35,697 nucleotides of DNA from an uncultured archaeon (GCA_964342815.1 CAYFHS010000043.1:1-35697); one strand, 5' to 3'; positions 1 through 35,697 are shown, counted from the stretch's first letter. The notes: generated from the letters alone by a model not told the origin. Numbers and translations: made by a program.

Positions 1-53
1 TTTTCCAAAAAAGTAGTTTTGGGCCGCTTTTTTTTCTAAAAAAAGTGGTTTTT
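1..53. repeat. Tandem palindromic (REP-like) units, period 31 nt, truncated at the window edge
   Basis: AAAAAAAGT recurs at 7-15 and 38-46. The second unit CCGC-T7-CT-A7-GTGG (25-48) is an imperfect inverted repeat. Lies 3' of the 147..5102 gene. Confidence 0.55.
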
Positions 54-146
54 CATTATATCGCTGAATAATTTTTTAAGATCAATTATTATACTGTTCA
101 GTTCACCGCGCCATACTATTCCGAGCATCCTGCCATCAAAAGATTT

Positions 147-3100
147 CTATTCGAACTCGGAGCCGCAGTGAGTACATTTGTCGGCATTCTTCTTGATTAT
201 CCCGTCGCAGTTCGAACACTGCATCTCTCCCTTTTCAAGGAAGACCGAACCACACTCATCACATTTGTTATCCTCAGCCAATACATTTGCACCGCACTCT
301 GAACAGGTTGCGGCCTCCAGTTTGGAAAGCAGATCATCCAATTCGCTCTCGTCCAAGCCCTCTTCCAGGTCCAGTTCTTTTTCGAATTTCCTTTCGCATT
401 CCGGACAGCTCTCAATATCCATGTCCACAGAAGCACCGCAGTTGGAACAGGTGATCTCGGGGACCGTGAAAACGTTGAACTGTTCAAGCAGATCATCGTA
501 AAGTTCCTCGTCGAGAATGCTTATATCCTTGGGAAAATCCCCGAAATCCAGATCGAACAATTCCGGACTGCTGTCCAGATAATCCAGTTCAAATACTTCG
601 GTTGGTTCCATACCGTCCCAACCCGTACCAGAGGGAAATTCCACGGTTCCCAGATCTTCGAGATCGTAATACTTCGCTTCGGCGGCCTCTTTCTTTTCCT
701 TCCTCTTCCTGTAGAAATAACCATACACGAGAAGGATTATCAGAACTATGAGTGTTACAATTATTATTACCATGACAATATAGTTTGGTTCGCCCTCAAC
801 TGCTGCAATAGGATTATCTTCAAAATCAGGGGGTGTACCGTCCTGATATTCTTTTATGTTTGCGCGCCCGTCGTTATCCGGATCGCCATTGGCTCCGTTT
901 TCGCCGGTTGCATTGAGTGGGTCCAGATTATAATCCCATTCCCAACCGTCCGGCAGCCCGTCCCCGTCAGAATCCCAGTGATTAGGATAAGTACCTGCTT
1001 TGTACTCCTGAAGGTTTAATAGGCCATCCCCGTCAAGGTCTTCATCCGCATCGGTCCCGTCGAAGGAACCGAGACCGTAGAAAGTTTCCCAGCTATTGGG
1101 CATATCGTCCTCATCGTCGTCCGCCCTATAGGTCGAATCATATGGTTCCGGATCACTATTGTCACCAACCCCGTCCCCGTCACTGTCCGTGGATTCGTCC
1201 TTATCCAATGGGAACCGATCGAGTGGAATGGGGGTTCGGTCTCCGTCCCAGTCAAGATCGGGAGCAAAGGCTGCAAGTGTTATGGTTATGTCACCCGGAT
1301 TGTTGACGGAATACTTGATGGAGGTTTTGGATAGCATCGCAGTGTTCAATTTCTCCCACGCACCATTTTCCAATTTGTAAAATGAGAGATTATCGATATC
1401 CCAGAGTTCGGGCTGTAGCAGTTTTCCTTTGAGTTTTTCAAGATTGAGACTTAAGGTTATCGCAACCCAATTCACTTTACTGTTAAGAGTTACGTTGAAA
1501 TAAACACCGGTCGAGACAAAATAATCGGGAACTGGGGCTGGCGAACTATCCACCGAAGCCCAAAGATCGTATCTCGATAGGCTTTCACCCCATTTTTCAT
1601 ATGTAATATTGATGCTCTGCGATTTGATAACGTAATTATGTTCATTGTACTTATGCGTCGTATCCTGAGTGATAAAACTGTAACTGCTCCTGTCATTACG
1701 GTTGTAAAACTCGTGGGTAGCGAAATTCCGGGCATTGTCGATCATGTCCACCTTTATTCTATAACTGGATTCATATTTCAGGGTCACGTCATCAGGTAGA
1801 ATGAAGCTTGCAGAAAGGGTCCATACTACGTAATCAGATTGACCCGATACCATTTCCCAGGTATTCGTTACTTCATCGAAGACCAGCAGTCTGACGGTAA
1901 CTTGGCTCAACGGCTCATTGAAGTGTACAATTATGGGAGTTGTCACCGGTAATTCCAAGGCTCCCTGAGTAGGTATGCTGCCCGTTACATAAGGTGCTGC
2001 CTTATCAAGCACTATGATCTCTGGAGTTGTGGAAATGGATAACCTGCCAAAATAATCCACGGAATAGGCAGTAAGAATATTTTCACCCGGTTCCAGAAGT
2101 ATTGGGATCGAGAAATTACCGTCCTCGTCGGGTATGATATCCTCGTAAACGGTCTTGTAGTTCACTATGAGTTTGATGCTACAGTCAACTGGTGCTTTTC
2201 CTTCTATGTTGATATTCTCGTAACTGGTCCAGTTCGTTAGGATATTGAGAACAGGAGGTGGTGGAGCTGTGTTATTCAAAACAATGGTGATCTCATCCTG
2301 TGTATGATTGTTCCCAATGTTGTCAACAGCACCGAACATGAGATTATGCACGCCCTCATTGAGTATTAGGAGTTCGTCATCCCAGGTGACATTGCCTCCA
2401 TCCAGTCGGTACCATACGTCTTTCACACCTGATTGTGGGTTATTCCCACTAATATCCTCGGCTGCAAGCGAGATCACCGTGCTGTCCTTAATATATACGT
2501 CATCGGTCCCTGATAACGTGTGGTTTTCGCCCTTGTAGTGGGGAGTGACTTTGGGAGGCGTGATATCTATATAGAAAGCTCCAGTCTGTCTTGCGCCGGT
2601 GATTATGGAATTTCCCTTGTTACTTAAATTGTCCTCGGCTCCGATCTTCAAATTATGATATCCCTCGGCCAATCCTTCCATGGATATCTTTGAACTGTCA
2701 TTGTATTGACGTTCAATGCCGTCCAATTCGTAATATATCATTTTCAACCCGGAGGCGGCATCCTGAGCATCCAGAGTAAAAATTGTATCATTTCTCACAA
2801 AGAAATCATTATTTTCGACTCCGTCAACGTAGTATATGTCAATTGACTCGGTTACCGCCGGGAATGTATTATCAAGATATATCCACAACTCTTCACCACT
2901 GGTGTTATAACCCAGGTTGTCGACGGCACCCAAGGTTAGATTATATTTTCCGTCAGGGACCTCCCAGTCAAAAAAGAAGGTATCGGGTGAAACAGAATGC
3001 GAAAAATTGAATTCGATCCAGTAATGATCGATACCCGAGACGTCGGTGAAATTCATGGTAAAAGGTGTATTTCGCGAAACGTTCCAGGTGTGGTTGTCAT

Positions 3101-5102
3101 CCATCCTGTAGGCTCCATCCAACGTCAATTCCTGAAAATCAGGAGTCGAAAAATCCACAGTTATGTTCATTCTTAAAATAGTTTCAGTATTGCCTTCGAA
3201 ATCAACGGAATAATAATACAGTGAATAATTGCCCGAACCGTTCTTTGCAGCGGGTGAGAAAGGATTGTTGAAAGTTGTCCATCCGGTACCGGTATTATTC
3301 CACTGCAGGTCATAATAGGTATATTGAACACCGCATCCCTCGCTGTCCTCAAAAGTGATATTGATTTTTGTTGTATCGTTTATGAAAAGCATATCCGGCA
3401 GAAGGTATTCATTCCCGATTGTTTCAATTGAAGAACTTGGGGCAATTGTATCGTTCATTTTGAATTCCAGTGAATAGTTATTCGGTTCTTCGATGGATAG
3501 ATTTTCCGCGAAATATCCCCACTTTTCAATGCTAACGTTCATGGGATAGTTATAAGTTGTCTTTTGTATACCGGAAGCGTTCATTTCGACGAATGTTATG
3601 TTCTGCCACCAGATGCCGTTCACCTCACCCGTTTGGAACTCTTTTAGATAAGTGGTCTCATTCTTGTCCTTTATTACGATGGTCATACAGCATACTTCCA
3701 CTCCTGTAAGATTATATACATTGACGGACAGGAAATATTCGGCCCAGAGGTAACTGCGGTTCAGTCCGGTGTGATTCATCACATAAGTCGAATTCAGAAG
3801 AAATACCAGGGAATCGGTGGCGTTTATGTATTCGGAGCCGTATTCCGAAAAGGAGCTGTTCGTGATCCGCATTTCGGTGGTTCCGGAGGGACTGCCGACA
3901 ATGGCAATGCCGCCGCTGGTATTGGAAAAGGTAGATTCGCAAATTTCAGTAACACTAAAATTATTCATGGAATTGTTGATGGAAATGGGAAGATTCCCCG
4001 GGCTTGAGACAGTAGAATTCATAATGGAGATATTCGTAATGTTCACCAACTGAAATACGAGACCCGCAGCATTTATTACCGAAATATCCTGAAAATCGAA
4101 TTTTTCCATGTCCTCGATTCTGTAATAAATGTCGGAGCCGCCGGAGCATATTACCTCGTTGGTTCCGTTGATGGTCAGGGAGTCCAGCCCGCTTGCATTC
4201 ATCCCCACTGCGCAGGAAATAATATTGATGTCTTTCAATGTGAAATTCTCCGTTTGAAACAATTTTAGCCCATCGCCGGTACTGTTTGATATGATTATAT
4301 GCGACAGGTGTGCCACGACAGACCCGGAGATATTGATCCCAGTGGAACAATTATTCATGGATGCGTTGGACAAATTAAATGTGCCTTTCCCCTTCCCTTC
4401 GCTCACAAAGGCTAAACCCGAAATATTCTCAATTGTCGTCTGGTTCATGGATATATCGACCTGGCTTCCCGATACAGCGTCCAATTTGACACCGTTCCCA
4501 CAGCTTTTTATGGTAAGGTCTTCAGTCGATATGGTTGAGTTCGCATCCACCGTGATAGCGGATTCCAGCGTGTGGTTTATAGAAACATTGAACAATTCGG
4601 CCCGACTATTTGTAAAAACTAATGCGTTCTTTGAGTTGTAGATTACTGTATGGTTTAAATAACTGGTGTTGTCGTTGGACTGAAATACGATCCCGGTAAA
4701 GCCACCCGGAGCATGTGTGGAATTGGCACATATGGTCACAGGTTTTCCTTCGGACCCGTTCAATACCAAGCTCCCGTTCACAGTGAGTGAAAGATCGTCG
4801 TCGAACTTCAGATACGTACTGCTGTTTACGGTAAGTGAGGCGCCCGTTGAAACCGTTACATTTCCATGAAATATGAAAACACCCGAATTATTAGTTACAC
4901 TACCGTTTGAATTCGCTGCAAGGTCCTCCATATACCAGTGCGAACCCGATGGTATCACAAATCCGGTACCCTGACCACGGGCTTCTTTTGTAGTAAAAAA
5001 CATAATGCCTGAAAAACCCGTCAATATTAGGAGCGTACAAACGAATACGGCAAGATACTTAGGACCTACACTGCAAGGTCGTTCCATGCCAGTGGTACTC
5101 AT
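147..5102 (-). CDS. Giant cell-surface protein: N-terminal signal/TM, parallel beta-helix repeats, tandem Ig/beta-sandwich repeats, Ca-binding DxDGDG (TSP3-like) repeats, C-terminal TM, acidic cytoplasmic tail with three Zn ribbons
   Basis: 1651-aa ORF with a GGGGTGA SD upstream of ATG 5102. N/S/I-rich beta-helix repeats; repeated D/NxTxP domain starts; DSDGDG/DLDGDG motifs; hydrophobic YIVMVIIIVTLIVLIILLVYGYFY followed by RKRKEKK; three CxxC..CxxC pairs at the C-terminus. Confidence 0.85.
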   Translation of the reverse strand: MSTTGMERPCSVGPKYLAVFVCTLLILTGFSGIMFFTTKEARGQGTGFVIPSGSHWYMEDLAANSNGSVTNNSGVFIFHGNVTVSTGASLTVNSSTYLKFDDDLSLTVNGSLVLNGSEGKPVTICANSTHAPGGFTGIVFQSNDNTSYLNHTVIYNSKNALVFTNSRAELFNVSINHTLESAITVDANSTISTEDLTIKSCGNGVKLDAVSGSQVDISMNQTTIENISGLAFVSEGKGKGTFNLSNASMNNCSTGINISGSVVAHLSHIIISNSTGDGLKLFQTENFTLKDINIISCAVGMNASGLDSLTINGTNEVICSGGSDIYYRIEDMEKFDFQDISVINAAGLVFQLVNITNISIMNSTVSSPGNLPISINNSMNNFSVTEICESTFSNTSGGIAIVGSPSGTTEMRITNSSFSEYGSEYINATDSLVFLLNSTYVMNHTGLNRSYLWAEYFLSVNVYNLTGVEVCCMTIVIKDKNETTYLKEFQTGEVNGIWWQNITFVEMNASGIQKTTYNYPMNVSIEKWGYFAENLSIEEPNNYSLEFKMNDTIAPSSSIETIGNEYLLPDMLFINDTTKINITFEDSEGCGVQYTYYDLQWNNTGTGWTTFNNPFSPAAKNGSGNYSLYYYSVDFEGNTETILRMNITVDFSTPDFQELTLDGAYRMDDNHTWNVSRNTPFTMNFTDVSGIDHYWIEFNFSHSVSPDTFFFDWEVPDGKYNLTLGAVDNLGYNTSGEELWIYLDNTFPAVTESIDIYYVDGVENNDFFVRNDTIFTLDAQDAASGLKMIYYELDGIERQYNDSSKISMEGLAEGYHNLKIGAEDNLSNKGNSIITGARQTGAFYIDITPPKVTPHYKGENHTLSGTDDVYIKDSTVISLAAEDISGNNPQSGVKDVWYRLDGGNVTWDDELLILNEGVHNLMFGAVDNIGNNHTQDEITIVLNNTAPPPPVLNILTNWTSYENINIEGKAPVDCSIKLIVNYKTVYEDIIPDEDGNFSIPILLEPGENILTAYSVDYFGRLSISTTPEIIVLDKAAPYVTGSIPTQGALELPVTTPIIVHFNEPLSQVTVRLLVFDEVTNTWEMVSGQSDYVVWTLSASFILPDDVTLKYESSYRIKVDMIDNARNFATHEFYNRNDRSSYSFITQDTTHKYNEHNYVIKSQSINITYEKWGESLSRYDLWASVDSSPAPVPDYFVSTGVYFNVTLNSKVNWVAITLSLNLEKLKGKLLQPELWDIDNLSFYKLENGAWEKLNTAMLSKTSIKYSVNNPGDITITLAAFAPDLDWDGDRTPIPLDRFPLDKDESTDSDGDGVGDNSDPEPYDSTYRADDDEDDMPNSWETFYGLGSFDGTDADEDLDGDGLLNLQEYKAGTYPNHWDSDGDGLPDGWEWDYNLDPLNATGENGANGDPDNDGRANIKEYQDGTPPDFEDNPIAAVEGEPNYIVMVIIIVTLIVLIILLVYGYFYRKRKEKKEAAEAKYYDLEDLGTVEFPSGTGWDGMEPTEVFELDYLDSSPELFDLDFGDFPKDISILDEELYDDLLEQFNVFTVPEITCSNCGASVDMDIESCPECERKFEKELDLEEGLDESELDDLLSKLEAATCSECGANVLAEDNKCDECGSVFLEKGEMQCSNCDGIIKKNADKCTHCGSEFE

Positions 5103-5298
5103 GTATTGATCACCCCGATAAGGTTATTGAAATCAAAATCTGCTTAGGAAAACCTTAGGGTTATAATATACCTATTAATATAAATATATGGTCGCTTTCA
5201 CAAAAATGGAGAGAAATCCGAATTGATAAGTATGATTATTTTAATGGATTTTGAATACAAGAACACAAAATATTTAGACCACAGGCGAAGTTTCGATA

Positions 5299-7032
5299 TT
5301 GATGAAAGGTGAGATCGCTAAACTCTTTGCAAGCTACGGAATGCTGCTGGATCCGCGGGCCGCAGCTCTGCTGATGGAGCAGGAGAATCCGGTGAGTTAT
5401 GCAAAGATATTACTACCATTATTGAAGACCGAATACTCGGGTATTCTGAACCATGCGAATATAAAATGGGCCAGCGAAAAGAATGGGGTTCTTGGGATTC
5501 TTAAGAACAAGGATCCTGGGATTCTGAAAGTACGTGATATGTCCGCCGAAAGTGAAATGCCATCATCCCTTGAAGGTATCTCAAAGATTCCAATTCCAAC
5601 TCACCTACATGAGGAACAGAAAAGTACGGAAGGGCTAAGTCCCGAGAGTGCAGGTGAGTCCTTAAAGGAGGAAAACGGGGTGGAATGCACAAACGTGGAT
5701 GGAATGATCAAATCTCTCGATCTATCTCCTGGGAAAGAATATAATCCCTGTTTTACTTCTCTTGAACCCCGTGTTGACGTTTTACGGGAAATAACCGGTG
5801 AATCGCTGTGTGAAGGAATCAAAGAAAACTTCTTCACTTATTTTTCAAGCAGGTTCGAGAAGATGAAATCTATCTTTCGCCGTAATTCGTTCGTGAGAAA
5901 TGCTATGCCGGTAAAGGTTGTAAAGAAAAGGACCGCATACCAATTCGGAGACGGTGACGGAGCTTCGGTGATCGGGATGGTGGCGGCAATTCATCGCGGG
6001 AAAACCGGTGAGATATACGGTTTTGACCTTGAAGATCAGACCGGTCGATTGAAATGCGGAATAAGCAGGGAACGAAGAGGCGAAGTGAAAAATGGTCTGG
6101 TTCTTGATGAGACCATCGCAGTAATGGGAAAGATGGCCCGGAACCGTGATATTTTCTATATCGACCGTATCATAAATCCGGGAGTACCCTGGGGCCGACG
6201 TGTCAACTATACCGATGAGCCGATATGCGCCGTCTTTATATCTGACATTCATGCGGGTTCGAATACCTTTCTGGAAGAACAATGGTTCTCATTTTTAAAA
6301 TGGATCAACGGTGGATTTTCGGATAAAGCAGGTTTAGTGAACCGTGTTAAATATCTCGTGATAGGGGGAGATAACGTTGACGGTATAGGTGTCTATCCCG
6401 ATCACAAATACGACCTGAAGATCTCGAATATATATAAACAATATGAATTTCTGGGAGAATACTTGAAGAAAGTACCGGAACACATCGAGATAATAATGAT
6501 ACCTGGAAATCATGACGCTGTACGAAAGACCGAACCGCAGCCGGCTCTCAGGGAATGCATGATGAAATACTTTTCTCCCAACGTTCGTTTTCTGGGTAAT
6601 CCTTCGCTTTTCAGGCTTCACGGAACCATGGTGATGGCATATCACGGAGCCTCCATCGATGACTGGATAACCGCGCTAAATCACCTCAATTATTCCAATC
6701 CCATCGAATCCATGAAGGAAATGATGGTTCGACGCCATATCCTTCCCATGTACGGTCTCAAAACCCCACTAGCACCGGAGAAGGACGATCATCTCATCAT
6801 CGACCCGATCCCGGACATTTTTTTAACCGGCCATACCCATTCATTTGGTGTCGTCCCTTACAGGAATACGCTTCTCATTAATGGATCTACCTGGCAATCA
6901 CAGACCGATTACCAGAAGATGCATAATTTCAACCCGATTCCGGCAAAGGTTACGGTAGTCAATTTGAATACAATGAAACCAACTATACTTGATTTCATGG
7001 ATTGTCAACCGGATATTTACAGAGGCGGTTGA
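5299..7032 (+). CDS. polB: DNA polymerase D small (DP1, proofreading exonuclease) subunit
   Basis: OB-fold region followed by calcineurin-like phosphoesterase motifs SDIHAGS, GGDNVDG, PGNHD, YHG, GHTH and the typical NSGxWQxQT-like segment (NGSTWQSQT). ATG at 5302 is an alternative start. Confidence 0.95.
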   Translation: MMKGEIAKLFASYGMLLDPRAAALLMEQENPVSYAKILLPLLKTEYSGILNHANIKWASEKNGVLGILKNKDPGILKVRDMSAESEMPSSLEGISKIPIPTHLHEEQKSTEGLSPESAGESLKEENGVECTNVDGMIKSLDLSPGKEYNPCFTSLEPRVDVLREITGESLCEGIKENFFTYFSSRFEKMKSIFRRNSFVRNAMPVKVVKKRTAYQFGDGDGASVIGMVAAIHRGKTGEIYGFDLEDQTGRLKCGISRERRGEVKNGLVLDETIAVMGKMARNRDIFYIDRIINPGVPWGRRVNYTDEPICAVFISDIHAGSNTFLEEQWFSFLKWINGGFSDKAGLVNRVKYLVIGGDNVDGIGVYPDHKYDLKISNIYKQYEFLGEYLKKVPEHIEIIMIPGNHDAVRKTEPQPALRECMMKYFSPNVRFLGNPSLFRLHGTMVMAYHGASIDDWITALNHLNYSNPIESMKEMMVRRHILPMYGLKTPLAPEKDDHLIIDPIPDIFLTGHTHSFGVVPYRNTLLINGSTWQSQTDYQKMHNFNPIPAKVTVVNLNTMKPTILDFMDCQPDIYRGG

Positions 7033-7177
7033 ATGGTTCTACCCAATGAAAACGTATTAAACTTGGATGAGTGACCTTGTGGTATTTCTTTCAATTGAGA
7101 AATGTAATTTTATTGAATCTGTATTTCATGGGAATTACTGCGTATAAAATTTAAACCATAACAATGTTCCAATTGAC

Positions 7178-8245
7178 ATGGTATTCTTCGTGGAATATTA
7201 TCTGCATATTCTGATAACAGCAGCTATAATTTCACTTGTTTTTTTTCAGATGGTACGAAAGGGAAACATGGTATATGCGGAAGCTTGGCGAAATCTGATA
7301 TCGCTGCTAATGGGATTCAGTGCGCTTTACCTTATATTCTGCGATGTTAGATTGATGTCCGGAAGTTTTTATACAACTATTTACAAAATCTCCTTGATCA
7401 TATTACTACTCCCCGGAGTTTACCTAGTATTGAAATTCTTTCTTGGACCGATCTATTTTTCCTTCTCTTCATTGGATGCGTGGAAAAAATTTCAGCGGCT
7501 CTATATTCAACCGGGAAAGGTTGAAAGATATGCCCTGCAGTTTATTTCGATCCTTTCAATAATGATATCCACCCTCACCTTTTTCGAACTCTTTGAGGAT
7601 TACTCATCGAAAATGCTCCTTTCAGCATTGGTTCTTCTCATATCGGGTATCGTTCTATTACTCATTAGAAACACGCTCTACTCGGAGATTTTGACGAATG
7701 TGGCCTTGTCCCATATGTCCGGTGGAGATCTCAACGAAGCCAATCGGCTGCTGCTGCAATCATTGAAATACCGGAAAGATCTACCTAGGACCTGGGCCTT
7801 TCTCGCAGAGCTGAATATAAAACTAGGAAATTGGGGAAGCGCTGAGAGATATCTCCGGTTCCTCAAACGCATCCGTTCCGGTTCCCAGTTAACGGGGATA
7901 CTGGAGGCAAAACTAGAGTATTCTAGGGGGAAATATGCAAACTGCGTACGTTCATCAAAACGTGTGCTGAAAACACATCCTCATCTTTCCGAAGTGCTTC
8001 TCTATGCCGGAAAGGCATCGGTGGCCTTGGAGGAATACGCTCAAGCCATCAAATTCTTTGAGCACTATTTCGTTGATGGGGGAAAAGATCCGGAAGCCTT
8101 GGCCATGGGTGTGAAGGCATATTTCAAGATCGGTGATCATCCGAAAACCGTGCAGACATTTGAAATGATGAATTCTGAAATAACGGAGTTGGAACTTTTT
8201 GAGGAATCAAGAAAATATTTCGAAAAAGCTCGTCGCAAAGAATAG
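7178..8245 (+). CDS. Multi-pass membrane protein with C-terminal TPR-like repeats
   Basis: About five hydrophobic segments in the first ~165 aa, then helical repeats with the TPR pattern (AWAFLAELNIKLGNWGSAERYL; VLLYAGKASVALEEYAQAIKFF). TATA-like AAATTTAAA about 30 nt upstream. Confidence 0.75.
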   Translation: MVFFVEYYLHILITAAIISLVFFQMVRKGNMVYAEAWRNLISLLMGFSALYLIFCDVRLMSGSFYTTIYKISLIILLLPGVYLVLKFFLGPIYFSFSSLDAWKKFQRLYIQPGKVERYALQFISILSIMISTLTFFELFEDYSSKMLLSALVLLISGIVLLLIRNTLYSEILTNVALSHMSGGDLNEANRLLLQSLKYRKDLPRTWAFLAELNIKLGNWGSAERYLRFLKRIRSGSQLTGILEAKLEYSRGKYANCVRSSKRVLKTHPHLSEVLLYAGKASVALEEYAQAIKFFEHYFVDGGKDPEALAMGVKAYFKIGDHPKTVQTFEMMNSEITELELFEESRKYFEKARRKE

Positions 8246-8485
8246 GACGAAAACCGGGGTCAAGGATGCTGAATATCCAATGAACCACCCACAATTCAGG
8301 CATCATCTGAAGGGAACGCTCCAAAGGGAGGGATATCTCGCAGGCCCATAGCCAAAGGCGATCCCATGGGGATTTATAGAGTAAAACGGACATCCAGGGA
8401 AATCGCCAAAATGACTTCTATACTTTCCTGTGGATAAAACATCACAATAGGTTTATATTTGTTGAACGGGATATTATTATCCTGA

Positions 8486-10576
8486 ATGATCGTGATAAGA
8501 ATAATTGAATGTGTTGGGTGGAATGATATGGGCCGCAATCAGAGATCACAGGACAATGGCTGGGACTCCAAACTTACCTTACCTATTACGGCAATACTTG
8601 TTTTTTCATCAATTATCATCGCAATGATCGGATTCGCAGCCAATGTGGAATCTGCCAACGGGGCGGGAGATCCTCCTCTTTTTATCAGTCATGGTGATGA
8701 TGCCGATCCCACAAATCCCATAATTCCCGCGAAGGATCAAATTCTTTTGAAATGGGAATCCAGCGGAGCAAGCCGACAATGGAAGAGCTTCGATATCCAT
8801 ATATCGGAATATGATGATTTCAACTCGGTTTTGGTGGATACGAATGTGGGTGAGGAAGAATACTCCTTTACTATATTGGAACACAACACCACTTACTTCT
8901 GGAGGGTAAAGGAGTATTACCAGGGAGGACAGACCCAGTTCTCGGAGGTTTTTAGTTTTACCGTACGTTTTCCCCCTATCATATCCTGGACCGGTGAAAA
9001 GGGATTCATAGGGGACGGTATTCACCCTGAAGAGGGGCTCGTAGGAGAAAGTTTCAATTTTCGCATATTCTACAGTGATGAATATCTCGGTCTTGCACCC
9101 GATTTTATTCAACTTGTCCTGGATATTCCGGGGGAGGGGGATACCGAGATAGATCTTGATCCCCTCAGTAACCATGATGATTATTCTCACGGTGTTATTC
9201 ATGCAGTCTCCATAAATCTATCAATTGCAGGATCCTATCGATATTATTTCATTGCCGGATTCGGTGATGAGCTGGGGACGGTGAGAATGCCCACCTCCGA
9301 GGGCGTTTACATGTCAGATCTGTTGGTGAATACAGCACCCAGGGTTTATGGCAGTGTGGACCAAACCTATGGTGTTGAGACCACAACCTTCAGGTATAAT
9401 GCCACATTCTGGGACCCGGACAACGACCCTGCGGATCCAAAGAACTCTTTTATTTATGTTGATGGAGTACACCACCCCATGATCGAGACCAATATCTACG
9501 ACCTTGATTCAATTGACGGGAAGGAATTCTATTATGAACTCAGCGGCCTCAAGCAGGGAGTCCACGACTTTTATTTTTATTTCAGGGATTCATTCGGTAC
9601 CGTAACAAAGACCGCAACCTCATTTCACCCCATAATATATGATGGTTGGCCTGATCTGAAGGTTGCATCATCGGATATTAGTTTTAGAAAAGATCCCGAA
9701 ACAGAGAACCTCGTCATTGGGGCCAACATTCACAATATCGGAAAAGGGTCCGCAACCAGCATACCCGTTACATTCTGGTCGGATGATCCGGATAATAGAG
9801 ATGAACATTTCGAGCCTCTCCGGGATATGAACGACAACTATACCTATATCATTCCATATCTTGCCAAGGGACGTTCACATTTCATAGAGTGGTTCACTTG
9901 GATAAAGTACGATGATAAGCAGAAAAGTTCCTACTATGTCATCGTCGACCTGGATTATATGGCAAATGATGATCCGTACAGTCCACTTGCGAAAGCCAGC
10001 CCGGTTCAGGACGGTATACAAGAGGTTATCGACTACAGCACCGACAATACGAACAACAAGGCGGGAAATATATTCCTAAACGGCCCTAATGTAGAGTTAC
10101 GAAAATCCGATGTGACGCCCCAATCCATGATATACAGCAGCACAGGCAAGGATATTACGTTTCTTGTGACGGTAAGAAATGTGGGTAATAAAGAAGTGGA
10201 TTTCGATCGTAACATCATTGTAAGGTTCAGGTTAACAACACCGGACGGCAAGAGTGAGATCAACATGGGCACTTACACTATAAAGAATGGAATGGCTGCT
10301 GGCAGCTATGAGAATGCCCAGAAAAGCCACCGGTTTTCAGGTCCGGAGGGAGATATAGTGGGGAAATGGGTTTTAAAGATCGAAGCCGAGGTTAGCGGTA
10401 TGTTCTATGAACCTGACACCGATAACAATGTTGTTTACATTGATTTCGACGTAATCAAGATACAGCATACGATTTTGGCTCCTTCCTTCTCTCCTTCGAC
10501 AATTTCCATAGGCTCGGGGCTGTTGGTACTGGTTTTTATCGTAATATGGCCCTGGAGAAGGAAGAAGGTTTATTGA
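8486..10576 (+). CDS. Surface protein with FN3-like, Ig-like and two CARDB-like domains and a PGF-CTERM-like C-terminal anchor; probable true start at ATG 8528
   Basis: Signal-like N-terminus; HNTTYFWRV FN3 motif; PDLKVASSDISF and NVELRKSDVTP..TVRNVG CARDB patterns; C-terminus APSF..TM..WRRKK. Confidence 0.8.
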   Translation: MIVIRIIECVGWNDMGRNQRSQDNGWDSKLTLPITAILVFSSIIIAMIGFAANVESANGAGDPPLFISHGDDADPTNPIIPAKDQILLKWESSGASRQWKSFDIHISEYDDFNSVLVDTNVGEEEYSFTILEHNTTYFWRVKEYYQGGQTQFSEVFSFTVRFPPIISWTGEKGFIGDGIHPEEGLVGESFNFRIFYSDEYLGLAPDFIQLVLDIPGEGDTEIDLDPLSNHDDYSHGVIHAVSINLSIAGSYRYYFIAGFGDELGTVRMPTSEGVYMSDLLVNTAPRVYGSVDQTYGVETTTFRYNATFWDPDNDPADPKNSFIYVDGVHHPMIETNIYDLDSIDGKEFYYELSGLKQGVHDFYFYFRDSFGTVTKTATSFHPIIYDGWPDLKVASSDISFRKDPETENLVIGANIHNIGKGSATSIPVTFWSDDPDNRDEHFEPLRDMNDNYTYIIPYLAKGRSHFIEWFTWIKYDDKQKSSYYVIVDLDYMANDDPYSPLAKASPVQDGIQEVIDYSTDNTNNKAGNIFLNGPNVELRKSDVTPQSMIYSSTGKDITFLVTVRNVGNKEVDFDRNIIVRFRLTTPDGKSEINMGTYTIKNGMAAGSYENAQKSHRFSGPEGDIVGKWVLKIEAEVSGMFYEPDTDNNVVYIDFDVIKIQHTILAPSFSPSTISIGSGLLVLVFIVIWPWRRKKVY

Positions 10577-10577
10577 T

Positions 10578-10916
10578 ATGATCGAATCTCTGGAAAAAGC
10601 CATCGATACATACAACCGTCTCGCTGCCGATAATGATCAGATCCGAAAGGTTGTTGAGGGAAAGTTTAGGACAGTTGAGATTCGGATCAAGGACGGAATT
10701 GGTTTTTCTTTTATTCTTGAAGGTGTTACCGCTCATTCTCTGAAGGAAGGTAGGTGCAATGGGGACGCGGATATTATTATCGATAGCAGCAAAGAGATAC
10801 TGGAGAGCCTGATGAAAGGTGAGCTTTCCCCCTTTAAAGCCATGGCAAGAAGGGATGTCATCATCCACGCGCCAATAATGGATCTGCTGCTCATGAAGAA
10901 ATTCTTTTCGATTTAG
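10578..10916 (+). CDS. SCP2 sterol-carrier-like lipid-binding domain protein
   Basis: 112 aa with ADIIIDSSKEILESLMKGELSPFKAM..VIIHAPIMDLL, matching the SCP2 pattern. Starts 1 nt after the upstream stop (TGA-T-ATG). Confidence 0.8.
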   Translation: MIESLEKAIDTYNRLAADNDQIRKVVEGKFRTVEIRIKDGIGFSFILEGVTAHSLKEGRCNGDADIIIDSSKEILESLMKGELSPFKAMARRDVIIHAPIMDLLLMKKFFSI

Positions 10917-10924
10917 GGTATGAA

Positions 10925-13684
10925 TTAATCGAATTCGATCCTGCCCATATGTCGGTCACCATCACCCTCGCCACCTCTTTTTTTTACAATGATTATAATT
11001 ATGATTATGACAAAAATAATCAAACCGAGAATTATCGAGATCATAATATAAGGGCTTTCAATTATTTCATTTTCCTTGTCTACGCTCGGAGATGTCGAGG
11101 GATAGTCTTCGTCATTATTAGGTTTCGTCCCGGATTCGTATTCTTCCAAATTGGAAAACCCGTCCTGGTCGCTATCGGCATTCGCATCTGTCGGATCCAT
11201 AGGATCGAGCCCGTAATATTCTTCATAGGTATCGGGCAGTCCGTCACCGTCTTCATCGATAGGGTGGCCGGGATTGTCGTCAGGGTCGGTCGGGTCGGTC
11301 CCGTTTATGTATTCCTCGATGTTGGTGAATCCATCGCCATCGTCATCGCCATACGGATTATCCACATCGAAAAGACCCTTCCAGTCTTCAGGAATTTCAT
11401 CAGGATCCTCGTCAGGTTTTTCCGGGTCATCCGGGATTACGTTTTCAGCCGCCAGTTCGTAATCATTTATTTCGATGACCAATGTTTCCTTCCACTGGTA
11501 TACTTTTGTGTTATTATCGACATATTCATACGATTCCGAATATTGAACAAATTTTACCGACTGCCCTATCTCCGGGGAGTAATAATCTATACTGTAACCG
11601 CTGCCGGAATCCACGAATGCGTTATTTCTAGAACCATCGTGTAATTTTCCATCCCAACCGTAAAGATCGTCTCTTTCCGTATCATAATGCAGTAATTTGA
11701 ATGTTTCAAAGGTTCCTCCGGGAGTTGTAACAGCTTCAGTCCCGAGACATGCATAGTAACGTACTTCATTATGTGTGGATTCGTCAGAATCATAATCATC
11801 ATCCTCATAATCCGGATATGAAATATCTTCTTCTACAGTGATGTCGGTCTCTGCCGTCCATGTATTTCCGGGTTTGATGGGGAATTGATGTTCGTCAAGA
11901 GGAGGATCATAATACGATATGCTTTCGGATTTCTCTTTCTCTTCTCTTCCGTACCATTCATATGAGGATTCGCTCTTCTTTTTTTCCTTGACGATTGCCA
12001 GGTCGGATTTCTGGATGTAGGTCTTTGCCTCTAGCGAGGAACTAAATTTTTCAATATATGAATAATCCTCATTATCTTCCATCTCCATGCTTGATTTCAT
12101 GTCGATTATGAAAACGTCATATTCCAAATCATCGATTTTCACCATTGTATCATCCGTGATTTCCAAGCTCAGCGTACCATTCAATTTTAAAGGGTATTCA
12201 TCTGTATTTATCGAATAATCCCATTTCGATCCAACGGTCCATTCCGGTTTCTGGGCTATCTTCCCGTTTTCATCCGTATCGCTTTCAAGGACGAAGACCA
12301 ATATGGTTTCCCTGGCTTCACTACCGTAAAAATTCTGGTAATCTTTGCTAAAATTATCATCCCAATCCCCGCTGTTGAATGAGGATTCGGCATATATTTC
12401 TATCATATATACTCCGGTTTCTGCATCAGCTGGAACGGAAATTGTAAGTTTTAAGGTTTCTGAATCGTAAGAATCCAGGGTTACGTTTTCAAAATCCGGT
12501 ATCACGTCACCGGGGAAATCATTTAATTTGCTTATCACAATCGATATGTTATCTTCTTGCGAACCGTAATTCATAACTTCGATCTCACACGTAACCTCTT
12601 CGCTCTGTTTTATCAAAAATGTATCATCCTCAATGGATAACTCGGTTTCATAAAAATAGTAATAATAGCCCGGTGTGATAACTAGAGTAATGTTTGCTGT
12701 ATCAAACAATCCACCGGTATCAATTACTTTTAGCGAGATCAAGTGTGTTCCAACGCTAAGATAATATGTACTTATATTACGTCCTTCTTCGATAAAACCA
12801 TCTAGGTCTGAGTACCATTCAAAGATAAGAAAATCCCCGTGAGCCGTATCCGGATCAAGGCCGTATCCGCTGAAACTGATATACCGCTCTCCTCTTAATA
12901 CCGTTCCATTCTCAGGATAAATAATTGAAGCGATGGGTGGATCGTTCACGTTGAGGACTGTGAATTTTATAGTCAAATAATCCTCGCAGTTGCTGCCGTT
13001 GATATCGGAGACGGTAATGTTTACCATTATATCTCCCACGTCAGCGTTTCCCGGTTTGAACGATATATGACCGGTGAGATAATTGATGTCAAATCGTGAG
13101 GAATTATCCAGAAATATCAATGTATCCCCATCTATATCGGAGGCCGTGACAGTTTCATTGAACCATTGATCCTGATATATGAAAAGATTGACTGAATCCG
13201 ATTCTTTCACTATGACGTTTCCGATGGTTTTGATCTCTGGTGGATCGTTCGTCGGTAATACAGAAACACTAAAATGGTGATGAGTGTTCGAACCATTTGT
13301 ATTCGTGGCATTTATAACTATATTTTCCACCCCATGCATATTCGGTAATGGAAAAAGTTCAAGAGTAGCGTTCGTCCTTATGGTTATGTTTATTATCTCT
13401 CCGTGGAGCGTTTTATTCCAGCTCTGTCCATTCCATATTGTGAAATTCAATGGGCCCCCGGTGTTGTTGTATATATCATAGAGATTGAGAAAACTGGATG
13501 GAGAGTCTTCCATTAACTGAATTGAATTTGGTGCGTCGTCCTTAATGGAGGGTGAACCGATTTGTTGACCTGTGGAGATGCTAATGGAGCTGATGTAGAA
13601 CGAACTCAATACAAGTATCATTGTCATTATCAAAGCTTTGTGTATCATCTTTACCATATAGAAACCTCTGAAATAAATCATCAC
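10925..13684 (-). CDS. Surface protein: cadherin-like/Ig repeats, PKD-like domain, beta-rich domain, Ca-binding DxDGDG repeats, C-terminal TM anchor
   Basis: 919 aa. Signal peptide; PTNDPP/NVNDPP cadherin-like boundaries; EWYSDLDG..LSVGTHLISLKVID; DDDGDG, DEDGDG and DSDQDG repeats; Ile-rich TM followed by KKR. Confidence 0.85.
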   Translation of the reverse strand: MMIYFRGFYMVKMIHKALIMTMILVLSSFYISSISISTGQQIGSPSIKDDAPNSIQLMEDSPSSFLNLYDIYNNTGGPLNFTIWNGQSWNKTLHGEIINITIRTNATLELFPLPNMHGVENIVINATNTNGSNTHHHFSVSVLPTNDPPEIKTIGNVIVKESDSVNLFIYQDQWFNETVTASDIDGDTLIFLDNSSRFDINYLTGHISFKPGNADVGDIMVNITVSDINGSNCEDYLTIKFTVLNVNDPPIASIIYPENGTVLRGERYISFSGYGLDPDTAHGDFLIFEWYSDLDGFIEEGRNISTYYLSVGTHLISLKVIDTGGLFDTANITLVITPGYYYYFYETELSIEDDTFLIKQSEEVTCEIEVMNYGSQEDNISIVISKLNDFPGDVIPDFENVTLDSYDSETLKLTISVPADAETGVYMIEIYAESSFNSGDWDDNFSKDYQNFYGSEARETILVFVLESDTDENGKIAQKPEWTVGSKWDYSINTDEYPLKLNGTLSLEITDDTMVKIDDLEYDVFIIDMKSSMEMEDNEDYSYIEKFSSSLEAKTYIQKSDLAIVKEKKKSESSYEWYGREEKEKSESISYYDPPLDEHQFPIKPGNTWTAETDITVEEDISYPDYEDDDYDSDESTHNEVRYYACLGTEAVTTPGGTFETFKLLHYDTERDDLYGWDGKLHDGSRNNAFVDSGSGYSIDYYSPEIGQSVKFVQYSESYEYVDNNTKVYQWKETLVIEINDYELAAENVIPDDPEKPDEDPDEIPEDWKGLFDVDNPYGDDDGDGFTNIEEYINGTDPTDPDDNPGHPIDEDGDGLPDTYEEYYGLDPMDPTDANADSDQDGFSNLEEYESGTKPNNDEDYPSTSPSVDKENEIIESPYIMISIILGLIIFVIIIIIIIVKKRGGEGDGDRHMGRIEFD

Positions 13685-13847
13685 CTTCCTATTTATAATT
13701 ATTTACTTGATATAAAGACTTGTTCTCATTTTAGTTACAATTGAGTGCAATCTGGAACGAAAGTTTACCTACCCCGGGCAAGGTATTGTCCATCTTATTG
13801 TCTAAAAATATTGCTTGTATTTCTTTCAATTCATTTGCCTTTATCAA

Positions 13848-16800
13848 CTATTTTTCAGTGGATTTTTTCCTAATGATCACATAGGCGGCGACTGAAATTA
13901 TTACTATAAGAATCGGTATAATAATCATCATTATTACAAGAACCGATCTTGATTTCTTCACATCCTTCTTTTTAACTGATACATTCCCATCATCGTTTTC
14001 TGTTTCTTCGTCATTCTCCTCATTGTCGGGCTCTTCATCGGGTTTTTCTTCGATAATTTTTGAGTTGTTCACAACTAGATTTATCTTTTTAATTTCGGAA
14101 TAATGTTCTCTGTCGAGTATTCTGAAAAATATTGTATAATTACCGTTATTAAATTCAGTCGAATTCCATACGAATTGCCACTCGGAGTTGTTGGTTATAT
14201 TGGTAATATTCGTCCAACCACCAATCAGTCCTATCTTTATTTGAATTATTGGCTTTTCAGTCAAGCTTTCGTCAAATTCCAAGGTCCCGGAGATCAAAAC
14301 AACGTCTGTGATTATATCACCATTTGAAGGACTATCAACCGTGAAAATGGTGTTTCTTACTTTCAAATGTAATTGTATCATGTTAAAATAATTCGAATCC
14401 TCGGAATAATCAGCCCAATCAACCACTCTGAAGAATATTCTATAATTACCATTGTTGACTTCTGCCGAATTCCATACGAATTGCCAATCAAAATCGTTTA
14501 AAATACTGAATATGTTTATCCATTTCCCATTCTGACCGATTCTTGCTTGAAATACGGGCTTTTCATATAAAGACTCATCATATTCCAGGGAACCGGAGAT
14601 TAATACAATCTCTGATACAGTTTCACCATTTAAATGACTGTTAACCTTGATAATTGTGTTTCTCACTTTCAATTCCAATTGTATCAAATTAGAGACATTT
14701 GCATCCTGAATTCCCCTAATGAATACCGTGAAGTTGTCGTTCTCCAGCTCGGTGGTATTCCATGAGATACTCCATGATTCATGGTCTAGGGTATATGTAA
14801 TATTCACCCAGTCGGTCAATCCCAGTATTTTCATCTGAATAATTGGTTTATTAACGTTATAGATATCGTAATAGAACGAACCTCCGAAATGAACATCCTG
14901 TGATACAATGTCTCCAGATTGAGGAAACGACATCTCAATTATAAGATTACAGATTCTCACTTGAACGGTAATAATTGAGGAATAGACCTGCCCATCATAT
15001 CCTCTAAAATATAGAGTGTGATCACCATTCGCGAAACCGATCGTATCCCAATTGTACTGCCATTGACCGTTATCCGAAATGTTAGTTATACCAATCCAAG
15101 GGCCGAAAGCGCCTATCTTTACTTGAATCAATAGCATGGAGGTGTCAAAATTGTCATCGTCGATCATTCCTCCAATGTCGATTTTTCCGAAAACGGTATC
15201 TCCATTCTTCGGATTGCTTACGTTTATTGAAGGAGGTGAATTGGGAACTCCCACATGAACCGTGATAACCTTACTCCACGGTCCAACACTATCATTATAC
15301 AGCGCGCGGGCTCGATAAAAATATGTTCCATTCATGTTATTAATGACATGATAACTAGGATCAAATCTCCCTCTATTTAGTGTGAGATATTTAAAATCCG
15401 AATGCATTGATTCTTGTAGATAATAACGGGTAGCGTTCGGAGCCTCTGTCCAGTTGATCCAATAATCTCCTGTTGGAAACGAACGATTTCCGTGAAGAAA
15501 TTCTACCGGCGGTCCCGTTATATCATCCGGAGAGTATTGAGGGAAAATAATATACGGCTCGGAATATAGAGAATCCTTGTATCCCACACCCATTGCCTTA
15601 ACTCGAAACCAAAGAGGCTTGTCACCATAATAATCATAATGTAAATAATAACTCAGTTCTTTCCCGCAATATATATAGTCCCATAAGTAATTGACAAGCC
15701 CATATCTACGCTGAAGGACGTATGTTGATGCTCCCTCTATCTCCGACCATGTGATATTGAATTCATCGCCCACAAAACATATCTCTTCCAATTCATCAAT
15801 TTCAGGGGAAGGAAGCGTCGGCGTCCCTTTGTCATTTTCATCTATTGGTTCCAGGGGGACGTATCCACTCTTTCGAACCGCTCTCTGGCCTTCCTCTGTA
15901 AGCAGCCAATCTCTTAATTTATAGGAATTATTTGATGGATCGAGATCGTCACGTATGACGGCATAGACCTCGGTCGTTAAGGCATAATCTCCCGTACTGA
16001 TATTACCATAATCCGGGTACACACCATCGATCCCTATGAGTTTTATCCTCTCGTTTGGGGCCATAAACTCTTCGAAGAAATAGACCGAGTAGCCCAGACC
16101 ATCAACATCCTCACTCAACCTGTTTATTGGCCCCATCATCCCATACAATATCATTTCAGGAGCATTTATCATATTTAATCCTTTCATCACCAGTTCTTCC
16201 ATTAGTTCTTGGCTTCCCGAATTATCGTTACGTTGATATGGATTTATCTCAGCATCATTTCCTCCAACCTCTCTCCAATTCGTTATATTACCAGAATAGA
16301 TCTCCTGTATCTCCCTCAAGCCCAGGTTATCGATGAGATTTTCAGAGTTCACGACGAAAACAAAGGCGTCCAAGGCGACGGGTTCTATTACTAATCCGAC
16401 ACCATTTTCCGTTGCTAGATCTATTTCGTCCTGTGAGGGACGTCTCGCAACTAGGATCAAATCGCAACGGTTTTCTATGAGATTAACATAAGAACCATGG
16501 GTCCCATGATGGTTTATTTCATTATTTATAAAATTTTCAGCTAATAAATTTCCCGATTCTTCACTATCTGCAACTAGATACTTTCTTTCATCCCATCCAG
16601 TTTCAGACCAGTAACATGACAGACCAAGCATTTCACAAGCAATGAGGATTTGAAGCGGATGGGCGGAAGTGGATCCATCCACTCTTGGATAATTTTCGTG
16701 GGAAATATTAAGGCTGTTTCGGCTTTGGGCCATGGGTGTTTGTTTGTCTACGTTTTTTTCAATTATCGGATTTATTATTTGGGCATTCGTTTGTACTAAC

Positions 16801-16853
16801 AGGCAAAGAACAGCCATCACACAATATAGTTTCCACATCCTCATAAGGACCAC
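13848..16853 (-). CDS. PstS-like phosphate-binding protein fused to two FN3-like and four Ig-like repeats with a C-terminal TM anchor
   Basis: RVDGSTSAHPL, ALDAFVFVVN..N, ITNWREVGG, QRNDNSGSQELM, IGIDGVYP and L.PEGQ-like (LLTEEGQRAV) PBP2/PstS motifs; four repeats with NG..V....I.G...W...W....NG.Y; acidic linker, TM, RKK. Confidence 0.85.
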   Translation of the reverse strand: MVLMRMWKLYCVMAVLCLLVQTNAQIINPIIEKNVDKQTPMAQSRNSLNISHENYPRVDGSTSAHPLQILIACEMLGLSCYWSETGWDERKYLVADSEESGNLLAENFINNEINHHGTHGSYVNLIENRCDLILVARRPSQDEIDLATENGVGLVIEPVALDAFVFVVNSENLIDNLGLREIQEIYSGNITNWREVGGNDAEINPYQRNDNSGSQELMEELVMKGLNMINAPEMILYGMMGPINRLSEDVDGLGYSVYFFEEFMAPNERIKLIGIDGVYPDYGNISTGDYALTTEVYAVIRDDLDPSNNSYKLRDWLLTEEGQRAVRKSGYVPLEPIDENDKGTPTLPSPEIDELEEICFVGDEFNITWSEIEGASTYVLQRRYGLVNYLWDYIYCGKELSYYLHYDYYGDKPLWFRVKAMGVGYKDSLYSEPYIIFPQYSPDDITGPPVEFLHGNRSFPTGDYWINWTEAPNATRYYLQESMHSDFKYLTLNRGRFDPSYHVINNMNGTYFYRARALYNDSVGPWSKVITVHVGVPNSPPSINVSNPKNGDTVFGKIDIGGMIDDDNFDTSMLLIQVKIGAFGPWIGITNISDNGQWQYNWDTIGFANGDHTLYFRGYDGQVYSSIITVQVRICNLIIEMSFPQSGDIVSQDVHFGGSFYYDIYNVNKPIIQMKILGLTDWVNITYTLDHESWSISWNTTELENDNFTVFIRGIQDANVSNLIQLELKVRNTIIKVNSHLNGETVSEIVLISGSLEYDESLYEKPVFQARIGQNGKWINIFSILNDFDWQFVWNSAEVNNGNYRIFFRVVDWADYSEDSNYFNMIQLHLKVRNTIFTVDSPSNGDIITDVVLISGTLEFDESLTEKPIIQIKIGLIGGWTNITNITNNSEWQFVWNSTEFNNGNYTIFFRILDREHYSEIKKINLVVNNSKIIEEKPDEEPDNEENDEETENDDGNVSVKKKDVKKSRSVLVIMMIIIPILIVIISVAAYVIIRKKSTEK
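14060..15245 (-). repeat. Four tandem ~100-codon Ig-like repeats; the last two are recognisable at DNA level
   Basis: CGAATTCCATACGAATTGCCA occurs identically at 14160-14180 and 14466-14486 (306 nt apart). GTTTCT(T/C)ACTTTCAA..AATTGTATCA also recurs. Confidence 0.75.
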
Positions 16854-17081
16854 CGTATTTGTTTATACTGTAAACTAAAGTACCATAATACTTAGAGTAA
16901 CTATATATTAATTTTTTCTGTTCATAAATTGAGTTGTAACAAATTTATACATTAGCGTTAATTCATACTACAAGAATTCAGCACACACGGTTTTCTACTA
17001 CGTGGCAGCTTCCTGTCACTTCTCTAAGGTTCTGGTGAAATCGTTCTCCCAATTAAAGTTTGAAAACCACCCCATCATGAT

Positions 17082-18179
17082 ATGTCCACGCAGTCCAAAA
17101 GTTATAAATCATTGTTGTGTGATACATTAGCGATGCCAAAAAAGATAAATGTGATATTCGATGATACTGTTTTCGAAAAATTATCCAAACTGAAAAAAAA
17201 GGAAACATACGCCAAATATCTAGCAGAATTAGTTGAAGATCGCTTTGAAACACAGCAAAATGAGGAGGGGGGTAATGGATCCGGGGACATCGAAGCCGAG
17301 GTATTACAGGTTTCATCGAAAAAATTGTTGAGCATTCTGAACGCAATTAACGATCGTTTCACCTATATCACCGGATTGGGTGATCGAATGGAAAACCTGG
17401 AAAGGGCTTCGGAGGGACTGGCAGAAGTAATGGATTCTATCGAAAGGACAGCTTTTGAGAACAAGGATCGTATTGAGAAAATTGCTCAAGCTACAATAGT
17501 TCAATGGTTTGGTGCCAGTAGCCAAGAGGATTTTTCTTATGGTGAACCTGGCAACAAGGATCCTAATAGTTTGAAGAAGTCTCCCGGTATCGACTCTATT
17601 GAATCTAGCTCAGGCTCAAAATATATGGATTACGAGTTTGCCTGTCCCCATTGCGATGGAACGGTGGATGAGAATGATGATTATTGCCGTTGGTGCTCTT
17701 TCTGTTTATCCGAAGGGGGGGAGGATCAAAGTAGCAACTTACATCCCCATCATGAGCACCCAGGCTTACCTTCGGAAGATGAATATAATTATGGTGCTAG
17801 GAAACCATCGGGTATTCCTGGTAATACCCGGTCGGGAGAATGGGATTATGATCTTGAGGATCGTTTCAATCCTCCCAGCGGCCCTCCCTCGGGATGGGAT
17901 AACGATAATATACAAATAGATGGCAGCGGGAAACCCATTTGCCCTTTCTGCTTGGAGAGCATGATATTTGTTCAGGAATACAAGAGATGGTTTTGTGAAC
18001 CCTGTTGGTATTATGCTCCTTCTGATTTCATGGTTTCCCGAGGCTCTGAACCAGCAGGAAGTCAGCGTAGATCCATTTCCAAGAAAAAGATACCCGCATC
18101 GGCTAAAAAAGGAAAAAATTGGAAAAACCGGAAATTGGGTGAACTTCCCCTTTTCAAAAAGAAAAAGGACAGAAGATAG
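17082..18179 (+). CDS. Ribbon-helix-helix domain protein with coiled coil, two Zn ribbons and a basic tail; probable start ATG 17133
   Basis: KKINVIFDDTVFEKLSKLKKKETYAKYLAELVE fits the RHH beta-alpha-alpha pattern; CPHC..CRWC and CPFC..WFCEPC; BRE-TATA AAAAGTTATAAA about 30 nt before ATG 17133. Confidence 0.7.
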   Translation: MSTQSKSYKSLLCDTLAMPKKINVIFDDTVFEKLSKLKKKETYAKYLAELVEDRFETQQNEEGGNGSGDIEAEVLQVSSKKLLSILNAINDRFTYITGLGDRMENLERASEGLAEVMDSIERTAFENKDRIEKIAQATIVQWFGASSQEDFSYGEPGNKDPNSLKKSPGIDSIESSSGSKYMDYEFACPHCDGTVDENDDYCRWCSFCLSEGGEDQSSNLHPHHEHPGLPSEDEYNYGARKPSGIPGNTRSGEWDYDLEDRFNPPSGPPSGWDNDNIQIDGSGKPICPFCLESMIFVQEYKRWFCEPCWYYAPSDFMVSRGSEPAGSQRRSISKKKIPASAKKGKNWKNRKLGELPLFKKKKDRR

Positions 18180-18345
18180 ATATTTATTCTATTATTAACT
18201 AAAGTCTATTATTAAATTTTTAAAATATGGTTTTCTATAGCGGACCTTCCACAATCATAAATCACTTGTTTGGCTTTTTTGGCAATTCATAACCTCAACT
18301 TGCCACGAATTTTTAGAGTTATGTTTTTTTTTTTAATAATAATGA

Positions 18346-18360
18346 CGAAAAGTTATTTAT
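18346..18360 (+). promoter_or_regulatory. BRE-TATA promoter of purA
   Basis: CGAAAAGTTATTTAT about 33 nt upstream of the TTG start. Confidence 0.5.
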
Positions 18361-18392
18361 CCTATGGTTCGGTCCCCGGCTGAGGCATTTTA

Positions 18393-19745
18393 TTGAGTAC
18401 AACAATTATAATTGGCACCCAGTGGGGTGACGAAGGAAAAGGTAAGATTATTGATTATCTTACCCCTAAGAACGACGTGGTAGTCCGATTTCAGGGTGGG
18501 AACAATGCAGGTCATACAATTAATGTAAACGGTACTATTCACAAATTACATCTTATACCATCAGGAGTACTTCATCCGGGGAAAAAACTGGTCCTCGGAA
18601 ACGGTCTTGTTCTGGACTTGGAGGAGTTAATAAGTGAGTTCAATAGTTTTGTGGATATCGGGATTACACCTGATCTTTTAATTAGCAATAGGGCAAATAT
18701 AATAATGCCTTATCATCAAGCCGCCGACAACGTTCAGGAAAGAAAACGTGGTAAAAAGAACATAGGTACTACCCAGAGAGGAATTGGGCCAGCTTATACG
18801 GACAAGATTTCCAGACAAGGTATTAGAATGTGTGATCTTCGAAATCGTGAAATTCTAAGGGAAAAGATCGAAAGAGGTCTAAAAAGATGGAAGAATTTTA
18901 TAAAAATTGATAAGTTTCGTGACATACGACTCACAACCGATGAAATTTATAATATGTTCATGGGTTATGCAAAATTTTTACTTCCCATGGTGACAAACAC
19001 CACTAGGATAATTAACGATTATATCGATTCAAAAAAAAAAAATGTTCTTTTCGAAGGTTCTCAGGGAGTCCTTCTGGATATTGATTTTGGAACCTATCCT
19101 TTTGTCACTTCCTCCCATACGGTTTCTGGTGGCGTGACAATTGGAACGGGAGTCGGACCAACTAAGATTGACAAGGTAATAGGAGTGATAAAGGCATATA
19201 CAACCAGAGTTGGCAAAGGGCCATTCCCAACTGAATTGAAGGATCAAACAGGAAAATTACTACGGGAAAAAGGATGTGAGATAGGGGCTACCACAGGCAG
19301 GACGCGACGTTGCGGTTGGCTCGATCTGGTTATCTTAAAACACTCGATTATGGTTGGCGGTGTCACGGCCGGAGCATTGACAAAGATCGACGTACTTACG
19401 GATTTTGACGAGATAAAGGTGTGTACGGGATATATGATTGACGGAGAAGAGACCGATGAGTTCCCACCGACAATTTCTCAACTAGAGAAGGTTGTGCCAG
19501 TTTATACCACACTTCCCGGACCGTTCTCTCTCGATAAAGAAACTATCGGGAGAATACAGAATGGGGAAAGAGAAAAAATGCCTAGAAATTTACTCAATTA
19601 CATTGAATTTATCGAAAATGAATTGGAAATTCCAATTGAGATACTCTCTTTCAGCCCACGAAGATCCGACACTTTAGATATTGACCCATTTAATAATCCT
19701 ATAAATCGATTCAATATAGATGGGTCTGTAACTACATCATATTGA
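18393..19745 (+). CDS. purA: Adenylosuccinate synthetase (long, bacterial-type length), TTG start
   Basis: QWGDEGKGK, GGNNAGHT, GIGPAYTDK, FEGSQG, TYPFVTSS, GATTGR.RRCGWLD. Confidence 0.97.
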   Translation: MSTTIIIGTQWGDEGKGKIIDYLTPKNDVVVRFQGGNNAGHTINVNGTIHKLHLIPSGVLHPGKKLVLGNGLVLDLEELISEFNSFVDIGITPDLLISNRANIIMPYHQAADNVQERKRGKKNIGTTQRGIGPAYTDKISRQGIRMCDLRNREILREKIERGLKRWKNFIKIDKFRDIRLTTDEIYNMFMGYAKFLLPMVTNTTRIINDYIDSKKKNVLFEGSQGVLLDIDFGTYPFVTSSHTVSGGVTIGTGVGPTKIDKVIGVIKAYTTRVGKGPFPTELKDQTGKLLREKGCEIGATTGRTRRCGWLDLVILKHSIMVGGVTAGALTKIDVLTDFDEIKVCTGYMIDGEETDEFPPTISQLEKVVPVYTTLPGPFSLDKETIGRIQNGEREKMPRNLLNYIEFIENELEIPIEILSFSPRRSDTLDIDPFNNPINRFNIDGSVTTSY

Positions 19746-19908
19746 AATCCGGTAGAATGTTATTTTCCCCTCGACGAAATGGACCCTAAATTAACGTGTA
19801 ATAGAGTGATGCATCATTACCGGATAATCTTTAAATAGAATCAATCCAATCCATCCGCATTTCATTTATAATCGCTTGGTTTCCATTGATTGCCAGGAGG
19901 CATGAATC

Positions 19909-20541
19909 ATGATAGACATCGATAATCTAGTAGTTAAAGTAAAACAGCTGAAAGAGAAGGGTTATTCTCAAAAGGAAATATCCAGCGACCTGCATGTATC
20001 GATCGATACGGTCAAGTGGCTTCTCAGTGGTGCACCCAGTACTGAGTCGCCGCCCTCGGATGTTAAAATAGGTTGGCGCTCCGTTGGGGTCTTTGGAAGC
20101 AGAATAAAGGACTTGGCATCCGTGCTGGTCAGTATCATCCGGGAAGAACTCCCGGAGGATAATATCGATACCATCATGGGGATCGCCATCAACGGTATAC
20201 CTTATGCTTCATTCATCTCGGAGATTTTGGGAAAGGAACTTGCGGTCTACAAACCTGCAACAGAACCTGCCAAAGGTGGTCAGTTCAGTTCAAATTTCGC
20301 TAGTGTAGCAGGAAAGAAAGTGATCATAATCGACGATGTGATTTCCACGGGAAATACTCTCCGTGGGGCTGTAGAGGAAGTGGAGAGAAACGGTGGTAAG
20401 GTTGTGCTCATATGCGTTCTGATGAACAAGACACAGCGCGATGATGTCAATGATTGCCCTCTTCGAGCACTTTTACGGGCCCGTTCCATTGGAGGTACCA
20501 TCCTGGGTGGTGGACCGCTTCACTCATTCCCCTATGCTTGA
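19909..20541 (+). CDS. gfcR: HTH + phosphoribosyltransferase-fold protein (PyrE-like / GfcR family regulator)
   Basis: N-terminal HTH (LKEKGYSQKEISSDLHVSIDTVKWLL); DVKIGWRSVG; GIAINGIPYA; PRPP loop VIIIDDVISTGNT; GGAGG SD. Confidence 0.8.
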   Translation: MIDIDNLVVKVKQLKEKGYSQKEISSDLHVSIDTVKWLLSGAPSTESPPSDVKIGWRSVGVFGSRIKDLASVLVSIIREELPEDNIDTIMGIAINGIPYASFISEILGKELAVYKPATEPAKGGQFSSNFASVAGKKVIIIDDVISTGNTLRGAVEEVERNGGKVVLICVLMNKTQRDDVNDCPLRALLRARSIGGTILGGGPLHSFPYA

Positions 20542-21090
20542 GAATCCGGAATTGAGACGTTCGTCCAGAGTACAATAACCTGATTTTTCAATTATCAACC
20601 TGCACCGGGAACAGAACCGTTCCGATTTAGCATCAGTGTCCAGAAGATTGTTCGAAAAGAACATTACGCAGTCCATTCTGGAACAGTGGGATAGACCCAT
20701 GGTATGACCGAGCTCGTGAACTGCCTCTTTAAGACATCTTTTTTGAAAAATTATATTGTCTTTATTTTTTTGGGGATCTATCCCGAACCGCAGTCTTGAA
20801 ACGGAGATCACAGCGGCCTTTCCGCCTTTTTGGGCGAGCCCGAATACGAAGTTCAACTTTTTTACATAAAGATCCTTTTCTGTAATTCCAAGAACACGGT
20901 AGGACTGACATTTCTCGGCGGTCTCGAGGAATTTTCCTGCAAGGAACTGCTGTCGTTTTTTGCTGTACGAACCCTTTGGTACGGCAAGCTCATTTCTGAG
21001 TTTAACCGTCATACCGAACAGTTTGAGTTTCTCTGCCAGAAAAAATAGAATCTCCTTTTCGCACTTACCTATTGGAAGCAGTGATATCAC
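20524..21090 (-). CDS. amzA: Archaemetzincin (Zn metalloprotease, peptidase M54)
   Basis: HELGHTMGLSHC Zn-binding motif; CVMFFSN Met-turn; Cys4 site C..C...FC..C; LNFVFGLA. Confidence 0.93.
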   Translation of the reverse strand: MISLLPIGKCEKEILFFLAEKLKLFGMTVKLRNELAVPKGSYSKKRQQFLAGKFLETAEKCQSYRVLGITEKDLYVKKLNFVFGLAQKGGKAAVISVSRLRFGIDPQKNKDNIIFQKRCLKEAVHELGHTMGLSHCSRMDCVMFFSNNLLDTDAKSERFCSRCRLIIEKSGYCTLDERLNSGFSSIGE

Positions 21091-21117
21091 AGAATCACTC
21101 TCCGAACATTATGCTCG

Positions 21118-22056
21118 TTAAATATACTCTACCCGTGGTATAAGCGAGATTATTTTCTCCCACGTCGTTAAGTCCTCGATCTCTTCCGCCACCAAAAAGC
21201 TGCCTTGATTCTTGATCTTAACAACCGATATACCAAGGAAGTATTTTCCAGACAAATCCTCACTGTCCAGCCATAAGAGGAGGACAATCTTGACATCTCT
21301 CCCGACTACGTAGCCGGGTTCATCCGCACCCTTGGGAATTTCTGCGACATATTCGTAATAGAATGCCCGCTGTCCCTCGATCTTGTACTCGTAAGTCCTG
21401 GATTCGATCAAACCTAAAAGGCGGATATTTCGATAATTAAGTACTTCATTCATCCTTTCGTCCGCATAGTACATAATAGTACCCTTGTCCATCTCATCTA
21501 TTGTCTTGAAGCCGCCGATATGTATCTCACCGTAGAAAGGGGGTTCGGGAGACAGCTGTTTTATACTATTGGTGTAGACAGTTTCTATCTGGTGGACCGG
21601 CACAACGGGAAGCCCTATCATTTCCAGATAATCTGTTCCTTCCTTTTCATAGGCTTGTTCCCTTTCGAAATATACATTTTTAGGATTGTATTCTCCAGTG
21701 GGATATTTCTCCCCCCCTGGATATTTGTAGGACAGCTCATCATCGGGAAGATCAGGTCTAGAAACATTGCTTACGTTGTAATATAGATAACCGAGATATC
21801 CGGTCGTCGCCACAATAATAAATGCAAGTCCGAAAACTATGATACGCCGTATACCGCTCATCTTTCTCTTAGTTAGTTTTTTCCTTGTCCTGATAACTCC
21901 CTGGGGTAGATTTTCGGGTGTCTCATCTCGTTGTTCTGTATTTTCCTTTTCCCTCTCCTGTATTGTATTTTCCCCGACGTCTCTATCGGTAGGAACCGGA
22001 GTAACCGTATCCTGATAATTGTCGTCTAATAATTCCTCATTTGAATCGAATGGCAT
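21118..22056 (-). CDS. Type II membrane-anchored protein of unknown function (charged N-tail, single TM, beta-rich ectodomain, possibly PsbP/Mog1-like)
   Basis: 312-aa ORF; basic cluster RKKLTKRK then IIVFGLAFIIVATTGYLGYLYY. The fold guess is inference only. Confidence 0.65.
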   Translation of the reverse strand: MPFDSNEELLDDNYQDTVTPVPTDRDVGENTIQEREKENTEQRDETPENLPQGVIRTRKKLTKRKMSGIRRIIVFGLAFIIVATTGYLGYLYYNVSNVSRPDLPDDELSYKYPGGEKYPTGEYNPKNVYFEREQAYEKEGTDYLEMIGLPVVPVHQIETVYTNSIKQLSPEPPFYGEIHIGGFKTIDEMDKGTIMYYADERMNEVLNYRNIRLLGLIESRTYEYKIEGQRAFYYEYVAEIPKGADEPGYVVGRDVKIVLLLWLDSEDLSGKYFLGISVVKIKNQGSFLVAEEIEDLTTWEKIISLIPRVEYI

Positions 22057-22130
22057 GGTAAGACACCTTGGAAGTGATACTAAAATGCTACAATACCCAA
22101 ACAGGCAATGTCGAATGTATCTATCTTTGG

Positions 22131-22167
22131 ATATATAAATATCTACCTATTATCGGAATATAATCTG
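22131..22167 (-). promoter_or_regulatory. Copy 1 of a 37-bp duplicated promoter element (contains TATA TTTATATA on the minus strand)
   Basis: ATATATAAATATCTACCTATTATCGGAAT is identical to 23156-23184; 35/37 identity to 23156-23192. Confidence 0.75.
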
Positions 22168-22207
22168 GCTTAATGTGGCTTAATTTTTATAAACAGCTTT
22201 TAATAAC

Positions 22208-23062
22208 TCATTTTAACACGAATGATTTCTCGTGATCTAGGAAATAGATTTCCTCAGAATTGTAAAAAACCCTCACCATTATCTTTTGTCCTATTAGCGT
22301 TCGAACTTCCTCTAAGGACTCATTGAGTTTGAATCCGAAATCGGTTGTCAATCTATCGGGATCAGTTATTCCCTTACTATCCAACTGATATCGGAGCCCA
22401 GTCTCATTCTCTATGAATATACGGTATCCATTCCAATCAATATCATTCTTCCAATCGTGATGTGAAATCCTTATCCATCGGGCATCAAGTGTATCCAATT
22501 CAATCCCATCTTCCATACCATCGGTAAGCTTGGCTAAAAGCCCCTCCTTGGGATACTTCCCTTCATAGTCCACCCATCCATACAGGTCATCTTCATCCCG
22601 AGTTAAAGGTCCCAGATCGTAATCCAGTCCTACACCGAAATAGACGGTTTCCTTAGCAATATTTTTCCCGTTATCATCCTTAACAGTTATTCTCAAAGTT
22701 ATCTCGCATGGATCTGTAAGACTATCGGTCCATTCGATCTGCTTAACACTTTCCCCGATCATATTCTTTCGTTTAGAAGACCCCCATGCCATATCGCCCT
22801 TAACGTCCCCGTTTCCCGTTACCAATACTCCTGATACAGTAAATGTATATGAAAATCCTGTGCAGTTCTCGAGAGTAGCATAGATTGTCATAAACTCATT
22901 AGGTAGGGGATCTGTAGGATCAATCCGGACTCCTGTTATCTTGGGAACTCCGACGTTGGTCTTCTTTTCATCTTCTGGAACTGACCCGTCCTCAAGACAA
23001 CCGACCATGGTTCCTCCTAAAAATATGAGGAAAGTAAATACAAACAGAATATCTATTCTCAT
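22208..23062 (-). CDS. Predicted lipoprotein of unknown function
   Basis: 284 aa; short hydrophobic N-terminus ending in the archaeal lipobox-like VGCL followed by an acidic linker. Confidence 0.7.
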   Translation of the reverse strand: MRIDILFVFTFLIFLGGTMVGCLEDGSVPEDEKKTNVGVPKITGVRIDPTDPLPNEFMTIYATLENCTGFSYTFTVSGVLVTGNGDVKGDMAWGSSKRKNMIGESVKQIEWTDSLTDPCEITLRITVKDDNGKNIAKETVYFGVGLDYDLGPLTRDEDDLYGWVDYEGKYPKEGLLAKLTDGMEDGIELDTLDARWIRISHHDWKNDIDWNGYRIFIENETGLRYQLDSKGITDPDRLTTDFGFKLNESLEEVRTLIGQKIMVRVFYNSEEIYFLDHEKSFVLK

Positions 23063-23155
23063 GCATAACCATTCCTAAGGGTTCCATCTATCTTCCAAAG
23101 GAATCCTTATTGTCAATATTTATCAATACCGACTCCCGGACATATCCACTTTTGA

Positions 23156-23192
23156 ATATATAAATATCTACCTATTATCGGAATTCAATCTG
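23156..23192 (-). promoter_or_regulatory. Copy 2 of the 37-bp duplicated promoter element
   Basis: See 22131-22167; lies upstream of the 22208..23062 start. Confidence 0.75.
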
Positions 23193-23470
23193 AATACATT
23201 GAAGTTTGGTTTTACCCTGTTCTCCCATTATCTTCCCGACTAATATCCCCTGATACCACAAATAAATGTCCCCTCAGCACCCGACCATCATCACTTACTG
23301 AACATACTAATCCACCAATTAATATCTCCTGTATTTTATACGGCGATATAGTCCATAGCGATCCTAAATCCTTTTTTAAAAAATATCAAATCGTAGTGTT
23401 ATCCCGCAGATAATGCAGGTGAAGTGAGTGAAAAAATGGTAACTTATTCTTGCGTACACCCTAAGTACAG

Positions 23471-23486
23471 CCGAAAATTATAATAA
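23471..23486 (+). promoter_or_regulatory. BRE-TATA promoter upstream of the psmA leader
   Basis: CCGAAAATTATAATAA, predicting a transcription start near 23507-23511. Confidence 0.55.
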
Positions 23487-23510
23487 TCCACATAGTAATA
23501 ACCAATAAAA

Positions 23511-23695
23511 GTGACCCAAAATGGCTCACCAATGTTGATGTGACTGCTGTCACATCGCACTTGCCCACAGGTTCGTGGTCAAACCTTGTCAAGATGAGCC
23601 AGGTGTCTCATCTTTACAATTAAAGGCGACCCTGCTGGCTCGCCACACTTTCAAGCCGAGCCAGAAGGACTCGACTTGTCAATTGAAACGACAGA
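23511..23695 (+). ncRNA. Candidate structured 5' leader or ncRNA with 5-6 consecutive hairpins
   Basis: Stems at 23511-29, 23537-56 (8 bp perfect), 23561-82, 23591-614 (8 bp perfect), 23635-64 (8 bp perfect) and 23677-93. No family recognised. Confidence 0.5.
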
Positions 23696-24419
23696 AAAAG
23701 GGATATCGATGCATCAAGAAAATACTCAATATGACATGACTATCACACAGTTCTCACCGGATGGTCGAATATTACAGGTAGAATACGCTCGAGAGGCCGT
23801 AAAAAGGGGATCGCTCGCCTCCGCTATCAAGTATAAGGGCGGAGTCCTCGTAATGGCGGACCGTCAGTATAACTCTCCACTAATGGAAAAATCCTCAAAG
23901 AAAAAGATTTCTCTCATTCATTCCAATTGTTGTTTGGTATCGTCCGGTCTCGTTGCAGACTCGAGAGTACTGATCGATTTTGCGAGAAGGGTTGCCGCCT
24001 ACAATCTCGTTCGTTACTCAGAGCCCATTGACATCAATACACTGGTTACAAGAGTTTCCAATATAAAGAGGTCCATGACCCAATACGGGGGAAGCCGGCC
24101 TTTCGGAGTTTCGCTTCTTTTTTGCGGAACGGAGAACGGGAGACCATATATTTTTGAAACAGACCCAAGCGGTGCTTTCAAGGAGTTCCACGCCACAGCC
24201 ATTGGTTTGAACGTCCAAGAGGCAAAGGAAATATTGTCCGAATTAGATACCGATTTCGCCGAGAAAAACACTATTAAGGATTCATTTGATTTCCTGGTTG
24301 AAACATTTGGTAAATTGGATGAAAATTTCGATAAGGAAAATCTTGAAATATGTATTTGTGAGGATGATGCTCTGAAAAATTTCGGATATGGGGATTTTTT
24401 GGAGTACATCGGTGGATGA
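23676..24419 (+). CDS. psmA: 20S proteasome alpha subunit (divergent); probable start ATG 23709
   Basis: YDMTITQFSPDGRILQVEYAREAVKRG alpha-signature; SGLVADSR; TQYGGSRPFGVSLL; ETDPSG. Confidence 0.92.
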   Translation: MSIETTEKGISMHQENTQYDMTITQFSPDGRILQVEYAREAVKRGSLASAIKYKGGVLVMADRQYNSPLMEKSSKKKISLIHSNCCLVSSGLVADSRVLIDFARRVAAYNLVRYSEPIDINTLVTRVSNIKRSMTQYGGSRPFGVSLLFCGTENGRPYIFETDPSGAFKEFHATAIGLNVQEAKEILSELDTDFAEKNTIKDSFDFLVETFGKLDENFDKENLEICICEDDALKNFGYGDFLEYIGG

Positions 24420-24759
24420 TGGTTTCAATGGGATCGAAATGACCACTTTTTCTATAGAGGATGCTGTTTTTGAAGGGAAAAACGGAATAATTGTATCTAT
24501 ACGTGTCACCCCTTCCGCAAAAAAGAACGAGGTGACGGGTTATGATAATTGGAGAAAGCGAATAAATGTTAATGTATCCCAATCTCCGGAAGATGGAAAA
24601 GCCAATAAACAATTGACTGCCTTTTTTCGCTCATTATTCCCAGAGGGTACCAGTATAAGGATCATCGCGGGCAAGAAGACCAGGGACAAGCGTTTAACGG
24701 TTGAAGGGATTGGAATAGAAACGGTTCAGAAAGTTCTCCTTAGGCTGATGGATGAATAA
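24388..24759 (+). CDS. DUF167/YggU (UPF0235) family protein; probable start ATG 24439
   Basis: IRVTPSAKKNEV..YDNWRKRINVNVSQSPEDGKANKQL..IIAGKKTRDK pattern. Confidence 0.88.
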   Translation: MGIFWSTSVDDGFNGIEMTTFSIEDAVFEGKNGIIVSIRVTPSAKKNEVTGYDNWRKRINVNVSQSPEDGKANKQLTAFFRSLFPEGTSIRIIAGKKTRDKRLTVEGIGIETVQKVLLRLMDE

Positions 24760-25204
24760 CGGGGTATATACCTTGTATGATGAGAAACTGCACCAGGATA
24801 TTGAAAAAATAATCAATCATTTTATTGAAATGAATTTAACCGTACCTGTCATCGTCGAGGGATTGAACGACGTCAAAGCCCTGCGCAACCTCGAGATGAC
24901 AGGTAATATAATTTCTTTTAACTGCGGACTGAGCATTGTGAATTTCTCGGAAACGATAGCAAAGGATCATGATACTGTAATACTGCTTCCGGATTGGGAT
25001 CATAAAGGAATCAAGATAATGAAAGAATGGAGAAAACAGTTCCGTGCAATGGATGTCAAGATCATTGACGAGATCTGGGTTAAATTGTTCAAGATAACGA
25101 AAAAGGAGATAACATGCGTTGAGGAATTGGACCGATTAGTTTTCAGACTACGTGAAAATGGTATCAAGAGAGATGGACGAATGCCAAATCCCCCATTTTA
25201 CTAA
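24752..25204 (+). CDS. Small stand-alone TOPRIM-domain protein (UPF0292 / RNase M5-like)
   Basis: VIVEGLNDVKALR and VILLPDWDHKG (TOPRIM E and DxD motifs); 8-nt overlap with the upstream gene. Confidence 0.88.
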   Translation: MNNGVYTLYDEKLHQDIEKIINHFIEMNLTVPVIVEGLNDVKALRNLEMTGNIISFNCGLSIVNFSETIAKDHDTVILLPDWDHKGIKIMKEWRKQFRAMDVKIIDEIWVKLFKITKKEITCVEELDRLVFRLRENGIKRDGRMPNPPFY

Positions 25205-26107
25205 TCAATAATCCTGTTCACGAATTCTTTTCGTAAATAACCATCTTGCCAGGAACAAAAGCGCGAACATCCAACCAATAAGGCAGGTCATGGGTAGCCA
25301 CGGAGGAATTCCGTGAATATTTCTTGTGGAGAACACATAAGCGATGGCATTCTGATAGTTCATAACTGGGTTGGCAAGCCCAACGGTATCTATTGCTATA
25401 AGGCTCTTCTCGGCCCCCTCTTGGAAAAGATTGATGTCAACTCCTGCTAAAGCCTGGACCAATAGGGTGATAAGCGGCCATATGAAAGTATATATTAAAA
25501 ACAGCATGATCCCTGATATTATTGCCTCCCCGCCAGATCTGGACATAGTTGCGAAAAGAAGTGAGAACAATACGAAGGTGGCGATGAATATAAGGGAGAA
25601 GAACCAAAATCCCAATATCCCCAAACTGTCGGGACTATAACCCATTCTGCCGCGAATTATTAGGATTATAAATGGGATGGCAATGGTAACGGGAATACTA
25701 AGAGCTGCTGTAATACCCAGGAATTTTCCGGTAATTATGGTGCTTGGTTTCATGGGTTTGCAGACTAGGATGTCCACGGTCCGGCTGTTCAATTCCTCGG
25801 TAATGCTATTCGAACCGAAAATGACCACGATCAGAGCCATAACGTAAGCCAGAATCGGTGATGTGGTTGAAAGTATATCGTTTGGTTCATCAAGATTCAA
25901 ACGCAGCATCATTATCTCATCCGTTTCGGTTAAGCCGTAGGTTGAGGCGAGCATGACGAAAAGAAAAAAGCCAGCTGCAACCAGCATCTTTACCGAAAAG
26001 AAGTTACGTTTGAACTCAAAGGCGGCCACTGCTGAAAGATTGTGAAACCATCTTGGCTCCATCCGTTTTTGGGGGGGAATATCAGTACGAACCTCAGCAG
26101 TTTTCAC
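25205..26107 (-). CDS. ABC-2 type / NosY-like transporter permease
   Basis: Six-TM pattern with SITEELNSRTVDILVCKPMKPSTIITGKFLG motif; GTG start. Confidence 0.88.
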   Translation of the reverse strand: MKTAEVRTDIPPQKRMEPRWFHNLSAVAAFEFKRNFFSVKMLVAAGFFLFVMLASTYGLTETDEIMMLRLNLDEPNDILSTTSPILAYVMALIVVIFGSNSITEELNSRTVDILVCKPMKPSTIITGKFLGITAALSIPVTIAIPFIILIIRGRMGYSPDSLGILGFWFFSLIFIATFVLFSLLFATMSRSGGEAIISGIMLFLIYTFIWPLITLLVQALAGVDINLFQEGAEKSLIAIDTVGLANPVMNYQNAIAYVFSTRNIHGIPPWLPMTCLIGWMFALLFLARWLFTKRIREQDY

Positions 26108-26236
26108 GGATTACCGCACCTCGAGATATATTTCAATATGTAATTTCCGTTTTTTTTGAGTTATGGAAAGGATTCCAGCTCACCCAAGGTATCGACTCAA
26201 AGGTAATAATAGTTGTTCATCGTATCTCATTTCACT

Positions 26237-29200
26237 CTAACTACCCGGTTTACAGCAACCGATTGATTCGATTATGGGAATCGTATGCTCTTTGTGGAAC
26301 CGTGTAATTCGATCCAGTTCATCCAATATTTTGGTTTTCTCTTCGCCTGTTATACGATAGGTCAGATCCACGATCTCCCCGCCCTCAAGACCCTCCGAGG
26401 ACATGAAAGTTCCGCCAAGTACCGTCAAATAGACCGGCATTGAATCCTTTCGATTTGCAGCTGCCCATATCCTGCACCAAGCCTGGGAAGTGGATTTTAC
26501 GTTATAACCACCGCCTCCAAGCAGGAGAAGTTGCTTGCTGTAATCCCTTATACGCTTTACCGCCTCCACCATCCCGTTATTTGTGAGATTGAGATCTGTC
26601 AAAGGATCGTTCTTGTGCGTATCTGCACCCACGACCGCCACTACGACATTAGGCTGGAACTGATTTACCGCTTGTGTAACGATTCCGTCGAATACCATTT
26701 CGAAAGACTCGTCATCGGTACCCGGTGGAAGAGGAATATTAATATTGTAACCCTGGCCTTTATTTTCTCCGATCTCATCTTCGAAACCGGACCAGGGGTA
26801 CAATGACTTCCCCGTCTGGTGCAGTGAAACGGTCAATACGCGGTCATCTTTGTAGTATGCACTCTGAACACCGTTCCCATGATGCGCGTCAATATCGATA
26901 TATGCTACCCTTAATCCATGAGCAAGGAAGGCGTCTATAGCCATTATTACGTCGTTAACATAGCAAAATCCTTCCGCCCAATTGCGGCTGGCATGATGAA
27001 AACCTCCAAGAGGATTGAATACAACGTTGGCGTTCTCATTAATAATAAGATCTACGCCGGTCAGTGTGGCCGATGTATAAAGAAGAATGTAATCGAAAAG
27101 ATTTTTGAAAACAGGTGTATCTTCACCACCCAGGTTGAATTTTATCAATGACTCGTCCCATACGCCCGAGTTTGCCCTTTCGAGAGCTCCTATGAAAGTT
27201 GGGTCGTGTGATTCGATCAACCGCTCCCTTCCTATAATTCGTGGTTCCTCCATACGCATCCAGGGTTCCTTGAGGAATCCTTCTTTATTGATAAGACGAA
27301 GTGTAGATCCTGCCCGGTCAGGTCGGAACGGATGTCCTTCACCGTAAGAATAATCATTAAATCGTCCTGAATAGACTATGATACTGTCCTTGGGCCTTTC
27401 GATATCCTCTTCTGGGAAACGGAGCATGAAAATACATATGCCTGAATCAAAGTGTTTCTCGGCGGTGGGCCAAGCCTTGGTAAGCAGTGCCATGGTTGGT
27501 GCGTTGTCAACTATAACCTCTGCATAAACTCCAGCTAGACCCCGGGAATATGCAATCTTCTTCAAATAATTGGCAAGAAAAGTCCCGATCCCTCTTCCCT
27601 GAACCTCCTCCGTGACAACTATGTCGAACTCACCCATTTTATTAGCTGGATTGTACATGTACCGACCTTCTGCAATTACCCTGGGATTGCTGGGGGGTCC
27701 AACCAGTCCGATGATGGCGACATCCTGGCTGTAATCGATATAGGTAATACTCTGCAAATTTTCGGCAGTGAGTGTTTTCACCGCTCCGTGATACCTCATC
27801 CTTATGGTCTCCTCCGATAGGGAATAGAACATACGCTGTATTCTGCGGGCGTCTGAGGGTTTTACAGGTCGGAAATAAACATTGAGCTCCGTGGAGTCAA
27901 CTTTTGTAGAAATAGGTTCATCAAGAGAATACGGGTGGCCTTCTATGGTAGGGAATAAGTTTGAGGGTGACTTTGGTGAATATCTGCCATAAAATGTATG
28001 ATGGAAAGAGTACTGATGGGGATAAATGCATCCCGGATCAATGGGTAGAAAGAGATCATTGGATATGTACTGGAAACGTTTTGCCTCTTCGAAAAGCTGT
28101 CTACGAAACTTGGGATGAGCTATAGAGATAAGCGCAATCGCTCTCTCGCGGATGGAGAGCCCTCGTAAATATACCGAACCATATTCGGTAACAACGATGT
28201 CCACTTTTGCCCTGTTGTAATATACTCCCTGACCGGAACTCTCCGGAACGATCCTGGATTGCAGACCGTCTATGGAGGTGGAGTACAGAGCCATGATCAC
28301 CAGACCGTTCTTAGAGCGGCGGGTACCATCGATGAAGTCGGTGCTGCTGGGAAGGCTGCGTGTGTTCGAAACGCTCGTGGTGTCCAATCTAGCGAGGCCG
28401 CTCAATTCCATTTCTTGAACAGTGAGGACCGACACCATGTTGTCATTTCGGGAAATAACAAAAGGATTGTTCACGTACTCGATGGGGTACAACCTAATAT
28501 TGGGATTCTCATTTACTGCCTCGTAGAGCTCCTTTGAGCCCATGGCCAGGGTGGCAACCGTAGTCCCCTTGTTAATATTTTTCTTCCTGTTGGTAACCGC
28601 CCCTGATTTGATCAGACGTAATAGGTCATCCGTAATTATGTCGGTATGGATTCCGAGGTCATTTTTACTATCCAGATATCTTGTTGTGGCCGAACTGATG
28701 GAGGTACGGTCAAAATGCAAAGTCATACCCCCGTTGATGAGTTTCGCTATATGTCGGCCTATAGTTAATGAAATCGGGTCCAGTCCTGGAGATGGAACCT
28801 CTATCAGAGGAGCATTTCCTTTGACAAAGTAGTTGATGCTCTCCGCGGAAATGTGGGTATCCCCTAGAGTGACCGGCATGTTCTCGTTCACCTGGGCTAT
28901 CACCAGGTCTGCGTTCTCCACCGCGGCCTTTGCTATATCTACAGATACTCCCAGGCTGCATTTATCTGATGAATCCGGTTCGGAGATCTGGATGAGTGCG
29001 ACATCAAGACAAATAATACCGGCAGCTATGGCATCAGGAAGCTCGCTCAGGTTTATGGGTGTATAATCTGCGATACCCTCCGTGACGGCCGATTCCAATC
29101 CTCGACCAATATAGAATGTATTGTATCGAAAACTGTTTACGAACTCAGGACGAGCCAATCTCGATTCTCCCTGGGCCATCATGTGAATGAGGCGGATGTC

Positions 29201-29362
29201 TGCAAACCGATATGCCAATTCTTCAAGGTTTTTTGTAAGTAAAAGGGGTTCAGCACATCCTGATCCGATGAATATGGTCTGCCCGTTCCGAATGTGGGAA
29301 AGAGCTTCCTCAGGTTTCACAACCTTGTCAGCTAACCGCTCCTGCCACCGTTTTTCGATCAT
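26237..29362 (-). CDS. Triple fusion: acetyl-CoA hydrolase/CoA-transferase-like domain (degenerate) + Pat-type GNAT acetyltransferase + Zn-dependent deacetylase (AcuC/HDAC family)
   Basis: aa 1-433 CoA-transferase fold (GSGCAEP, LGVSVD, VVTEYG..LRGLSIRERAIALISIAHPKFR); aa ~495-650 GNAT (FRPVKPSD, QGRGIG); aa ~661-1000 HDAC (HPFRPDR, GGFHHA, GFCYVND, DIDAHHG, GADTH..DPL, GGGGY). AAGGAG SD. Confidence 0.92.
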   Translation of the reverse strand: MIEKRWQERLADKVVKPEEALSHIRNGQTIFIGSGCAEPLLLTKNLEELAYRFADIRLIHMMAQGESRLARPEFVNSFRYNTFYIGRGLESAVTEGIADYTPINLSELPDAIAAGIICLDVALIQISEPDSSDKCSLGVSVDIAKAAVENADLVIAQVNENMPVTLGDTHISAESINYFVKGNAPLIEVPSPGLDPISLTIGRHIAKLINGGMTLHFDRTSISSATTRYLDSKNDLGIHTDIITDDLLRLIKSGAVTNRKKNINKGTTVATLAMGSKELYEAVNENPNIRLYPIEYVNNPFVISRNDNMVSVLTVQEMELSGLARLDTTSVSNTRSLPSSTDFIDGTRRSKNGLVIMALYSTSIDGLQSRIVPESSGQGVYYNRAKVDIVVTEYGSVYLRGLSIRERAIALISIAHPKFRRQLFEEAKRFQYISNDLFLPIDPGCIYPHQYSFHHTFYGRYSPKSPSNLFPTIEGHPYSLDEPISTKVDSTELNVYFRPVKPSDARRIQRMFYSLSEETIRMRYHGAVKTLTAENLQSITYIDYSQDVAIIGLVGPPSNPRVIAEGRYMYNPANKMGEFDIVVTEEVQGRGIGTFLANYLKKIAYSRGLAGVYAEVIVDNAPTMALLTKAWPTAEKHFDSGICIFMLRFPEEDIERPKDSIIVYSGRFNDYSYGEGHPFRPDRAGSTLRLINKEGFLKEPWMRMEEPRIIGRERLIESHDPTFIGALERANSGVWDESLIKFNLGGEDTPVFKNLFDYILLYTSATLTGVDLIINENANVVFNPLGGFHHASRNWAEGFCYVNDVIMAIDAFLAHGLRVAYIDIDAHHGNGVQSAYYKDDRVLTVSLHQTGKSLYPWSGFEDEIGENKGQGYNINIPLPPGTDDESFEMVFDGIVTQAVNQFQPNVVVAVVGADTHKNDPLTDLNLTNNGMVEAVKRIRDYSKQLLLLGGGGYNVKSTSQAWCRIWAAANRKDSMPVYLTVLGGTFMSSEGLEGGEIVDLTYRITGEEKTKILDELDRITRFHKEHTIPIIESIGCCKPGS

Positions 29363-29565
29363 ATTAACTCCTTGATTAGCCCTTTCAAGTTATGGTTTTT
29401 TTATTATAATAAATCATCTCGTATCGATTGAGTTAGTTCCACCCTTTTCACTGTGTCGGATGAAGTGTAAATTCTGATATATCTGAAGAAATGGACTGTG
29501 CTTTAGCAAAATCTATCCTCAAATAAATCTAATAAAAAACAGGACAGAAGATCTAAAATCCCCGT

Positions 29566-31143
29566 TTAGACCTTGATCTCAAGATGAGTCTTGTAGGCAT
29601 TGTAGAAATGAGTGATATAGTCCTCACTGAATTTGATCGTCGGAGATTGGCCCCTTGACAGATAGGTCCAAGACGTGTAATAACTCTCTATATCCAGAGG
29701 GCTCGTAGGAATATCCGGTTTCTTTTTATATACCTTCAGATCATCTGCAAATTCCTGTATAGTAAAAAGTTCGGCACCATCTTTTTCAGTGATTTTCCAA
29801 TGGTAGTTGTCTATCTTATCGACCTTTGTATCACTTGGCAGGTCAATTTTTCCTTTGTCGTTGAATAGCTTTCTTATGGCTGGGCTAACGTCGGCATCCT
29901 CAGTCATGGAGGCTTCATCGGTGAAATTAAAAAGATATTCTCTCCTCTCTCCACCAGGATCCTCCCAGTCCGAATATCTATTCGCATCCCTTTTCAGGAA
30001 AAGGTCGTTTACGGGATCAACAATGGGTTCCTCGAAATCTCCGTTCTTCATTGGAGCCAACATCTTTGCCCACCCATGTCCTTCCCAAGCGTCATCCGGG
30101 TTGGTTATAGCTTCGAACTGATTGTAGAGCGCACCAGCTTCAAGCCAGGCAGGAATTCCCACGGCCCGGCACATGGTAATAAACAGGATCGCCTGATCAT
30201 CACAATCCCCGTAACCGTCGTGTAGAGTGGTGTATGCGGGCTTGGGTTTTCCAAAGAACCTTGCATGGTCTAAATCCATCTGTTTCGGGGTGGGATATGC
30301 AAAACCTCCCCCTTCCCAGCCATAGGTAACGTTTTCGAAGCTGCCGCCACGGTCTAAGAAATCATATATCTTGAAAGCCATCATGTAAACATTCTTTTCC
30401 TTTCCCACTAGATGCTTTGCCAATGAATTCAAAAGTGGGTTGTTTGGTTCTATCCTGTAATCCGGAACCATTGAATCGTTGTCGATATCCCTGTAAGGGC
30501 GGGGGCGGGGCGTAGAGGGGTTGTCGTTATAAACCTCCCATCGATCTCCCGTATAATTGATGGTGTAGGCTTCCGGGACCTTATCTATGTTGGCCGTATT
30601 CTGCGCATTGATGTTCCAGTCGGCGGTAAAGCTCTTCATGTGATAGGTTACCCGTATCTCCACTTTTTGCTGTCCTGTAATTGTCCCTTTCCAGTACACC
30701 AAATCCGAAGTTTCATTTAGTTTCCCTTTGATATGTGAATTCTTACTGTCGAACTTAATCACCTTTTGTATCTCGTTGTCGTTGATCTCAATATTTTTTG
30801 GGACGGTCATGGAAAGTGTGTATTCAAGGTCCCCACCGCTGGATTCAAGGGTAAGAACACGTTCAACTTTGAACTCGGAGAATTCCGGATCTTCATTATA
30901 ATATTCCAAACCTGCTTTGAGATATTCAAACAGACCGTCCCGATAGGGTTTCCAACTGGGAAGCACCATGACGAGAATGAGCAGAACCAAGATTGCGAGC
31001 GCCACACCTTTTGTTAATAAGTTAGAAATTGTAGAACCCCAATTCCTTTTACGGCGTTTTTTGGCTGGTTTCTCTTTAGGTGGAGGCATATCGAAGGGTG
31101 GTCTCACGTCATAGTCCCGCATGAGTATGAGTATGCTTATCAC
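29566..31143 (-). CDS. Membrane-anchored transglutaminase-like (Cys-His-Asp) protein
   Basis: GDCDDQAILFITMCRAVGIPA, GHGWAK, VDP; basic N-tail plus single TM. The true start may be a downstream ATG. Confidence 0.85.
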   Translation of the reverse strand: MISILILMRDYDVRPPFDMPPPKEKPAKKRRKRNWGSTISNLLTKGVALAILVLLILVMVLPSWKPYRDGLFEYLKAGLEYYNEDPEFSEFKVERVLTLESSGGDLEYTLSMTVPKNIEINDNEIQKVIKFDSKNSHIKGKLNETSDLVYWKGTITGQQKVEIRVTYHMKSFTADWNINAQNTANIDKVPEAYTINYTGDRWEVYNDNPSTPRPRPYRDIDNDSMVPDYRIEPNNPLLNSLAKHLVGKEKNVYMMAFKIYDFLDRGGSFENVTYGWEGGGFAYPTPKQMDLDHARFFGKPKPAYTTLHDGYGDCDDQAILFITMCRAVGIPAWLEAGALYNQFEAITNPDDAWEGHGWAKMLAPMKNGDFEEPIVDPVNDLFLKRDANRYSDWEDPGGERREYLFNFTDEASMTEDADVSPAIRKLFNDKGKIDLPSDTKVDKIDNYHWKITEKDGAELFTIQEFADDLKVYKKKPDIPTSPLDIESYYTSWTYLSRGQSPTIKFSEDYITHFYNAYKTHLEIKV

Positions 31144-31386
31144 ATTATTTTTATCTTTTGTACAAATATAATCGTTTTATGGGTTGTCAGGGTTTATAGT
31201 AAAATAATAAGATGTCATCAAATAAATCTCGTAAAATCTCATCATTACTGCAGTGAAATTTAAAACAGAAGGAAGTTAAATCATGATCGGGGGGATGTTG
31301 AAGATACATATGAATGGAAAATGATACTGGTGAAATCGAATTTTTTCTTGACCGCGGAGGCTAACCCCAATATGGCAGGTATATAA

Positions 31387-32040
31387 TTATATCAAATATC
31401 TCAATATCTCTCGGAGGTTCTTTTTGTATACTACGAAATCCGCATTCTTTACAACATATGTATTTTCCGGATTGAAAGCTATTGAAATACCGGAATTATC
31501 GAACATATTCACATCTATTCGGGAGTCGCCTACGGCGGCACACTCTCCCGGTTGAATGTTCAGCCGGGCTTGAAGATTTATCAGGGGAGTACTCTTGTCA
31601 TTCAATTTGACATTGACAATTCCATCTCCCGTAAGGTATCCGTCTTCATCTACTTCCAGAGAGTTGGAAAGTGCTCCATCTAATCCGAATCTTTTCACCA
31701 GGTTTTGGGCTAGCATTTCCAGCCCCCCGCTCAAAATTACACATTTGATCCCTCTTTCTTTCAGTGCGAAAACAGTATCCCCGACACCTTTCATTACTGG
31801 AATAGAGCTTAGTATCTCTCGGATCGTTGATATGTGGATTCGCTTTTGTTTACCAAGCCAGAGAGCAACATCTCGTTTGATAAACTCTTGATCGTCTATA
31901 TCTCCGGAATGATACAAGGCTAGTGAATGGTCATTACAAGTACCGAAATGATCGTGGATCCAGACCCAGGATGAAAAATAATCTACAAGTACGCCATCCA
32001 TATCGAAGACTACAAGCTTTATATCATTGCTGCCGCCCAT
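31387..32040 (-). CDS. HAD-IB family phosphatase (phosphoserine phosphatase-like)
   Basis: FDMDGVL (motif I), ILSGG (II), K (III), VGDSRID (IV). Confidence 0.9.
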   Translation of the reverse strand: MGGSNDIKLVVFDMDGVLVDYFSSWVWIHDHFGTCNDHSLALYHSGDIDDQEFIKRDVALWLGKQKRIHISTIREILSSIPVMKGVGDTVFALKERGIKCVILSGGLEMLAQNLVKRFGLDGALSNSLEVDEDGYLTGDGIVNVKLNDKSTPLINLQARLNIQPGECAAVGDSRIDVNMFDNSGISIAFNPENTYVVKNADFVVYKKNLREILRYLI

Positions 32041-32094
32041 GTGATGTCACATCGTGATCCAAAATGCTTTTTTTAGGGAAGGAGATGACCTTCG

Positions 32095-32199
32095 CCCCTA
32101 AAATCCCGCCTCTCTTTTATTATCTGAATGTGTGGGTGATAACGACTGTACGATCACATATAAAAAGAGGGAGTTGTTAAGGGGGATTCTCCCCCTTAA
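32095..32199. repeat. Composite inverted-repeat (REP/MITE-like) element downstream of the SRP RNA
   Basis: CCTCTCTTTTA (32109-19) pairs with TAAAAAGAGG (32161-70) with one bulge; the separate palindrome TTAAGGGGGA-TTC-TCCCCCTTAA at 32177-99 is perfect in its arms. Confidence 0.45.
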
Positions 32200-32205
32200 A
32201 AAAAA

Positions 32206-32526
32206 CCAGGCACGACCGGAGTGGACATCCTAGTCTGACATCAACGACCCGCTATCAAGCTCGTCCCCGCTACCTCAAGAGCGTTAAGAGTCCACGGTAA
32301 GGCTGCTCCCTTCCGGGCCTCACCCGGTGTCCATGGTGAATGCAACGGGAATTGCCCTCCGGCAACACCGCAGCAACCTTTAACCCCATGAGACGAGAAC
32401 TCATCGCAATCCTACGGATTGACATCCTACTGGTTATGCCGCCTCCGGACATTCAGTCTCCGCCTAGAACGATTTCGGTATGTCCGTAAACATATAGGGG
32501 ACGTTCAACCCCCCGACCTAGCCTGG
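32206..32526 (-). ncRNA. ffs: Archaeal signal recognition particle 7S RNA (321 nt)
   Basis: Minus strand begins CCAGGCUAGGUCGGGGGGUUGAACGUCCCC (Alu domain); helix 6 UUGCC-GGAG-GGCAA; helix 8 AGGCCCGGAAGGGAGCAGCC; 3' GCCUGG pairs with the 5' end (helix 1); followed by U8. Confidence 0.96.
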
Positions 32527-32550
32527 CAAATCCCGCCAAACTCGTTTTAG

Positions 32551-32570
32551 ATAATAATACTTTTCTTCGG
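32551..32570 (-). promoter_or_regulatory. BRE-TATA promoter of the SRP RNA
   Basis: Minus strand CCGAAGAAAAGTATTATTAT about 25 nt upstream of the RNA 5' end. Confidence 0.6.
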
Positions 32571-32683
32571 TATTATCATGATTTCTCAACTTCAGCACAG
32601 TAGAACTAAAACACAAAAAAAACTATCAAACCGCATAGCCACCATTATATGAAAAAAGATCAAAAACTGTTTCATCGAAATAG

Positions 32684-32710
32684 AAAAAGCCCGTGCAGTC
32701 CAGCACGGGC
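32684..32710 (-). terminator. Hairpin + U-tract terminator after the SPFH gene
   Basis: Minus strand GCCCGUGC-UGGACU-GCACGGGC-UUUUU, 15 nt after the stop codon. Confidence 0.7.
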
Positions 32711-32725
32711 ATGTTTGTGAAAAAA

Positions 32726-34180
32726 TTATTTCAGTGATTCACCGCAGAACGGGCACATTGCAAAATCGGGTTCCACCGCTTTACCACAATTCCAGCAAGC
32801 GTTGCCGGGTGGTGGGGGCGTGTTCGCATCGACGTGCATCTTGGTCGATACACCTCCGCCTTGTACCAGGGTCTGGGGTCCCTGCTGCTTTGAGGCTTCC
32901 ATCAGGTGGGCCGCTTCCTTGTTCATGTTAATCTGGTGTTCGCGTTCCCTGTCCTCTGCAGCCTTGTAGGTATCGAGATTGTGCCTCTGGGCTTCGGCGG
33001 CTGACAGGTCCTTTACCTTGGAGCCTTCCCGGTCTAGAGCCTTCTGCATGGTCATCTGCCTCATCATCTCCTGGATCGATCCCGAATCCGCCGCTCCCGA
33101 TGCAACGGCCTGCTGCATGATTGCCTGCATAGCCTCGGTCTGCATACCCATCTGCGCATTCTGATGGTCCATGGCCTGCTGCTGCCTTGCCATCTTCATT
33201 GCATTTAGCTGCTGTTTTGCACCCATTGCTTGAGACAGTTCACGGGCGTCCTGCTCGGCTTCCAGCTCCGCCACGGACTTTTTCCTTCGAAATTGTTCAT
33301 CGAAGATGTCCTTGCTTTTGTCCATCTTGTGCTCGTGCTTCATCTTGTCGCGCTCAATGGCTGAATCCATATGAGTAGTCTTAAGTGATTCCTTGCCGGA
33401 TACTTCACCACGCCGCAGATCCCACTTGTCCTGGCGGAGTTTCTCCACCTTGTCGTGTTTCCTCTGCTGTTTGGCTGTCCAAGCGTCGTGGTCGATCTCG
33501 TGCTTCGAGGTTTTAAGATCGGCTTTCGTCCGGTGTTCCTCCACCGCATCGTGCATTGTCTTCTTCCAGTTGGTGAACATCTTTACAACGGACATTCCCC
33601 ACATGGCGAAGGTCTTCCGCATCTCGATCATGGCCGCGGTTTCCATGTCCTTTATTATATCGACGTTACCGTGGAACTCCTCTTTGCTGTACTTTGCAAT
33701 CCGGTTCTTGAAGACCATGGATACGATCTCGTCGTAGATCTTCTGCTGAAGCGCCTTTTTCGTCAATAAGCTCTTTGCTCTCATGAGAGTAAGAACCTGT
33801 GTGGCATTCTCCGAGGACAATGTAAATCGGAGGGTGCATTTGCCCTTTATAGGCATATGATCCTTAGTCGATGCTATCACAGGAAAGATCAACTCGATAG
33901 GTGCTATATCCATGAATAGGATCTTGTACTTCTTCCTGTCAAGTATGCCGAATAATTTTTTGATACGTGTCTGTGTTATAACATCCTCGACCTTGCCATC
34001 GGTAACGATCACCGCGCATTCGTTGGGTTCGATGGTCATATCCTTCAGCATGTCTTTCTTGAAAATGAACTTACGTTCTTTCTCCTCGCCTTTGGCAATT
34101 ATTCTGGCAACAATTTGATCGGGGGGTATCGGTGCACCTTTGATCACTTTCCAGTGCCATTTCTTGTATGCTTCTGACAT
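32726..34180 (-). CDS. Soluble SPFH/band-7 (YdjI / Band_7_1-like) protein with long coiled coil and C-terminal Zn ribbon
   Basis: IEPNECAVIVTDGKV and the SPFH-like core ending GMSVVKMF; charged and then Q/M/A-rich helical region; PPPP linker; CWNC..CPFC; GGAGG SD. Confidence 0.8.
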   Translation of the reverse strand: MSEAYKKWHWKVIKGAPIPPDQIVARIIAKGEEKERKFIFKKDMLKDMTIEPNECAVIVTDGKVEDVITQTRIKKLFGILDRKKYKILFMDIAPIELIFPVIASTKDHMPIKGKCTLRFTLSSENATQVLTLMRAKSLLTKKALQQKIYDEIVSMVFKNRIAKYSKEEFHGNVDIIKDMETAAMIEMRKTFAMWGMSVVKMFTNWKKTMHDAVEEHRTKADLKTSKHEIDHDAWTAKQQRKHDKVEKLRQDKWDLRRGEVSGKESLKTTHMDSAIERDKMKHEHKMDKSKDIFDEQFRRKKSVAELEAEQDARELSQAMGAKQQLNAMKMARQQQAMDHQNAQMGMQTEAMQAIMQQAVASGAADSGSIQEMMRQMTMQKALDREGSKVKDLSAAEAQRHNLDTYKAAEDREREHQINMNKEAAHLMEASKQQGPQTLVQGGGVSTKMHVDANTPPPPGNACWNCGKAVEPDFAMCPFCGESLK

Positions 34181-34193
34181 CTTTTAACCTCCA

Positions 34194-34802
34194 TTATAGT
34201 TTCTTGATATATTCGATCCTGTTCGTGAACTCGTTTCTGGCCGTGGTAATGTACTGCTTAATCTTCCTTAGCTCCTTTACAGCTTCAAGAGAGCTGTCCT
34301 TCCCGAGATACTTGGTCTGGACCCTTGCTGCAGCCTTGACCAGCTGGTTCATCAGGTCGATTATGGATGCATCGAATTTTGTCAACTGCTTAATCATTCC
34401 ACCGCCGACCGATCTCTGAGGTGAGAAGAACGAATATTTATGGCCGCTTTCAGCCAGATCAACTTCGTCTGAAAAAACATCAAGTTGGTCCTGTGCTTTT
34501 CGAACCTCCTGTTGGGTCTTCATATCTCCGTCGTTATAGGCATCTTCGAGGATATCCGTCAAAACCTCTCGGGCTTTATCGATCTCCTCCAATACCCTTC
34601 GCCGTATTGCGAGGTCGTCTTCCTTTCTCCTCGATCCCTTGTACCCTGAGTATGAGCTTATGGTTCGCTGGACCTGAAGAAAGTGCTCTTTTTTCTCGAT
34701 GACCTTCACCCGTGTTGGCATTATCGGACGTTGGCCGTCTTCATTCTTCTTTTTTTTGCTTCCAAACAGCATAAAAACCACCTGTATCTCCTCATTAAAC
34801 AC
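34194..34802 (-). CDS. Conserved all-helical hypothetical protein; probable start ATG 34772
   Basis: SYSGYKGSRRKEDDLAIR..D..SGHKYSFF..FDASII resembles a widespread uncharacterised family (recalled, not searched). Its stop is 13 nt from the SPFH start. Confidence 0.7.
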   Translation of the reverse strand: MFNEEIQVVFMLFGSKKKKNEDGQRPIMPTRVKVIEKKEHFLQVQRTISSYSGYKGSRRKEDDLAIRRRVLEEIDKAREVLTDILEDAYNDGDMKTQQEVRKAQDQLDVFSDEVDLAESGHKYSFFSPQRSVGGGMIKQLTKFDASIIDLMNQLVKAAARVQTKYLGKDSSLEAVKELRKIKQYITTARNEFTNRIEYIKKL

Positions 34803-34906
34803 AATTGTCCTTTAATTAATTTTCCCTTAATATCCAAAATCACCAGTGTATAGACATCGAATAAAACAGGGTTGGAAGAAAATGAAAATGAACAAATCCG
34901 GGTCGG

Positions 34907-35605
34907 TTATATTTTGGATACAAGACCATACAATATTTTTAAGGGATCCTCTGATTTGACCACGCCCGACGCCAGAAGGACACCACAGGTTCCCAGCTCC
35001 ACCGCCATTGCTACATCATCTCCGTTCTTAACGCCAGCACCGGTAAGAACCCGAACATCCGGGGCGATCTTCCGGATGGAATCCACAGTCCGTCGTACGA
35101 TATCGGGGTCCGCAGTGGTGACTGATATATCGCCCCCTATCAGTTCAGGCGGCTCTACTGCGACAAAATCCGGTTTCAGCACAGAACATGCACGCGATAC
35201 CGATATATCATTGGTACATACCAGTGATAAAAAGTCCAGCTCCCTGCACCGTGTTATAATATCTGAAATGTCAGCGATACCGATCCTGTGTTCCGAATGA
35301 TTTATTAGAGTCCCACTGGCCCCGGCGCTTTTGACAGATTCAGGTGTCACCCATCCCGTGGTGGAACCGGTGGATACGTTATCGATATGCTGTGCAAAAA
35401 TCGGTAGATCAACTTTGTTGCAAAGAAGGGCCAGATCCACCTGCTGCGGGCACACGACGAACTCGATGCCCGTCTCCTCGGCAACCTGCTTGCACATATT
35501 GGCAAGTCTCAATGCACCACCCTGGTTGATCTCAGGGTAAGTTTTCATATTTAGCACGATAATGGGTTCTTTCATTGTATCAGCACCAATTTTTGGTGGG
35601 GGCAT
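34907..35605 (-). CDS. tpiA: Triosephosphate isomerase, archaeal type; probable start ATG 35575
   Basis: LNMKTY, NHSEHR, AVEPPELIGG, GAGVK, LLASGVVK. Confidence 0.96.
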   Translation of the reverse strand: MPPPKIGADTMKEPIIVLNMKTYPEINQGGALRLANMCKQVAEETGIEFVVCPQQVDLALLCNKVDLPIFAQHIDNVSTGSTTGWVTPESVKSAGASGTLINHSEHRIGIADISDIITRCRELDFLSLVCTNDISVSRACSVLKPDFVAVEPPELIGGDISVTTADPDIVRRTVDSIRKIAPDVRVLTGAGVKNGDDVAMAVELGTCGVLLASGVVKSEDPLKILYGLVSKI

Positions 35606-35697
35606 CTTAATACTACTTTCATATAAATTGGTTTGTATTTTTTTTTCATCATATAGGAAATACAGACCATGCCTACTTTGTTCCGCAGAATCAGAGA

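Follow-up and report, generated by a model that had tools for sequence, protein, structure and literature searches.

The 1041-aa protein encoded on the minus strand of the window (the whole 35,697-nucleotide stretch of DNA from an uncultured archaeon analyzed here) is on balance probably a bifunctional protein-lysine acetyltransferase/deacetylase of bacterial origin, in which a Pat-type GNAT and a class-I-type Zn deacetylase stand behind a regulatory pseudoenzyme domain derived from a CoA-transferase. The gene and its features, in the order of the protein, are as follows.

26237..29362, minus strand: whole gene, 1041 aa, three domains (P0001), from ORF and Pfam; the stop codon lies inside the coordinates
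28064..29362, minus strand: CoA-transferase-like pseudoenzyme domain (class I, 4-hydroxybutyrate CoA-transferase/RipA type), residues 1-433, from Pfam, phmmer and Foldseek
28703..28720, minus strand: LHFDRT, residues 215-220, in place of LQxGxG, from alignment with LQLGIG
28640..28642, minus strand: Asp241, codon GAC, at the catalytic-Glu position, from alignment to solved 4-hydroxybutyrate CoA-transferases
28334..28351, minus strand: PSSTDF, residues 338-343, in place of GGQ(V/A)DF, from alignment with GGQVDY/F
27893..28063, minus strand: linker, residues 434-490, little conserved and modeled with low confidence
27398..27892, minus strand: Pat-type GNAT protein-lysine acetyltransferase domain, residues ~491-655, from solved relatives, NCBIfam and Pfam
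27614-27634, minus strand: GEFDIVV strand with the putative catalytic Glu, from alignment with PatZ
27584-27601, minus strand: acetyl-CoA loop QGRGIG, a GNAT motif, residues 588-593
26240..27397, minus strand: class-I-type Zn deacetylase (HDAC/AcuC/HDLP) with a helical C-terminal tail, residues 656-1041 (deacetylase to ~970), from Pfam, HDAC2/HDLP matches and Foldseek
26990-27007, minus strand: GGFHHA, a deacetylase motif
26879-26896, minus strand: DIDAHH, a deacetylase motif
26600-26629, minus strand: GADTHKNDPL, a deacetylase motif
26504-26518, minus strand: GGGGY, a deacetylase motif

The gene is a single uninterrupted frame with an ATG start and zero internal stops, and its start agrees with the fused-family consensus M....WQ..YA.K. 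The Pfam search recovered AcetylCoA_hydro (residues 9-183, 1.5e-23), AcetylCoA_hyd_C (275-427, 7.8e-44), Acetyltransf_1 (563-628, 8e-8) and Hist_deacetyl (677-968, 2.6e-79, full model covered), in keeping with the first-pass annotation, made from the sequence alone, which had described three domains in one ORF and had placed every motif correctly (LHFDRT 215-220, GIHTDI 237-242, PSSTDF 338-343, QGRGIG 588-593, GGFHHA 786-791, DIDAHH 823-828 and GGGGY 949-953). An AF2 model of the entire chain gave a pLDDT of 87.5 and a pTM of 0.88, with the linker falling below 50 at residues 461-489; mean pairwise identity in the linker was 0.42 and its dN/dS 0.16.

Residues 1-433 matched 3eh7 in phmmer (E 1.5e-94) and shared the fold of 3gk7, 3eh7, 2oas and RipA in Foldseek (TM 0.89-0.94), and the two-lobed acetyl-CoA hydrolase/transferase fold is present (PF02550 and PF13336 both match), with pLDDT mostly >90 and a loop at 328-334 (<50) that is predicted to be disordered. 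Specifically, Asp241 of GIHTDI aligns under the catalytic Glu of GIHTE in the solved enzymes (Glu238 in AbfT 3gk7, Glu249 in RipA, Glu294 in AarC), the equivalence to Glu238 being placed by an ungapped offset to 3gk7 and Glu238 being the catalytic residue of AbfT as reported by Macieira et al. 2009. D218-R219-T220 occupy the site of the G-V/I-G gating loop (RipA G226-V227-G228; AarC Val270 loop), and P338-S339-S340 stand where class I CoA-transferases have GGQ. The gating loop lies next to the nucleophile (RipA 226-228, AarC Val270; PMC3180442, PMC4876117), and an external oxyanion-hole element (AarC Gly388) is strictly conserved among class I CoA-transferases (PMC4876117); judged from its position, the GGQ motif probably carries this glycine. 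The replacement of the catalytic Glu by Asp241 and the drift of the two neighboring motifs, all noted in the first-pass annotation, are thus borne out by the alignments and by family counts. With the HDAC domain fused, position 241 was D in 108 of 120 proteins, E in 7 and L, A, G or I in 5, and it was non-acidic in the two deepest fused branches (M in L026, L in L016), P-S-S being found at the GGQ site in the fused family as well; in the same number of unfused proteins, E241 was counted in 117, G218, G220, G336/G338 and R345 each in 120, G339 in 119 and Q340 in 113. The unfused CoA-transferase domain has 115 positions with an invariance of 95% or more; the fused clade keeps 69 of them and loses 30. 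An active CoA-transferase was ruled out by three (probably four) lost catalytic elements together with the non-acidic residue at 241 in some members.

The degenerate domain nonetheless retains its fold and is under strong purifying selection. Against an 88%-identical orthologue, dN/dS was 0.068 for the CoA-transferase-like domain, 0.028 for the GNAT and 0.043 for the HDAC, at a dS of ~1.1 that is near saturation, and mean identity in the family was 0.60, 0.62 and 0.68, respectively. Decay of a dead domain was ruled out on the first of each of these two sets of values.

The best solved relatives of the GNAT were PatZ 9it0 (E 1.8e-11) and 9isq, the mycobacterial Pat structures 4orf (MsPat) and 4ava (MtPat), and SlPatA 4nxy, all of them protein acetyltransferases that modify Acs. 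The NCBIfam mycobacterial Pat model matched with an E of 5.6e-17, under the equivalog cut-off of that model. E578, on the GEFDIVV strand, falls opposite the E of AEFAVLV in PatZ and is taken here as the catalytic Glu of SePat/MtPat; among 113 family members this position was E in 100 and D in 13. The acetyl-CoA loop follows the Q/R-x-x-G-x-G/A pattern, with G591 present in 112/113 and G or A at position 593 in 113/113, confirming that the loop is kept, as first read. In a representative search with the GNAT region, the entire fused family formed one 50%-identity cluster (P0041), and the nearest other GNATs were the ~620-aa unfused forms, short single-domain GNATs and Pat-like proteins of 820-970 aa.

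The deacetylase domain matched HDAC2 (E 8.5e-66) and HDLP (E 4.5e-55) and shared the fold of HDAC2/3/8 (Foldseek TM 0.82-0.87). The His-His dyad H789/H790, the zinc ligands D825/H827/D914 and the catalytic Y953 were each present in 112-113 of 113 relatives. GGFHHA, DIDAHH and GGGGY are retained as the first-pass annotation had stated, but its choice of the Asp of D-P-L (D919) as a zinc ligand needs correction; by the HDAC2 alignment and homology with HDAC8, whose zinc ligands are D178/H180/D267, the third ligand is the Asp of G-A-D (D914), and both D914 and D919 are invariant in the fused family. As judged from these alignments, no catalytic residue checked in the GNAT or the deacetylase has been lost. 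In the JGI annotation the C-terminal domain is labeled ‘AcuC-like’.

The fused architecture was found in more than 110 protein clusters, with at least 113 full-length relatives at 54-88% identity, in Thermoplasmatota and many bacterial phyla, all members coming from MAGs. The identical 1041-aa protein occurs on 5 contigs, and an orthologue with conserved flanks was present in a genome of the same genus (L029/G077). Among 301 Thermoplasmatota genomes, 5 carry the fused form (4 besides the source genome), and roughly 45-50 more have a lower-identity match alone, mostly unfused-type frames of ~620-730 aa. The first-pass statement that CoA-transferase-GNAT fusions without the HDAC exist in anaerobic bacteria proved correct; this unfused family is much larger than the fused one and is also found in archaea, where the 17 proteins recovered have all canonical motifs intact. 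In a tree of the CoA-transferase-GNAT region a single branch divides fused from unfused rows (SH-aLRT 100), and the tree of HDAC domains gathers the fused ones in one clade (99), whose internal branching order is that of the first tree. The fusion thus arose once, from an ancestral pair in which an intact CoA-transferase-GNAT protein stood apart from an AcuC-type deacetylase. It was in the fused lineage that other residues took the place of the nucleophile Glu, of the G-V-G gating loop and of the oxyanion-hole motif GGQ. The archaeal fused rows are nested within the bacterial diversity, and bacteria also hold the deepest fused branches. Because the fused form is both patchy in Thermoplasmatota and nested in this way, the archaeal copy in the window was most likely acquired from bacteria, which strengthens the earlier suggestion of horizontal acquisition.

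In the window, the fused gene stands by itself, next to genes for a transglutaminase-like protein, an ABC-2 permease and a HAD hydrolase but with no acs in its vicinity; likewise no conserved operon was detected at 23 fused loci, a Pfam scan of 81 neighbors giving no dominant family (Acs 3/81). Directly upstream of the fused gene, acs was present at three loci (L008, L012 and L013), and it lies beside split forms at six others (L038, L039, L044, L047, L056 and L057) and within ~6 kb of 5/17 archaeal unfused genes, overlapping the gene in L097. Unfused forms often adjoin an AcuC-type gene and/or acs: in other genomes a ~620-aa CoA-transferase-GNAT gene and a 380-510-aa HDAC gene are immediate neighbors in either order, and in many cases their ends overlap, although the bacterial loci overstate this adjacency to HDAC, having come from a locus search seeded on HDAC motifs; an HDAC was nearby in 1/17 archaeal unfused loci. 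The source genome encodes an AcsA with PKTRSGK. The link to AMP-forming acyl-CoA synthetases drawn in the first-pass annotation is therefore backed by the recurrent acs neighborhood in relatives, but not by the window itself.

In the reading that we favor, the Pat-type GNAT would be the writer and the zinc deacetylase the eraser in the same chain, the eraser probably acting on acetyl-lysine of proteins and not on small amines, as the class-I type of the deacetylase and its fusion to a Pat-type GNAT suggest. Likely targets would be AMP-forming acetyl-/acyl-CoA synthetases, acetylated at the Lys of PKTRSGK. The dead CoA-transferase domain would be the counterpart of the inactive NDP-forming acyl-CoA-synthetase-like domain of Pat/PatZ, binding CoA or acyl-CoA and/or promoting oligomerization, and would by these means fix the balance between writing and erasing. 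Some such control is proposed because an uncontrolled pair of GNAT and HDAC would hydrolyze acetyl-CoA in a futile cycle; a sensor or toggle mechanism is plausible by analogy with Pat/PatZ. A more ambitious version, which we advance tentatively and would not bet on, is that this is the first natural case of a writer and an eraser of acetyl-lysine in a single chain, and that it adds a sixth type to the prokaryotic protein acetyltransferases; its pseudoenzyme would read the CoA/acyl-CoA (or acetate) state through a site formed by H216/D218/R219/D241 and reciprocally gate the GNAT and the Zn deacetylase on the same lysines of Acs and related ligases, as a set-point controller like AceK/GlnE.

The CoA-transferase-like domain might instead be a structural or oligomerization scaffold that holds GNAT and HDAC together without sensing a ligand, any regulation coming from elsewhere. 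This is the strongest of the alternatives, though we consider it unlikely. It would account for the 30 once-invariant positions lost around the active site, the predicted disorder of the 328-334 loop and the fixed inter-domain arrangement that the pTM suggests, and it has parallels in RipA, a tight dimer (PMC3180442), in related transferases, which are dimers or tetramers, and in PatZ/SePat, where oligomerization is essential (PMC8556138). However, the old active site itself has acquired new fixed residues (H216 in 115 of 120 fused proteins, 96%; D218 in 111, 93%; D241 in 90%), which points to continued use of this site and not to its abandonment. The basic residues K261, K267, R370, R384, R405 and R407, all six invariant across the fused and unfused families, are also kept, which fits a retained polyanion site, putatively for the CoA nucleotide.

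A small-molecule substrate for the GNAT and the deacetylase (a polyamine, an amino sugar or an antibiotic-like amine), or a different substrate for each, either of which would mean that the protein is no protein-lysine switch, is improbable. Acetylpolyamine amidohydrolases do belong to the HDAC family, small molecules are the substrates of many GNATs (PMC8556138), and the neighborhood of the fused gene is variable, but the nearest solved relatives of the GNAT (PatZ, MsPat/MtPat and SlPatA) modify Acs, the deacetylase is of class-I type (HDAC1/2/3/8, HDLP) and not of APAH type, and acs recurs as a neighbor in several independent lineages. Somewhat less probable still is an N-terminal domain that is catalytic in altered form, for example one that hydrolyzes acyl-CoA through its Asp or works as a slow transferase, and so supplies or removes the acyl donor beside the GNAT. 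A Glu-to-Asp change reportedly turned glutaconate CoA-transferase into an acyl-CoA hydrolase (Mack and Buckel, 1997), the unfused relatives look like working transferases, and H239 and T240 are still invariant in the fused family; yet some fused proteins, those of the two deepest branches among them, have L, M, A, G or I at position 241, the G-V-G loop and GGQ motif are replaced, and Asn313 and Gln323, invariant in the unfused domain, are also gone from the fused clade. An artefact, through chimeric assembly or read-through joining separate genes, has next to no probability: no evidence in its favor was found, and the same continuous ORF recurs in over 110 independent clusters, to which many projects contributed, and in 4 other Thermoplasmatota genomes, and with archaeal housekeeping genes (PolD small subunit, proteasome alpha, archaemetzincin and TIM) on its flanks; chimeric assembly in particular was ruled out on family breadth and the congruence of the two domain trees.

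The literature search found no paper describing the fused CoA-transferase-like/GNAT/HDAC family, in line with the initial impression that the triple form is uncharacterized. In prokaryotes, the paradigm for metabolism controlled through protein modification is acetyl-CoA synthetase, with its reversible lysine acetylation; to our knowledge writer and eraser are separate proteins in every system studied, and how they avoid futile cycling is poorly understood. The fused family may act as a single-chain acetylation switch, a design that would make writer-eraser coordination directly testable in a single purified protein and would add a regulatory-domain type and a pseudoenzyme origin absent from published GNAT classifications. 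The intact unfused relatives and the degenerate fused clade also form a natural series from enzyme domain to regulatory domain. Members are frequent among anaerobes that have not been cultured (Myxococcota, Planctomycetota, Chloroflexota, Thermoplasmatota and others), for which acetate and acyl-CoA metabolism is central.

The favored single-chain acetyltransferase/deacetylase is best compared with Pat/PatZ (YfiQ) of Salmonella enterica and E. coli, which works with CobB on Acs. Its GNAT belongs to the same subfamily and likewise lies C-terminal to a large non-catalytic domain from a CoA-thioester enzyme, which in PatZ binds acetyl-CoA and gates the GNAT, and the genomic link to acs is common ground with relatives of the fused gene. 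The regulatory domain of Pat/PatZ is catalytically inactive, binds acetyl-CoA and is required for activity (PMC8556138; bioRxiv 10.1101/2024.11.12.623305), which agrees with the first-pass account of a non-catalytic acyl-CoA-binding domain in these GNATs. It has, however, an NDP-forming acyl-CoA synthetase fold, whereas that of the fused protein is a class I CoA-transferase fold, and the eraser CobB is a separate sirtuin and not a covalently fused Zn HDAC-type enzyme. Published types I-V do not list the arrangement of the fused protein, the CoA-transferase-like partner of its GNAT lying outside the published regulatory types (NDP-forming acyl-CoA synthetase-like, cNMP-binding, ACT and NADP-binding). 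AcuA/AcuB/AcuC of Bacillus subtilis also pairs a GNAT writer with a class-I-type Zn eraser, tied genetically to acsA and controlling its product. These are three separate proteins with the sensor AcuB acting in trans (PMC13121692, PMC8556138), consistent with the earlier statement that writer and eraser are separate in AcuA/AcuC; the fused protein, by contrast, has writer, eraser and putative sensor in one chain, and its GNAT scores as Pat-type among solved structures and in NCBIfam.

The closest evolutionary kin are the unfused CoA-transferase-GNAT proteins (~620 aa), which share 39-46% identity over both domains in the same order but have no fused deacetylase; in them the catalytic Glu, G-x-G loop and GGQ are all intact. 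They are annotated just as ‘GNAT family N-acetyltransferase’, and no characterization of them was found in the literature. AbfT (3gk7) and Yersinia pestis RipA (3qli) share the fold of residues 1-433 (TM ~0.9, 30-36% identity) but not the nucleophile Glu, gating loop and oxyanion-hole motif, which the fused protein has replaced; Asp241 equals the engineered E249D of RipA (4n8l). Converter enzymes that add and remove one modification include the AceK kinase/phosphatase, the GlnE adenylyltransferase/removase and GlnD. Although these have no sequence or fold kinship with the fused protein and use other chemistry, they follow a like design logic, in which opposing activities sit in one polypeptide and metabolite effectors set the balance, as the reciprocal control proposed here would do.

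The fused three-domain gene and the Pfam domains of its product are located as follows:

26237-29362, minus strand: fused three-domain gene, a single uninterrupted ORF of 1041 codons
Residues 9-183 of the window protein: AcetylCoA_hydro (Pfam)
Residues 275-427 of the window protein: AcetylCoA_hyd_C (Pfam)
Residues 563-628 of the window protein: GNAT (Pfam)
Residues 677-968 of the window protein: Hist_deacetyl, full-length (Pfam)

Each motif named in the first-pass annotation was found at its residue in the window protein, and the Asp241 codon was confirmed as GAC at 28640-28642. The first 431 residues scored 189 bits against the NCBIfam model for butyryl-CoA:acetate CoA-transferase, far under its cut-off of 675, and residues 483-653 matched the NCBIfam model of mycobacterial Pat. 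Phmmer matches of the CoA-transferase-like domain to solved structures were 4-hydroxybutyrate CoA-transferases and Yersinia pestis RipA (E 1e-94 to 1e-62), with the active-site surroundings aligning without gaps. Specifically, GIHTD of the window protein aligned to GIHTE, LHFDRT to LQ(L/M)G(I/V)G and PSSTDF to GGQ(V/L)DF/Y, as expected from the proposed drift of LQLGIG and GGQVDF. By offset, D241 corresponds to residue 238 of the 4-hydroxybutyrate CoA-transferase AbfT (3gk7) and to Glu249 of RipA, and these ungapped alignments uphold the proposed Asp in place of the catalytic Glu. In RipA, the Gly226-Val227-Gly228 loop beside the nucleophile gates the acyl-CoA cleft (PMC3180442); in the class I CoA-transferase AarC, both thioester and CoA thiolate are positioned by Val270, equivalent to the RipA loop, and the external oxyanion hole, an element called strictly conserved across class I, is provided by the backbone amide of Gly388 (PMC4876117). 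The gating-loop position in the window protein is D218-R219-T220, and the external oxyanion-hole element appears, from motif position, to be replaced by P338-S339-S340. An AF2 model of the window protein was confident (pLDDT 87.5, pTM 0.88), its CoA-transferase-like domain superposing on solved CoA-transferases with a TM of ~0.9; loop 328-334, directly before the P-S-S motif, was of low confidence.

The catalytic motifs were essentially invariant in unfused CoA-transferase-GNAT proteins (n = 120; G218 in 120, G220 in 120, R345 in 120, G336 in 120, G338 in 120, G339 in 119 and Q340 in 113), and the same columns in 120 fused proteins showed H216 in 115, D218 in 111 and P338 in 104. Aligned across homologues with and without the HDAC domain, as proposed at first pass, position 241 was E in 117/120 unfused and D in 108/120 fused proteins, the latter also having E in 7 and L, A, G or I in 5. 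Where the unfused domain is at least 95% invariant (115 positions), the fused family retained 69 positions and lost 30, the losses clustering at 218-223, 241, 313-339, 345 and 382-388. In quick-search trees, one branch parted fused from unfused sequences over the CoA-transferase-GNAT region (SH-aLRT 100), and the HDAC tree gave a single fused clade (99) with matching internal topology but for one exception, a stand-alone HDAC nested within it. The single-branch separation and the congruent HDAC tree indicate that the three domains have co-travelled since a single fusion, and, given the fused/unfused split, motif degeneration characterises the fused clade. The nested HDAC (370 aa; L055 3850-4962, from the same assembly as locus L021) could have arisen by secondary fission or duplication, or be an artefact at contig level.

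Comparison of the window gene with its 88%-identical orthologue L029 gave dN/dS values of 0.068 for the CoA-transferase-like domain, 0.028 for the GNAT, 0.043 for the HDAC and 0.156 for the linker, at a dS of ~1.1, near saturation. Mean pairwise identity among 113 fused proteins was 0.60, 0.62 and 0.68 for the three domains, respectively, and new residues are fixed in the former active site. Decay of a dead domain is ruled out by the low dN/dS, the identity of 0.60 and these newly fixed residues, and, as far as sequence can establish it, the CoA-transferase-like domain is a pseudoenzyme under constraint. A rival explanation, in which the domain is purely a scaffold, is less favoured in view of these fixed residues and of six basic residues, invariant in both fused and unfused families, that are kept. 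The engineered RipA variant E249D (4n8l) carries the same Asp as D241. A second rival, residual Asp-based catalysis, is unlikely. A few fused members (L004, L008, L011, L012, L034) have Glu at 241 yet already carry H-F-D and P-S-S, and on the two fused branches that split off deepest, L026 has Met and L016 Leu at this position, which is therefore no longer under nucleophile constraint.

The closest solved relatives of the GNAT domain, PatZ (9it0/9isq), MsPat (4orf), MtPat (4ava) and the SlPatA GNAT (4nxy), are all protein-lysine acetyltransferases acting on Acs, the acetyl-CoA synthetase of AMP-forming type. The acetyl-CoA loop is intact; E578 aligns with the Glu in the AEFAVLV strand of PatZ, and its position is acidic in every one of 113 family members. 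The deacetylase domain aligned along its full length with HDAC2/1/3/8 and Aquifex HDLP, with H789, H790, D825, H827, D914 and Y953 each kept in 112-113/113 members. The GNAT and HDAC motifs described as intact at first pass are thus near-invariant in their catalytic residues across the family, and both the writer (GNAT) and the eraser (HDAC) can be taken as established, by residue conservation, to have intact active sites. The Asp of D-P-L, earlier named as a zinc ligand, does not hold that role: homology to D267, the third zinc ligand of HDAC8, assigns it to D914 of G-A-D.

Genes 55-62% identical to the AcsA of the window's own genome were found near family members in several lineages. In L008, L012 and L013 an acs gene was the direct upstream neighbour of the fused gene; acs adjoined split forms in L038, L039, L044, L047, L056 and L057, and also occurred near some stand-alone HDACs; it lay within ~6 kb of 5/17 archaeal unfused genes, overlapping that of L097. 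Allowing for close relatives, the association covers roughly eight independent lineages and is far above the chance proximity expected from 1-2 acs genes per genome. The rival that GNAT and deacetylase act on small-molecule substrates is disfavoured by this association and by the Acs-directed GNAT relatives; the window itself contains no acs. In its own genome, AcsA, with a PKTRSGK lysine motif, is split over two contig ends. The pieces (C10:1-1179, minus strand; C13:2-769, plus strand) scored 613 + 407 bits to TIGR02188 and overlap by ~28 residues, so that contigs C10 and C13 probably join at AcsA. This genome also encodes further AMP-forming ligases, one other HDAC (28% identity) and two sirtuins, and has the fused gene as one copy only.

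A word-indexed search gave 280 relatives of the window protein; the best 120 shared 54-88% identity, and nearly all were ~1000 aa long and had the four Pfam domains of the window protein. Among the named sources of the relatives were Thermoplasmatota, Deltaproteobacteria/Myxococcota, Aminicenantes and Planctomycetes MAGs. A locus scan of one genome per species, seeded on HDAC motifs, revealed three kinds of locus: fused (27 full-length genes), CoA-transferase-GNAT with a separate HDAC, and stand-alone HDAC. In the many split loci, from Chloroflexota, Planctomycetota and unclassified bacteria, a ~620-aa CoA-transferase-GNAT gene immediately precedes or follows a separate HDAC gene of 380-510 aa, and often the stop of one gene overlaps the start of the next; this adjacency is over-represented because of the seeding. 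Origin of the fusion from such a gene pair is established. The unfused family is very large: each of the 8000 candidates scored was significant, and the best 120 were all ~620 aa. Both the scan and this family search bear out the existence of CoA-transferase-GNAT fusions mentioned at first pass. In two Myxococcota MAGs (L008 6003-13045, L012 5991-13754), acs is followed by the fused gene on the same strand and by a convergent unfused paralogue whose catalytic motifs are intact, the two forms coexisting side by side. In Chloroflexota/Anaerolineae loci L036, L038-L041, L044, L045 and L056, the CoA-transferase-GNAT gene is overlapped at its end by the separate HDAC gene, whose product has an additional N-terminal ~105-140 aa, absent from other HDAC partners. 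The fused gene of a Myxococcales MAG (L027 2124-5161) lies in four ORFs (229, 443, 154 and 132 aa), either a pseudogene or assembly frameshifts.

The window neighbours encode the PolD small subunit, proteasome alpha, archaemetzincin, triosephosphate isomerase and adenylosuccinate synthetase, archaeal housekeeping genes that mark the contig as bona fide archaeal; with its uninterrupted frame and full-length relatives, the three-domain protein is established as real and the rival of an artefact can be dismissed. The fused gene has an AT-rich spacer of 200 nt upstream, and in the window none of the genes next to it is functionally related. Two further window ORFs encode zinc-ribbon-tailed proteins: 147-5102 (minus strand; 1651 aa), with C-terminal zinc ribbons (residues ~1552-1621) as sole Pfam matches and the remainder unannotated, and 32726-34180 (minus strand; 484 aa), with a C-terminal zinc-ribbon/DUF7575 as single match.

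Of 301 Thermoplasmatota genomes sampled, five carried the fused form, as open frames of 1019-1059 aa with identity of 64% or more; they come from two families, and one is of the same genus. Lower-identity matches (~31-46%) were present in 50 other genomes spread over many families, and one of the five fused-form genomes also had one as its second match; most were ~620-730-aa open frames of the unfused type, with some fragments and one plain ~430-aa transferase. Canonical motifs were kept in 17/17 archaeal unfused proteins examined. In both quick-search trees the deepest fused branches were bacterial, and archaeal fused sequences were nested amid those of bacteria at two or more positions; the window sequence grouped with L029, L001, L002 and L003 beside Planctomycetota. 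The nesting and the patchy occurrence fit the horizontal acquisition suggested at first pass, in which a lineage ancestrally holding the unfused form would have acquired the fused gene from bacteria. Two Thermoplasmatota unfused ORFs, L099 5666-8611 (minus strand; G207) and L096 5918-8113 (plus strand; G258), have N-terminal extensions of ~350 and ~110 aa before the transferase domain, part of which could be start-codon over-extension.

On balance, we cautiously favour a writer-eraser protein acting behind a CoA-transferase-derived pseudoenzyme domain. Some reciprocal control is expected, since a free GNAT and deacetylase on one lysine would merely hydrolyse acetyl-CoA; true reciprocal, ligand-driven toggling of the two, proposed by analogy, is a more speculative step that may well not hold. 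In the literature searched, with subscription journals thinly covered, neither a CoA-transferase-type regulatory domain nor a fused acetyltransferase-deacetylase was found, including in a bacterial deacylase survey (PMC11532494), acetylation reviews (PMC8556138, PMC11254643) and the PatZ structure paper, in agreement with the earlier view of the triple form as uncharacterised. The published GNAT acetyltransferase types are I-V (PMC8556138, PMC11254643, PatZ structure paper). Control would most obviously enter through the constrained, remodelled former CoA-transferase active site, by analogy with Pat/PatZ, whose large domain is an inactive homologue of a CoA-thioester enzyme that binds acetyl-CoA cooperatively and on which GNAT activity depends and by which it is shaped (PMC8556138; bioRxiv 10.1101/2024.11.12.623305).
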